A DNA stretch of 63,863 nt, counting the filler, from Craspedostauros australis (taxonomy: Eukaryota), in assembly GCA_030167865.1 (NCBI GenBank). It is 13 parts of 13 records of this genome, joined end to end, with 100 filler letters (N's around TTAATTAATTAA, not from the genome) between each part and the next. Parts side by side here need not be neighbours in the genome. Positions count along the whole stretch, not along the records: positions 24,579 to 28,745 come from JALAGF010003602.1; 12 more parts are not named here. The stretch is one strand, 5' to 3'. Position 1 is the stretch's first letter; each line of letters begins with the position of its first letter. Below are positions 1 through 63,863 of this stretch, piece after piece. The position numbers and the translations under genes are program-made. Below the pieces are notes generated by a model. That model was not told the origin of the DNA. It saw only the letters and a program-made list of their open reading frames with translations, and made no database searches.

Positions 1-1562
1 CGTCCCAACGCAGGTCGTCGGCTGTGCGGCAGTTTGTCGAAGCTGCGGATGGTGACATTGAGCTGCCGCGTGACTTGTCTCAGACACCAATACCAATACG
101 CCTTGGAGGAATCGAGATCCTGGATGGATTCTGGCAATGGCACTGGCGCCGGTGATTCCCACGGTTTGGAATCGCCACTGAAATGGATGAAATCCCGATG
201 CGGGGCATGATCCAAGAACATGGGGTGGCGGGTGCTACCATAGTGGTTGGGGTGCTCCATGCCGATTGGGAGGCATGTCTTGTGCTGCGACCACAGCCAC
301 GACGACTTGTCGATCGCTTCTTTTCGCAGCAGCTTGGGTTTCCTTTCCTTCTGACCATTGTGCTTGCCACCGCCACTGTCGACATTGTCTGCAACGACTG
401 TCGTGATTGTTGCATTGGAGATGGTGGCGCCCAAACCAAACCCAAAACCAGTGTCATGACCAAGGTGAGAGTCAGGATGAGAATCAGAGGTGGATCCCCA
501 ATGCTCCATGTCATCGAGGTTGATGATGGTGACCTGTTGCTTGTGGAACTTGGTCCAATAGTAAAGCAAACCTTGATCTGCAAAGTCTCCGTGGAATGTC
601 CAGTTGATGCCGTCGTACAGCTCGGATGGTGGATATCCTGGCAACCCTGTCCATGATCCGTCCTTGGATTGGATGACACGCCATGGATCATCGTTGGGTA
701 TGGGAGTGCCCCAACCAACGACCGGATCCCAATGCGGATACGGCAATCGCAATGCCTCTTCTTCACGTCTGTGAATGATCTCCTGTATTTGGGGATAGTG
801 GGACACGGCGGGCTCCAAGAGGAAGATGCCACCATGGGCTGGTTCGTTGAACCATGCAAAGATGACGTTGGGCTGCAGCTTGCCGTCGATGGAGGCTTCC
901 AGCAGGTAATCGAGGTTGCACAACGGCATGGCATCGGAATCGAGGTAGAGAACGCGGGAGTAGTGATGCAGCTGCAGGATGCGGAACTTTTCCATTTGCG
1001 CAGCGTAGAAGTTGTCACGGACAGGCTTGGGGAGGTAGATGTACTTGACGCCCATGCGATGGAGCCATGTCTCGTCTCTGGCTGTGAGGGTGGTGTGGTT
1101 GGAGTATTTAGAGATCTGGAGCATGACGATGACATCGGCGTTGCTGCTGTGCGTCTGAAGGATGAACTTGGAGACGAGGATGTTGTAGATGTAGTTCCTG
1201 TAGGACCATGGTTTGTCAGGATCGCAACCTGCAACAAGGAAGGCGTATGCGTACTTTCTCGTGGTCGAAGAGTTAGTCGGCGGAGTGGACGCCGATCCTG
1301 ATGTTGTTGCCGCTGTTGCCAGTGCCGCTCGTGATGCTATTGTCCTTATTGCCGATGTTGCTGTTGGCTCGGCGATGTCCAACATGGAATGGACGATGTG
1401 CATGGAGTAGACGAGCTGGACGACGGCAAATAGCACGATGCAAAGTAGCATGATCAACGATCGAAATCGGTACCATGGTCGGCTCTGTGATTGAGATCCA
1501 GCAACGCCATTCTTCCGCCTCGATCCTTGCTCTTCGGAGATCGCTGCTGGGCGAGCTGTCAT
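1..1562 (-). CDS. Glycosyltransferase family 8 (glycogenin-like) type II membrane protein, 5' part (runs off the window edge; the 3' end is in contig 2)
   Basis: Manual translation from ATG 1562 gives MTARPAAISEEQ..., a TM anchor (LIMLLCIVLFAVVQLVY), KYAYAFLVAGC, DxD motif YSRVLYLDSD, DQGLLYYW and HFSGDSKPW. Missed by the ORF track because there is no stop in the window. Merged with 3628-3703 it gives 545 aa. Confidence 0.85.
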   Translation of the reverse strand, partial: MTARPAAISEEQGSRRKNGVAGSQSQSRPWYRFRSLIMLLCIVLFAVVQLVYSMHIVHSMLDIAEPTATSAIRTIASRAALATAATTSGSASTPPTNSSTTRKYAYAFLVAGCDPDKPWSYRNYIYNILVSKFILQTHSSNADVIVMLQISKYSNHTTLTARDETWLHRMGVKYIYLPKPVRDNFYAAQMEKFRILQLHHYSRVLYLDSDAMPLCNLDYLLEASIDGKLQPNVIFAWFNEPAHGGIFLLEPAVSHYPQIQEIIHRREEEALRLPYPHWDPVVGWGTPIPNDDPWRVIQSKDGSWTGLPGYPPSELYDGINWTFHGDFADQGLLYYWTKFHKQQVTIINLDDMEHWGSTSDSHPDSHLGHDTGFGFGLGATISNATITTVVADNVDSGGGKHNGQKERKPKLLRKEAIDKSSWLWSQHKTCLPIGMEHPNHYGSTRHPMFLDHAPHRDFIHFSGDSKPWESPAPVPLPESIQDLDSSKAYWYWCLRQVTRQLNVTIRSFDKLPHSRRPALG

Positions 1563-2253
1563 GATGGCGTTCGCAGACGTGAGCGTAGATGTGTGGGTGC
1601 TGCGTCTCTGGTCATCTCGCTTCGCGGATCTTCTCTCTGCCTTGTTTGCTCCTGCTTGCACCCATGCGATTGCGGATTGATCACATCATAGGTCGTATTA
1701 TACGTGCACGGATACTCGCAGAGGTAGAAGTATGAGCACTCGTAGCTCGTATGATGGTGGATGTGAGCAATGCGAAAGATACCATCAACAACGACGTCGG
1801 CGAAGGCGAGGATGCCAGCGCCATCTACCATCGCGCCTCAACACGCTGATCGAAGCTATTGGAATCTGGGCTGATGGTAACGACTGTGGATGATCAGTGT
1901 GTGTGCTAACTGTGTTGTGTAGGGAATTATGAGGCATACCTCGCTNCTTTTGTTGTGTTTCGCTTTGTTCTGTTCCATCAGCGTTCGTGCACGTATTTCG
2001 ATGTTTGCCTTCTCATTTCTCTCTGCTGTTGCGTCTTGATCGCTGCTGTGTGGTCGTCGTATCTTTTGTGTTTCCGATTCATGCGATCGTAGCTCCATGT
2101 CTCCGGCTCGTGCGGTCGTGGCTCCAATACGCCCCTTTATAACCTCACTTGTCAATGGGCACGTGAGGTTGTAATCCAGACACAGGGCAACTCACGTGTG
2201 CTTCTTTCAGCATGGGTAGTAGGCTCAGCTGGTTGTGGATCGTCCGGACAGTA

Positions 2254-2353
2254 NNNNNNNNNNNNNNNNNNNNNNNNNNNNNNNNNNNNNNNNNNNNTTA
2301 ATTAATTAANNNNNNNNNNNNNNNNNNNNNNNNNNNNNNNNNNNNNNNNNNNN
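2254..2353. other. Artificial contig linker (N44-TTAATTAATTAA-N44, stops in all six frames). Also at 19022-19121, 21076-21175, 23130-23229, 24479-24578, 28746-28845, 37568-37667, 42394-42493, 54726-54825, 56937-57036, 61183-61282, 62726-62825
   Basis: Identical 100-nt block repeated 12 times; ORFs are cut at its edges. Confidence 0.99.
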
Positions 2354-3703
2354 AACTCTTCGACCACGAGAAAGTACGCATACGCCTTCCTTGTTGCAGG
2401 TTGCGATCCTGACAAACCATGGTCCTACAGGAACTACATCTACAACATCCTCGTCTCCAAGTTCATCCTTCAGACGCACAGCAGCAACGCCGATGTCATC
2501 GTCATGCTCCAGATCTCTAAATACTCCAACCACACCACCCTCACAGCCAGAGACGAGACATGGCTCCATCGCATGGGCGTCAAGTACATCTACCTCCCCA
2601 AGCCTGTCCGTGACAACTTCTACGCTGCGCAAATGGAAAAGTTCCGCATCCTGCAGCTGCATCACTACTCCCGCGTTCTCTACCTCGATTCCGATGCCAT
2701 GCCGTTGTGCAACCTCGATTACCTGCTGGAAGCCTCCATCGACGGCAAGCTGCAGCCCAACGTCATCTTTGCATGGTTCAACGAACCAGCCCATGGTGGC
2801 ATCTTCCTCTTGGAGCCCGCCGTGTCCCACTATCCCCAAATACAGGAGATCATTCACAGACGTGAAGAAGAGGCATTGCGATTGCCGTATCCGCATTGGG
2901 ATCCGGTCGTTGGTTGGGGCACTCCCATACCCAACGATGATCCATGGCGTGTCATCCAATCCAAGGACGGATCATGGACAGGGTTGCCAGGATATCCACC
3001 ATCCGAGCTGTACGACGGCATCAACTGGACATTCCACGGAGACTTTGCAGATCAAGGTTTGCTTTACTATTGGACCAAGTTCCACAAGCAACAGGTCACC
3101 ATCATCAACCTCGATGACATGGAGCATTGGGGATCCACCTCTGATTCTCATCCTGACTCTCACCTTGGTCATGACACTGGTTTTGGGTTTGGTTTGGGCG
3201 CCACCATCTCCAATGCAACAATCACGACAGTCGTTGCAGACAATGTCGACAGTGGCGGTGGCAAGCACAATGGTCAGAAGGAAAGGAAACCCAAGCTGCT
3301 GCGAAAAGAAGCGATCGACAAGTCGTCGTGGCTGTGGTCGCAGCACAAGACATGCCTCCCAATCGGCATGGAGCACCCCAACCACTATGGTAGCACCCGC
3401 CACCCCATGTTCTTGGATCATGCCCCGCATCGGGATTTCATCCATTTCAGTGGCGATTCCAAACCGTGGGAATCACCGGCGCCAGTGCCATTGCCAGAAT
3501 CCATCCAGGATCTCGATTCCTCCAAGGCGTATTGGTATTGGTGTCTGAGACAAGTCACGCGGCAGCTCAATGTCACCATCCGCAGCTTCGACAAACTGCC
3601 GCACAGCCGACGACCTGCGTTGGGACGCTATCCGACCTTCAAATCAATGAAGAACACGATCGAATCTAAACGGAAACAGCAGCAGCAACATCAACAGCAG
3701 TAG
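2354..3703 (+). CDS. Same GT8 glycosyltransferase, 5'-truncated copy containing the stop codon
   Basis: 2354-3627 is the reverse complement of 1-1274. The ORF has LYLDSD (DxD), DQG and HFSGxxKPW motifs and ends in poly-Q. Confidence 0.85.
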   Translation, partial: NSSTTRKYAYAFLVAGCDPDKPWSYRNYIYNILVSKFILQTHSSNADVIVMLQISKYSNHTTLTARDETWLHRMGVKYIYLPKPVRDNFYAAQMEKFRILQLHHYSRVLYLDSDAMPLCNLDYLLEASIDGKLQPNVIFAWFNEPAHGGIFLLEPAVSHYPQIQEIIHRREEEALRLPYPHWDPVVGWGTPIPNDDPWRVIQSKDGSWTGLPGYPPSELYDGINWTFHGDFADQGLLYYWTKFHKQQVTIINLDDMEHWGSTSDSHPDSHLGHDTGFGFGLGATISNATITTVVADNVDSGGGKHNGQKERKPKLLRKEAIDKSSWLWSQHKTCLPIGMEHPNHYGSTRHPMFLDHAPHRDFIHFSGDSKPWESPAPVPLPESIQDLDSSKAYWYWCLRQVTRQLNVTIRSFDKLPHSRRPALGRYPTFKSMKNTIESKRKQQQQHQQQ

Positions 3704-3896
3704 AAGTAGGAACAGGCAAGTGCAGCCGCGAAGCAATGTGCATTGCATAATAGAATAGAACAGAAGGCCAAGAGTAAATGCATTTGTAGATCTAAAGAGT
3801 TCTGTGATTCTCCCTACTCGTATTGTGGCGAGTTCACGACTGACGGTGAGCGGCTTGCTCTTGATACTGCTCGTGGTGTGACTGCTGACACCCGTC

Positions 3897-6800
3897 CTAT
3901 TTTGCCCAATGTGGCCACACGCGTGGCGGCACCCCGTACAGCTTGTCGAAATGTGTGGTAGCGTTGGGGTCCAGCGGGAAAACACATGGCGGACCATCAG
4001 GGCGGCGCTGCTGGTCGCGATCATTGCCATAAGTGTCGCCCGATGCTTCTTTGGCTTTCTTGGCGGCAATCTGCTTGGCCTTCTTCACCTCATCAAAGCC
4101 TGCCGTCGCGCGCTTGGACAAATCCACGGTGGTCACCTTTGCCGCGGATTGCAGCTCTGACAACACCTGCCGCTGTGCAGGCACGCTGTGATCCTCCTCG
4201 TTGGCGTCAGGCAGCCACATAGGAGGGCGCCGGATGTCAGATCGTCGGCGATTGTGGATTCCGGGCGGCTTGCTCCGTTCTTGCTTCTGCGACTTCGCAG
4301 CACCCCACACGGACACCACCTTCTGCAGGGCCGCGTCAATGGGCGTCACTCCGTTTGAGTTTTCCGCGTTGGGGCCCAGCGCAGGGACCTCCGAGGCCAT
4401 TTCGATCAGCATCTTCAGCGTTCCGAAATCGCTCTGCGTGAGACCGCCCTTCATCGTGCGATCCACGCACAGGTGCGTTAGCGAGTTGAGATCGGCATCG
4501 CGGACGGAGAGAGCTTCCTTCGCGCGGCTGGCCAGCTTGTCGATGAGGAACCTTGCCGTGATGCTATCCGCACCTTCCTTGATGGCTATCATCAACGGCG
4601 AGTGCTCAGCCTCCGGACAGAGCAGTGCTTCAGCCACCTCATCGTCGCTGCAGTTGGTCAGCAGAGCGTCGATCAATGCACGACATTGCTCCCACACCTT
4701 GCCCATCGCCTCTTCGGACGAAGCTGTATCCTTATCACCCAACCGCAGTTTGAGAACACCCTTGATTACATCGTCAGGAATGGCGAGGTGGACAGCATTC
4801 CAGTTCTTACCTCCGCTTGTCTTGTGTGGCTTGCATCCCATCTCGATCAGCTTCTTCACCCTGTCGTGTTGATAGGCCGATGTTGCTGCCTTGAGTGGAT
4901 TGATTCCACCTTTCGCCATCTCCTGGTTCAAGAAGATTTCCTTGGCTTCATCTTCGCTGGATGCCAACGATGCATCGACCATCGACTTGCACGCACACTT
5001 CACTGCGGCATCCATCATGTCGGACGGAACGTAGAATAGAGCATTCCTGCCGTCTCCGTCCTGTGCGCTGGGGCTAATAAGACGGTGAAACAGCTCATTG
5101 CGAGTGCAACCTGCACGCGCTCTCTTACACACCCACGTCACGCCAGGTGCCACACCTTTCGCTGGATAGCCATTATACTTCTGTATAGACTTCACCACCT
5201 TGAATTCGCTCATCTTGCCCTTCATTTTGAATATCCAATCCACCACCACCTTGTCCAACGAACCCGACACGAGGGCGTTGATGATCGCGGTTGACCCAAG
5301 AGCCATGGCGAACTGGATGATTGTTGGGCATGGTGGGGTGGAACTGTGTCTATTTCCATTGTGACGGTCCACCGACCAAGTTGGGGTGGTGACTCGGTAT
5401 CCAGCAGTCGGATCAAAGATCTCTTTCGTTTGTTTTTTGCGTGCCTTGACGGTTTTGGCGTCAAGATCACCAAACTCCTTCTTGTCCACCTCACCCTTCC
5501 ATCTCGCGACGGCAGCCACCGGAAGCAGATGCTCGCGGGCGATCTCGGCAATGGCGCTGAAGACCTCCACGTTGTCCATGGCAATTGCGAGCTGCGCCAA
5601 CGTCATGCATCCTAGATCTATGTTGGATGAACCATCTCCGAACAGGATGTAACGGATCTCGCGGTAGTTGAGCTTGTTTTTGGCTTCGGGATCCATTTGG
5701 CCATCGTCACTGTCCTCGTCACAATCCTCGTCGCTGTCTTCGTCGCTTTCGTTGTCACTGTGACCGTGGTCCGTGTCCTCGTCTCCAAGGTCTTCTTCTC
5801 CGGCCTCCTCGTCGTCGCAGTCCATGTCACCGCCGTCATCGTCGACGTCCATGCCATCGGCAGTGGATGCTGCAACCTTTGCCTTGCCTGGGTCGCCTTC
5901 CTCTTCGCTTTCTCCATCATCCTCGAGCTTTTCCACCAGCGCAATGAGGGCTTTCACCATGTTGACATCGCCACGGATGATGGCGAGCTCCATGGGCCTG
6001 AGTCTTGCTGGTTGATCGACCCAATCATGGGAGAAAGAATGAGGTTGCTGCTTCCACAGCTTCTGCTTCAACGCTCTGAGGTTGGTCTCTTGGTCAGCGA
6101 GCACGCTGGAACGATTCATCAACAGCATGTAGGCGGAGATCTTCGAGCTGGTCTTGTCCAGCGCCTTGCTCTGCGTCTGTTGGTTGCTGGCGAATCCTGC
6201 GGCGGCCTCCAGCTGCTGCCTCATCATGTCGGGCGTTGGGCGTGTGTTCTTGGGCGTTTCGCCTGCAGCGATCTCAAGGTTGTTGAGGCGCTTGAGCTTG
6301 TCCTTCAGGTTGAGTGTCTCCGGTTCGCCGTCGTCTTCTTCGCTGGCCTTCTGGGCATCACGAAGTGCCTTGCGCCAGTCCAGGTACGCCTGGTGCTGCT
6401 TCATGGCATTCTCGAAGATTGTCTGCACGCATTCCACGGAGCCAGACCGGACGGCGAGGAAGAGAGGGGTGTAGCCAACGGTGTCGATGATCGCAATCTT
6501 GGATTCGAGGCAGGCGTCGGATGCTGCCGCCGCGTCGCCTGTCGCCGCAGCCAGCAACAGGTTGTTGGCGGCATCTATGGCCGGATCTGGAAGGTTGTTG
6601 CCACGGAAGTTGCGATACGACAATCCCCAGGTCCAGTTACACAGTTGGTAGAAAGCGATCATCTGGAGTTCGCAGCAGTCCAGGAATGGCTCCATCTCCA
6701 TCGCTCCAGTTTGTGCTCTGTCAACGTACCCAGTTGCATCTGCTGGTTTTGCTTCGTTTGTGTCAGGATGACTCTTGCCGCCGTACGACTTGATCATCTT

Positions 6801-9800
6801 CGTCACTTCTTCCAAGCGCTCCCTGGCCTTCGCCTCGATTTCGTTATCTTCGTCAGTGATTTCCAGCTTATTGAGGGAGAAGTCTCTCACCTTCTTCATA
6901 TCTTCCTCTTGCTGGATGAGGATGGACCAAACGGCATACTTGTAGCGGTCGTTAGAGGAGTTGTTTTGCTTCTTGGTGGCTTGCTTGATGACGGTTTCAT
7001 GATTTTTGGTTTGCAGCTCGAGCTGCGACCTCTGCGCCTTGAGGTTCATTTCGTTCGATTTGCTCACGAGCGATGTCCGCTTGACTTCGTCAATGAGATC
7101 GAGCATCGCGGCTTGTCTAGTCGCTGGTTGCTGGCGCTGCCGCTTGTATCGGCCACCCGTGCTGTGCTTCTCTCCCTCAATTCGGATGGTTGCGTTTGCC
7201 AACGCTGCGTCATGCTCAAGATACGCCTTGAGGCAGTCAACGTCGGCATGCTGGACTGCCACGGAGATGGGACATCGGAAATTTTCGTATTCCCGCCTCA
7301 CCGAGCCGCTGTTGTAGTAGACGCGATTGCCGTTTGCGCGCATGGATTCTTGGAGCTGCTGCGCTCGTGCCTCCCACTCCTCCACTTCGTATGTGAGTGT
7401 CGCGCCTGCCTCGAGAAAGATGGAGACTGCCTCACTGTTGCCGCAGAAAGTGGCAAGGTACAGGGGTGTGCGAAAGCGCGTGTCGATCACATCCAGAGCC
7501 TTGGCCTTGCCACCATGCTTCGCGGCATCTCTTTCCGCAAGCATGCGCAGCAGGTGCAAGGATCGCGGATTGGTGGAGACGGCCAAGCGGTGCCACAATG
7601 AACTCATGTCCATGTCGACGCCTGCTGCGGTGCATCCAGCCTCCATGAGCACATCCAGCATCTCATCGATGAGTGGCTGGCCTTGCTCGCCGCATTCATT
7701 GGCAAAGACGGCCAGCAATGCCAACGAACTCAGACTCTCGTTGCGATCCTTGTGAACGGCACTCTTCTGGACGTCGGCGGAGTAGGACACAAGCAACTTG
7801 ATCATGTTGACGTGTCCCAGCACGATGGCGTATTGCAGCGGGTTCATCTTAATCACCCAGTCGGCGCCATCGATGTCGAAGATGTCCATGAGCACCTCCT
7901 CCTCGCTCTTCTCTTCTTCCTCTTCCTCCTTCTCGTCTCCGCCATCTTCTTCGCCTTCGTTGTCTCCGCTCTTCACATCAGACTTGTCCTTCGATGTGGC
8001 CATGGCTTGTGCGGCGAGCACCTTGCGCTTCTCCAGGATCATCTTGGCTGTGTCCACGTCGCCGCGGATGCCACACAAGTGCAACGCCGTGCGACCATCG
8101 GCCAGACGGTACTTCAAGTAGTCGGAGTCCGCATCCTTGTGCTTGAGGAGGATCTCTGCTGCCGCCGTGGAATGCGCCAGCACCGCCACGTGCAAGGCGG
8201 AACGACCCAAGAAATCACGGGACGTGAGCAGCACCTTGGACTCCTCTTCTGTCTTGCATGCCGCGAACATCTTCTCGATCTGCGCCACGTCGTTGGCAAT
8301 CACGGCCAGCATCAACGCCTCGGTGGCGCGGGACATGTAAGCGCCCTCGGTCCAGTCGCTCTCCGTGATGGGGTTGAAGGATCCGATCTGCTGACGTCCA
8401 GGATTGTCCACGAGCCACGACAGCTTGCCATGGACCATGGCTTCCATTCCTTCCGGAATGGTGTCTTCGGGGAACGGGGGGTCGTCGGGGAAGGGATCCT
8501 TGATGACTTCCTCCATGGATCCCACAGCGCAGACGTGGATCTTGTATTCACGCTCGCATGCCTTGACGCGGTTGTCGGCGGTGAATTCGATCTGGTTGAG
8601 GATGCGGTCCTTCTTCTTCATCTGCTTCTCGATCCTCTTGGCCGTCCAGTTGGGACCCCAAGGCAAGAAGACGGTGGAGTAGTTGGAGGCGTGCGTGGCA
8701 GCGAAAGCGGGGATCATGGTCTCGACGCCCTCGGCACGTTCGACGTTGCGGTCGTCACCAGCGATCTTGTAAATCTTGCTGCGGACCATCCACTCCATGC
8801 TGCCGTAGTATCCGCTTTTGGCCTTCGTCTTGAGCTGCGCCTCGATGCGGTAACGGAGACGTTCCATGGGGGTGCGGAGACGCTCCAGCATGAGAAGGCG
8901 AGACAATCCCTTGGTTTGATCGAAGCGTTTCTCGTAAAGGAACGGGTCCACACGATCACGGTCGAGGTTGGGAACGGCGACTGTTGGTTTGGTTTGGATT
9001 AGATTTGATTGGTTTGGGGAGATGAAGGTGCGACGGAGATGAAAGTAGAGGGGGTATTCGTATGGAGTAGAGATATTGGTTAGATTGGTGTGGCGATGAA
9101 GGGGCAATGTACGGAAGGCAGAAATCTACATTGTGCTCGAAGGAAGACAGGCAACAAAGAGTACTCTTGGCTGCAGACACTCACCTTCAAAGCCACGTTG
9201 GGCGTACTTTGCCAAACGCATCTCGTAGCTTGGGGAACGACGGGTCATGTCCACCGTGTTGCATTGGGTCTTCATGGCCAATGCCGTACGTGGGCAGACA
9301 TACACCTCCTTGCCATCGTAACCGACGGCACAGGCATCGACATCAAATCCCATCAAGATCTCGGAGGGAGAGTTGTAGAGACGCAGCACGATCTGAACGT
9401 GGCGGAATGGGTACTGCGACACCAAGGTGACGGCATGTGCCGAACGGAAGGCACGGATCTCGTACGGGTTGGCGGCCTGGACGGCATCGTAGATCTCAAG
9501 GAGCTTGGCTTCCGCCTCTTCCTCCGTAAGTCCGTAGAGGAAGAGATCGATGTCCGATCCGGGCAAGTAGTCATCGTGGAAGTACTTGCGGCGCTTGACG
9601 TGGGTGGCGGACCGACCACCGCCCTTGATCTCTTCTGGCAACGGTGCCATGCATCCAGCAACGGCGCCGCCAGCGCAGAAGACGTTGTTCCAATCGATGA
9701 AACGGAGCAAGCCTTCGGAGAAGCAATCCCAGGAGATCTGGAAGTCCTTGAGGTTGTCGACGGTGGTGAGATTGCCGACGGGGATCTTCTTGCGGAACTT

Positions 9801-10247
9801 GTTGGCGTCGGCCTTGGCGGCCTTGGCAGCGGCGCGGTTGCAGGCGCTTTCGTCATCGTCCTCGCTATCCTCCTCGTCGTCGTCGTTGTCATCGTTGTCG
9901 TCGTTGTCATCGTTGTCATCCTTCATCTCGTTGTTGTTGTCGGTTGCATCACCGCCCTCATCGAGGGGGAAGCAACGCGGGTTGGTGTCCTCATCCTTGA
10001 ACTCGGAGAGGCGCTTGAAGAGATCGGGGGTTCCGAAGGCGTTGAGGAGAAAGACGAAGGGATCGTCAATCTCCGGCACCTCCCAGGAATCGCGCTTGCG
10101 AGCGAAGAGTTCTCGGTAGAGATTCTCGGATTCGATGGCCTTGCTGCGGATGGAATCCAAATCCGCGAAGGACTTGATGTCGAGGACGTCTTGGATGAAG
10201 TCCTCCACCTTCATGGTCTTGGTGGTGGTGGTCAAAGATGCTTCCAT
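3897..10247 (-). CDS. 2048-aa protein: N-terminal pol-beta-fold nucleotidyltransferase-like domain plus multiple ankyrin-repeat clusters; two exons (10247-9185, 8980-3897)
   Basis: Intron 9184-8981 (GTGAGT...CAACAG, phase 1) joins RGFE to VAVPNLDR in frame (6147 nt). NTase signature VFCAGGAV...SDIDLFLYG...FDVD; ankyrin motifs GRSALHVAV, GRTALHLC, NPLQYAI, RTPLYLA, GYTPLFLAV, HSPLMIA, GVTPIDAA. Confidence 0.85.
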
Positions 10248-11881
10248 GATGGATGGGTTGGTGGTTGGTCAGGTTGGGGCTGTTGGGGGCTGTTGGTTGG
10301 TGATGGATGGCAGATGCTTCGCAAAGGGGGAGTTGGCTGCTTGTGCTTCAGAAACTTGCTATCGTTCGATTGACTGCTGTGGATGCGTCACTCGGGTGGT
10401 TGCAAGTTGTGAGAGGTTGAGGCAAGGAAGGTTGTTGCTCGCGCTTGCCCGTGATGCATTGGTGTTGAGGGTCTGCCTCTGTGTGTTTGGTTGCATTAAT
10501 GTTGCTGTGGGTGTTGCTGTGGGTGTTGCTGTGGGTGGAATGAACTTTCGATGTGGCCTTGCCTGTCAGTTGCTTGGTGACCTCGATTCCTCTCACACTG
10601 CCCACCCATGGATCTTTGTGGCGTGGTGGCGACGCTCTTCTTGCGTTTGTTCTCCGTTCCTCCACTGCGTTGCGTTGTGTTGCTCTTGTGGGTTGTGGGT
10701 TGGGAAGGTGGTGGTACCAGCTACGGGTTCCTGGTACAATCCGTACTGGTGTGGTGCCACGAAAAATTCGCATCCAATCATCCACATCGTATCTTTTCCT
10801 GCGTCTGACGTGACAGTTCTTTTGGTTGCGGATTTTTTTCATTCTGGCGGCACAGCCCGCGAGCTGCGTCTCGTTCCACAAGCAAGAAAGTTGCCGCCAC
10901 CTATCTACTCTCCTTCTGTGGGAATGGCGCAAGGAACCAAGACACCATCACGCACTATGTTGGCCAGTGCAAATGTCACACAAAGCTCTGAGTCTGTGAG
11001 GAACACTCAACACCCACCAGTTGTAGAGGAGGGTAGTTGCGACGCAACACACATGTATGAATATGAGGAGAGAGTAGAGAGTAGAGCACAGTAAAGTAGA
11101 GTACGAATATTGGAGCAATCTACTCAATCTATCATGCTATACTCTACTTCTCCACGATCCCTGCGCTCGTTGTGGAACGTCCAATCATAGGTACGTAGTG
11201 CAGAGTCCAAGCATACTGCATGGTCTGTGTATCGCCGTACGAATGCACTTGCTTCTCTTTCCCTGCACTCGGTCTGTCGCTATGCATGTGGAGATACTCT
11301 TCTTCTCCAACCATAGCCAGCCTTCGCATTGCCTTCCGTGTGGCGTCTCTCTCTCTCTACATTCGATAGATAGAGATTCAACTGATGCGACATCGTTGAC
11401 AACTTCTCCGAGTTGGCAGCGCACGCGCGTTGGGCGCATCGAAAAGTCTCAAAACAGAAGGCCCACTTTGTCGGTACACGACTGACAGACACCAGCTAAC
11501 GTGCGCGACATTCAAATTGGTCGCTCTGTATGGAACACAAAAGCCAGAGACTTTGTCAGAAAAGCCCTCGCGTGTCGCGATCAGCGTGGACACATCTCCG
11601 TGTGCCTCTGTTGCCTTCCTGGAAGTTGCAGTTCACGACCACGCACGGCAACACAGCAACACAGAGTAACACAACAACACAGAGTAACACAACAACACAG
11701 AGTAACACCGCATCAGAGGAATTCAAATGGCTCCGCAACTGCAAACGGTGCACACACAGAACCAACACCAAAGGTGACCACTGGCACAGCCACAGCCACA
11801 ACCGCAACAACACAATCAAAACAACGACATCCAAAGCCACCAGCGGCAACAGCAATAGCAATAACAACAACAGCAACCACA

Positions 11882-12624
11882 ATGCAGCCACCCACGATGA
11901 TAATGACATCGAGTTCACACTCACCTACGACAAGCAGGGAAATGAGGTCTCCTTCATCGCTATCACAAGAACGCAGAGTACAATTTGCAGACAGAGCGAC
12001 GCGGATCACGTTTGCGGAAACCACTGTGAGTCGCCATTTCGCTTGATTTGTGCAGCGAAGCGGTGATGTTTGTGGGAGGTGGCACGAGCAGGAGCGCTTT
12101 GTCGCCGTCTTCCGTTGAGAACGCGCATGCGCAACTGCATTCATCTGCAACCGCCATTCATCTTGGACATCGATCTGACACCTCCAGAGTACTCTCCGTA
12201 CTTGTATTTCTGCCCATCCTATCTCTCGCTGTCTCTCTGCTTCCTTTGTCTCGTTCTCCAACCACTCCCCTCTTCGTCCGCATGAACTTGGACTTCAACG
12301 CTTGCGGCACTTGCGACACTTCCACCATGACCAATCTTCCAATTCCGACCCACGATCTATCTCTTTCTCTCTTCCCCACAGTCGGTTGGAGGCATCTTCG
12401 ATGGTGTCATCTCGCTTTGTGAGCTGAACGACAGCATGGGGGACATGACGATAGAGAAGCGGCCAATTCCTCGCAAGGAGGATCACTCACCACCCAAATC
12501 GATGCCCATGGGACGCAGAAGTCGGAAAGCTGCGGTGCATTCCCTGCTGGTTCAGCAGGCCAACGATGTCGTGCAGATGCAAGAATTTGCGAACAAGAAC
12601 CGCATGCCGAATCTCATGTCGTGA
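11882..12624 (+). CDS. Small hypothetical protein, two exons (11882-12025, 12382-12624)
   Basis: GTGAGT donor at 12026 and pyrimidine tract plus CCCCACAG acceptor ending at 12381 join two ORFs in phase 0 (...RRVQFADRATRITFAETT|SVGGIFDG...). No recognisable domain; start uncertain. Confidence 0.4.
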
Positions 12625-13707
12625 GGAGAGATGATGGAAATGTGGGAACACACCAAAGTATTGGGTGCTCGGAACTTGTGGGCGAGGCCTCTTGGCCCTT
12701 TGCGTGCCGAGTCTTGGGTTCGATCGAGCTCTCCTCGGCACGAGTCAGAATGAGAACGATTGGAGGCAGTTGGAACCGCGGGTGTTGGTATTCGCACGAG
12801 TGCACACTCACGCTTGTGCGACCAATCCCAATCCACGAACCCTGTATACCAAGGCGACCGTACTATACTCGTGCTCCGTCCAGATCTGCATTGGGTCTTG
12901 GTGAGACGACGATGGTCATGGTGGTAGCGGGGTTGGTGTTGACACCCTCTTCGTATGAATATCCCGCGCGACGAATCGGCGCAGCTGCACGCGATAGAAT
13001 ACAACGCAGCCAAGCCGCATATATGTACGTACATACCTACAGAAACGCACGAACGAATACACGCTAGCCCGTGAACGCACAACCACAAGAGCAACAACAA
13101 GAAGCAAACGAATCATCGTCGATGCAGGTGATTTAGACGTCTCAGCATGCATGCCCATGCCTGGGATACAATATTCCGCGAGGTTTCGCTTGAAGGTCTC
13201 TGCAATGGATAGCAGCATGCTCATTGGCCGCAGGCCTCGTTTTGATGACACCAACGTAAACGTGTGGTAAATACTTGTAAGACTTTGATTTTGCCAACAG
13301 ATGAGCGTTTCTGCAATTGAGGAGGTTCCATTACTGTGTGATGGTGTCACAGAAGTCTGTACCAATAGCCTGCCATCATGCAACTCTGCAGGAGGTATTG
13401 TGATGGACAAGATCACCGTCACAAATTGCTGGACAAGACAGGCAACTAAAGCAACAAACGCATTGAGTCACCTCTCGAATCTCAATCCACGCCTTGGAAT
13501 CAGAGTCTTCTCCCCATTTGAACAAATTATGCATAGGTACAACGGAGGCTTGGCGTAAAGGGATGTCGGCCAAATACAATCAACCAAGAAGAATGAGATG
13601 GACAAGAAAGCGGAAGTCAAGTCGTTCGTGGTGGGTGTTTCCGCCAATAGTATTGGTTTTAGTGCATAATTCAGGCGCACAGGGCATTAACGGAAACATC
13701 AACAACA

Positions 13708-13781
13708 GCTCCATTAGCTCAGTTGGTTAGAGCACCTCATTAGTAATGAGGAGGTCCGTGGTTCGAATCCGCGATGAAGCT
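13708..13781 (+). tRNA. tRNA-Thr (anticodon AGT)
   Basis: Cloverleaf: acceptor GCTCCAT/ATGAAGC, D arm GCTC..GAGC, anticodon arm CCTCA-TTAGTAA-TGAGG, T arm CGTGG-TTCGAAT-CCGCG. Followed by an oligo-T Pol III terminator at about 13786-13790. Confidence 0.93.
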
Positions 13782-14235
13782 TGTCTTTTTGGAGGTTTTG
13801 ACTGAGATTTTCTCATTTTGTTGGCACATTTTGGCAGAATCGTGCTTGTTTCTGTCGTTTTCTTGATTTCTCCTTCTTGTCTGTCTGCGTGTGGAACCAT
13901 GTGTCTGTTTGTCTGTCTGTTTGATCGAGAAGTATAGATTCACCGACTTCTGACATCAACAACGACAATGTTGTTTGTGCACAACCGAGTCGTGTATTCG
14001 CAATGTGCGCAACAAACTCGACTCAATGGAATGCTTGAACCTGTCCAAACAACAACTACGGAATTCGAAAAACACACGACAAGTCACGTACTCCTCGGGT
14101 GAATGTCTTTCACCTCTGTTGCCGTTTGTCACGTTGTCATGTTCTTGGCGCACATGTCAGTACCCATGCTTGCACTTCCACCAGGCATGTTTGCGATTGC
14201 TTCTGCAGGAACCACAAATCGTGAGAGACGCGAAG

Positions 14236-17200
14236 ATGAAACACCTGCGCAGCCGTCGCCTCTTCTGGGCGGTTGCTCTCATGTCCTCCAGCCTCGTGAC
14301 CCTATCAACGACCTTGGTGGTGGCCTCGTCGCTTCCCGAAGGCGTGGTGCCGCCGATAGGCAACCTCATCCGAGACAAGGTGTCGTCGGTGTATTCGGCT
14401 GCCGAGAATGGGAACGTCTCCCGCGGCGGCGGGCTTTTGGTCATCTCCACAGTGGATGGAAAGATCCACGTGCTGGATGCCCAGACCGGGATGCTCAAGA
14501 GCTCGTTCCCGTCCGGACGATCCCTGGTGGGCGCATCCTCGTCCATTGATGGCACTGATGGCGGCGGTGACGGCGACAGAGATGATGCTCGAGGCCAAAG
14601 GATCGTTCCAGGACTGGATGGACGCTTGTACGTGGACGACCAGACCACCGAGCTTCTGGAGCCGCTGTCCATCACCGTCCTCGACGTGTTGCAGAGTCCA
14701 GTGAAGACCTGCTCGACGGCCCTGGATGAGGGTGAAGAGTTCGCCAATTGCGGGATCGTCACGGCCAGTAAAACCAAATCCCTGTTCGCCCTGGATGGGC
14801 AGAGCGGAGCGCTGCTTTGGCATCAGGATGCGCAGGGAGACACGACTCGCAACGAGCACATCGATGCGGTGGACATCTCAGGCCACACGGTGCTTCTGCA
14901 GCGTGAGGACGTGGCCGTCCGCCAGATATCAGCGGCAACCGGGAATCAGGTCTGGAACGTGACGCTGGGACTGATGCAGGCGCTAGATTTTACGGAGGAT
15001 GATGACGAGGGCGAAGCATTTGACGAATGGAGCCTGCCCCACCGCACCAGCAATGCCGAGCCATCCAATCGCATCGCCCCTCCGAGTGGGGACATATTCG
15101 AACCAGGAAAGAGCAGTGCGCCGGACGTGGCCGCGATCCCCACCGTCGTCTTCGGCGACGATGGCCAATCAATACTGGCTGTGCTAGTGGGGAAGAATCC
15201 GCACGCGAAGGCAAACCGAAAGAGAAGGGCACAGCAGGATACGAATACATGGGAGCAGGAGTTCGATTCTGTCATCGCATCGGTGTTTGGTGTCAGCGGA
15301 GCGAAGTGGGTTTCGGTCACAGTCGTGGATGACATCGCAGACGTCGACACCGTGGTGCAGCCCCAGCACCACGCCTTGGCAACGCCCAACGTAATGGGTG
15401 ACCCTGCATATTTCGCGGGCATGGGCGCCGCCGCCGCTGCGGATGCGATCCAACCACCCAGTCTTGGCGACGAGGCCGATGAGAAGTTAGGCCTGACGTT
15501 CTACCGAGAACCGAACTTGCAAGATGCGATAGACCGGCAATGGCGAATCGCAGCGTGGCGACGGCACACGAACAATCTCCTAACCAGAGCATCCTACCGG
15601 CAATGCTTCCTCACGGGGTTATGCAGCCAATACGATGCGGAACTGCTGGCCGAAGCCGACATACAACAGCAGCACCAACTTCAACTTCAACAGCCTTCCT
15701 GGAAGCACAGGCTCGCGCTTCCGTCGCCACCATCATGGATAGCGGAAGAAGGAACGCACATCAAAGGATCGCAATCGGGGATCTTCCTGAGCTGGAAGGT
15801 AATCATCACCATTGCCATGCTGCTGGCTGGCATCGCAATTGCGTTTAATCGCCGGATGCGGAAGATTCTCCTGAGGTCGATCGCTGAAGTGCAGAAGCAA
15901 ACGATTGCGGATGCACAGAAGCAGACGATAGCGGAGAAACGTTTCAAGGAACAACTAGCAGTATTCAATACTGGGCAGTCAGCATCATCATCAGACCATC
16001 CAAGATTCGAGGCGCCGAAGAAGGGATTCATCCGAAGCCAGAGCATGCCGCTTGTTGGTAGTTCATCGGGGAATGGTAAACCCCACCCATCAACCGTGAT
16101 CTCTTCCAACTCCAACGATCTCTACACAACCAACTTTTCACCCCTGCTTCATGAGAACGACAATCACCACGATGTCGATGAAAAGACATCGACTCCTTCA
16201 GGCTCGCAAGGTGCACAAGCAGGAAGCAAAACGACGATGGAACAAAACGACTCGAAGGCTGCAGAAACACAGCACATCGGAGACATCGATGGAATTCCGC
16301 TGATTCGATATGCAAGGTACGACTCTGAATTCAATGAGGTGGTTGCACTGGGGAAAGGTGGCTTTGGGTCCGTCTTTCGGTGTCAGAATGTGCTCGACAG
16401 CCGCGAGTACGCCATCAAAAAGATCTTCATCCAGTACAACCCGAACAAGGAGCAGCTCAAAGGCTTCTCCAGGAGATTGCAGCGTGTGCTGCGGGAAGTC
16501 AAAGTACTTGCCCTTCTCGACCATCCCAACATCGTCCGGTACTACACGGCGTGGCTGGAGCTGGACAGCTCCATCTCTCGCAAAGACAAGGGTTCGGAGA
16601 ATCTCAACGCCGACGACTACTACCTGCCGGGCTCGTCTTCGTCGCGGATGTTTGATGACAGCGAGACAGTGGAACAAAGCAAAACGGCACACTCTAAATC
16701 GCGCAGATTCATGGACGGTTCGTCGAGCGAACTTTTCTTTCGTGGCGGGGGTGGTGGTGATGGCGGTGCCGGTTGCATGCCGCGCTACTATGCCGACGAC
16801 AGCTTCACGTTTGACCGCGACACAACCCGCAATAATAATGGCGCGGACGAAACCGAGAGTCAAGATGACAGATACGCAGACTGCGGTTTCACTTTCGAAG
16901 ATACTGCTACGAGCAAGGATGACGCAGGCGAGACCACGAGCGACAAGGATGACATCGATCAATCGCTGATCGGTAGCTCGAAGCGAGAGCTCGAATCGGG
17001 TACGTCTACGGGTATGTCAAACAGGCCAATCAACTCCGTGGCAGAAGAAGCAGCAACAGCTGAGCGCGACGAGACCAATGGTACAGGCGCACGCGCAGAC
17101 GCAGACACAGGTCCGGCAGAAGCCAAGAATGCCTCGAAAAAGGAAATCCTGCGCCATACGCTATTCATTCAGATGCAATTCTGCAGCCAGCAAACGCTTG

Positions 17201-17730
17201 CCGAATTCCTTCTCGACGAAGAGGCTCGCAAGGGCCCATCGCAATCGGATGTGGTTGACATTCCATTTGCGCTGCAGTTGTTCATGCAAATCGTGCAGGG
17301 GGTGCAGCATGTTCATTCGCAGGGCCTCATCCATAGAGACCTCAAGCCAAACAACTGCTTCATCGACAACAACGGTGTTGTGAAAGTCGGGGACTTTGGA
17401 CTGAGTCGTGACACCAACGATCAGCTCACCTCGGAGCTTGGTGCTGTGGACGAAACAGAGTCTTCAAATGGCGTGGACATCACGGCAGGAGTGGGCACTC
17501 GCTCGTACGCAAGCCCGGAGCAAATGAGCGGGTCGGACTACGATTCGTCCACGGATATCTACTCATTAGGTGTGATCTTGTTCGAGCTGTGCTATCCCAT
17601 GTACACGGTAAGTCCGACGCAATTTTCACCCTTGAAGCCAGGCGTGTGCGTAGAAGACTCCAAAACGCAGTGAGCGTACTCTATCCATGTGATTCGCTTT
17701 ACTCTACTTTTTTTAACATAAGCGATGCGG

Positions 17731-17772
<42 letters not shown>

Positions 17773-18316
17773 GCAAACCAATTGCATGCTCACCACGCCG
17801 TCTGTTCAGGGCATGGAACGGTACCTCATGCTCTCCAAGCTGAGGGCAAGGAACTTCCCGCAGTCGTGGTTGGATGGTATCAAGCACGATTTCCCCACGC
17901 TCCACCATCTGCTGTATCGTATGATGTCCGATGAGCCGTCGGAGAGACCATCCGCCAGTGCTGTCGCAGGAACAATCGAGTCCATCCTCGAGCAGTTCAC
18001 GATTTCGTCTCTAGACCGCCACGGGGACGATGCGATCCTGCTGCGGGTGGAGGCGATGCCCCGCGACGACGTGCTTCAGAACACGATGCAGTTGCTCAAG
18101 GATGCGGTTGTTCCAGACTACGCTATCGACATTCTCCAGTACGGCATGAAAGGTGGGACGAACAAAGCCGTTCTGGAATTTGCCATTGGTGTTCATGGCA
18201 TCCGCAACAAGCAGACTGTTGCAGTAGTTGGCCATCGAATCGTATCGAGCGTGGCATCCCACAGCGAAGTCCACCTCATTCGAAGGATCTTCATGGCAAA
18301 CACTGCCAAGGCGTAG
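14236..18316 (+). CDS. EIF2AK3: PERK-like ER-stress eIF2-alpha kinase (signal peptide, luminal IRE1/PERK-type domain, TM helix, kinase with large insert, C-terminal extension); exons 14236-17607 and 17810-18316, 1292 aa
   Basis: Signal peptide MKHLRSRRLFWAVALM...; luminal motifs VISTVDGKIHVLD and IVPGLDGRLY; TM IFLSWKVIITIAMLLAGIAIAF; kinase RYxSEF..LGKGGFG, YAIKKI, REVKVLALLDHPNIVRYY, LFIQMQFC, HRDLKPNN, DFG, VGTRSYASPEQ. Intron GTAAGT 17608...TTCAG 17809 restores PMYT|GMER. Confidence 0.9.
17734..17769 (+). repeat. (CT)n microsatellite inside the PERK intron
   Basis: About 18 CT units. Confidence 0.95.
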
Positions 18317-19121
18317 GCGTAGGCTGGCACGTGATTGGTGAGAAAAAGCGGTTGGCGGATGATGATTGAGAGAGCCGAAGCAGAAATAGGAATGCAGTGG
18401 AGCACTGCGAAATGAAAGGAAGGGAACGGATGCAAATGCCGCGCAGCCAGCGTGATGATGAAAGTCAATGCAAGCCACAGCGACAATCCCCAGCGGAGGC
18501 GTGACTCGATCTGAATCAGCGCAGGAGAATCAGAGTATGCTTAGGACCTATTCTATTATACAAGAGACCTTACCTTGCATCCCCTGTGCATGCGTACCTA
18601 TGATGGAAGACCACATGATGCACGCCATTGTTCGCAAGGAGCCCGCATGTAGTTGGTCGCTTGCCGTCGGTACGACCTGCAGAGAATGTAAAATGGGTCG
18701 CGATAGCACTAGTTGTGGAGTTTTACTCGTGATGAGTCGTGATAAAGTAGACTAAAATAGAGCACACCCAAAACCATCCAAATTACTGCTTATGATGCTA
18801 TATCTCAACACCACATCATTTAAAATTAAAACTAGACAGTGCATTCGGACGCTTGGCTATCGTTTATTCTGAATATCGAAGTTAAATTTGTATGGACTTT
18901 ATTTTTAATGTCCTTTTGGCTTGCTGTCAGTCAGGTTGTGGGTGCGAAAAATTCTCGATGGCACCATGCTGCCCTACCTTCACCACCCATGATCATCATT
19001 ATCATCCCTGGCATTTTCACANNNNNNNNNNNNNNNNNNNNNNNNNNNNNNNNNNNNNNNNNNNNTTAATTAATTAANNNNNNNNNNNNNNNNNNNNNNN
19101 NNNNNNNNNNNNNNNNNNNNN

Positions 19122-19205
19122 AAACGACACAAACAAACGACACAAACAAACGACACAAACAAACGACACAAACAAACGACACAAACAAACGACACAAACA
19201 AACGA
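19122..19205 (+). repeat. 13-bp minisatellite (AAACGACACAAAC)n at contig start; second copy at 21176-21259
   Basis: About 6 perfect units running into the gap. Confidence 0.9.
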
Positions 19206-19398
19206 ACAGACAGACAAACAGACGGACATAGCCACCACCTGGTGACGACATGTGAGATGCAGGCACATGGTCGCACCTGCAAAAGCAGTAATCGACATGC
19301 AGGCAAACCTTGATCTAAGCATTCGTACTACCATACATGCCAAACCACACTGTTTATGTTCGCCATTTCGCTTTGTTGTCGTGGTTCGTCGGCGTTCT

Positions 19399-20920
19399 TC
19401 ACTCCTCTGTAACAACAGCCATCCCCTCCAGACCCTGCTCCTCTTCTGCTGCTGCCTCTTGCTCCATCAATCGTTTCGCTTCGGCCACGACCTCCTTGCC
19501 CCGATACTCCCATTCCTTGCGATTGGCGCGTGCGTAGTTCAGATACTCGTCGCTCGACTTGCCAAACACTCCGCAATCCTTCAGCTTCTTCGCCAGCGGG
19601 ATGATGTAGAAGTCAAAGAACCCCAGCTCGCCCTCGTACCAACCATCCAGCGGGTTCGATTCAGCCCGACCTGCCTTGTACGCGGCGTAGCACTCCTGCA
19701 GGAACCGCTGGTTCCACTTGCGGTACACGTGCCAATGCTGCATGGTGTGCGCCACGTCGCTGGCTTGGATCAGATGCTCGATCACGATAGTCGCCCTGCG
19801 GTTCGTGGCATCCTTAACCGATTCGTGATGGACCTTGTCGAAGGCCTTGTCCCATCGGTTGTTGCGCAGCTGCTTCAGCTCCTTGTCGACGATGTCGGTG
19901 GCCATGACGCCGTTGACGACAAGCTGCCGGAAGCGTTTCAGCTCCGTCGGTGTGGCGCAGATGCACGCCCTGAGGTCCCTGTATTCGTCAGACACGAACA
20001 GCTCCCACGACAGCGCCAGGGAGTTCTGTTCCGCGACAGATCTGTTGTTGTAAATCTTCGCGATCCGGGTGTTCTCCTTGACGAGCTGCGCGTTAGGGAT
20101 GCCAGCATGATCCACATCGTGGATCATGGCCGAGAATGCGCAGGCGAGCTGGGTGAGCGGATCGGACGTGATGCCGTACGTGTGATCATGCAACGTGGCT
20201 GCGACGTCTCTGTTATCGCTCCTATCCCCATCGCCATCATTGCCATTGTCATCGTTGGTTGCTGTGCTGTGCTGTGTCGCCTGCTTGATTTCGTCGAGAT
20301 CAGTAGGTGCCACGATGCGAGCCAGCAGCTTGACGACGGACATGGTGACATGCGACGCATGCTCGAAGTTATGGAACGCATTGTCTCTGTACATCATGGC
20401 GATGTTGGACACGAAGGATCGAAGCTGGTTCACGATGGTTAGATCGATGGTAACGTGATCAGGATCCATCTCCATGCGCCCGACCTGTTGGTCGTATGCC
20501 GGTAGGTGGATGATCTCTTCGACTTCATCGAGCGGATGGAGATGGTTGGAATCGAAGTTGTCCACAACTGCCGTACTCTCTTGGCCATGGCTGGAGTTCT
20601 TGTTCCTGGACAGCAACGACTGTGACGACTTCGGGGAAAGGGACTGCTGTTGCTGCTGCTGCTGTGTGGCCTCCCTACGAGCCACGATGTGTCGGATGAT
20701 GTGCAGCAACATCTCGACGTTCCACTCCACCAACCGCGATGTCTTCTCTCGGTAGTTGATCATGGCTTTGGAATCGGTCCCTGCCGCACCTTGAGCATGC
20801 TTGCCGTGGCCCGATGTCTTTCCATCGCCTCCGGTCAGGTGAATGTTAATCTCCGAGATGGTACCCTCGCTCGTGACACTCTCCTCGTCGGATGAGCGCT
20901 TCGATGATCGGATCCAGTAG
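19399..20920 (-). CDS. Terminal exon encoding a class I 3',5'-cyclic nucleotide phosphodiesterase domain, probably of a diatom nucleotide cyclase-PDE chimera (upstream exons absent)
   Basis: FHNFEHASHV, IHDVDHAG (HD), AEQNS, VMATDI, IQASDVAHTMQHW, GELGFFDFYIIP. Acceptor CACAACAG at 20921 is followed by (T)YWI, matching the TYW end of class III cyclase domains, then RLVEWNVEML. Confidence 0.88.
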
Positions 20921-21452
20921 CTGTTGTGGCATGCGTTGGTCGAGTTTTGACAATGGGAGCGTGCAAGCATATGCAATACAGGATAATGGATAGGCACAGG
21001 CACAGGCATAGAAGTAGTTGCAGCACCAACAGCGTTGATCGAATCGGTGAAAAAGGGGGATGGTGACGTGCGTGTNNNNNNNNNNNNNNNNNNNNNNNNN
21101 NNNNNNNNNNNNNNNNNNNTTAATTAATTAANNNNNNNNNNNNNNNNNNNNNNNNNNNNNNNNNNNNNNNNNNNNAAACGACACAAACAAACGACACAAA
21201 CAAACGACACAAACAAACGACACAAACAAACGACACAAACAAACGACACAAACAAACGAACAGACAGACAAACAGACGGACATAGCCACCACCTGGTGAC
21301 GACATGTGAGATGCAGGCACATGGTCGCACCTGCAAAAGCAGTAATCGACATGCAGGCAAACCTTGATCTAAGCATTCGTACTACCATACATGCCAAACC
21401 ACACTGTTTATGTTCGCCATTTCGCTTTGTTGTCGTGGTTCGTCGGCGTTCT

Positions 21453-22974
21453 TCACTCCTCTGTAACAACAGCCATCCCCTCCAGACCCTGCTCCTCTTC
21501 TGCTGCTGCCTCTTGCTCCATCAATCGTTTCGCTTCGGCCACGACCTCCTTGCCCCGATACTCCCATTCCTTGCGATTGGCGCGTGCGTAGTTCAGATAC
21601 TCGTCGCTCGACTTGCCAAACACTCCGCAATCCTTCAGCTTCTTCGCCAGCGGGATGATGTAGAAGTCGAAGAACCCCAGCTCGCCCTCGTACCAACCAT
21701 CCAGTGGGTTCGATTCAGCCCGACCTGCCTTGTACGCGGCGTAGCACTCCTGCAGGAACCGCTGGTTCCACTTGCGATACACGTGCCAATGCTGCATGGT
21801 GTGTGCCACGTCGCTGGCCTGGATCAGATGCTCGATCACGATCGTCGCCCTGCGGTTCGTGGCATCCTTAACCGATTCGTGATGGACCTTGTCGAAGGCC
21901 TTGTCCCATCGGTTGTTGCGCAGCTGCTTCAGCTCCTTGTCGACGATGTCGGTGGCCATGACGCCGTTGACGACAAGCTGCCGGAAGCGTTTCAGCTCCG
22001 TCGGTGTGGCGCAGATGCACGCCCTGAGGTCCCTGTATTCGTCAGACACGAACAGCTCCCACGACAGCGCCAGGGAGTTCTGTTCCGCGACAGATCTGTT
22101 GTTGTAAATCTTCGCGATCCGGGTGTTCTCCTTGACGAGCTGCGCGTTAGGGATGCCAGCATGATCCACATCGTGGATCATGGCCGAGAATGCGCAGGCG
22201 AGCTGGGTGAGCGGATCGGACGTGATGCCGTACGTGTGATCATGCAACGTGGCTGCGACGTCTCTGTTATCGCTCCTATCCCCATCGCCATCATTGCCAT
22301 TGTCATCGTTGGTTGCTGTGCTGTGCTGTGTCGCCTGCTTGATTTCGTCGAGATCAGTAGGTGCCACGATGCGAGCCAGCAGCTTGACGACGGACATGGT
22401 GACATGCGACGCATGCTCGAAGTTATGGAACGCATTGTCTCTGTACATCATGGCGATGTTGGACACGAAGGATCGAAGCTGGTTCACGATGGTTAGATCG
22501 ATGGTAACGTGATCAGGATCCATCTCCATGCGCCCGACCTGTTGGTCGTATGCCGGTAGGTGGATGATCTCTTCGACTTCATCGAGCGGATGGAGATGGT
22601 TGGAATCGAAGTTGTCCACAACTGCCGTACTCTCTTGGCCATGGCTGGAGTTCTTGTTCCTGGACAGCAACGACTGTGACGACTTCGGGGAAAGGGACTG
22701 CTGTTGCTGCTGCTGCTGTGTGGCCTCCCTACGAGCCACGATGTGTCGGATGATGTGCAGCAACATCTCGACGTTCCACTCCACCAACCGCGATGTCTTC
22801 TCTCGGTAGTTGATCATGGCTTTGGAATCGGTCCCTGCCGCACCTTGAGCATGCTTGCCGTGGCCCGATGTCTTTCCATCGCCTCCGGTCAGGTGAATGT
22901 TAATCTCCGAGATGGTACCCTCGCTCGTGACACTCTCCTCGTCGGATGAGCGCTTCGATGATCGGATCCAGTAG
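21453..22974 (-). CDS. Second copy (allele or paralog) of the same PDE exon
   Basis: Contig 21176-23129 repeats 19122-21075 at offset 2054. Identical protein; six synonymous SNPs seen. Confidence 0.88.
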
Positions 22975-23806
22975 CTGTTGTGGCATGCGTTGGTCGAGTT
23001 TTGACAATGGGAGCGTGCAAGCATATGCAATACAGGATAATGGATAGGCACAGGCACAGGCATAGAAGTAGTTGCAGCACCAACAGCGTTGATCGAATCG
23101 GTGAAAAAGGGGGATGGTGACGTGCGTGTNNNNNNNNNNNNNNNNNNNNNNNNNNNNNNNNNNNNNNNNNNNNTTAATTAATTAANNNNNNNNNNNNNNN
23201 NNNNNNNNNNNNNNNNNNNNNNNNNNNNNGTTCCGTAGCCGAGGTCCTCCCAGAGTTTACACTCTCGCTTGGAGGCGGCGTGTTGTACCCATCCCAAGTT
23301 AGGCCCGGACCATATCTCAATGATCAACCGAGGCCGTAGATTGGTCTGGCAATGGAGGACCCAGTTACGCCATTCCGTGTGCTGGACCCCGTGGGCGACC
23401 AGAAAGTCCACCGGAAATTTGTTCAAAATCCGGTGGGACACTCTTGCCGTCGACCCAAGGAAACGGGTCGAGTCCGGATAAGTCCGGAGTGGTTGGGCCA
23501 GGTTGCCGTCGTGGGTGCAGAGGACGTGCTCGAAAGCAGGCCAGGTGCTTTCGGTCATGTGTAGACCAAAGTTCAGGGTGGCGTAGCGCAGCGAGCAGGT
23601 AGAGGACTTAGGGAGTTGTTTTGTTGAAAGTGCAACGATATCTGCTAAGTTAGGGCTTAGGAGTATGTCGCTCGGGGCGTCCGGGGTGTCGGTGTGCGTG
23701 TGTTGGTGGTCTGTGGTGATGTCGGTATCAGTGGTTGTTGAGTGGTGTCGAGGTGGGCACGAGTTGTGGACAGCACAGAGAAGCAAGAGTCAAGGCAAAC
23801 ACATGG

Positions 23807-24478
23807 TTAGGCATCATCCTCTTCTCCGCCTCCGCGCTTCGAAATTGCTTCCTGCAGGATGCGGGTGATAACGTCGGCGGCCTTCTCGCCTTGGTTCACG
23901 CATTTCGCGACCTGTTTGGCTTTCGCCATCGCCACCTTCTTCTTGAAGAGATACCCGAATGGGCAGCCGCTGTCGCGGATCTCATGGACCTTGCTGTTCC
24001 CGCCGCAGTGCTTGCACTTCTTCCGACCCGTTTCGGTTGGGGCGGTGTCAGTGTCCTCCTTTGGTGCCGAGGGCGAACCAAGGGTGGTGAGTGCACGCTG
24101 CTGGAACTTCTCCAAGACCTTCAGGTTGCACCAGCCGCCGCGCGCTCCTTCACGCACGATGACGTAGGTGCGGAAGATCATGAGGTTGCGCGAGGCCGCG
24201 AAGTTGCGTGCGTCGAAGAGGGCCTTGGCGTAGTGCTCGTGGTACACGAGGGCTGAGTCCTCCCACCCGTTGGTTGTCTTGAATGCCTCCTCTTGTAGTT
24301 TGAGGAGGAGTTCATGGTAGTAGGTCATGAACAGCTTGAGGACAGCGACCCATCCCCCGCCTTGCTGGTAGAGAGTGATTTGCTCGTCGGAGTAGTAGCC
24401 GTGGCGGAGGATGTGACCCACATCGTTGAGGTAGCGGGTCATCACGTCGTCGCGGATGCTGTTGAAGTCACCGGCGAG
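23807..24478 (-). CDS. Gag-like ORF1, 5'-truncated
   Basis: C-terminal zinc knuckle-like CKHCGGNSKVHEIRDSGC; lies immediately upstream of pol after contig merging. Confidence 0.65.
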   Translation of the reverse strand, partial: LAGDFNSIRDDVMTRYLNDVGHILRHGYYSDEQITLYQQGGGWVAVLKLFMTYYHELLLKLQEEAFKTTNGWEDSALVYHEHYAKALFDARNFAASRNLMIFRTYVIVREGARGGWCNLKVLEKFQQRALTTLGSPSAPKEDTDTAPTETGRKKCKHCGGNSKVHEIRDSGCPFGYLFKKKVAMAKAKQVAKCVNQGEKAADVITRILQEAISKRGGGEEDDA

Positions 24479-24578
24479 NNNNNNNNNNNNNNNNNNNNNN
24501 NNNNNNNNNNNNNNNNNNNNNNTTAATTAATTAANNNNNNNNNNNNNNNNNNNNNNNNNNNNNNNNNNNNNNNNNNNN

Positions 24579-27500
24579 CCCGAGCGACATACTCCTAAGC
24601 CCTAACTTAGCAGATATCGTTGCACTTTCAACAAAACAACTCCCTAAGTCCTCTACCTGCTCGCTGCGCTACGCCACCCTGAACTTTGGTCTACACATGA
24701 CCGAAAGCACCTGGCCTGCTTTCGAGCACGTCCTCTGCACCCACGACGGCAACCTGGCCCAACCACTCCGGACTTATCCGGACTCGACCCGTTTCCTTGG
24801 GTCGACGGCAAGAGTGTCCCACCGGATTTTGAACAAATTTCCGGTGGACTTTCTGGTCGCCCACGGGGTCCAGCACACGGAATGGCGTAACTGGGTCCTC
24901 CATTGCCAGACCAATCTACGGCCTCGGTTGATCATTGAGATATGGTCCGGGCCTAACTTGGGATGGGTACAACACGCCGCCTCCAAGCGAGAGTGTAAAC
25001 TCTGGGAGGACCTCGGCTACGGAACNCAGCTCAAGACCCTCCCCAACCAACGAATGGGTGGAGCGGTATCAGTGACTTACACGGTGGTGATGAGGTCGGC
25101 AACAACGTGGACGGCATCTGGCATCGACTGGCCAGACCTCCAACCTGCATCTGAACGAAGCATGGCGAACTGTCTTCGTCATTGCGGAGTTCCTCGACGA
25201 TGCTATATAACGAAGAGCAACGCCCAGTCGGTCATCGACAGCGCCACATCCGCGATGCCGATGGACCGGTTTGCCCTTATTCAGACGGCTAGAGGCGTCC
25301 GACGCCTCTTCCCAGACGAGTTAGGGAAAGCCCTGGGCAGCTCGATCCCCGGAGAGGCGCTCAAGCATGTGAAGTGGCGAGTGCTTTTCCACACTCCGTC
25401 GCAACACTTACTCGAGTACCTCTCCACACCGCTGATGGACTTGGCTCGCCATGTACATCAGCACTCTGAACACTCCCAACCTGCGACACAGACGACAAGA
25501 CGACGACGACGACGACGACGACAACAACAGACGCCCCTCCATGACGACAACAACGACGACCTCCAATATCGATGGACTCTGCCGGACCTCTCCCCTGATG
25601 GCGACTGGCACCGACTCCGCGTACATAACCTGCGGAAGGCTTGTGCGCACTACGGAAACCGATCCACCGCCCTACTCAAAGACGGATTCAACGACTTGCG
25701 TATTCACCGTACCAACTACACCGACACGCATCCCGATCCCAAACAACTACGAGTCCTCTGGTGGGAATTTCCTCCACAACACTGGGACCACCTACGAGAA
25801 GGGAGCCCGATGAACTTTTTGGACACTCCCGAATTCGGACACCACGATAATACCGACATGACTCCAGAACAGCAACAAGTGGCCGCGGACTTCGTCGATG
25901 AACTCCTCAACCTTGGAGTTGTCGAACCACAAGACCCCCTCCATCCGGTGGTCGTCAACGCCCCGCTATTCGCCTTGCCGAAACCCATGCAACCCGATCA
26001 ATGGCGTATCATCGCCAACATGCGAGAGAATCGCACGAACGAATTTATTGGGGCTGATCCAACCGTCTTCCCAAAAAGCCGCGACATTTTGAAACAAATG
26101 TACCACGGCGGCTGGTCGGCGGTTGTGGACGCCTCGAAATATTTCTACCAATTCCGAACCCGTCCCGACGAACGACGATTTCTCGGCATCCAACACCCAA
26201 TTTCGGGCGAAATGTACCAATATGCTGGACTACCGATGGGATCTAGCCAATCACCGGCTATCGCATGCAGGTTTGGAGCCGCTTTCCTTCGGCAACTACG
26301 CGAATGCTCTCAGCTATACCAAGGCACTCATCGCCCTAACATGTGGTGGACAACATTCAGCCAAGACCTGGCCTACGATCACACCAAAGGCCAAGGATTG
26401 GTCGCCATCGGATCGGATGGACTGCCGGCCGCCTTCGTGTGGGCCCACTGTGATGACTTCATCATCCATGGACCCACGCGGCGCAAGACCGCGGCGGCGC
26501 TATCAGCTTTCCTTGATCTATCAGTGGACTGCGGCCTGCTCTGCCACCCCGGCAAACTTACACCGCCCAGTCAAGTCGTCAAGTACACCGGATTGATTTT
26601 CGATACCACAGCCACCCCACGCCTACGCATCCCGCCTCTCAAACGAGACAAGATCGTCGCTGTGATGGATTACATCTCGGCTACACCCGCAAGAGTCTCC
26701 CGGCTCGCCCTCGCGGTCCTAGCGGGCATGCTAGAAAGCGTGGCAGAGGCCACACCGTCATACCTCGGTCGCAACTACCTACAAGCTCTATACGCCCTCG
26801 TACATCCACATGAGTGGGATCAACCAGATCTCCCCTACTTCAGCTACACGGCCATCACACCCGCGGTCACACAAGACCTCCAATGGTGGCGAGCGGCACT
26901 CACCAACGACACCGCACGGAGCGGTCATGCAACACGGACCGGCGTCCTCGTCAGCAGCTTTGGTGACGGCAGTGGTACAGGCACCGGGGGTACCATCCTC
27001 TTCCCCAACCAGCCCTCATGCATGTGGATGGGTACATGGTCATCCCTTGTGGCTACACACCACTCCTCCAACTGGAAGGAGCTACGTACTCTGCTCAGCA
27101 CCCTGCAACAGGTAGCCAGCAACCCAACAACCGCCGCCGACGTCTTCGGCGCCACCTTTTTCTACTTCACCGACAACATGTGCACCTACTGTGTTGTCGA
27201 TGGAGGCACTTCCACCTCACCGGAACTGCACAAGCTGGTCCGGAAGATCAAGCAACTCGAGCTCCGCTTGTCATGCCACCTTCAGGTCATCCACATCCCC
27301 GGCACTGCCATCATCACAGAGGGAACCGACGGACTCAGCCGCGGAATATGGATCAACGCCGCCCACCAACGGCCAACATCATCACAGATCCTATCCGCCT
27401 GTCTGGCCCCGACACCACTCCAGGAGCAGCATGTCCCTCAGATTGCATCACTCGCCTTCCCCGACACTCCCACGACCATACTACTCCGTCGGTGGGACTG

Positions 27501-27873
27501 TCCATGGAACCCCGAGGACTGCATGAACCGTATCACCCTGTGGGCACCACCACCGGAGCTCGCCTACCAGCTGATCTACTTCCTACTGGGGTGCTGGGCA
27601 GAGCAACCTCTGGACACTGGATTCGTCATCCTCGTCCCACGAGTGCTTCAACGCACTTTCGTCAGACTCTCACGTCACCTTGTCCGAGTTGGAGTGTTCA
27701 CCAACGACGATCTGCATCTCTCTTCTTCTTCTCCTCTCAATATTCCTAATCTTCTCCTCCGCGTCTCTCCCCACACTCGCTCTCTCACTCCTCCCAGACT
27801 GGACTTTGCTCCCCGCTCCCGGAATCGACGGCATCACCAACGGATCGCCGAGCGTCTGCACGGGTTGTGCTGA
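24579..27873 (+). CDS. Pol: degenerate C5-MTase-like N-terminus, reverse transcriptase, RNase H and DIRS-type adenine-methyltransferase-like C-terminus (frame opens further upstream, in contig 5 at about 23786)
   Basis: RT motifs NAPLFALPK..WRIIANM, VVDASKYFYQF, LPMGSSQSP, HCDDFII, KYTGLIFDT; RNase H FGDGSG, SSNWKEL, FTDN, HIPG..TDGLSR; C-terminal LWAPPPEL...FVILVPR resembles the DIRS MT (FPP..ILVxP) domain. Confidence 0.9.
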
Positions 27874-28745
27874 GAGCATCAACCGACACACAGCAGCACA
27901 CCAATGCCACTTCGCCGACACCGGATTCACGCACAATGGTGTCCTCTACCAAGCATGCCACACCCGATATCACAAGCTATGCTGCCGGGTGGGACCTCCT
28001 TTCCGAACACGTCTACACAACCATAAGGGTCTCACGCTGCCACCCAACCTCAATATTTTGGGTCTCTTCGTGTGCGAGGCATGCACGGTCCGAGTACATC
28101 TCCAGCGAGAATTGGTCCCCAGCCACACGGACCTCCATCTCCTCCGTTTGGAACGCATGCGCATCATCGACCTAGCGCACAATTGGGCGTCGGGTACTCT
28201 CACCACCTACAGCAGCAAGATTCGAGTACTACACAAGTTCGGTCTCCAACATGGCGTCCCTACCCTGCAGCCACCCGACATCCAATCGCCACCCTACTCT
28301 GAGACAATCCCGATCATGTGGGCGCAGGAGCACTACGCCACACAGGTACCCTCACGCAGGAACACACTTGGCGACCAAACCATCAAGTTCAGCACCGTGC
28401 GTGGCCTGCGCAGCGCAGCATCAGCGTTCGGCACATGGAACATGTGCATCGCGCATCCTGAACGCGCCATGCTCGACGCCAAGCAACGCCCTGTTATCGT
28501 CGATGAATGCCTTCCAACAGACCACCTCGGATACTCGATGCTGACACAAGGCATGCGAACACGTCTTGGCGAGGATTCGCGACCATCAGCCGCACTGCTC
28601 TCTCGCCACGTCCACTTCATGGACCGATGCTTCCTGCATCAATACCAACATGCAGTCACAGCACAACAGCGACGAACAGCGGCAATGGCAGGCATCATCA
28701 ACCTTGTGGGATGGCTGGGATGGCTACGGGCCGCAGAAGCCTTCG
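27797..28745 (+). CDS. Tyrosine recombinase with N-terminal Cys/His zinc finger, 3'-truncated
   Basis: AHNWASGTLTTY (core-binding helix), KFSTVRGLRSAASAF, GWLGWLRAAE (first catalytic Arg). Overlaps the pol end in the +1 frame. Confidence 0.8.
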
Positions 28746-28845
28746 NNNNNNNNNNNNNNNNNNNNNNNNNNNNNNNNNNNNNNNNNNNNTTAATTAATTA
28801 ANNNNNNNNNNNNNNNNNNNNNNNNNNNNNNNNNNNNNNNNNNNN

Positions 28846-31088
28846 ATCAGGATGGCAATACCGCGATGCAGCTTGCGGCCAGACATGGTCGCATGGAGAT
28901 CGTCAAGCGTTTGTTAGAGTCATGCGAACCAAGCATGGGCTCTTCAAATCCTTCCATCGTGGCCGCGCTCCATCTTGCATCTTCGAAAGGAGATCTGGAG
29001 ATGGTCAAGCAAGTGGTGAAGTCACACAAACGGACTGTCCAAGTGAAGGATGAGAATGGCGAGACATCACTGCATCGTGCATGTTCCAATGGCCATGTGG
29101 ATGTCGTGAGGTACTTGGTGGAATCAGGCAACGCGAACGTAAACGCCAAAAATTGCAATCGCGATACTCCATTGATTTGTGCATGTTCCAATGGCCATGT
29201 GGATGTTGTGACGTACTTGGTGGAAACAGGCATCGTGAACGTAAATGCCAAAAATTGCAATCACGATGCTCCATTGGCTTGTGCATGTTCCAACGGCCAT
29301 GTGGATGTCATCAGATACATGGTGCAGTCTGCCAAGGTAGATGTCGACACTACCATGAAGGGAGAGTCCACTCTACTTGATTGGGCATGCATGGGCGGCC
29401 TCTCGGATGTTGTGAAGTGCCTTGTGGAGTCAGGCAAGGTCGACATCAATAGGCAAGGAAAGGACGGCATGACCCTCTTGCATCACGCATGCGCCGCGGG
29501 TGACTTGGCCACTGTGAAGTTACTGGTGGAAGCAGGGAATTCAAACATCAACGCACAAGACAACAGCGATCTCAGTCCACTCCATCTCGCGTGTTCGAAC
29601 AGCCACATGGATGTTGTCAAGTACATTGTGGAATCGACGAATGCAGACATCAACATTCAAAGCAGTTCCCATGACATGCAGACCCCGCTTCACGAAGCAT
29701 GTATGAAAGGCGACTTGGGCGTGGTGAAGTGTTTGGTAGAGTCAGGCAGATCGGACTTGACTACCATTACCACCTGTGGTGGGACCCCACTTCACATTGC
29801 ATGCTTGAACAACCACATCGACGTGGTTGATTACCTCTTGAGATCACCCGATGCAAATGTCGACGTCACTCTCCAAACTAAGAAGGGTTCCACACCACTC
29901 GTTTATGCAGCTCAGAATCTGGAGTTGGAGATGGTGAAGTATTTGGTGGAGACATGGGACGCAGATGTCAATGCGTGTGATAGCGATGGCATATCTGTGC
30001 TCTGCCTGGCATGTAGGTCCTGCCGGCAGGATGCTGCCATGTACATGATTGAATCAACGAATGCAAACATCAATGCTACAGATGAAAATGGTTGGACTGC
30101 ACTTCACTATGGATGCGCCGGAGGGAGTTTGAACATGGTGAAGGCCTTGCTGGAGTCGGGCAAGATGGATATCAATCACTGCAACCGTGCCCAAAGCACC
30201 CCACCACTCTATCTTGCAATGGAGCACAGGGAGACAGATGTCGTCAAGTATATCTTGGAATCGACCGATGTAGACTTCAACGTCCGAGATGACAGAGGCG
30301 CATCCATGCTTCATATCGCATGTAAGGACGGGAGGTTTGATATCGTCGAATGGTTGATTGAATCGTACAACGTTGCTATCGAAGCAACAGACAATGGAGG
30401 CGCCACTCCACTTTACACTGCATGTGAGTACGGCTATTTGAAGATTGCGAAGTACTTGATGGAATCGTGCAACGCAAACGCGGATGCCAAAGACAACTAT
30501 GGGAGAACTTTACTCCATGCTGCGTGTTTCTCGGGACATGTTCCCATGCTGGAGTGCATTTTGAACTCAATCAACGCAGACATCAACGCCCAAGATGACT
30601 TCGGCAGCACTCCGCTACTTCACGCATGTTACTCTGGTCGTGCGAACGCTGTGCAATACATGTTGGAAACAACGCAAGCAAATGTCAACGTACAGGACAG
30701 GCGAGGTGACACTCCACTCCATCTTGTGGCTGGGCTCGCGGACAAATATTCCCCCGTGAAATTCTTGGTGGAATCAAGAAACGCAGACATCCATGCAAGG
30801 AATAACAAGGGCGATACCCCACTTCACAAGGCATGTGCCGGCAACAAATGGCGGGTTGTCAAATACATCTTGGAATCAACAGATGCAGATGTCAATTGCC
30901 AGAACGATGCGGGCCAAACTCCGCTGCATCTGGCCAGTCAACGCGATAACTTGGATACCGTCAAGCACTTGGTGGAAGTCCGCAATGCAGATGTTGATAT
31001 TCTGAACGACGCTGGTGACACTGCGATGACGTGCGCGGCTTCGTCATGGTGGCGCCTAGCCTACAAGTACTTGAAGGAGCGTTCCTGA
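28846..31088 (+). CDS. Ankyrin-repeat protein, 3' part (full gene about 951 aa with its 5' end in contig 8)
   Basis: About 20 tandem repeats of G.TPLH.AC..G..D.VK.LVE; stop at 31088. Confidence 0.92.
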
Positions 31089-34000
31089 TCATGGAGTGGT
31101 GCAGACCAACCTCCCAACTACGAGCATCCGCCTGATTGTGATGAGGAAAATGGAGCGCTACATCGTGCTCACATGTAATGAGGGAGGCAAAAGGATTACT
31201 CCAGTTCAGTTTTAGTGCAATTGGAAAAAGAGAGATGGTGTTTCGTCTTGATAGTAGTATCGCTACTACCTGCAGAGAACGGAAAATGCATTACACGATA
31301 ACGCTAGTTGTAGAGTTTTGGCCCCTTGTTGCCGCTGGTTTGCTTGCTGTCGGGAGAAGTGTTGATTGAATATTTACATCTACTTCGTGTTAGTGAATGT
31401 TCCGTGCTTTTCGAGGCACATTCCCAGCAAGGGCCTGTTCTCAACTGGTTGATGAACCACTTGCTGTTGAGACTCAAGCAGGAAAAACTAGAGAGAGTGA
31501 TCGATGTGAACTGATAGTAATTTGGGTAGGTTGTAGATTGCTATCGGGTGGATTATGGTAGGCACTCGTCAGCTGAAGAAATCATAGAAAAGTAAGCTTG
31601 CAAAGCCATGGGATGAGCCACTTTGATGAGAACAAGCAACACAGCTCTTTCTCTTGTGGTTGAGATTGATGCATATCTTTGGCATGGAAGTCTGATCCGA
31701 ATCTTCGGATTCAGAACAAGGAAGAGCCGCGCTGTTCTTGTGTAGACCTGCAATCTGATTGGTTGCATTGTCAGGAAGCAGAAGGATGTAATGCACTTGC
31801 AAATGGAGGATTGATTGCATCAGAGCAAGTGATGGTGATTGAGATGCAAGATCGGATCGTCATGAACGCTCAATAGGTGTCTGATCTTGCACCTCGCCTG
31901 GATTCATTATCCATTGTGTCCTTGTTGAGTGTTTCATGCAAATCAGTGAGTTCTGGTTTCATACGAACAGTTGAAGTTCATCTAAAGAACAGACTACTTT
32001 CCTCTTAGTGTGTCCAGTGTCGCACCATGAAATTGTTATTGGCGCGTCAATTTTGGCGCGAAACCTCCCACCAACAAATACGGAACAATACCTCCTTTCC
32101 CTCTTTCTCCCACTCTCACTCATGAATCACTGCTGACTCAAATACTATCCGAGTCAATGGGATCAAGACACCCTGGGAACTATGCTCTCCTGAACTATTG
32201 CAATGCAGCCAACCTGAATTCCGGTGTCAGCTACACAACCTGACAACCCTGCACGACAACAGCCAAGATATTTTCCCCGCTTCAACACATGCAGGGAATC
32301 CTACATCAATTCCCTCGGCCTGACAACCTGTGTTCTCGATCTCAACCTCAATCAAGGTGTCAAGGCTTAGTACTCGAACGTAGAACGACTACGATGAGAT
32401 ACTGGAGAAAGAGAGAAAGAGAGGACTCGTCCGCCTTCAGCACTGAACCTCTGAAGGTCAGTGCAGAGCTGCACTATCCAACTGAATATCGTTTCTTCAT
32501 CCTTCGTCGCAAACTGATCGACTCACAATGCAGACTATTCAATAAAACAAATAGCACAACTTAAGATCAGAACAACCATACTAATCTACTCATTGTCACC
32601 TACTACAATCTTCCCAGATGGCCATCCCTCGCCAACTGCATCCCCAGTTTCATCCAAACTGGCAGTCGGCAAGGCCTTCCCTTCCGGATCGTGTCACAGT
32701 GTTACACGAAAATCCAACTTCCGTGTAAACTTGTGGACAGCGATTTTGCACTGAGACGAACCTCCTTCATTCTTCCCTTCCACAAATACTCTCTCCATCC
32801 CTACAAAACAGTGATAAAAACTGACTCTACTCTGCATTTTATTGTCTTTCTCTACTGTTATGCTACAGCCATCCATGCAAGTCTCTTGTGCATGGAATAC
32901 ATTGATGTATATAATTGTTGGAAATCCAGGGGAACCCAGTCTCTCATAGTCTCTGGTTATCTCCTATTCCTATTGTTGCATTGTTGGAACTGTGAGCTCA
33001 ACATCTCCATCTCTTTCAATTTCATTTGCCATAGCATGCATAATCCACAGTAGCACACAGTTGTTGGCAAGTTCCGCTCACGGTAACCTACGATCGTGGA
33101 AGATGGTGTTGGTTGATAGTCGTTTGTTTGCTATTTTATTAGTTGGTTACTCCGATCCTCTTGGTGTACACCAGTTGTCTTGCCTGATGCTCTCGGCGCT
33201 TCAATCTGTCTTGTAGATTCGATCTCCTGACCCGACTATGAGTCAGTACGTGAGATGCTCTCTCGCCACTCTTCGTATTCTCTCTCTCTCTCTCAATATC
33301 ATGTACTCGTGCTACACGATACTTCACGTTCGATGCGTACTCCGCATTCAACACTCTGTTCATTCAGTACTGGCTCCTACTCCATGAGTACTTACCATTT
33401 GAACTTCACCTCCTGTATCCATGATCCTGATGTCCTTTGGTCATCGGATCTTCGCCTCCTGCTCTGACATCGAGACAGATGTCCACGTGGTGACATGATG
33501 ACATCCTGTCGACGTCAGTAGGCGTCCTTCTGCTCTCCAGATGTCACATTCCATTGGTGATGCAGTGATCTGTCAGATGATATCGTCATCTGAGGTTTAG
33601 TTGGGAGGTACCTCGAGATTCTCTTGGTACCATACGTCTCCATTGATGGATGGACGGACGAGATTTCTAATTCTCTCAGAAATCGTTGTTTGCAAATTTC
33701 CTCCAAAGATTCTGCTCATTTTCGTGTGTTCCATTTCTACTGTAATTCTGACGAATCACAGCATACTATCGACACGAATGTAGTTGTTCCGTCCAAACAT
33801 GTATAAGAGAATAACGGGTGAACGATGCACATATACATGTACATCTCGACAACGGAGGGCTTGCGCGGATTGTTCGTTGAGCCATTCCACGATGCTCTCC
33901 AGCCTGCGTTCCCCGCTGCTGATGCCCGTGTCTTCCCCGTGATTGCTCATGGTGAGGTCGTGGAGGTGTCGAAGTCGTTGGGCTTCGCTTGGTGTCGACG

Positions 34001-34992
34001 GTCGTCTTGGAGTTTGCTGCTCGACCTCCCTTTGCTTGCAAAGGTGTGCACGGAGGTACTGGCAGGAGTGATTTGAAAACAAGCACCTGGTCTGCAGGTG
34101 CTGGCGGTAGCCTCTGCTTGGCAAGGGCTTGGTTGGTTGAGTTGCCTTCGGGCTAGCTCATGTATCGCTAGTCAGGCCGGTTGGTCATGAAGGGTTGGGA
34201 GCCTTGGGGCTCGGTGTCGATAGACACAGCGATCTGCGCGCTGAGGAAGTCTCTTGGAGGGTTAGGAAGGTGGATGTAGTTGATTGCAGATCGCAGCTGC
34301 CAGTTGGTATTCCATGTCTTTTGCACGTTGTCAGGAGGATGATCTGTCCTTCAACCGGTTTTGACGCCGTTTGGTATTGAGAACAAAGCTATGCCAGACA
34401 ATGATGTAACTGTAGTAGACTCGGATGTAAGCTGTGATGATTGTTTCTGATTGCTTGTTCTTATGTGTTAAGCTTGCTATTGATAGGGCACTCGAGTAAA
34501 AAGGTAGGGTCATGCTGTCGTGCTCCAGCCGTTCTTGTTGAGCAACAACATGTCGTGGTGATCCCGCACACACACAGTTGTCCATGCACGCCATCCGCAG
34601 GGTAGTGCCTGATCCATAATATGGATATGCTTCAAGACAAGCACAGGTTCTGAAAGATGGCGAGTTTGGACAGGTGGCAGGAGTGCATGAGCTGGAGGAT
34701 GAGCAGAGCATGGATTGTGGTCCAACTACACACCATGTGTGCGGTAGGCTTTCATCACAATACTGGGTTGGGATACCGGGTACCACGTACGCGACACGAT
34801 CAGATGAGTCCTGGAACAGTCCCGGATCAAGTCTGTCCCAACTGTGGTGACTTTCGGCTGTGTGTTGTATCAGCGAATGACGTCATTGGCTTTCTTTGGT
34901 TTCGTGCCATCTGCCCCCACATTTCGGCTTCTGCGCCAACAATCTCAGGCAGACGGCAGACGATAGACGATACCATTCCACTTAGATCCACC

Positions 34993-36963
34993 ATGACGAG
35001 GCAAACGAGCAGCACCTCATGGTGCACAACGCAGTCGATCATGAGATCCGCTGCGATGCTTTCGATGATCACATCGTCGGTGGCTTTCCTCCCGAGATCT
35101 CCTCCGCAGCACTTACTCAGCAGAAACGGTCTCGAACCGGCCGCAGCCAACCATCAGACGGCACTTTCGCTGCAGACGAATGACAACGACCCTGTCTTTC
35201 AGGTGGGAGATCATTCCAGCGATGATGCGGACGATGGACATTCCGCGCAGCCGCAGCAACGACCCATCGATGCCATGATGGAATTCGCCAACACGGCGGA
35301 TGATGACATGGCTGGCATGTCCTTCTTTGAAGAGGATGGCGATGAGGCGAACCTCATGATGGACGGCGACACCGACGTGGAGGGTGATGGAGAGTTCACC
35401 GCATTCACACGTGATGAGGACGACATCCTCACAGAACGCGAAGATCGTCTCTACGTCGATGAAAAAGGCATCCGACGCAAGGTGGAACGCTGCATTCTGA
35501 TCGGCGTCGAAGACTTGGGACTGCAGCGCAAAGCGAAGCGGTCGGAACGCTACTACAACCCGTTGGAGAATGGGCAGGATGCGCCAGTCTTCACACTGGA
35601 GGAGTCCCTGATCGAGATGCGGGAGTTAATCCGCACGGCCGGTATGGAGATCGGCGCCGAGATCACGCAGCGACTGCAGGAGATCAATCCCAAGACATAC
35701 GTCGGCACAGGCAAGGTGCAGGAGGCCAAGGCGCTGATGGAGGAGCAAGGATGTTGCACGATCGTCTTCGATGCGGAACTCAGCCCTGGCCAGCAAAAGA
35801 CCCTCGAGAACACCTTCAATCGCAAGCTGCTGCAGAATGATTTTCTCGTCTCCGAGCGTGAGATCAAGGTCGTCGACCGCACCGCGCTCATTCTAGACAT
35901 CTTCGCACAGCACGCCAAGACGAAGGAAGGTAAGCTGCAGGTCGACCTCGCACTGCACGAGTACCGCAAGCCAAGGCTCACCAAGATGTGGACGCATTTG
36001 GAACGCCAATCCGGCGCCGGCGGCGTCGGTCTGCGAGGACCTGGAGAATCGCAGCTCGAGATCGACAAGCGTCTCGTGCGCGACCGCATCATCGTCCTCA
36101 AGGAGAAGATCAACAACGTCCAGAAGCAGCGTGCCATGCATCGCAGAGGTCGATCGCGAACGGGCCTGCCAATCCTCTCCCTCGTGGGCTACACGAACGC
36201 CGGCAAGTCGACGATGCTCAACTACCTCACGCGAGCCGGTGTCATGGCCGAATCCATGCTCTTCGCCACCCTCGACCCCACGACGCGCAAGGTCAAGCTT
36301 CCGGGATACAAGACACATCCGGAGGTGCTGCTCACGGACACCGTCGGGTTCATCCAGAAGCTCCCCACCCATCTCGTCGCGGCCTTCCGCGCCACCTTGG
36401 AGGAAGTCCGGGAGGCCGATGTCCTCGTCCATGTCATCGACGTGTCCAACCCGGCGTGGGACAAGCAGGAACGGGCCGTGCGCAAGGTTCTGGCAGACAT
36501 CGATGCCAGCGACAAGCCCATGGTGCGCGTCTTCAACAAGATCGACCTGCTCGACGAAGATGACGCCGAGTACCTGAGGTACGAAGCCGCCATGGCGGAA
36601 AACACGGTGGCCGTGTCGTCCCTGCACGGAGACGGTTTGCAGGACTTCGTGGCGGTCGTCGAAGATGCGTTGGCCGATTTGCTGGTGCCAATCGAGCTGG
36701 AGCTGCCGTACAGTCTGGGCGATGAGCTCAATCTCATCCACGAACAAGGCAACGTCGAGACGATCGATTACCGACCGCAGGGGACCTACGTGATGGGCAG
36801 AGTTCCCCAGTCGATCGCCAACCGTCTGCAGCAGTACAGCGTGGCCTCCGATGAGGGGATGGGACAAGCATCGGCTGTTGCGACGGGTGGTGGTGACAAC
36901 GATAATGACGATGGGATCGACTGGGTGGCCCTTGGACGTGGCAGGCACAAGCAGCGAAGCTAG
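34993..36963 (+). CDS. hflX: HflX ribosome-splitting GTPase, plastid-targeted
   Basis: [45 protein letters not shown]1 [27 protein letters not shown]-terminal signal ending SSVAF-LP, like the diatom ASAFAP motif. Start at 34993 or 35041. Confidence 0.95.
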
Positions 36964-37667
36964 ACGGCATACTCAAATGGGTAGAATGAAGTGCACACTA
37001 CGTGCACTCTCTCTCTCGAACGAACGAAAGACGACGACAACGACCAACTACTTACGTATTCCATCATGACGCTTAGACAGCATTCATCCACGTACGTACA
37101 TGCAATCGTGTGTGCGTGTGTGTTTTCTGCCGTTGCGCAATACTCTTCACCTGTATGCTTGCCTGCATGTTGCTGCAATCACACGAAACATAATATTGCA
37201 GAGTAGGAGTACTCTAGTCTTTCCTTCTCACTTTCTGAAGCACAATCCGACGACTGCATACTGACACCATGACCTTGATTCCGAGTGGACTTCCAGGGCA
37301 GAGCGGCATGGACTCCATCTACGAATTGAAGTGTCTCCGATCGTTCCATCTTACTTTGGGCTGCCTCTCTTGTGACATTTCCTCCCGTGGGCGTTGTACG
37401 TGCGAATGGCCTCGTCTCCGTCGCATCTTTCAGTCTATGGACATAGTACATACTCGGAGGTTGACACCGATACAACGGATCGTGTGGGAGTGCCGAGCCA
37501 GCCCAATTTCAGGTTTGCCGCAAAACCTGAGAATGTTGCGAGAGACTCGATCGTGTTACCTGCACCANNNNNNNNNNNNNNNNNNNNNNNNNNNNNNNNN
37601 NNNNNNNNNNNTTAATTAATTAANNNNNNNNNNNNNNNNNNNNNNNNNNNNNNNNNNNNNNNNNNNN

Positions 37668-39516
37668 CTGTAGCATTGATGTTTGCATTCGTTGATTCAA
37701 TCATGTACATGGCAGCATCCTGCCGGCAGGACCTACATGCCAGGCAGAGCACAGATATGCCATCGCTATCACACGCATTGACATCTGCGTCCCATGTCTC
37801 CACCAAATACTTCACCATCTCCAACTCCAGATTCTGAGCTGCATAAACGAGTGGTGTGGAACCCTTCTTAGTTTGGAGAGTGACGTCGACATTTGCATCG
37901 GGTGATCTCAAGAGGTAATCAACCACGTCGATGTGGTTGTTCAAGCATGCAATGTGAAGTGGGGTCCCACCACAGGTGGTAATGGTAGTCAAGTCCGATC
38001 TGCCTGACTCTACCAAACACTTCACCACGCCCAAGTCGCCTTTCATACATGCTTCGTGAAGCGGGGTCTGCATGTCATGGGAACTGCTTTGAATGTTGAT
38101 GTCTGCATTCGTCGATTCCACAATGTACTTGACAACATCCATGTGGCTGTTCGAACACGCGAGATGGAGTGGACTGAGATCGCTGTTGTCTTGTGCGTTG
38201 ATGTTTGAATTCCCTGCTTCCACCAGTAACTTCACAGTGGCCAAGTCACCCGCGGCGCATGCGTGATGCAAGAGGGTCATGCCGTCCTTTCCTTGCCTAT
38301 TGATGTCGACCTTGCCTGACTCCACAAGGCACTTCACAACATCCGAGAGGCCGCCCATGCATGCCCAATCAAGTAGAGTGGACTCTCCCTTCATGGTAGT
38401 GTCGACATCTACCTTGGCAGACTGCACCATGTATCTGATGACATCCACATGGCCGTTGGAACATGCACAAGCCAATGGAGCATCGTGATTGCAATTTTTG
38501 GCATTTACGTTCACGATGCCTGTTTCCACCAAGTACGTCACAACATCCACATGGCCATTGGAACATGCACAAATCAATGGAGTATCGCGATTGCAATTTT
38601 TGGCGTTTACGTTCGCGTTGCCTGATTCCACCAAGTACCTCACGACATCCACATGGCCATTGGAACATGCACGATGCAGTGATGTCTCGCCATTCTCATC
38701 CTTCACTTGGACAGTCCGTTTGTGTGACTTCACCACTTGCTTGACCATCTCCAGATCTCCTTTCGAAGATGCAAGATGGAGCGCGGCCACGATGGAAGGA
38801 TTTGAAGAGCCCATGCTTGGTTCGCATGACTCTAACAAACGCTTGACGATCTCCATGCGACCATGTCTGGCCGCAAGCTGCATCGCGGTATTGCCATCCT
38901 GATTTCGGATGCTTCCATCCGCGGCGCCAGTCTCCATCCAATAATCCACAATCTCGAGATGACCTTTCATGCATGCGTAATGGAACGCGGTGTTGCCGAA
39001 GCTATCTTGAATGTTGATATCCGCTTCGCATGATTCTGCCAGGTATTTGACAATTGCCAAATGACCATGAAGGCATGCTGTATGGAGCACGGTCTCGCCA
39101 GCCTTGTCCTGCTTGGTGGTATCTGCTGAGTAAGATCCCACCAGGCTCTTCAAGATGTCCAAATGACCCTCAAGACATGCATAGTGGAGCGCAGTCTTGC
39201 CAAGGTTATCTCGGGAGGCGACATCTGCTGCGTGTGACTCGATCAGGTATTGCATGATGTCGGTACTACCTCGTGCACATGCGGCATGGAGTGCGGTCTC
39301 TCCGTCCTCGGATCGAACGTTGGGATCTGCTTTACATGTTTCCAAAAGGTGCTTGACCATATCCAGTTGACCACTAGAGCATGCGGCTTGGAGGAGACCC
39401 TTGCCAGATCCATCCTTGATGGTGTCAATGGGGGTACGAGGAGACGGAGTTCTCCATGCGTCGAATGCACCCAGATCTCCCTGTTCGACGGCATGGAAGA
39501 GATTCCGGTCGGTCAT
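37668..39516 (-). CDS. Ankyrin-repeat protein, 5' part (same gene as 28846-31088)
   Basis: 37668-38903 is the reverse complement of 28846-30081. Likely start MTDRNLFHAVEQGD at 39516 (alternatives 39579, 39678). Confidence 0.88.
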
Positions 39517-40463
39517 TGCTGGCTCGTTGGAGTTGTTACGTGTTGATTCAAGGGAGCGAAGAGACGGCCGTCTTGTCATTCGCGTCCATCCAACCCTATG
39601 GGACTGCTGCTGGTGATGGCTGGTATGGCGCACTGGAGAAGTGAACAAGAGAAAGAGTGGAGGCAAGATGAAGACCATGGCTGAAGGTGACTCGGATCTG
39701 TTTGCAGTTGGAACTTTATGGAGCTTTATGGTGGCAATGGCCGTTGCTTCTTTTGTGGCAATCGGCTGAGTGTGCTGGTATGGTAACAGATCACAGGCGT
39801 TGGTGATGCTTGGGCGATTCTTCTGATGCCACCCAACAAGCAAACACCGTGACATCTCTTGGTGCAGGTAACACGATCGAGTCTCTCGCAACATTCTCAG
39901 GTTTTGCGGCAAACCTGAAATTGGGCTGGCTCGGCACTCCCACACGATCCGTTGTATCGGTGTCAACCTCCGAGTATGTACTATGTCCATAGACTGAAAG
40001 ATGCGACGGAGACGAGGCCATTCGCACGTACAACGCCCACGGGAGGAAATGTCACAAGAGAGGCAGCCCAAAGTAAGATGGAACGATCGGAGACACTTCA
40101 ATTCGTAGATGGAGTCCATGCCGCTCTGCCCTGGAAGTCCACTCGGAATCAAGGTCATGGTGTCAGTATGCAGTCGTCGGATTGTGCTTCAGAAAGTGAG
40201 AAGGAAAGACTAGAGTACTCCTACTCTGCAATATTATGTTTCGTGTGATTGCAGCAACATGCAGGCAAGCATACAGGTGAAGAGTATTGCGCAACGGCAG
40301 AAAACACACACGCACACACGATTGCATGTACGTACGTGGATGAATGCTGTCTAAGCGTCATGATGGAATACGTAAGTAGTTGGTCGTTGTCGTCGTCTTT
40401 CGTTCGTTCGAGAGAGAGAGTGCACGTAGTGTGCACTTCATTCTACCCATTTGAGTATGCCGT

Positions 40464-42386
40464 CTAGCTTCGCTGCTTGTGCCTGCCACGTCCAAGGGCC
40501 ACCCAGTCGATCCCATCGTCATTATCGTTGTCACCACCACCCGTCGCAACAGCCGATGCTTGTCCCATCCCCTCATCGGAGGCCACGCTGTACTGCTGCA
40601 GACGGTTGGCGATCGACTGGGGAACTCTGCCCATCACGTAGGTCCCCTGCGGTCGGTAATCGATCGTCTCGACGTTGCCTTGTTCGTGGATGAGATTGAG
40701 CTCATCGCCCAGACTGTACGGCAGCTCCAGCTCGATTGGCACCAGCAAATCGGCCAACGCATCTTCGACGACCGCCACGAAGTCCTGCAAACCGTCTCCG
40801 TGCAGGGACGACACGGCCACCGTGTTTTCCGCCATGGCGGCTTCGTACCTCAGGTACTCGGCGTCATCTTCGTCGAGCAGGTCGATCTTGTTGAAGACGC
40901 GCACCATGGGCTTGTCGCTGGCATCGATGTCTGCCAGAACCTTGCGCACGGCCCGTTCCTGCTTGTCCCACGCCGGGTTGGACACGTCGATGACATGGAC
41001 GAGGACATCGGCCTCCCGGACTTCCTCCAAGGTGGCGCGGAAGGCCGCGACGAGATGGGTGGGGAGCTTCTGGATGAACCCGACGGTGTCCGTGAGCAGC
41101 ACCTCCGGATGTGTCTTGTATCCCGGAAGCTTGACCTTGCGCGTCGTGGGGTCGAGGGTGGCGAAGAGCATGGATTCGGCCATGACACCGGCTCGCGTGA
41201 GGTAGTTGAGCATCGTCGACTTGCCGGCGTTCGTGTAGCCCACGAGGGAGAGGATTGGCAGGCCCGTTCGCGATCGACCTCTGCGATGCATGGCACGCTG
41301 CTTCTGGACGTTGTTGATCTTCTCCTTGAGGACGATGATGCGGTCGCGCACGAGACGCTTGTCGATCTCGAGCTGCGATTCTCCAGGTCCTCGCAGACCG
41401 ACGCCGCCGGCGCCGGATTGGCGTTCCAAATGCGTCCACATCTTGGTGAGCCTTGGCTTGCGGTACTCGTGCAGTGCGAGGTCGACCTGCAGCTTACCTT
41501 CCTTCGTCTTGGCGTGCTGTGCGAAGATGTCTAGAATGAGCGCGGTGCGGTCGACGACCTTGATCTCACGCTCGGAGACGAGAAAATCATTCTGCAGCAG
41601 CTTGCGATTGAAGGTGTTCTCGAGGGTCTTTTGCTGGCCAGGGCTGAGTTCCGCATCGAAGACGATCGTGCAACATCCTTGCTCCTCCATCAGCGCCTTG
41701 GCCTCCTGCACCTTGCCTGTGCCGACGTATGTCTTGGGATTGATCTCCTGCAGTCGCTGCGTGATCTCGGCGCCGATCTCCATACCGGCCGTGCGGATTA
41801 ACTCCCGCATCTCGATCAGGGACTCCTCCAGTGTGAAGACTGGCGCATCCTGCCCATTCTCCAACGGGTTGTAGTAGCGTTCCGACCGCTTCGCTTTGCG
41901 CTGCAGTCCCAAGTCTTCGACGCCGATCAGAATGCAGCGTTCCACCTTGCGTCGGATGCCTTTTTCATCGACGTAGAGACGATCTTCGCGTTCTGTGAGG
42001 ATGTCGTCCTCATCACGTGTGAATGCGGTGAACTCTCCATCACCCTCCACGTCGGTGTCGCCGTCCATCATGAGGTTCGCCTCATCGCCATCCTCTTCAA
42101 AGAAGGACATGCCAGCCATGTCATCATCCGCCGTGTTGGCGAATTCCATCATGGCATCGATGGGTCGTTGCTGCGGCTGCGCGGAATGTCCATCGTCCGC
42201 ATCATCGCTGGAATGATCTCCCACCTGAAAGACAGGGTCGTTGTCATTCGTCTGCAGCGAAAGTGCCGTCTGATGGTTGGCTGCGGCCGGTTCGAGACCG
42301 TTTCTGCTGAGTAAGTGCTGCGGAGGAGATCTCGGGAGGAAAGCCACCGACGATGTGATCATCGAAAGCATCGCAGCGGATCTCAT
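40464..42386 (-). CDS. hflX: HflX GTPase, duplicate representation
   Basis: 39860-42393 is the reverse complement of 35034-37567; identical translation. Confidence 0.93.
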
Positions 42387-42566
42387 GATCGACNNNNNNN
42401 NNNNNNNNNNNNNNNNNNNNNNNNNNNNNNNNNNNNNTTAATTAATTAANNNNNNNNNNNNNNNNNNNNNNNNNNNNNNNNNNNNNNNNNNNNCAACAAG
42501 TCACACAAGAAGACGAAGAAACATCATCATCGCAAGCACAAACGATCATCCTCATCGTCCCGTCAC

Positions 42567-44396
42567 ATGGATGTCTCCGATGAAAGCAGAAGCAACAGCA
42601 GAAGCAACAGCTCAGATGATGATGACAGCGATAATGACAGCGATGACAGCAGCCGAGACAGCAGTCACGATCGCAGAAAGCGAAGGAGGAAGCATCGTGA
42701 CAAGAAATCATCCAAGAAATCAATCAAAAAGGCCTCAAAGAAGACTTCCAAGAAGGACAAGAAGGATCGCAAGTCAAAGAACAAATCAAAGAAGAGAAAG
42801 AACACCACCACCACCGCCAGCAGAAGCAGGAGCAACAATAACAACAACAACCATGAATCTGATGATTCTGAAGGTGCAAAGCCCAACACCGCTCCACCAC
42901 CAAACGCCACCCTCCTCGCCAATGCACTCTTCCAACTGTTCACATCCAGACCTGAGTTTGCGGCTGATCTTCCCACCATCCTCATTCGATTGGCAGGTGG
43001 ATCCACCTTCGACTTGCGACAGGTCACGGATGATCTCATCTCGAGTGGACTGCAGCACATCTTCACATCGCTGTCGGAGTTTGGAGTGGAGAGGAGTCCC
43101 GAATCTGGCATGTGGTTCTACAACGCTGCACCGGGTCGCAAGGATGATGAGAGATTCTTGTTGCGAGCTGTGAGGTCGTTGTTGGATCAGGCGGGTCTGA
43201 CGATGGAAGCTGTGCGCAAGCAGGATGTGAAAGAAGAGGAGTTGGCTGCCAAGATTCAAGAAGCAATGAAGCAACGGAATCAGCAACGGAACGGCAAGAA
43301 TGGGAATGATCACGATGACGACGACGAGGAAGACGATGATGGGCCTGATGCGAGTGCGAAGGCAGCCGCGAAAGCAAGACACCAGGCAGATGTTGGGAAG
43401 GTGGAGAATCACGCATCGAGTCTTCTGAAGCGCTTCTTCAAACAAGGATCGACTTTGCATCAGGAGCTGCAGGTGTTGTGCAAAGATCTGATGGATGGTC
43501 AGAGCATCTCGTTGGAAGGATTGCCCGATGAAGATCTGAAGAAGGATCTGGATTCGTTGTTCCGTCTGTGCAAGCTGGAGGAATGTGAGATGGCAGATGA
43601 TGATGATGACGATAAGGACGATAAGGACGATTCGGATAGTGACGGTGACAGTGCCGACTCTAAACCTGTCATTGGATACTGTCTGTCAGATGGCAACGTC
43701 CGTCCTGCCAAGGAGCTTCTCGCAGCTGTGATCAGCTTCTGCAACAAGGCCGTCTCGGCTGATGGCAAGCTGCAGATCAGATCCAGAGCCATGTTCCCAT
43801 CGCGTCAGGGCATGGTGGAAGGCATCCAGAATGCCAACAGTGATGACGAAAGCGACGATGAAGGACCGGCGACCTTTGGTGCCGAACCACGACGAGCACG
43901 CGGTCCAGCCTTGCCGAAGGAGGTGATCAAGATGCAGGCCGAGGCCCGTGCCGCCGAGATGCGGTCCGTCGTGACCGGCATCAAGATGGCACCGCAGGGT
44001 GGACGTGAGGAATGGATGCTGGAGCCTGGCAAGTTCGATCTGCTGAGCAACGTGAAGAAGAAGCAGATGAAGGGCAAGAGCAACTTTGACAACTTGAAGA
44101 GTCATGATGATGAGGACGCTGTGCAGATCGACTCTCGAATCCAGCGTGAGATCGACAGTATCATGGATGCGCATGCGAACGCCCGCGGTCCCAGTCTGAT
44201 GGATCATCATCGCTCGAAGCAGCACGAGGAGAAGATGGAGAAGGAGAAGGCTCGGAAGAATGGCAAGGGTTCGTGGAATTGGAATCGCAACAGCGATCTT
44301 GACAAGGGACGTCGTGTGGACAAGGATGCTTTGCAGATGATCATGGGTGGTGCTGGTGGCGATCTGAAGACCAAGTTCCAGGGTGGTCTTGGCTGA
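42567..44396 (+). CDS. DUF3752 / GPALPP1-like nuclear protein
   Basis: Basic K/R-rich N-terminus, acidic tracts, RGPALP, REEWML.P, RGPSLMDHH and WNRNSDL motifs typical of the DUF3752 C-terminus. Confidence 0.7.
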   Translation: MDVSDESRSNSRSNSSDDDDSDNDSDDSSRDSSHDRRKRRRKHRDKKSSKKSIKKASKKTSKKDKKDRKSKNKSKKRKNTTTTASRSRSNNNNNNHESDDSEGAKPNTAPPPNATLLANALFQLFTSRPEFAADLPTILIRLAGGSTFDLRQVTDDLISSGLQHIFTSLSEFGVERSPESGMWFYNAAPGRKDDERFLLRAVRSLLDQAGLTMEAVRKQDVKEEELAAKIQEAMKQRNQQRNGKNGNDHDDDDEEDDDGPDASAKAAAKARHQADVGKVENHASSLLKRFFKQGSTLHQELQVLCKDLMDGQSISLEGLPDEDLKKDLDSLFRLCKLEECEMADDDDDDKDDKDDSDSDGDSADSKPVIGYCLSDGNVRPAKELLAAVISFCNKAVSADGKLQIRSRAMFPSRQGMVEGIQNANSDDESDDEGPATFGAEPRRARGPALPKEVIKMQAEARAAEMRSVVTGIKMAPQGGREEWMLEPGKFDLLSNVKKKQMKGKSNFDNLKSHDDEDAVQIDSRIQREIDSIMDAHANARGPSLMDHHRSKQHEEKMEKEKARKNGKGSWNWNRNSDLDKGRRVDKDALQMIMGGAGGDLKTKFQGGLG

Positions 44397-44584
44397 GAGC
44401 GTTGCAGAGGATTATGAACGCAAGCATCTATTTGCGTATTTGGTCTCAAAACTGCTCTCCATAGGTACTGCGTTGCTACGCTGTCGTTGAATGATCACCT
44501 CTTACGTCACCATGACTGCTATCTGCTCCTACTTTATGAAGGTGGATAGAGTCCTCCATCTTCGAATGTTTCGGATCACGGGGT

Positions 44585-45625
44585 TCATGGTGCATCCACT
44601 CTGTAAAATATCTGCGCGGTCTTGAAGAAGATGAATTCCCGGTCTTCTTCCGAGTAGTCCTCCAAAAAGTCTGCCATCGATTGCAACAACTGCACAGGAT
44701 CAGGACCGGCATCGCTCAAGCCGTCACTATCCGACATAGCTGCAGACTTCCACCAGTTCGTGGCCGCCATGCATCTTTGTGGACCAAACAGATCAACGAT
44801 CTCGCAGATCAGAGATTTCATGACTTGCTTCCGCTCGTCGGTTCGCACCCATCCCGGGACGGCATATCCCAACATCGAGAGCTTGACATAGACATTCGGC
44901 AGAGCCGCAAGCGCCTGCATGCCCGTCCTCCATACCTTCATTTCTTTTTCGTCTGGCATCACGTTCATGTTGTCGACGCTGTCGTCTGCACCCAAGATAG
45001 TCCTCGGCTTTCCCAAATGATCCAAAGCGACGCGCACGCCGGGGTTTCTCGCAATGAGATCCGCAGCCGCCACCAGCTGCGCTGGCGCGCATTGCAAATC
45101 GAAGGACAGGTCGTGCTGTGCCAATGCCGCGAATCCACGTTCAAATTCCGGCACGATGCTGCCGCCAGTGCCGCCTCGCAAGTAGTCGATTCCATCATGC
45201 CGCAATGTAGCGGGATGCGTCGGCGAATTCGGCTCGTACGGACCCACGCAGTCCAAGATCCATCTCACGCCTCGGACCTTCTTGGGACTGGTCGATTTGA
45301 GGGCGCGCAGATCGTCCTCGATCGTGGGCTGCGTCAAATCGCACGATGCCACGATGGCCTCAACGGTGGATCCTTCCACATTGTCCACCGAGGCTTCCAA
45401 CCACCTCACTTCGGCAATGGGATCATCCGGAAGGCACTCCACGTGAACGCTGGAGAGCAATGTGACGCCGGCTTGTTGCAACGGTACGACAACATCTGTG
45501 TTGTAATCGGTCGGAAGGTACGTTTCGCTGGGAACCAATTGGCTCAGGAAGGTCTGGAACGCGTTGTTGCGCGTGTCTAAGAAATGATGATGTGCGTCGA
45601 TGAAATGCTTGGGAAGCGCGACCAT
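44585..45625 (-). CDS. Amidohydrolase_2-family sugar lactonase-like protein (L-fuconolactonase / L-rhamnonolactonase group)
   Basis: FIDAHHHF, VHVE, VRGVRWIL, LSFDLQC, ALDHLGKP, PNVYVKLS, FGPQRCM; intronless, 346 aa. Confidence 0.85.
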   Translation of the reverse strand: MVALPKHFIDAHHHFLDTRNNAFQTFLSQLVPSETYLPTDYNTDVVVPLQQAGVTLLSSVHVECLPDDPIAEVRWLEASVDNVEGSTVEAIVASCDLTQPTIEDDLRALKSTSPKKVRGVRWILDCVGPYEPNSPTHPATLRHDGIDYLRGGTGGSIVPEFERGFAALAQHDLSFDLQCAPAQLVAAADLIARNPGVRVALDHLGKPRTILGADDSVDNMNVMPDEKEMKVWRTGMQALAALPNVYVKLSMLGYAVPGWVRTDERKQVMKSLICEIVDLFGPQRCMAATNWWKSAAMSDSDGLSDAGPDPVQLLQSMADFLEDYSEEDREFIFFKTAQIFYRVDAP

Positions 45626-46048
45626 GTTTGTCGTTCCTGTTTGTGTCTCGCGGATTAGACTTCTTTACGAGTACGAGCTGTTGGCACATTGCCAGACACC
45701 AAGGGTTTAGATGCTCACGGAATGACTAAATGCAATGAAGTGTCGCGGATCTTTTGGCTGTTCGTGTCATTTCTTGTTTCGCTCGTCGCGTTGGCAGTTG
45801 TCAAGGAGTTCCGTTAAAACCCGTTAACAATGGCGCGAACAACTCACACTGGCGGAAGGAGTCTAGAGGGGGAGACACGAAACGGGTGAGAACTGCAGGA
45901 GGCGACACAACCATCCCTCTGTCCATCTAAGCTGCGCGCTCGTACCATTCGCTCTCGGTATGGCAGCTGCTGATCATTACTATAAGCCTTCTAAAATCTG
46001 TACTTTAGCTCGACAAGTACGCGTCTCGTGTGCCTGTGGTCACCACGG

Positions 46049-49000
46049 TCATAACCCCTGCAGTTTCACACTGCTCAAGTCTGCCGCAAAGTTGACGACC
46101 TTGTTATATCCTCGAGGCATGTCGTCACGGAGTTCCTTGTGCCAGGTACCGCCCGTCGCAGCGATGAACGCTTCAACGAAATCATCCGCTTTGCGCTTCT
46201 CTTGAGACATCGAGAAAAGATTGATCGTGATGTGATCACGTCCATCCCACACGGCAACAATGTGGCCTAGCTTGAATTGTGAAACCACGACTGCGCCATC
46301 GCCCATGCCGCTATGCGTGGTGGTGGATGACGGTGTGTATTGCACCTCTTCCGCTGCTTCAGACACGATGCTTTCAATATTCGGACTGCTTCGATTGGTG
46401 CCGTTGCTACCGGTGCTTTCGCTGTGTGACGCTGTGGCACGTACAAACTGAATGATGGATTGGCGACCAATTGGATGTTGCTCTTTCAATTGCCGAATAC
46501 CAGAACTGAGATCATAGTCGCTCTGCTTGAAGGCGACCGGCTTGTGTTGATGGAGTTCCTTGAACATCAATTCGCCACCCTCGATGATGGATGGACGGAC
46601 CTCCAAGTGGTCACCGAACACTTCGACAAGCTTGTCCTCGACCCTGCGAACACGCATGAACGCATCGATACAATCCACGGCGAGAACGCTGAACTCCAAA
46701 CGTGCATCATAGCGCCGCGCGCCCTTACGCTGGACGAGCAATTCCGTGCGCGTCAATGGGTCGATGCCGATACCACGAGCGATTTCGACGATGGCATTAC
46801 GCCTCCATTCATCTGCCTTGTTGTTTGGGAGCACGGCGGTAAACAGGTGGATCGTCTCTGGTTGGAATCCGGTCTGGCGAGTGCCCCAAAGACCCGCGAA
46901 GATGCGCGCCATGGCGTACGGCGCGCTGCTATCGAGCACGACACCATCGATGACTGTCGATCCAAGCTGCTTCCTTTCCGAAAGAAGTTGTTGCTGCAGC
47001 GTTTTGCGGCATTGATCCATCCCTTCCAAATCCAGGCCATCGCCGAACATTCCCTTCCGCACCGACTGGCACAGATGCAAGACGATAACATGCTTGACGT
47101 GGCCATCGTGACGGAGCGCCGTTGCCGCTTGGCATTCGCCGTCCTCCCGTTTGCCGCAAAAAACGACCACGGCTGAGTCAGGTGAAACCATGGACTGTGT
47201 GATCGATACCAAACCTGCTTCGATGACATCCTCCACCGCAATGGCTCCCAAGATGTTGACGGTATCAAGGCCGGCAGCGTTGTCCTTGATCTCCTCGCTT
47301 CCACCAGGTGCGGAAATAGTGTCATCGACACAATTGCGCGAGTGTGCCGTCAAGTCAGGACCGATCTGTCGTACGTCCTCTTCCCATGAACCATTACCGT
47401 ACATCCCAGACACGACAACGCGGAATGAAGATACCGATCTCTCCTTGTTGCCCTTGCCGTTACCTAGCGCCTCGACAAGCGCGGCGCGGGTTGCATCCAT
47501 GCGTTCGAAACGTCCCCACAAATGGATATCCAGTGCCACGTACTTCTCTTCGGCCCATGGCCGAGCCACCACGTACCCCTCTGCCATCACGATGATAAAC
47601 TCCGAGTTATTGGCAGATCCGTTGTTCGATGGTTGAAGCGTATACTTGAGTCCTTCCAGCGTCGTGATCAACGTGGCCTCCAGCTGTTCGATGGTTGGAT
47701 CGCATTGTTCAACTTCGATGATCATGACGACCCCTTCGCTCTTTCCGCTCCGGGTCTTGCCATTCTTATGTTCGTCTTCGATCGCCTGGTCGAGTTTTGC
47801 ACACGCGCCGTCCTTGATGGCATCGTTCACCTTGTAATCCCTCCAAAGCAAATACTGATGCGGATAATCTTCCAGATCTGGAAGCAGCAGATTATCCACG
47901 CCATGATCCACCAAGTCATCTGTGTGATAGAAATCAATCTGGTTGCTGCCCATGATCATGGACTGCTCGCAGATCATCGGGCAGTCGTAAAAGTGAACGT
48001 CCACGGAGTAGTCGAAAGTCCGCGAAAGCTGCCTGAAGTACGGTTCGTTCTTGATCATGATACCATCCGGCTTGACCAGCAACGCCATCGCATTCAAGAT
48101 GTCCAGATGGTCTGTCACCGTGAGGCTGGCCCCCGTCTCGGACACGTCGACCATCACCAGGTCGAATGAGTTTATGTACCCCTTGGGCAAGAGCAGCAAT
48201 GACTTGGTGGCATCGCCGAACCACCATTCCACGCGGTCGTCGTGGAAGCTGGGTTCGGTGTGGAACCACTTGAAGGCATTGCGCACAACGGTCTGGTCGA
48301 GCTCCAATCCGACAACGAGCTCTAGATCGGGGTATTTGAGGAACTCTTGGAGGATCATGTTGTCTCCGCCGCCAATGAAAGCCACGCGCTTGACTTCCTT
48401 CAAATATCTGGCGGCGTAGTTGATGGCGTATTCGTGATAGTGCGGACGGTAGCTGTCGCAGATCTGCATGATGTTGTCAAGCTGCATGCAAATGTCGCTG
48501 TCCTTTTCATATGATGCATCATCATCTTCAATATCCTGGTAGAACGTGACGTGTTGATACTCGGTATGGATGTCATCGAGGAGGGTGTATTCGCCCAAGG
48601 ACATGATGACGGACAAATCGCACGTGTCCTCACGTTCGGCTGGTAGCTCTATGAACGCACGTAACGATGGGTACAACCTGCGCGACAAGCACGAGACGTC
48701 GTGGACGTTCCCGCAGGCGTAGAAATCTTCGTACTTGTTCGGAGCTGCTGGACTCATCTCCTCGCGAGCCTTGAGCGCATGACCCATCGCGAAGATTGCG
48801 GATTCCACGTAATGCACCAGCGTGTCCCACTCGTGATGTGGTATTACAGCGTCTGATTGACGAAGCAACGCGAATGATTCCCGCCCTGCGCCAAGGACAT
48901 CGAGCCGAAACCGAGATAGACGAAGCAGATAGTCCCTGAAGGTGGAGCTTTCTGCCATTTTCGACAGCCCTTCTCCGAATGTTATCGAGTATCCATCGCC

Positions 49001-51920
49001 CGTGCCCGTACTGTTCTCGTTCTTGTCGATTTGGATCACGATTTTGTGAATCCAGGAAGCATCGAGGTAGATGGCCCAGGTTTGTGGAAAGTCCTCGATG
49101 AATCCATAATCACGAAACAATTCTGCGTGTGGAGAAATGCCCAAGGTCGAGCAAGAGGAATGGAGCGAGCAAGTTTGAATTGTCCGATGTGGTTATCGAA
49201 GGCGATGGCGGTGACAAGCAACGTCGTGATGGCAACAGCATTGCCATCGTCCACGTTGAATTCGGTTGATTAAGGCGGAGTTTGAGTGCATCGACGGAAG
49301 GAGGCGGCGGTGAGATTGCTGCACCGATAACGAGCGAGACGTAGGTTCACCCAGCATAAAACGAATGTCTTGACGAGGAAAGCGAGCGAGAACGGAGCAT
49401 CCAACATAGAAGCATCGTGCCATGCTATGAGTCGTGGCATATTCGCATGGGATTGTGCCAGCCTACAATATCCTGACGGTGACTTACCAGGAGTTCCGTA
49501 GGAATCCCACCCCTGTAAATCCAGTGACGGAGAGTCGGAGTAGGAGACAAATAATTGTTCGCCAGCGCGAATAGGCCGCTTCGCAAAGATTTCGTAGCCA
49601 ACGCCATCAACGAGCTTCACCCCGACGTTGCGATGTGCAGCGTCATTGTGGTGGTTGTAGAAATCGTACAAAGGCACCAGGTTTTCGTTTTCTGCTCTGG
49701 TAAGCGCCATGAGAGCTGCGTGGTGTTCTGCGTCGGTGCTCCCACCTTGGCAATGAGTCCCCCATGCCCTTTCGAAGAAGTCCACGGCATGCCTTGGCGA
49801 GAATCGTGAGCCTATCTGCTTCCCTGCGAGAGCTTCTTGGAGAAGGTCCCGTGCTTCTTTGGACCAGGTGCTTGGAATGCTCGGTTTCTCCACAGTCTTG
49901 AGATAATTCACGTATGGAGCAAATGAGGATTGGTCTCCTAGCCTCATCTCATGGATGAGCTTCTGGACTGTTTCACAAGGCAGCACCCGCCCGCGGATCT
50001 CTTCGGCAGGGATATGGAGTCGATGGCTGGTTGCCGATATGACCTTTGACTCGGGGATGATGGCCAACGTCGCCCCACGGCTGATGTGTTCTGACGCGTA
50101 GACACCGAGACCAGATCCATGCGTGGTATTCTGCCTTATCTCCTGTTTTCGGTTGTAAAATCCGGTGTCGGAAGCGGTGACCCATTCCACTATGGCATTC
50201 ACCGCGTCGAGATCTGACACTTGCCGTGTGTCATTGGTATCTTGTGCTCGTCCACCTGCATGAGGGCCACCCCCGGCTGATGTGAGATCCATGTTCCTTA
50301 AACACCACGCTGATACATCCGACAGGCATCCATAATGTTGAATTGGGACCGCATCGACACCACCATTTTCAAGGGTTCCTTCGCTGCCTCGAATCTCCTT
50401 GTCGGTGTCATACAGCGCGTTTCCTACTGCAAGGATCATGGCATCGACGAAGCTAATGACAGTTTCCCACTCGCGCGCAGGCATGTTGGTATCGTGGCTC
50501 TTCGCTTTTGCCCAACTCTCCGGACCATCAGAGAGGTGGTCGATGCGGTACTGCACCAATCTTTCCAGCTGGTCCTTGAGCGCATTTCGAGCCTCGATGG
50601 TGGCCTTTCCTTCCATCCATTCGATACGAAAGGTTGATGCCTGTGCTTCACATCTACTGCCGTCAATTCCATCCGATTCTGGCCCCGTTTCATTGTCTTC
50701 TTCCGCTCTCGCAGGATCGCATGCGGCGGTATTATGAATGCGAAAATCAAAATGGTGAAGTTGTTCTGCTTGTACTGGGAAGTGCCAGTGTTGAGGATAG
50801 TCCTCGATGAAGCCAAAGTCTCGGAAAATATCTACTCGGCGGTTGTTATTGTTGTTTTGATACAGTGGATAGATGTGGCCGGAGAGAGTGGTTGTATAAT
50901 CGGAGTGAGGTGACGATGCGCAAGGCGAGAATGGCGAGAATGTCATAGCGGAACCAGCCGCAGTGCGATCAGTGAAGATTTGCAAGTGAACCTACCTGGC
51001 GTTCGGAAGTCCTCCGTGCAGACCGAACAGTCCGTGTAGGAAAGAAAGATCTCCTCTCCTGCGTTGATCACCCGGGTGGTGGTGACGTGATACATCGGAC
51101 CCACGAAGGCGGCCACGATTGCATTCACTTTGGCGCCCGTGGCATGATTGAATAGATCGATGACTGGAGGGAGCGCGAAGTCAGTGCCGTGAGCGACGCT
51201 CAACGCAACAGCATGGAATGCTTCCGTACTTTCCTCGCCCTCGCAACCTTCCAGCCACTCCGTCTCGATCCACTCAACGGCCTCCGTTGGATGCGTCAAG
51301 CCTGTGCTGGACATCATTTCCTGAAGCAACAGTTTGCCACCGTCGGTCCATGAACTCGGTATGCTCGGCGTTTCCAGATTCATGAGATAGTCTATGAATG
51401 GCTTCTTCTGCGAGCGTCCACGTTTCCTGTACTCTTTGAGAATTTGATGGATGATCGAGCAGGGCAACTCCGCATCCTCATTTTCGTAGTCTTGTCGCAT
51501 GTTCGCCGTGATCATCGTTTCGATGGGAACTATCGTCAAGTGCTTCCCCATTTCGATGCGCTCTTTGGCAAAGACGCCCAGCCCGATGTCGTCGCCAGCA
51601 TGAAAGCGCGTTGGAGTTGCCTGGCGAAACTCGAGGGATGGATGAATGTAGCCTCCCTTGTAACCTTTCACCCACTCGATGAGATTCGTGATGTCATCGA
51701 TCCTATCTTTGAGCTTCTTTTGGGCATCCACCGCTGCAGCAGTCTCATTGGCCATCTTCACACCCGGTGTGGCATGCGTTTGTGTACTCGTCGTGTCCAC
51801 TGCGCCGACCACGGACGATCGCGAGATCGTGATGACAGCACCGCATAGCAACCAAGTCCACAGCAGCGAGCATGATGATGGACATGCAGAGAACAACGGC
51901 CATGCTCTCCGCCGCTTCAT
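46049..51920 (-). CDS. Signal-peptide-bearing multidomain polyamine biosynthesis fusion: SET-SET-aminopropyltransferase (spermidine synthase-like)-two AdoMetDC-like domains; exons 51920-50996, 50831-49488, 49122-46049; 1780 aa
   Basis: Signal peptide; two Rubisco-LSMT-type SET domains (GLGVFA..PVIDLFNH..GEEIFLSY; GLGVYA..PLYDFYNH..GEQLFVSY); aminopropyltransferase (QLDNIMQ, YHE, VAFIGGGD, LELD, FGDA, FDLVMVD); AdoMetDC-like segments VMAEGYVVARPWAEEKYVALDI and GHIVAVWDGRDHITINLF. Both GT-AG introns (50995-50832, 49487-49123) keep the frame (5343 nt). Confidence 0.88.
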
Positions 51921-52551
51921 TGTTTCACACCGTCACACTGCGTTGCCTTGCGTCGCGATGCGTCGTATTGTTCTGCCAGGTTCAATGCCCTTCTCCTTGT
52001 TCACCTGCGCCAGCGCCTGGTTCTGCCACGATCTGTGCGTCCTTCGTAGATGTGGGTGTATGGTATGGTATAGTGTGTTTGGTGTGTATGGTACATAGTA
52101 TGGTCGCAAACACATTGCTGTCTCGGGTGGAAGATGGATGAGGAATGAAAAACAAGGATCAGCACCCATTAGAGAGGTCTCGCATTGTTTGGATTTCCAT
52201 CGAGAGGCCCCCACGGCCATGTCACATGCGACATGGACGCTCGAGTGGCGGAAACTGCACAGGACTGTTGCGTGACAGAATACTGCTTGGATTACGTGGA
52301 GTCAATAACCGTTCGCGCCATCTCTAGGGTATCTAATTTAGACATGTTCGCTTCGACTTCTCCCAAAGAGCGTCACATTTTGGCCATGGGTGTGACAACA
52401 CATCATCGGTTCCTTTTTTGATGTTGCATGATGCGTTCTCTCCATGCTACATGTCATGCTATACTCGTTGCTCCTTCAATTCGTCTGTGTTCATCACACC
52501 TTCGCAAAAACAGCTCCTCTACACGTTCGATCACTACTTACCATCGTTGTC

Positions 52552-53766
52552 ATGGTCAATCGTAATTGGAGTACTGTTCCCGAGCGGCAGGCATTGCAAG
52601 AAGTCATCGCTCGATTTGATGCTGCCATTGCTCAACTTGCAGACATCGACTTCCAACGTCTGGATCATGCAGGCGTCGTGATTCTGGTTGAGCACTATAG
52701 CAACATCGTCGCATTGGGCCGTCATGTGCTACAGATGCAGCAACTCTACCTCACTCCATTGGGACTTCCTCCCATGTTCACCAACAGGAATATTGCCATC
52801 GCGGAACTGGACGACCGTGAAAGTGTTCGTCACTTTCGTTTCCGTGCGTGTGATCTTCAATGTCTGGCTGACCGTCTCTGGCCCAAATTCCAGGCTGTGT
52901 CTGGTGAGGCAGATCCTGCATGCATTCAAGTGAAGAATCGATACACGGTATCATACGAAATGGGATTGCTCGTCATGTTGTTCCGTCTGGCACATCGCGG
53001 ACGGCTGCGTGACATGGAACAGAGATTCAGCATGGACAACGGCCGCATTTCCAGTATTGCCTCCACTTTCTACTCCTACTTCTATGCCATTGGCAAGCCG
53101 TACCTGAGCGACATCGGTTTGTTTCATACTCGATTCCCTGACTATGCGGAGAACAATCACCGTCTCACCCGCGGCTTGGTGGATGATGTGATCGCTTATG
53201 TTGACGGCACGTTCTGGGAAACCTGTCGTCCCACGGAGAATCAAGAGGACCTCTACTCTGGCTATAAACGCGGTCATGGGCTGCACTATCAAGGCATCGT
53301 TGCACCAGATGGGTTGATGATCCACTACTTTGGGCCAATTGCGGGTGCTCGCGGTGACGGGTACATGTTCCAGCAAAGCAAAATCGAACAGCGACTGGAG
53401 ACTCTCATGCCATTGGATGAGAACAATCCTCCATATCGTCTCTATGGTGATCCAGCATATCCTACTACACCATACATATTCGCTGCATACAAACACACTG
53501 TTCCAGGGTCCTCCGAGGCGCAGTGCAACAAGGACATGGCGTCGGGACGCATCTGTGTTGAGTGGGCATTCAAGGAGATCACGAAGAATGTTCCCCTCGT
53601 CAGCGTTCGCAACGCCAACAAAACACTGCTCAATCCTCTCACACACATTCATTTTGTTGCTGCGTTCCTCGCCAACATCCATTGTACCATGAATGGCAAT
53701 CAGCAGTCTGCACGGTACCAATCGCACAAGCTGACATTCGAAGAATACATCGGCCTCATCCCATGA
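52552..53766 (+). CDS. PIF/Harbinger (DDE_Tnp_4) transposase
   Basis: YVDGT, YSGYKRGHGL.YQGIV.PDG, GPIAGARGD, LYGDPAYP, RICVEWAF (DDE triad intact); HTH region LVMLFRLAH. Start 52552 or further upstream in frame. Confidence 0.92.
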   Translation: MVNRNWSTVPERQALQEVIARFDAAIAQLADIDFQRLDHAGVVILVEHYSNIVALGRHVLQMQQLYLTPLGLPPMFTNRNIAIAELDDRESVRHFRFRACDLQCLADRLWPKFQAVSGEADPACIQVKNRYTVSYEMGLLVMLFRLAHRGRLRDMEQRFSMDNGRISSIASTFYSYFYAIGKPYLSDIGLFHTRFPDYAENNHRLTRGLVDDVIAYVDGTFWETCRPTENQEDLYSGYKRGHGLHYQGIVAPDGLMIHYFGPIAGARGDGYMFQQSKIEQRLETLMPLDENNPPYRLYGDPAYPTTPYIFAAYKHTVPGSSEAQCNKDMASGRICVEWAFKEITKNVPLVSVRNANKTLLNPLTHIHFVAAFLANIHCTMNGNQQSARYQSHKLTFEEYIGLIP

Positions 53767-54199
53767 TCAAACAGTTAGAATTAATGAGGTGCATACACAT
53801 GTAGTACGTATTGGACTAATCATTATGTTGCACTCGTGGCGCGTGAGAGCTTGTGTTGTGTGTGCTGTGCTGCGTACGATTGGCGAATGCTGGGAATGCT
53901 TTTTCTGATGGAATGCATGTGGGCGCGGAAGGAAGCATGCGGCTGTGCGCACAAGGGATTCAGCGCGTCGGCTTCTCTACTTGGCGTTGATTGGTATGCC
54001 ATGGTGGAGTGTCTCTTGCGCGGAGAGAGGAATGAATGGATGGAATGAATGGATGGATGCCCGCATTGAAGGATGGATCGTCGAATTGGATCGACGAATG
54101 TCATGGCGAATGGGTTGGTTGATGTGTTGCGAAATGTGAGGGGTTGCGGGAAAGAAGGCATGGAATGTGAAAATGCAGAGAGGAAAGGATGGGTGAGTA

Positions 54200-54725
54200 T
54201 CATTTTCCCGCACCATCGTCGTCATTGCGGCTGCTGCCGTTCTCTTCGTCGTTGTCGTCGTCGTCGTCGTTATTGTTGTTGTTGTTGTTGCTGTTGCTGT
54301 TGGTGGTGGTGGTGGTGGTGGTGGTGGTGCGTTGAGCTCCAGATAGGGCGAAGACGAGAGACCTGACGTCAGACGAGAGCTTCATTTGGCACTCGCGCAA
54401 CTCCGAGGTCTCTTGCTGCGTCCGCTTTCTATCCTCCTCCAGATGGCGGTTCATGTTGAGCATCATTTGCTGCTGATTCAACACAAGCTGGAGGAGGTTG
54501 TTGTTGTTGTTGTTGTTGTTGGTGTTGCCATCAGTGGAAGCTGCTGCTCCCACAGTTGGAAGGGTCGGAGAAGCGGCGAGCGATGCAGCAATCGGAGAAT
54601 CTTCTCTGCGTTTTGCATGGCTTGGAGGCGTGGCTGTGGCAAGCCATGCTTGAAACTGACGTTGGGTTTCGTCCAGCTTCTCCAGGAGACTGGCTGTGTG
54701 CTGAATCTGCTGCTGGGCGGTTGGG
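54200..54725 (-). CDS. C-terminal part of a low-complexity coiled-coil protein convergent with the transposase; probable Harbinger ORF2
   Basis: Frame is open from the contig end (PTAQQQIQH...LLQLVLNQQQMMLNM..EEDRKR) to the stop at 54200; N/T/D homopolymers. Confidence 0.45.
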
Positions 54726-54825
54726 NNNNNNNNNNNNNNNNNNNNNNNNNNNNNNNNNNNNNNNNNNNNTTAATTAATTAANNNNNNNNNNNNNNNNNNN
54801 NNNNNNNNNNNNNNNNNNNNNNNNN

Positions 54826-54890
54826 CACAAAGTCAAGAACCACAAAGTCAAGAACCACAAAGTCCAGAACCACAAAGTCCAGAACCACAA
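54826..54890 (+). repeat. 15-bp minisatellite (CACAAAGTCMAGAAC)x4
   Basis: Direct tandem units at contig start. Confidence 0.85.
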
Positions 54891-54977
54891 AACAGAGAGA
54901 ATCTCATCCCCCACATTCTCACTCGCCCACAACCAGCAGCGGCAGCAGCAGCAACAACAACAACAACACTAGCCACC

Positions 54978-56936
54978 ATGATCTCAGCACGCGCAGGTAT
55001 GTATGTGTGTCTTTGCGTTTGCTACTGTCTGTTGGAATGGCAACAAGCATCTGTGTGATGAACGCTCCTCATTTTGAACAACGCAACGATCGAACAATCA
55101 ATCCAGGAAGATGAACAACTGATAAGCAAGCCCTTCTCACACTTTCCATCCCTTTCGCATCAACGATCAAACAAACAAACAATCAAACCAACCAACCAAC
55201 CAACTGATGACAACGACGATGGCGCAGACCAACGCAAGGCTATCAAGGTAGCAAGAGCTAACCTGGCGGAAAGTCGCCGTCGACGGGAAACAAGAACCAT
55301 GCTGCGCAAGCAGAAGAAGGAGGACAAGATGAGCAAGCGCCGCACACGCACCCCAGCCGCGTCCGCATCGCAACCCGCAACCATGGAATCGACCGGCGCA
55401 GTTGCGACGACACCAACTGTCGCTGGCTTGCCACAGATCATGACATCTCTCCGCAATCCAGGCTGCACGGAACAAAACAGAATCCAGTGCGTCAAAAATA
55501 TCTGTCGAATGCTATCGGTGGAGCACAACCCGCCAGTGCATCAGGTGGTGGAGTCTGGAGCCATGAAGCTCCTCGTGCAGTACATGAGCGACGACGAAGC
55601 ACCGGCTGATCTCGTGTTCGAAACCGCGTGGGCGTTGGCGGACATCACGTAAGTAGGGATATTATTGACGACGGCGCAATGTGCGAGCATGATGGCTCGA
55701 AGCAGAATGGACGTGCACCTCCATTCTCATTTCGCATGCTCGGATGCACGCGATGGATGTTCAATGAACGACGATCCGACCACGCGCTCATGATGGAGAG
55801 TGGATATTGATGTCTCTCTCCATTTGTCCTGACTCTTATGACATTTCGCAATCAATCTCACTTCATCTTCTCTTTTCCCGCGATGGCAACGATGATACTC
55901 GCAACCGCTGCAACAATCACCACCGCATACAAAATGCAACGACGATATCGATGACGATGACGATGACGATGACGATCACGATCACGATGATCTCCACCCT
56001 GCAGTTCCACTGACCTTACCAACAGCGTCGTGGAGAACGGCGTTGTCTCATCCCTCATCAAGCACATGCGCAATGACAACGCCGACATCCGCGAACAGTG
56101 CTATCGGGCGCTCGGCAACATTGCTGGCAACAACCCAGCCGACAGAGACTCCCTCCTGCGGCAGCAAGTCCTCGCGCCGATGATCCTCGACATCGAGCAG
56201 ACACAGAACTTGTCGTTCTTGGCCAACGTGACTGAGGCCATCTCCAAGCTCTGCAGTGGAAAGCCAGAACCAAGCCTGGAGATCATTCAAGAAGTCATCA
56301 AGCCATTGACATGCCTGCTTGTTGACTTGGAATGCAAGAAGGACGTGAAGGTGCACGCCGTCTGGGGCCTGTCGTGCATCAGCGGCGGCGAAGACGGAAG
56401 CATCCAGAAGGTGATGGAAAGCGACAGCGACATCACGCCAACACTCGTGGGACTGTTGGAGCATACGTCGTCGGAAATCGTCGCATCAACTGTCCAATGC
56501 TTGGGTAACTTCGTCACAGGCAACGACATGCAGACGCAAACGGTGCTGAATGCGGGAGTTCTGAAGCATGCCAAGATGCTGCTGGAACGCCCACAGGTAA
56601 GTGTCCAACAATGCTCTCGCTGAACTGAAATGGCAACGATTGCCTGACGGTGACAATATGACGGCGGGCGGATTAGTGCAATGAATTGCCTGTCGTCTTT
56701 GCCTTTTGGTGTCGTCCTTGTTGTCGTTTTGGCTGTCGCTGTGTCAATGATCTTCAAACCAACCACAATTTACTCGTGCTCACACTCACACAAATGGTCA
56801 CACTCACAATCACACCGCTCGTCACATCATCACACACGCACCATGCCGCACACCATTCGACATCACACAGGAATTCATCAAACAGCAGACCTGCTGGTTG
56901 CTGTCCAACATCGCCGCTGGAACGCACGATCAGATC
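54978..56936 (+). CDS. Importin-alpha-like protein, 3'-truncated; exons 54978-54996, 55228-55648, 56005-56596, 56871->56936
   Basis: IBB domain SRRRRE..LRKQKKEDKMSKRR; LSVEHNPPV..VVESG; ARM repeats ETAWAL, ALGNIAG, GNFVTGND.QTQ.VL, CWLLSNIAAG. All three GT-AG introns keep the frame. Confidence 0.88.
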
Positions 56937-57036
56937 NNNNNNNNNNNNNNNNNNNNNNNNNNNNNNNNNNNNNNNNNNNNTTAATTAATTAANNNNNNNN
57001 NNNNNNNNNNNNNNNNNNNNNNNNNNNNNNNNNNNN

Positions 57037-58899
57037 TTTCTTCTCCACAAGAACCATTGGCATTGGCTTTGGGCAGGCCTGCAGAAAGTGCCCACGTTGG
57101 CCACAGCCTGGACAGATACGCACACCAGTCTTCGCACTTGACGATCGTGCACCGTTGTTGGTCTTCCGACGCTTCCGTCCGGGCTTCCCCACGATTCGCA
57201 TTGGTGCCAACTCTTCCTCCACAAGATCATTTCTCATCACCCTGGCCCTTTTGATGTCGATGCTTTTCTTGCCATGCTGTTCCATCCACGTAGTAGTGTG
57301 CCATGCCTTGTCGTACCAGCCAATGTTGAGGACGTCAAAGACGCCAGGTTGGACATTGTTGAGGAGCATGGGAGCCTTGCGGAGTACTGCAGCAACGTGC
57401 CTGCAGGGTCTTTTGTACTCCCATGGGGCATTGCAGGTGCAGGTCATGGCGAAGTCCGAAGTTACCGTGACAGTCTCGGAAACGGCTGGATTCTTCGCGA
57501 GCATGACACTTGCGTTGATTGCGGAGCCGTGCACAGTATTCACTTCCACGTTCAGTTTCCCACAGTTCTCCACACAAGAAGTCATGTCTTGAAGGCAGCG
57601 AGGTGTCAAGACATTTCCAGATTCGAAGCACTCCGTGGCCTTTGTCGCTTTGCCAATGCGCTTGTCCGCCATATACTTAAGGGTTGCTGCCACCAGGTTG
57701 CAGATTGGCAGGCTTCTGATCTCTCCGATGGCTGCGTTAGCTTGCTCGCATGAATTGGAGGTGACAACGCCCAAGCGGTGTTGGTTAGGTTCACGAAGCA
57801 GCAGGTGGGTGAGACACTTTGTGCGCCGATGACAAAACCACTCGTGAAGCTTCGGATTCTGTTGTTGCACCTTGCTGAGGTAGAAATCTGCCAAGTTCTT
57901 GCTGCAGGCATACACGGCTTTCTGGAGGAGGCTTTTCTGCTCTGGAGTCATCTTCAGTTGCTTGTTCGCGACGGCGTTCTTTTGGAGGATGTGATACATG
58001 CAACGTGTGTGAGGAACGCCCCATTCGCTCAATGATGTCTGGACATCCGCGCTCTCGAGCCCTTTTGCGCCATCGCTCATCAGCATCCGCACAGTCGGAA
58101 AGCTTTCCTTCACTTGCGAAAGGAACCAATCCCAGTTGTCGGCTGATTCCACTGGCATGATGCCGAACGCAAGGATGACCAGCTGACGATTGGCATCATA
58201 CGTGGTGAGGAAGCACAAGTAGCCTTTTGCTGCAGAGCGAAGGTGAGCTGCATCCACACACACCATCCCATCAAAATGATGGAACGTCTTAATGCTCCCA
58301 CCAGGAGCGCAAAAGATTCGGCGCAATTGATGCCAAACAGCAACCTTGGAATCATCTTGTGCCAGAATTGTCTCTACCTTGTATACTCCTTCGGCATCAT
58401 TGACGGCCAGTGCAGCCATGTAAGACTTGATTAGACGGCACTGGGCAAGGTGTTTCTCGATGGTAATCCCCTTCTCTTTGATGATGTTGTAGAGCTGTCC
58501 CTTTTTCAGGGTGACGGACAATTCCTCCTGCAGCATGTCCCCCAATTGCTTGCAGGCACCTGCCGCCGGTACCTGGTAGTTGCCAATGATGTTGGTGATC
58601 TCACAAAGGACTGCTGTCTTATATGCCCTCTGACGCGTGCAAGGGCCCAGACAGTTGTGACCAACAAATTCGGTGATCTTGATTGCTGTCCCAGCAAGAC
58701 GCGCACGGCATTGGAAGGGGCAGTCCTTACTGACAGAGCACACCAACTTCATGGACGTACCAGACCTATCGAGGACAACGTAGCCAGCACCAACCGACCA
58801 GCAATGACACAAGACAGCTGCAGCTACATGTGTGAAGCCCACTCCTTCTTTGGTTGCTCTCTTGGCAAGGGTGATGAATGATTTTCCGTTGCTAGACAT
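57037..58899 (-). CDS. Mutator-like (MULE) transposase with SWIM finger and C-terminal zinc knuckle, 3' end cut by the gap
   Basis: VCVDAAHL, DANRQLVILAFG..ESADNWDWFL, LMSDGAKGL, RCMYHI, TSNSCEQAN; SWIM CTC..PCRH; CPGCGQRGH...C. Confidence 0.92.
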
Positions 58900-59749
58900 G
58901 ATGAGAGTTGTTTGTATGATGTATGTTGATGGATGTGATGGCTTCTACTCTGTGTTTTATGACATGTGAGTTACAAACAGAGGTTGTCACTCCTTGGGAA
59001 GCATCACACCATTCCTATTCGATGCTGTGTACATCCATCGTACATCTGTTGCTCCGAATGGACACTGCATACCAGCGGACAAGTTATTCGCATCCGACTG
59101 CAGAGCTCGGAGACTTTTTGTACTTGCGTGGATCGACTGCATTGCGTACCACAGCCTCATCATGTTTGTCGTGCACGTCATTGCAAGCGAACAACTAGTC
59201 CACCAGCATGTACAGCATCCAATGAGAGATCCAATGCTGATAGACTCATGTGAATGCACGTCATCCATCCGAGCCTCCCGATGTTCACGCACTGGTGAGT
59301 TCGAACTCGCGCAACATCGAATCACAGTTGAATGTCACCAACCATTACCTCCTATCATGATTCCCTTTGGTTCTATTGCTGTTGCTGAGTCTAGTTGTTT
59401 GGGATATGAGTGCAAGATCAGACCAAACATAGCGCATCGAACACAGTGCTGGCTTGTGGTGATCTTGCTCCATCCGCAAGGGGTCCCGGAATACAATTTG
59501 TCGGTCCCTGTGTGTCGCGACTTGCCATGACATTTGAACGATCAAACATGCTCAATTCCAACAAGCGCAGTCCATCGAAGGTATTCCACTTGGTGTGTAA
59601 CTACCATGGGACGGTCCAGATCCAACTGCAAGGAGGGTCAGATTACATGTAGTCAGTCCATGTGCTGCCATTCGGTCACTGTGCGTAATGAGTTGGTCAT
59701 ATGTGCATACAAAACATCAAGCATACTTGATTGTAACAACTCCGCCACT

Positions 59750-61182
59750 CCAAACACACTCCAAAGGATCTGGTCACGAAGTATGAGGTCCTAGATCCGT
59801 CTGGAAGGTAGTCAAATCGATGGATCTAGATATCATGTAGTGTGGGTGACAGTACCACGAGCTACGCACGATACTGTGCAGTAGATTGCCCATATGTGCC
59901 TATAAATGTCAACCTCAATCAAATCCAACCTGGCGGGAACTTACAACACACCCCAAAGTGTCTGGTCACGAAGTATGAGGTCCTAGATCCATCTGGAAGG
60001 CATCCATATCTGGATGTGGAGATTTCGAGTGGTGCTGTGGGTGGTAGTACTACGAGCTACGCGCCATAGTGTACAGTAGATTGCCCATATGTGCATAGAA
60101 AATGTCAACCTCAATCAAATCCAACCTGGCGGGAACTTACAACACACCCCAAAGTACCCGGTCACGAAGTATGAGGTCTCCAATCCATCTGGAAGGCATC
60201 CATATCTGGATGTGGAGATTTTGTGTGGTGTTGTGGGTGGTCGTACTACGAGCTACGCACCATAGTGTACAGTAGATTGCCCATATGTGCATAGAAAATG
60301 TCAATCACAATCGAATCCAACCTGGCGGGAACTTACAACACACCCCAAAGTACCTGGTCACGAAGTATGAGGTCGTAGATCCGTCTGGAAGGCATCCATA
60401 TCTGGGAATCTAGATTTCGAGTGGTGCTGTGGGTGACAGTACCACGAGCTACGCACAATACTGTACAGTAGATTGCCCATATGTGCCTATAAATGTCAAC
60501 CTCAATCAAATCCAACCCGGCGGGCACGTACAACACACCCCAAAGTGTCTGACCACGAAGTATGAGGTCCTAGATCCGTCTGGAAGGCATCCATATCCGG
60601 GAATCTAGATTTCGAGTGGTGCTGTGGGTGGTAGTACGATGGCCTACGCACGATACTGTGCAGTAGATTGCCCATATGTGCCTATAAATGTCAACCTCAA
60701 TGAAATCCAACCTGGCGGGCACGTACAACACACTCCAAAGTACCTGGTCACGAAGTATGAGGTCGTTGATCCGTCTGGAAGGTAGTCAAATCGATGGATC
60801 TAGATATCATGTAGTGTGGGTGGTAGTACCACGAGCTACGCACGATACTGTGCAGTAGATTGCCCATATGTGCCTATAAATGTCAACCTCAATCAAATCC
60901 AACCTGGCGGGAACTTACAACACACCCCAAAGTACCCGGTCACGAAGTATGAGGTCTCCAATCCATCTGGAAGGCATCCATATCTGGATGTGGAGATTTT
61001 GTGTGGTGTTGTGGGTGGTCGTACTANGAGCTACGCACCATAGTGTACAGTAGATTGCCCATATGTGCATAGAAAATGTCAATCACAATCGAATCCAACC
61101 TGGCGGGAACTTACAACACACCCCAAAGTACCTGGTCACGAAGTATGAGGTCGTAGATCCGTCTGGAAGGCATCCATATCTG
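59750..61182 (+). repeat. Tandem array of a 192-196-bp unit, at least 7.3 copies, running into the gap
   Basis: Anchor GGTCACGAAGTATGAGG at 59772, 59964, 60160, 60356, 60551 (variant), 60746, 60938, 61134. Confidence 0.95.
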
Positions 61183-61282
61183 NNNNNNNNNNNNNNNNNN
61201 NNNNNNNNNNNNNNNNNNNNNNNNNNTTAATTAATTAANNNNNNNNNNNNNNNNNNNNNNNNNNNNNNNNNNNNNNNNNNNN

Positions 61283-62231
61283 GACTGGTGATGAGCCGAT
61301 CCCATGGCAAGACTTCGAGGCTCAAGCCGCACAAGGTCTCGACAAAGAGTCATTGGATCCATCTGAGGTTCCAGCAGATTTGATAAACTTATATGCTCGG
61401 GAGTGGACCCTGGTATACCATCGACGGTATGAAACTGCGGAACGCCTCTACGACTCCTTCGACTTTTTTGCTTCCCGAGACCATACCTGTCTGATGGTGT
61501 TGGCCTCACCCTTCTTCGCAGGCTTGATTGCGGCGGGAAGGTACAGAGAGACAGGACACCTCCGCCATCTGGCAACCCTGCGCAAGTCCATCAAGACCCT
61601 CCGCAACATCGGGAAGACCAGAGGAAGGAACTGGATCCACAAGGCATTCTTGCTCGAGGCTGAAAAGCGCTCGATCACTATCAAGAACAAGCGCCATTCC
61701 AGGATCCAGAACGCGTACAACCTGGCGATCGTCACTGCCTCGCAATCTATGTGTATCTATGATGCAGCTCTCGCCTGTGAGCTGGCAGGCGAGCACTATG
61801 CTCAGAACGACGCCCCAGACCTGATCAGCGACTACTTCGACAACGCTGTTGATCACTACACAGCATGGGGATGCAAGACCAAGGTCGATGACATCAAGGA
61901 ACGACGTGGCCAATTCGTCACCACACGGTATCGACATGGCAGCCTCAACCCGAAGCTGGCGGAATGGACCCGCCGCAACCACAAGATCGATGAGCTGCTT
62001 GGAATTGCATCGCCTGCGAATCTCTCTGGATTTGAGATCATACCTAAACCCGGTCCAGCCGACATGCGTTCCAGAAACAGTACGCGCAAGGGCATCGATG
62101 GCTGCACTCACGCCACAGGATCGAAGACGTACGAGACAGACGCATTGTCCGAGGATGGAGACGCAGAGTACGACCACGATGACGTGGACGAGCACGATGA
62201 CGATGTCTCGGTGCTAACATACGGTTCTTAA
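61283..62231 (+). CDS. C-terminal helical (TPR-like) region of a diatom STAND/AAA ATPase-type protein (COG3899-like), 5'-truncated
   Basis: HKAFLLEAE, YNLAI..A, DAALACELAG, AVDHYTAWGCKTKV; frame open from 61284. Confidence 0.75.
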
Positions 62232-62641
62232 GAGCGGCCTCGAGACAGCCCGAGCAACCGAAGTGCTCGTACGAGTAGGCTGCTGCCAACAATGAGCACG
62301 TTGCGCCGTCACCACATACCACACCACATACCACACCCTGACATACATTACATGCCATTACATGACATTACATCGATGAATACGCGTACAGCACAGTATA
62401 GAGTATTGCACATTGCACACCATCGCACAACCGCAGAGGATGCCATTCCGCAATTCTGGTATTACTCTGGAGTAGAAAGATGCAAAGAGTGTATGGTACT
62501 ATTGCCATGTGCTGCGTTAGAATTGGCTCTCTTTAGAGGATTGGCGAAGGCAGCTACGGGCGAGGGCAGCTCCAGGCGAGGCCAGGGGCTGCACCAAGCT
62601 CGTACGCAAATGCATAGTTCGAAGGAATGATTGGGAGCCTT

Positions 62642-62725
62642 TCTGTGAGGATCTGTGAGGATCTGTGAGGATCTGTGAGGATCTGTGAGGATCTGTGAGG
62701 ATCTGTGAGGATCTGTGAGGATCTG
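62642..62725 (+). repeat. 10-bp tandem repeat (TCTGTGAGGA)n
   Basis: About 8 perfect units running into the gap. Confidence 0.95.
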
Positions 62726-62825
62726 NNNNNNNNNNNNNNNNNNNNNNNNNNNNNNNNNNNNNNNNNNNNTTAATTAATTAANNNNNNNNNNNNNNNNNNN
62801 NNNNNNNNNNNNNNNNNNNNNNNNN

Positions 62826-63863
62826 ACAAACAGCAGACGAGGAACGAGTATGCTGTAAGACAGCCTCTCTTCATGGACTTTCTCAAACCTTCCAGCGAGC
62901 TCGCTGGCGATGGCGTACCGTTGAAAGCAGACGGCCAGACGGAGTCTGACGGAATACCCAGCTGTCAAGAAGTAGGCGTCGTTGGAAACTTTATTGTTCA
63001 TCGATTGCGATCCGAAGTTTTGGACCTCGACCCAGTCAATAGGGGCATCACCAGCCAAGTTTCTCATCACCGGGAGTTGCGCCTCAGCCATCCTCTGAAC
63101 TGATAGGATGTGGTACTGTTTTGTCTGATCGATGATGGCACGCTGCGATTGGACGAGACTGCCGAGGTCCTGCCCAACGGCAATGCCAAGACTATTGCGG
63201 GAGGACCAATTCATGGCTGCAATGTCAACGTCACCAACCTGCATGGCCGATCTATATCCAGTCTCCAGATCCTTGAACTGCTCGTGGTGAGGTCTACTCC
63301 ATGAGAAAATGCAGGAGCTGGAGGTCAAGTGTACTCTGCCAGTGATTGTCTTTCCTTGCGTGATGTCCAGTATCTTTCTCGCAAGGAGGGCCAGGCGATT
63401 TGCAGTGCTGCAGTCGTTCATGGTCAGAGCAATCACCGCGCATGATGTCAAAGAAGAAGCCGAGTATTCGCACAGGCCATATTTCTTGACGAGGCGAAGT
63501 TGCTGGCCTATGCAGACAAGGCTGACCGATGAGTTCTTTATCAAGAAGGCTTGTATTGCAAGCTTGCTCAGAATCTTCATTCCCATCTCCTTGACAGGAT
63601 CAGTCATCGGCGGGAGATTCAGGATCGTCTCGTCGCTCTGACCCTTGATGAAGTTGCTCATGAAGCGCCAGTCCTTGGCGGCGTGAAGAGCGAACCACCT
63701 CTTGGGGAAGATCTTGAGCTCCTGGGCCACGCCGACCAGCAGCTTCACTGCCTTGTCATGCTGGTGTTGGCGGGTGAGGATGTCGGCCATCGGTATGTAG
63801 CATGGGAGTCGTTCCTCCAGCGTCTTCGCTCGTTTCAGGACGAGATTGAACATTGACGTGGCG
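62826..63863 (-). CDS. Internal fragment of another STAND/AAA ATPase-TPR-like protein, truncated at both ends
   Basis: ILNLPPMTDP..MKILSKL, KYGLCEYSA, GYRSAMQVGD.D.A motifs of the same family as 61283-62231. Confidence 0.72.

What the first reader, a model, noticed from the sequence alone, without database searches (positions are those of the whole stretch)
3897..10247. Giant nucleotidyltransferase-ankyrin protein of unknown function
Seen: after splicing, an N-terminal domain with an intact pol-beta-type signature (AGGAV...SDIDLF, later FDVD and YEMRLAKY..RGF), a conserved-looking linker (WLVDNPGRQQIGSFNP), then about 1400 aa of ankyrin clusters and acidic tracts. Known: this fold underlies poly(A) polymerases, CCA enzymes, AMPylators and cGAS/OAS-type signal synthases. 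From memory and needing confirmation, similar NTase-ankyrin proteins occur in fungi, protists and giant viruses, annotated only as ankyrin proteins. Inference: a sensor-coupled nucleotidyltransferase (signalling, immunity or protein/RNA modification) that is uncharacterised in diatoms.
Basis: partly seen in the sequence, partly recalled or inferred. Interest (0 to 1): 0.7.

Follow-up and report, generated by a model that had tools for sequence, protein, structure and literature searches.

The report
Gad2-like nucleotidyltransferase with ankyrin scaffold
This is a real two-exon gene, probably from a diatom, for a large protein that starts with an intact-looking nucleotide-adding enzyme related to a phage anti-immunity protein and continues as a long ankyrin scaffold; fungi, protists, algae and giant viruses carry the same protein, and its target is not known.

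Summary
Observation confirmed. One 204-nt GT-AG intron joins the two ORFs into a 2,048-aa protein. The junction aligns without a gap to transcript-derived diatom homologues; no RNA from this organism covers it. The N-terminal domain is Pfam PF26128 (Gad2), homologous to the phage anti-Gabija protein (profile-profile P=97.9%). A confident model of a close homologue matches class II CCA/A-adding/poly(A) enzymes (Z 9.8) and TENT5 best, not cGAS/OAS. DxD is kept in 244 of 245 homologues. The class II RRD motif reads GFD, the EDxxR template is missing and Gln stands where a third carboxylate is expected, so it is no CCA enzyme; the host has two ordinary ones. The 'linker' belongs to the enzyme module. 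The rest is a helical ankyrin solenoid with no second enzyme found. The gene was found once in this genome, groups with diatom proteins, and has orthologues in fungi, amoebae, green algae and other protists; giant viruses carry full-length copies. Best guess: a template-free transferase adding nucleotides to nucleic-acid 3' ends, aimed by the ankyrins (0.4); protein NMPylation 0.3. This scan noted the same family before in three fungal windows.

The parts
9185..10247 (-). Exon 1 (residues 1-354 plus one base); ATG at 10247, a second possible ATG at 10214
8981..9184 (-). 204-nt phase-1 intron, GTGAGT donor, CTAAT branch-like site, CAG acceptor
   Evidence: gap-free junction against homologues
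3897..8980 (-). Exon 2 (residues 355-2048 and stop)
9843..9947 (-). Asp/Asn-rich insertion (about residues 101-135), missing from close homologues
   Evidence: gap fraction 0.99 over residues 101-150 in 16 close homologues
9186..9722 (-). Gad2-family (PF26128) nucleotidyltransferase core, residues 176-354
9540..9674 (-). Motif A: AGG (192-194) to DxD (D232, D234), the metal-binding signature
   Evidence: D232 in 244 of 245, D234 in 245 of 245 homologues
9393..9395 (-). Q285, conserved Gln at the place where a third carboxylate is expected
   Evidence: 244 of 245 eukaryotic-type and 12 of 12 viral proteins; 12 of 14 Gad2-family proteins; position assigned by analogy
9336..9350 (-). GFDVD (300-304), standing in for class II motif B (RRD)
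   Evidence: F301 244 of 245, D302 245 of 245, D304 244 of 245; register
9189..9242 (-). RRSPSYEMRLAKYAQRGF (336-353), basic helix shared in outline with Gad2 and class II enzymes
   Evidence: R344 and K347 in 242 of 245
8334..8963 (-). Second subdomain of the enzyme module (361-570), with Y455 (8679-8681) and PGRQQIGSFNP (within 8370-8417)
   Evidence: Y455 in 226 of 230 aligned homologues (4 gaps); PGxQ..SF in 8 of 12 viral proteins; not detected in Gad2; well folded in the model
3900..8315 (-). Ankyrin clusters, long helices and acidic loops (577-2048); acidic tracts near 7884-7973 and 5694-5921
   Evidence: Pfam Ank_2 E=9.8e-28; model pLDDT 75.5, pTM 0.76, with mainly ankyrin matches

Best explanation
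A single-copy, host-encoded member of an old eukaryotic family: a Gad2-type, class II-like nucleotidyltransferase module (residues about 1-570) on an ankyrin solenoid. Shown here: gene structure, family, fold, conserved catalytic residues, distribution. Inferred with about 0.85 confidence: it is an active, metal-dependent enzyme that binds a nucleotide triphosphate at D232/D234 and transfers the monophosphate to a hydroxyl. Inferred with about 0.4 confidence, and the mechanism I commit to: the acceptor is the 3' end of a nucleic acid, extended without a template and with loose base choice, because the amino-acid template (EDxxR) is gone. Phe in place of the ribose-recognising Arg leaves open RNA or DNA ends and NTP or dNTP. 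The ankyrins bind a partner protein that brings the enzyme to that end or switches it on. Viruses carry the same chemistry, plausibly to protect or repair ends that host nucleases attack.
For: The top 32 rows of the structural re-alignment are class II CCA/A-adding/poly(A) enzymes or TENT5, all RNA 3'-end transferases (best Z 9.8, rmsd 3.7, 182 aligned); the independent wide search agrees (Z 9.6, rmsd 4.1, 183 aligned). D232, D234, D302, R268, R289, R320, R336, R344, K347 and R351 are kept in 239-245 of 245 homologues, a basic pocket that suits phosphate backbones (inference). A Pandoravirus protein with the same Gln and D-F-D features was read as a class II NTase of relaxed specificity (10.1101/2023.12.02.569716, section 14). 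Two homologues end in a BRCT domain and one has an HMG box, of 24 picked for length or odd layout. Four of the phage relatives fetched sit beside primase/polymerase, ligase, nuclease/SSB or exonuclease genes. Gabija acts at phage DNA ends (PMC12904381 passages).
Against: No activity is measured for any member, and Gad2's mechanism is unknown (PMC12904381). Sequence identity to the solved folds is 8-18%, and a shared fold does not show function. The RNA-binding part of class II enzymes (PF12627) is not detected. Most fusion partners are protein-binding modules (ankyrin, TPR, BTB, WD40, BRCT), which fits a protein acceptor just as well. The phage neighbourhood count has no control, and most fetched neighbours are hypothetical genes. 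My profile alignment to the host's two CCA-type enzymes was not significant (P 0.4%), so the RRD-to-GFD register rests on the preprint and on motif spacing.
Confidence: 0.4

Rival explanations
1. Protein NMPylation. The ankyrin clusters pick a protein substrate, as in tankyrase or AnkX-type layouts (recalled), and the enzyme adds AMP or another NMP to Tyr/Ser/Thr. A variant is self-priming on the conserved Y455, as the Hailong enzyme HalB does on its own tyrosine.
For: Fusion partners across the family are protein-binding domains. Gad2 disables a protein complex (10.1101/2023.05.01.538930 passages). Y455 is kept in 226 of 230 aligned homologues and 3 of 3 full-length viral ones and follows a flexible loop in the model. 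HalB priming on tyrosine: PMC13434031 passage.
Against: The top 32 fold matches act on RNA ends. Y455 may be structural, and it is missing from the shorter viral forms and from Gad2. Its distance to the active site could not be measured because model coordinates are not given.
Confidence: 0.3
2. Signal synthase: the ankyrins sense a ligand and the enzyme makes a free cyclic or linear oligonucleotide.
For: Enzyme-plus-repeat layout; several paralogues in some fungi (Tulasnella, Mycena); shared with viruses. A nucleotide product could also explain the block of Gabija (inference).
Against: The one CD-NTase listed ranks 26th with probability 0.25. One copy found in this genome. About 55% core identity between this protein and fungal homologues is high for an immune sensor (inference). 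No effector-like gene among the two neighbours examined: a GT8-like glycosyltransferase and a kinase.
Confidence: 0.15
3. Housekeeping tRNA CCA-adding or poly(A) polymerase with an odd appendage.
For: The closest folds are exactly these enzymes; a Pandoravirus relative was proposed to mature tRNA.
Against: RRD and EDxxR are absent. No PF01743 or PF12627 hit at E<=1. The host has two intact enzymes with RRD[FL]T and DDPLR.
Confidence: 0.05
4. Inactive scaffold, or a recent giant-virus insertion with no cellular role.
For: No third carboxylate at the expected place; giant viruses carry full-length copies.
Against: Near-invariant catalytic residues. A spliceosomal intron. GC3 0.72 against 0.65-0.67 in the neighbours, while the full-length viral loci are 29-34% GC. 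The protein sits in a 13-row group with Ditylum and Chaetoceros proteins (SH-aLRT 99), away from viral rows. Class II enzymes are reported to work with two carboxylates (cited).
Confidence: 0.05

Closest known systems
Gad2 (Gabija anti-defence 2) of Bacillus phage SPbetaL7, OQ921347.1 109563-110765; Pfam PF26128
   Same: Same ordered motifs (AGG, DxD, Q, F/Y-D, R..KY..+G) over 145 columns; profile-profile P=97.9%, E=4.6e-13, against at most 1.3% in 20 column shuffles; all 120 listed homologues carry PF26128.
   Different: 16% identity in that alignment and no significant BLASTP match. Gad2 is 400 aa with no ankyrins and no detectable 361-570 subdomain. D304 is Thr/His/Ser there. Eukaryotes have no Gabija (own knowledge), so the target cannot be the same protein.
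Class II nucleotidyltransferases (bacterial/eukaryotic CCA-adding, Aquifex-type A-adding, E. coli poly(A) polymerase; PF01743)
   Same: Closest solved folds for head plus neck: 3wfo Z 9.8, 3h37 Z 8.3, 3aql Z 7.8; motif A kept.
   Different: RRD reads GFD, no EDxxR template, Gln for the third carboxylate, no PF01743/PF12627 hit, a different C-terminal subdomain, and a 1,470-aa ankyrin extension.
Pandoravirus 'cluster 7' BTB-nucleotidyltransferases (10.1101/2023.12.02.569716) and giant-virus NTase-ankyrin proteins such as Fadolivirus A0A7D3QUG1
   Same: Gln instead of the third carboxylate, xFD instead of RRD, no EDxxR. The Fadolivirus model matches at E=1.5e-37, TM 0.75. Four giant-virus contigs encode 1,509-1,553-aa proteins with the same module; the two scanned carry ankyrins.
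   Different: Pandoravirus forms carry BTB, not ankyrins. Membership of cluster 7 is inferred from motifs and from fold hits to Pandoravirus BTB proteins, not from a direct sequence comparison. All are predictions without assays.
TENT5/FAM46 non-canonical poly(A) polymerases
   Same: Second-closest fold group (6jyj Z 6.7, rmsd 4.7, 190 aligned).
   Different: About 10% identity, Z in the range that may reflect only a common arrangement; no ankyrin scaffold.
cGAS/OAS/CD-NTase signal synthases
   Same: Same pol-beta superfamily and DxD.
   Different: Weak structural match only (CdnC, probability 0.25); no partner effector seen nearby.

Membership tests
Pol-beta nucleotidyltransferase superfamily | hG[GS]...DxD motif A | tested here: met
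   AGG 192-194, D232, D234; 244 and 245 of 245 homologues. The spacer is 37 residues, longer than the usual 9-13, because of an insert.
Pol-beta nucleotidyltransferase superfamily | NTase head fold | tested here: met
   Model of homologue P0013 (68% identical over the core), pLDDT 89.9; Z 9.8 to 3wfo. The window protein's own core was not folded.
Pol-beta nucleotidyltransferase superfamily | Metal-dependent NMP transfer | not testable with these tools
   Needs an assay.
PF26128 Gad2 domain family | Profile match to the family | tested here: met
   PF26128 on 120 of 120 listed homologues; Atlas top clusters PF26128 Gad2, score 0.96; own profile test P=97.9%. The local Pfam copy lacks this model, so the window protein was not scored against it directly.
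Gad2 as a functional class | Blocks Gabija defence | not testable with these tools
   Shown only for two phage/prophage proteins.
Class II CCA-adding / poly(A) polymerase | Motif B RRD | tested here: not met
   GFD in its place: F301 244 of 245, D302 245 of 245; register by analogy.
Class II CCA-adding / poly(A) polymerase | EDxxR (DDxxR) nucleotide template | tested here: not met
   The stretch reads DMTRRSPSYEMR; the host's own enzymes have DDPLR.
Class II CCA-adding / poly(A) polymerase | PF01743 head-domain profile | tested here: not met
   No hit at E<=1; the host's two enzymes score E about 1e-22.
Class II CCA-adding / poly(A) polymerase | Head and neck fold | tested here: met
cGAS/OAS/CD-NTase | Closest structural similarity to cGAS-type two-lobed synthases | tested here: inconclusive
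   Only CdnC is listed, rank 26, probability 0.25; an unlisted family is not excluded.
cGAS/OAS/CD-NTase | Makes cyclic or 2'-5' oligonucleotides | not testable with these tools
   Needs an assay.
Hailong HalB-like protein-primed synthase | Priming tyrosine next to the active site | tested here: inconclusive
   A near-invariant Tyr exists (Y455), but its geometry could not be measured.
Eukaryotic Gad2-NTase-ankyrin family (undescribed in the papers searched) | NTase core + PGxQ..GSF subdomain + ankyrin clusters in one chain | tested here: met
   103 of 120 listed homologues carry ankyrin Pfams; 151 of 163 long homologues carry the PGxQ..GSF motif; end-to-end alignment to P0003, P0007, P0017.

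The most novel reading that the evidence does not exclude
An ancient eukaryotic and giant-virus enzyme class that writes untemplated deoxynucleotide or mixed tails on DNA ends, or on its own conserved tyrosine, under control of an ankyrin solenoid. It would be a eukaryotic DNA-end protection or guard system that shares its chemistry with the phage anti-Gabija protein, and so would also explain how Gad2 works.
Probability: 0.12. Interest if true: 0.9.

Novelty: new variant of a known kind. Interest (0 to 1): 0.55.

Why it matters
The family is large (4,451 representatives at 50% clustering match the core), spans several eukaryotic supergroups and giant viruses, keeps about 55% core identity between diatoms and fungi, and has no measured activity. 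Its only characterised relative is a phage anti-defence protein whose mechanism is unresolved. One assay on the roughly 570-aa module would define a new branch of terminal or protein nucleotidyltransferases and bear on how Gad2 blocks Gabija. What lowers the score: Pfam already tags the domain, this scan has noted the fungal form three times, and this copy adds range (diatoms), not a new feature.

Tried and rejected
Expression: no RNA holder was listed. The one run laid (X1, contigs, RNA only a guess) covers 3500-4195 and nothing at the intron, so it says nothing on splicing. Pfam (local copy), NCBIfam and PADLOC do not recognise the NTase domain; PHROG 1614 'nucleotidyltransferase' does, weakly (E=7.7e-5; 36 of 56 members of A1). 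No useful sequence match among solved structures (1 hit, E=0.65). Gad2 as a single sequence does not match significantly: BLASTP nothing, profile P=0.18%, 9.3 bits against a best shuffle of 8.9 among 3,200; only family-to-family comparison is significant. Profile alignment to the host's two CCA-type heads was not significant. No relative in prokaryotic genomes by the pattern scan (0 of 106 candidates), which needs near-exact motifs and is no proof of absence. The single-sequence scan of viral contigs found none (0 of 59). A shared intron position with fungi was looked for and not found: short fungal ORFs mostly break about 13 residues later; these short forms look like exon fragments, not stand-alone proteins. 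The UniRef name 'poly [ADP-ribose] polymerase' on the Chaetoceros tenuissimus homologue was checked: Pfam finds only ankyrins. No second catalytic domain was found in residues 900-2048. The Atlas gave no usable hit for residues 356-581. HalB, cGAS and OAS are not among the listed fold matches. Whether the C-terminal ankyrins dock on the enzyme module got no verdict and stays open. Ten paper searches (and none left) were run; those aimed at this family listed no paper whose title or abstract start describes the eukaryotic NTase-ankyrin protein. The library lacks most subscription journals. One search found no paper for the recalled point that mutating the motif B arginine lets class II enzymes use dNTPs, so that point is recall only.
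Full report
Gene structure. The interval holds two minus-strand ORFs. The spliced junction RGFE|VAVPNLDRDRVDP aligns without a gap in all 21 homologues printed. The spliced protein aligns end to end with P0003 (42%), P0007 (40%) and P0017 (34%); P0007 and P0017 cluster with Ditylum brightwellii and Chaetoceros debilis transcriptome proteins. Splicing in this organism is inferred, not seen. Searches of the own genome with the core and with the next subdomain each found only this locus (one candidate scored each time, so a lower bound).

Family. The 195-aa core matched 1,193 of 2,380 candidates among longer proteins. All 120 listed carry PF26128 and 103 of the 120 also carry ankyrin Pfams; sources name them 'ankyrin repeat protein' or 'hypothetical'. 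The Atlas names PF26128 as Gad2. An unfiltered search found 4,451 representatives at E<=1e-3. Gad2 is a 400-aa anti-Gabija protein of Bacillus phages, predicted by AlphaFold to be a nucleotidyltransferase and toxic when expressed (10.1101/2023.05.01.538930; passages read; its supplementary homologue tables were not read and may list non-phage members). A 2026 review says its mechanism is still unknown (PMC12904381, passages). I tested the link directly. Gad2 alone does not match significantly. A 14-sequence Gad2-family alignment, picked by me from 201-212 phage records plus one locus, matches the 210-row eukaryotic core at P=97.9%, E=4.6e-13 over 145 columns. The Gad2 profile scores the window core at 26.8 bits and 206 of 210 cores above 15 bits. 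Twenty column shuffles reached at most P=1.3%, against 97.4% unshuffled on the same 60 rows.

Fold and active site. The window's module is split by the intron, so I folded a continuous homologue (P0013, 68% identical over the core): pLDDT 89.9, pTM 0.89. Foldseek gave one hit at E<=1e-3 (FAM46C, 9.6e-4), followed by class II CCA/A-adding/poly(A) enzymes and more TENT5 chains; CdnC came 26th. Re-alignment put class II enzymes first (3wfo Z 9.8, rmsd 3.7, 182 aligned), and the first 32 rows are class II or TENT5 enzymes. The wide search agreed. Among 245 homologues, chosen by similarity to the query and so biased, D232 is kept in 244, D234 in 245, Q285 in 244, F301 in 244, D302 in 245, D304 in 244, R344 and K347 in 242. 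In 12 giant-virus proteins, D232, D234, Q285, D302, R344 and K347 are kept in all 12. These came from 13 of 16 loci scanned, with one duplicate and two short ORFs dropped, and the loci were found with patterns containing some of these residues, so this is partly circular. In the Gad2 alignment DxD is in 14 of 14, the Gln in 12 of 14 and an aromatic residue before Asp in 13 of 14. Against class II enzymes, RRD (ribose recognition; PMC2910056 passages) reads GFD, EDxxR is missing and Gln replaces the third carboxylate. A preprint reports the same three changes in Pandoravirus BTB-NTases and reads them as relaxed base specificity (10.1101/2023.12.02.569716, section 14 read). My own profile alignment to the host's CCA-type enzymes was not significant, so the register leans on that preprint. 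The host has two ordinary class II enzymes with RRD[FL]T and DDPLR, so this gene is not its CCA enzyme.

The 'linker' and the tail. Residues 361-570 are found in 151 of 151 more distant full-length homologues, in ankyrin-free Gymnopilus proteins that repeat the whole module twice, and, as the PGxQ..SF motif, in 8 of 12 viral proteins; they were not detected in Gad2. They are therefore part of the enzyme module of the eukaryote/giant-virus branch. Y455 is kept in 226 of 230 aligned homologues (4 gaps). Residues 577-2048 give 4 Ank_2 stretches. A model of 900-2048 (pLDDT 75.5, pTM 0.76) is almost all helical with disordered acidic loops, and its Foldseek matches are mainly ankyrin proteins and DARPins with low overall TM-scores. 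Conservation falls to 12-38% per bin after residue 950 even among 16 close homologues.

Distribution and history. Named carriers include diatoms, dinoflagellates, Blastocystis, green algae, chytrid to basidiomycete fungi, amoebozoans, Lacrimia and Spironema; one Atlas cluster is commonest in rotifers. Giant viruses have full-length copies (Fadolivirus, TM 0.75; four contigs; ankyrins confirmed in the two scanned) and many BTB-, vWA- or stand-alone forms. A quick maximum-likelihood tree (74 hand-picked rows, 424 columns, SH-aLRT only, midpoint root, many rows unnamed; the careful search did not finish) puts the window protein in a 13-row group with Ditylum and Chaetoceros (99). Fungi form one group (98) and the amoebozoan rows another (96); the three full-length viral rows group together outside these. 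With the intron and host-like GC3, this points to old vertical inheritance and not a recent viral insertion. Direction of transfer was not tested. Of 24 homologues picked for length or odd layout, 2 add a C-terminal BRCT, 1 an HMG box, and 3 have TPRs in place of ankyrins.

Mechanism. An active NMP transferase is likely (about 0.85). For the acceptor I commit to nucleic-acid 3' ends (0.4). The nearest folds all do this, the pocket is lined with near-invariant basic residues, some members carry BRCT or HMG domains, four fetched phage relatives sit beside replication or recombination genes (no control, and most other neighbours are hypothetical), and Gabija acts at DNA ends. Protein NMPylation is the main rival (0.3): most fused domains bind proteins, and a conserved tyrosine could act as an acceptor, as in HalB (PMC13434031 passage). 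A diffusible signal (0.15), a plain CCA or poly(A) role (0.05) and an inactive or viral relic (0.05) are less likely. That the ankyrins sense a ligand or gate the enzyme is an inference from layout only.

Literature seen. Passages or sections of nine papers were read: 10.1101/2023.05.01.538930, 10.64898/2026.09.15.751885 (a toxic phage NTase, annotated as Gad2-family in some phages, numbered next to the primase/helicase gene), 10.1101/2023.12.02.569716, PMC12904381, PMC13728456, PMC2910056, PMC13434031, PMC5871332 and PMC7824862; also 10.64898/2026.10.14.759114, which proved unrelated. None of the passages describes the eukaryotic NTase-ankyrin protein. Earlier notes of this scan report the same family in three fungal windows; I had reached the PF26128/Gad2 reading before opening them, and no note names a diatom.

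Verdict. A real gene and a new variant of a known kind: the eukaryotic, ankyrin-fused branch of the Gad2 family, uncharacterised in the papers searched but already tagged by Pfam. Interest 0.55.

Noticed in passing
window 1-1274 and 2354-3627: Bases 1-1274 are a 100% identical inverted copy of 2354-3627 across a scaffold gap, duplicating most of the GT8-like gene; probably an assembly artefact or a collapsed haplotype.
   Followed up: partly
window 13954-17673 (+): The neighbouring gene is a kinase with an N-terminal PQQ-type propeller and a likely membrane segment, i.e. a PERK-like eIF2-alpha kinase layout (label recalled). No link to the NTase gene was tested.
   Followed up: partly
window 2354-3703 (+): GT8-like glycosyltransferase gene (E=8.7e-5, below Pfam's cut-off) converging on the NTase gene, with about 190 bases between the stops. 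Run X1 has contigs over 3500-3777 and 3775-4195.
   Followed up: partly
P0001, P0004 (Gymnopilus dilepis): Ankyrin-free proteins with two complete NTase modules in tandem, one with an N-terminal WD40 region; a hint that the module may work as a pair.
   Followed up: no
P0117 (Cochliopodium minus), P0061, P0124, P0188, P0194, P0229: Other layouts: NTase-ankyrin-BRCT, NTase-ankyrin with an HMG box, and TPR-NTase.
   Followed up: partly
P0268 (Chaetoceros tenuissimus): UniRef names this orthologue 'poly [ADP-ribose] polymerase', but Pfam finds only ankyrins and no PARP domain: a likely mis-annotation.
   Followed up: yes
L011-L014: Full-length viral NTase-ankyrin genes lie in a similar neighbourhood, one or two genes after an ORF with an RNase HII-like start (GIDEAGRG; label recalled). 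Three large contigs carry two or more shorter NTase paralogues.
   Followed up: no
P0251 and P0254 (Ditylum transcript 1320): One Ditylum transcript gives the protein in two pieces (1,570 and 351 aa) while others give 1,927 aa; probably an assembly frameshift.
   Followed up: no

Follow-up and report, generated by a model that had tools for sequence, protein, structure and literature searches.

A conserved PHD-like zinc finger ahead of the tyrosine recombinase core-binding domain in a retrotransposon family of diatom and marine sequences

Results

Organization of the Element

The window analyzed in this work is a stretch of 63,863 nucleotides of Craspedostauros australis DNA, in which parts of several contigs are joined. 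One of these contigs carries an ORF for reverse transcriptase (RT) and RNase H, followed by a partially overlapping frame that encodes a Cys/His finger and the first part of a tyrosine recombinase (Table 1). The start of the RT ORF was picked by similarity to family member P0256. The neighbouring contig carries a probable gag-like ORF belonging to this element. The contig ends at 23230-23676 and 24579-25025 are reverse-complementary, with 100% identity over 447 nt, and the gag-like ORF aligns along 112 residues with the ORF located upstream of RT in a related locus, L023 (BLASTP, E 5e-4). Pfam gave no match for this gag-like ORF. Neither was a methyltransferase family detected by Pfam at E ≤1 in the 947-residue RT ORF, nor a DDE integrase seen in the element, and tblastn revealed no second copy within the window.

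TABLE 1. Coding features of the element, in positions of the window.
Feature	Position	Strand	Remarks
Probable gag-like ORF, same element, neighbouring contig	23807..24478	-	CKHCGG...H...C knuckle
RT/RNase H ORF	25255..27873	+	ATG of MPMDRF to TGA 27871-27873
Pfam RVT_1 match	26056-26598	+	E 1.2e-6; 28.8 bits vs cut-off of 29.6
Dual-coding overlap	27797..27873	+	Both frames in 29 loci; phase-specific variation
Conserved leader of finger frame, DWTLLPAPGIDGITNGSPSV	27797..27856	+	No ATG; overlaps last RT/RNase H codons
C4HC3 two-zinc finger, PHD-like fold	27857..28084	+	First to last ligand codon; sequence, conservation, AlphaFold, structural matches
Ligand codon C21	27857-27859	+	
Ligand codon C24	27866-27868	+	
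Ligand codon C37	27905-27907	+	
Ligand codon C54	27956-27958	+	
Ligand codon H59	27971-27973	+	
Ligand codon C62	27980-27982	+	
Ligand codon C93	28073-28075	+	
Ligand codon C96	28082-28084	+	
Linker helix, helical core-binding domain and first catalytic motif of tyrosine recombinase	28085..28744	+	Contig limits, profile-profile alignment
Arg I motif WLGWLRAAEAF	28712-28744	+	Rest of enzyme lost at contig end 28745

Related loci were gathered with an 11-row alignment, and 29 of them were compared in both frames. The arrangement of RT and recombinase is shared by all 16 loci in which the RT ORF reaches at least 400 amino acids. One of the related loci, L023, matches RVT_1 with E 2.2e-4, and its contig has direct repeats of 127-173 nt at both ends, for which a circular or tandem assembly is also possible. 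The family comprises 1,626 clusters at 50% identity and occurs in diatom and marine sequences, and one member is named from the diatom Cylindrotheca closterium. It is well supported that this is the recombinase of a large, unannotated clade of tyrosine-recombinase retrotransposons, whose other ORFs are gag-like and RT/RNase H. Its organization is like that of the DIRS order (DIRS1, PAT, Ngaro, VIPER): genes for a gag-like protein, RT/RNase H and a tyrosine recombinase stand on one strand, their ORFs overlap, and no DDE integrase was seen. As no methyltransferase was detected, a domain that follows RNase H in the DIRS1/PAT subgroup, the layout resembles that of Ngaro. Elements of the DIRS order end in inverted repeats, accompanied by an internal complementary region, or in split direct repeats; none is visible in the window contig, which is cut within the recombinase.

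The Recombinase

Of the catalytic residues, the copy in the window includes Arg I and no other, since its contig stops there. When the profile of the homolog alignment (termed A3) was compared by hhalign with an alignment of XerD, XerC, FimB, FimE, Cre and lambda Int, 194 collinear columns were matched (P 0.0018, probability 15%), including the core-binding helices, Arg I (WLGWLR) and the beta-hairpin Lys. When aligned with Cre alone, the profile also matched HxxR and Trp (E 0.12). The catalytic landmarks occur in the expected order in the homologs: R (Arg I) in 121/129, K in 110/125, H in 73/114, R in 93/111, W in 94/100, and Y at W+13 in 88 rows. Standard models recognize very little of this protein. 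Pfam Phage_integrase matches a single member out of 105 (E 0.03), and neither the finger nor the recombinase is recognized by Pfam, PHROGs or NCBIfam models (12 full-length members were searched in the latter two). Structural searches with the whole cut fragment did not retrieve a recombinase fold: Foldseek gave nothing from the PDB at E ≤0.001 and no match in BFVD, and a wide VIA-align search matched only the helical hairpin 263-314 (Z up to 6.6). A search of PDB sequences with the whole-family profile returned only antibody chains, at E 0.067 or worse, and these were judged spurious.

A Conserved C4HC3 Finger Precedes the Core-Binding Domain

A first-pass annotation of this DNA had proposed that a C4-H-C3 finger is encoded in frame directly before the core-binding domain. 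Translation of 27797-28747 includes the quoted sequence, SVCTGCAESINRHTAAHQCHFADTGFTHNGVLYQACHTRYHKLCCRVGPPFRTRLHNHKGLTLPPNLNILGLFVCEACTVR, and all eight Cys/His codons are present in the same frame as the core-binding domain. No stop codon separates the finger from the downstream domain, and the frame remains open to the contig end. The ligands are numbered here along the translation starting at 27797.

To what extent these ligands are kept was determined in alignment A3, which contains 132 distinct homologs with 29-49% identity to the window protein; 47 proteins, all of them starting at profile position 84 or later and hence downstream of the finger, were left out. For each column, only rows with at least three residues upstream of it were counted. 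The ligands were kept in 24/27 (C21), 28/31 (C24), 47/49 (C37), 68/70 (C54), 67/71 (H59), 74/74 (C62), 97/100 (C93) and 100/101 (C96) rows, that is, in 89-100% of the informative rows for each of the eight. Of the 27 rows extending to C21, 23 have the full set; those that do not are P0008, P0119, P0169 and P0127. Conservation does not include the nine other Cys/His positions of the window finger, at which only 0-33% of the rows have Cys or His. Judging from this alignment, the eight-ligand pattern is not a product of chance, and the conservation that the first-pass annotation had asked to be checked is borne out. Among the 120 of 159 matches listed, the finger was detected only in recombinase-type proteins, either of recombinase length or fragments. 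It is well supported that a genuine finger of PHD-like fold, predicted to hold two zinc ions in a cross-brace, is encoded here, and that it is a fixed module immediately ahead of the tyrosine recombinase core-binding domain.

Predicted Fold and Comparison With PHD and RING-H2 Fingers

Structure prediction of 27797-28745, also suggested in the first-pass annotation, yielded a confident model, and the best structural matches of the finger are PHD fingers. The AlphaFold model of the whole fragment has a pLDDT of 91.5 and a pTM of 0.79, and the blocks covering 91-110 score 96-98, so that finger and core-binding domain are not separated by a low-confidence linker; the finger modelled alone has a pLDDT of 89.7. 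An unbiased VIA-align search of the finger model against 48,161 solved chains gave only 115 matches with Z of at least 2. The best one is the Pygo PHD finger (rmsd 2.0, 55/62 residues), with a modest Z of 5.6, followed by matches that include the BPTF PHD finger (Z 5.0) and those of ORC1b, DPF2 and ATXR5; among the best 50 of the 115 matches, 34 titles name a PHD finger. Foldseek placed PHD fingers at TM 0.61-0.67 and rmsd 2.7-2.9, and LIM and FYVE domains at rmsd 9-12, with every E-value above 0.6. In the Atlas, each of the ten closest clusters that bear a name is a PHD or extended PHD finger (scores 0.83-0.86), which we take as a lead only. A PHD-like fold fused to the recombinase is supported. 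In PHD fingers, ligands 1, 2, 5, 6 and 3, 4, 7, 8 are paired in a cross-brace; as the AlphaFold models contain no zinc, this pairing is a prediction for the finger described here.

Spacing and charge were evaluated in 59 unique fingers. These share with the PHD finger (Pygo, BPTF; PF00628) the C4HC3 order, the gaps of 4 residues separating ligand 4 from His and of 2 separating His from ligand 6, and two aromatic positions, one before His (Tyr immediately before H5 in 59/59) and one two residues before ligand 7 (Phe in 58, aromatic in all 59). Moreover, the structural matches to Pygo and BPTF span nearly the whole target domain. Other features differ. In a standard PHD finger, C3 and C4 are 2-4 residues apart, whereas 16 residues lie between them in the window finger (12-20 across the 59 fingers), and a hairpin takes the place of the knuckle. 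The remaining spacings vary little (C2-C3 11-13, C4-H5 4, C6-C7 29-32), and the long C6-C7 loop has invariant motifs of its own, G-x-P-F-x-x-R and G-L. The Trp of the methyl-lysine cage, which in PHD fingers usually stands two residues before H5, is lacking: that position is aromatic in 2/59 fingers and Trp in none. Net charge ranges from 0 to +10 (median +4, estimated median pI 10.2), and not one finger is net acidic. Pfam PHD matched none of 140 family members (35 searched at E ≤0.1 and 105 at E ≤0.05), and the window finger protein matched only C1_1, with E 0.065. The earlier designation of the finger as PHD-like consequently holds for ligand order and fold, but the C3-C4 spacing and the missing Pfam PHD match set it apart from standard members.

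The sequence profile of the finger pointed in another direction, since in the PDB it matched only RING-H2 chains, weakly (E 0.07-0.7), along the segment C37...C54-x4-H-x2-C; one family member also matches Pfam Prok-RING_1 (E 0.0015). The RING-H2 finger is indeed a cross-brace zinc finger as well, and the likeness is concentrated in (P)C-x3-[FY]H-x2-C. Unlike in RING-H2, however, the position of the fourth ligand (two after the third one) is T, S, A, V or I in 32/32 aligned fingers and never His, the spacing between ligands 4 and 5 is of PHD type, and the fold matches are much weaker than those to PHD fingers, as for the Slx1 RING chain (VIA-align Z 2.9, rank 43).

The Finger Frame Overlaps the End of the RT/RNase H ORF

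Upstream of the finger, its frame continues into a conserved leader, whose motif W-[TS]-x-L-P is found again in related loci and along which the RT ORF reads the frame one base back. Dual coding spans about 25 codons. The conserved RT tail, which ends in RLDFAPRSRNRRHHQRIAERLHGLC and the stop codon, overlies the start of the finger. In the relatives, the RT-frame tail reads R-W-H-R-x-Q-A-E-x-x-R-G-L-stop, and the same bases read D-G-T-G-N-K-P-N-x-C-x-G-C in the finger frame; the bases of the RT "LRGL" motif thus also encode the first zinc knuckle. Wherever the RT ORF is at least 400 amino acids long (16 loci), the finger frame is +1 and the RT stop lies 13-61 nt beyond the first base of C1.

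Variation by phase tells the two frames apart. In the leader of the related loci, third positions of the finger frame show 1.51 bits vs 0.86 and 0.78 at the other two, and after C8 the values are 1.81 vs 1.00 and 0.59. On this pattern of substitutions, selection is seen to act on the finger frame from the Trp codon at 27800 onward. Past the RT stop, no frame but that of the finger is open, and the six ligands encoded there (of eight) are retained in 94-100% of rows.

The frame has no ATG from 27575 to the finger in the window copy. Met residues occur in relatives at non-equivalent positions and several loci have none along the stretch compared; hence there is no conserved ATG. An AG dinucleotide at 27796-27797 is preceded by a pyrimidine-rich tract, and in 27/29 loci the Trp codon is preceded by an AG at a distance of at most 14 nt. 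The 20 nt before AG are mostly 65-95% pyrimidine, with only 35% in L007 and L015. RNAalifold did not identify any conserved pair of a frameshift-associated RNA structure in the 29 junction sequences. From the overlap and the lack of a conserved ATG it follows that the finger may be internal to an RT-RNase H-finger-recombinase fusion, which would be made by a +1 shift; alternatively, a processed mRNA using the AG immediately upstream, possibly as a splice acceptor, would yield the finger-recombinase. The first-pass annotation had placed the finger at the N-terminus of the recombinase. Its location directly before the core-binding domain stands, but a true N-terminus is put in doubt by the absence of a conserved ATG and the overlap with the RT ORF, the finger possibly lying in the middle of a fusion.

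Discussion

We found no description of a finger-on-recombinase architecture in the literature on tyrosine-recombinase elements, in keeping with the first-pass view that the design is unusual. In the literature found, the only zinc finger on a tyrosine recombinase is the ALOG zinc ribbon. In the portion of the work dealing with ALOG-type DIRS1-like recombinases, a zinc ribbon (HxxxC plus CxC) is placed between core-binding helices 2 and 3, and additional DNA contacts were predicted from it (Iyer and Aravind 2012, PMC3537659). The finger described here is comparable in that a tyrosine recombinase of a retroposon has gained an extra zinc module at its N-terminal DNA-binding region; unlike the ALOG module as presented there, a single zinc ribbon inside the domain, it is a two-zinc PHD-like finger ahead of it. 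Within the section of PMC4157794 that sets out the classification features of the DIRS order, zinc fingers are a feature of gag, whereas here the finger is on the recombinase.

Chromatin-type modules are found on other retroelements. A passage on chromoviral (Ty3/gypsy) integrases gives their chromodomain a targeting role (preprint 10.64898/2026.05.21.726589), and the concept is alike, in that a module of chromatin type is joined to the enzyme by which a retroelement integrates. According to that passage, however, the chromodomain has another fold, is C-terminal and belongs to a DDE integrase, and targeting is described for it, while for the finger it would be hypothetical. PHD fingers are mentioned for the pol of Gypsy-7a_cRei in a figure legend and for CR1-like LINEs in a reference title (PMC9940879); by these descriptions they resemble the present case as PHD fingers within retroelement polyproteins, but in other classes of elements with other integration enzymes. 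PHD and YR are both domain labels in a legend of PMC9977147, which covers several transposons together and not each element.

What the finger does can be approached from its fold, charge and position. The reading that we prefer, with a confidence just short of even, is that of a PHD-like finger fixed on the recombinase for accessory docking to DNA or nucleosomes, and not that of a canonical reader of H3 methyl-lysine. The finger would enlarge the substrate-binding surface of the recombinase and may contact DNA, or nucleosomal DNA, beside the recombination site, either at the element junction or at the target. By analogy, it could be an accessory docking domain comparable to the arm-binding domain of lambda integrase. 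Two features lead us to infer such DNA contact: the finger is mostly basic and in no case net acidic, and the model joins it confidently to the core-binding domain, with no low-confidence linker.

The first-pass annotation had instead proposed a chromatin-guided recombinase; on this reading, the finger would bind a histone tail or modification, tether the recombinase-DNA complex and guide integration as chromoviral chromodomains do. The best structural matches of the finger, Pygo and BPTF, are histone readers, as are the PHD fingers of ORC1b, DPF2 and ATXR5, which gives a reader function some probability, and the signature aromatics of PHD fingers are kept (before H5 and two before C7, each in 59/59). 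Several properties speak against it. H3 pairs with the PHD sheet next to the C3-C4 knuckle, which is replaced here by the hairpin of 12-20 residues. H3-binding PHD fingers are acidic and histone tails basic, yet none of the 59 fingers is net acidic. The cage position is hardly ever aromatic and never Trp, and Pfam PHD does not match any of the 140 members. Despite the PHD fingers reported in the legend and reference title of PMC9940879 for other retroelements, we do not think that the finger is a canonical methyl-lysine reader of H3 tails, and consider chromatin reading in general unlikely; histone-guided integration is not favoured by the sequence features examined.

Somewhat less probable still is a role in protein-protein contacts, be it formation of the synaptic tetramer or recruitment of a host protein, like that of an integrase HHCC domain or a RING-type E3. 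Integrases of retroviruses and LTR elements have an N-terminal HHCC zinc domain. The RING-H2 chains that are the sole profile matches in the PDB, the member matching Prok-RING_1, and the partner domain bound in the solved structure of the best fold match, Pygo PHD, are in line with such a module, but the His expected as fourth RING-H2 ligand is absent from all 32 aligned fingers, the RING matches are all below significance, and RING chains rank far below PHD in the fold search. Very improbable, finally, is that the finger lies outside the mature recombinase, translation starting at the conserved Met of LERMR past the finger and the pattern reflecting constraint on the RT frame or on RNA. The lack of an ATG in the window copy, the non-equivalent Met positions of relatives and the overlap of the first knuckle with LRGL would fit this; the retention of the six ligands past the RT stop, the third-position variation from the Trp codon and again after C8, the high-confidence fold and the lack of conserved RNA structure do not. 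Returning to a docking finger, a wider scenario can be drawn for which we see a low chance: a clade in diatoms and other marine protists whose recombinase would carry its own chromatin-docking finger, recognize a nucleosome or histone feature by it and so steer where circular DNA recombines into the genome, and would be expressed by programmed +1 frameshifting within a dual-coding stretch.

LTR elements and LINEs provide well-documented cases of accessory targeting domains; to our knowledge, target choice of tyrosine-recombinase retrotransposons is poorly understood. As standard domain libraries recognize neither end of a family of 1,626 clusters, such elements will be missed or mis-annotated in diatom and other protist genomes. 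The overlap with RT offers a clean case for the expression of a downstream retroelement ORF that has no ATG of its own. The finger itself is a small and well-defined module, and each of its candidate partners (DNA, nucleosome, histone tail) is directly testable.

Results

Translation of nucleotides 27797–28747 reproduces the finger string quoted in the first-pass annotation, and the frame stays open, with no stop, to the contig end at 28745, right after WLGWLRAAEAF. A word-indexed search retrieved 34 proteins with 36–48% identity to the window protein; a full HMM scan, in which the alignment of the word-search relatives was compared with 1.84 billion representatives, yielded 1,626 proteins at E ≤0.001, 463 of them at E ≤1e-30. 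Conservation was assessed on an alignment of the window protein with 132 distinct homologs reaching the N-terminal region, 47 proteins starting at profile position 84 or later being excluded. With residues numbered from 27797, the first four ligands are kept in 24/27 (C21), 28/31 (C24), 47/49 (C37) and 68/70 (C54) rows, and the later ones in 67/71 (H59), 74/74 (C62), 97/100 (C93) and 100/101 (C96). The full set of eight is present in 23 of 27 rows, and the nine non-ligand Cys/His positions of the window finger hold Cys or His in just 0–33% of rows. All eight ligands are conserved among homologs, and the proposed finger withstood this check. A finger profile search in longer proteins gave 159 matches; of these, the 120 listed were fragments or had the length of a recombinase, and none of the 120 carries the finger in another architecture. 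No second copy of the finger-recombinase was found inside the window by tblastn.

The fold was modelled with AlphaFold2. Using the homolog alignment, residues 1–316 gave a pLDDT of 91.5 and a pTM of 0.79, with 93–98 in the finger and in the stretch joining it to the first long helix; from these values, the finger is predicted to be confidently joined to the core-binding domain. The finger-only model (27839–28120) reached a pLDDT of 89.7. The long C3–C4 stretch is modelled as an extra beta hairpin, and putative zinc pairings were deduced from the ligand order. Fold searches with the whole fragment gave nothing informative. With the finger alone, Foldseek returned no significant E-value; the rows that superposed well were PHD fingers (Pygo, TM 0.67, rmsd 2.8), LIM and FYVE rows having rmsd values of 9–12. 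VIA-align, which is independent of Foldseek, placed just 115 of the 48,161 chains scored at a Z of at least 2, Pygo ranking first (Z 5.6, rmsd 2.0, 55/62 residues), followed by BPTF (Z 5.0), ORC1b, DPF2 and ATXR5 in ranks 2–5; a PHD finger is named in 34 of the best 50 titles listed. Ranked by language-model features, the ten closest clusters with names, taken as a lead only, are without exception PHD or extended-PHD families (scores 0.83–0.86).

None of 140 family members matches the Pfam PHD finger, and the one Pfam match of the window protein is C1_1 (E 0.065). Spacing was examined in 59 unique fingers, extracted by a pattern demanding all eight ligands, so that ligand presence in this set is by construction. 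C2–C3 spacing is 11–13 residues, C3–C4 12–20 (mode 16–17) and C6–C7 29–32. Tyr directly precedes H5 in 59/59, and the second residue before C7 is Phe in 58/59; the position two before H5 is aromatic in 2/59 and Trp in 0/59. All 59 have a net charge between 0 and +10 (median +4). Searched against the PDB, the finger sequence profile found weak RING-H2 chains only (E 0.07–0.7); the His that serves RING-H2 fingers as fourth ligand is missing in 32 of 32 aligned fingers. Given the fold matches and these departures, the finger is PHD-like and forms a divergent family of its own outside Pfam PHD. The PHD-like character proposed in the first-pass annotation is upheld by the conserved ligands and best fold matches, and is qualified by the divergent spacing and the lack of Pfam PHD membership.

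Domain libraries did not identify the downstream protein as a tyrosine recombinase. Profile–profile comparison with XerD, XerC, FimB, FimE, Cre and lambda Int gave P 0.0018 and a probability of 15% over 194 collinear columns, in which the family's core-binding helices match the XerD helices, WLGWLR falls on the Arg I motif and TKS on the Lys of the beta hairpin; Cre alone aligned H-x-x-R and Trp, weakly. Homologs conserve the landmarks in the order R, K, H-x-x-R, H/W and Y, and some Atlas clusters neighbouring a full-length homolog have members with Phage_integrase, ALOG or core-binding domains. Taken with the RT ORF (RVT_1, E 1.2e-6) upstream, these findings mark the host element as a tyrosine-recombinase retrotransposon. 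The RT ORF gave no methyltransferase match, in which the window element resembles the Ngaro layout. The source annotation of one family member assigns it to the diatom Cylindrotheca closterium.

The window comprises 63,863 bases in 13 contigs separated by N...TTAATTAATTAA...N linkers; it is not one molecule, so features of different contigs are not necessarily genome neighbours. The starts of two adjacent contigs (23230–23676 and 24579–25025) are reverse-complementary over 447 nt at 100% identity, a single N following at 25026. These contigs therefore probably overlap, the first being reversed, and probably contain jointly the gag-like and RT ORFs of one element. The gag-like ORF carries a CKHCGGNSKVHEIRDSGCP stretch resembling a zinc knuckle; zinc fingers are given as a gag feature in a classification of tyrosine-recombinase elements (PMC4157794). 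The ankyrin-repeat and HD-type proteins of neighbouring contigs are ordinary eukaryotic host genes.

Coordinates of features in the window
Feature	Position	Strand	Remark
Linkers	2298, 19066, 21120, 23174, 24523, 28790, 37612, 42438, 54770, 56981, 61227, 62770		
Contig carrying the finger	24579-28745		
Eight Cys/His codons, first bases	27857, 27866, 27905, 27956, 27971, 27980, 28073, 28082	+	
Gag-like ORF, neighbouring contig	23807-24478	-	weakly similar (E 5e-4) to ORF upstream of RT in metagenome locus L023
Protein with HD-type phosphodiesterase-like motif, neighbouring contig	21453-23129	-	translation judged by eye
Long ankyrin-repeat protein, neighbouring contig	28846-31088	+	translation judged by eye

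Locus L023 (10,348 nt) has the same 127 nt at its start and end (copies at 1–127, 10049–10175 and 10222–10348), with a 173-nt unit in tandem at the end and an 11-nt repeat similar to GGCGCCTATGG in arrays at 59–339. This arrangement could reflect a circular molecule, tandem copies or direct repeats at the termini. The opposite strand holds a 612-aa ORF (7755–9593) with no Pfam match.

The ORF junction was compared across 42 related metagenome loci. Sixteen of these have an RT ORF of 400 aa or longer; in each, the finger frame is offset by one base (+1) from the RT frame, and the RT stop ends 13–61 nt past the first base of C1. Related loci conserve two motifs, R-W-H-R-x-Q-A-E-x-x-R-G-L-stop in the RT tail and W-[TS]-x-L-P ... 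D-G-T-G-N-K-P-N-x-C-x-G-C in the leader of the finger frame; the tail shares its bases (window 27797–27873, and the equivalent in loci L001–L036) with the leader and first Cys-x-Gly-Cys knuckle. This stretch is a dual-coding overlap, each frame varying at its third positions over part of the stretch: from the Trp codon onward variation sits on finger-frame third positions (1.51 vs 0.86 and 0.78 bits), and in the D-G-T-G-N stretch on those of the RT frame (1.44). No ATG is conserved in the finger frame across related loci, the window copy having none before the finger, and no conserved RNA structure was found at their ORF junction. In the homolog P0040 (967 aa), a single ORF runs from RT/RNase H into finger and recombinase, the register switching right after R-L-D. 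Homologs P0119 and P0127 switch later and have lost finger ligands, and therefore look like decayed copies. Just before the first conserved finger-frame residue, 27 of 29 loci have a mostly pyrimidine-rich tract followed by AG (window 27776–27797), which resembles a splice acceptor. In some loci, however, the tract is weak, and it falls on an Arg codon conserved in the RT frame.

Discussion

Expression of the finger-recombinase by a +1 shift, by splicing or by unconventional initiation is possible, and it is highly improbable that the finger goes untranslated. In the literature covered, outside subscription journals, we found no tyrosine-recombinase element with a PHD finger. ALOG-type DIRS recombinases, with their zinc-ribbon insert, come closest as a precedent (PMC3537659); the domain labels in a figure legend on several transposons include PHD and YR (PMC9977147).

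A canonical histone-tail reader would fit the PHD-like fold, but no finger is net-acidic, the cage residue is missing and the C3–C4 region is remodelled, and we consider such a reader unlikely. A module for assembly or for binding a protein partner seems a little less likely still. The same three features, taken with the predicted confident junction to the core-binding domain, favour a docking role, to which we give slightly less than an even chance: the finger would act as an accessory DNA or nucleosome docking domain of the recombinase.
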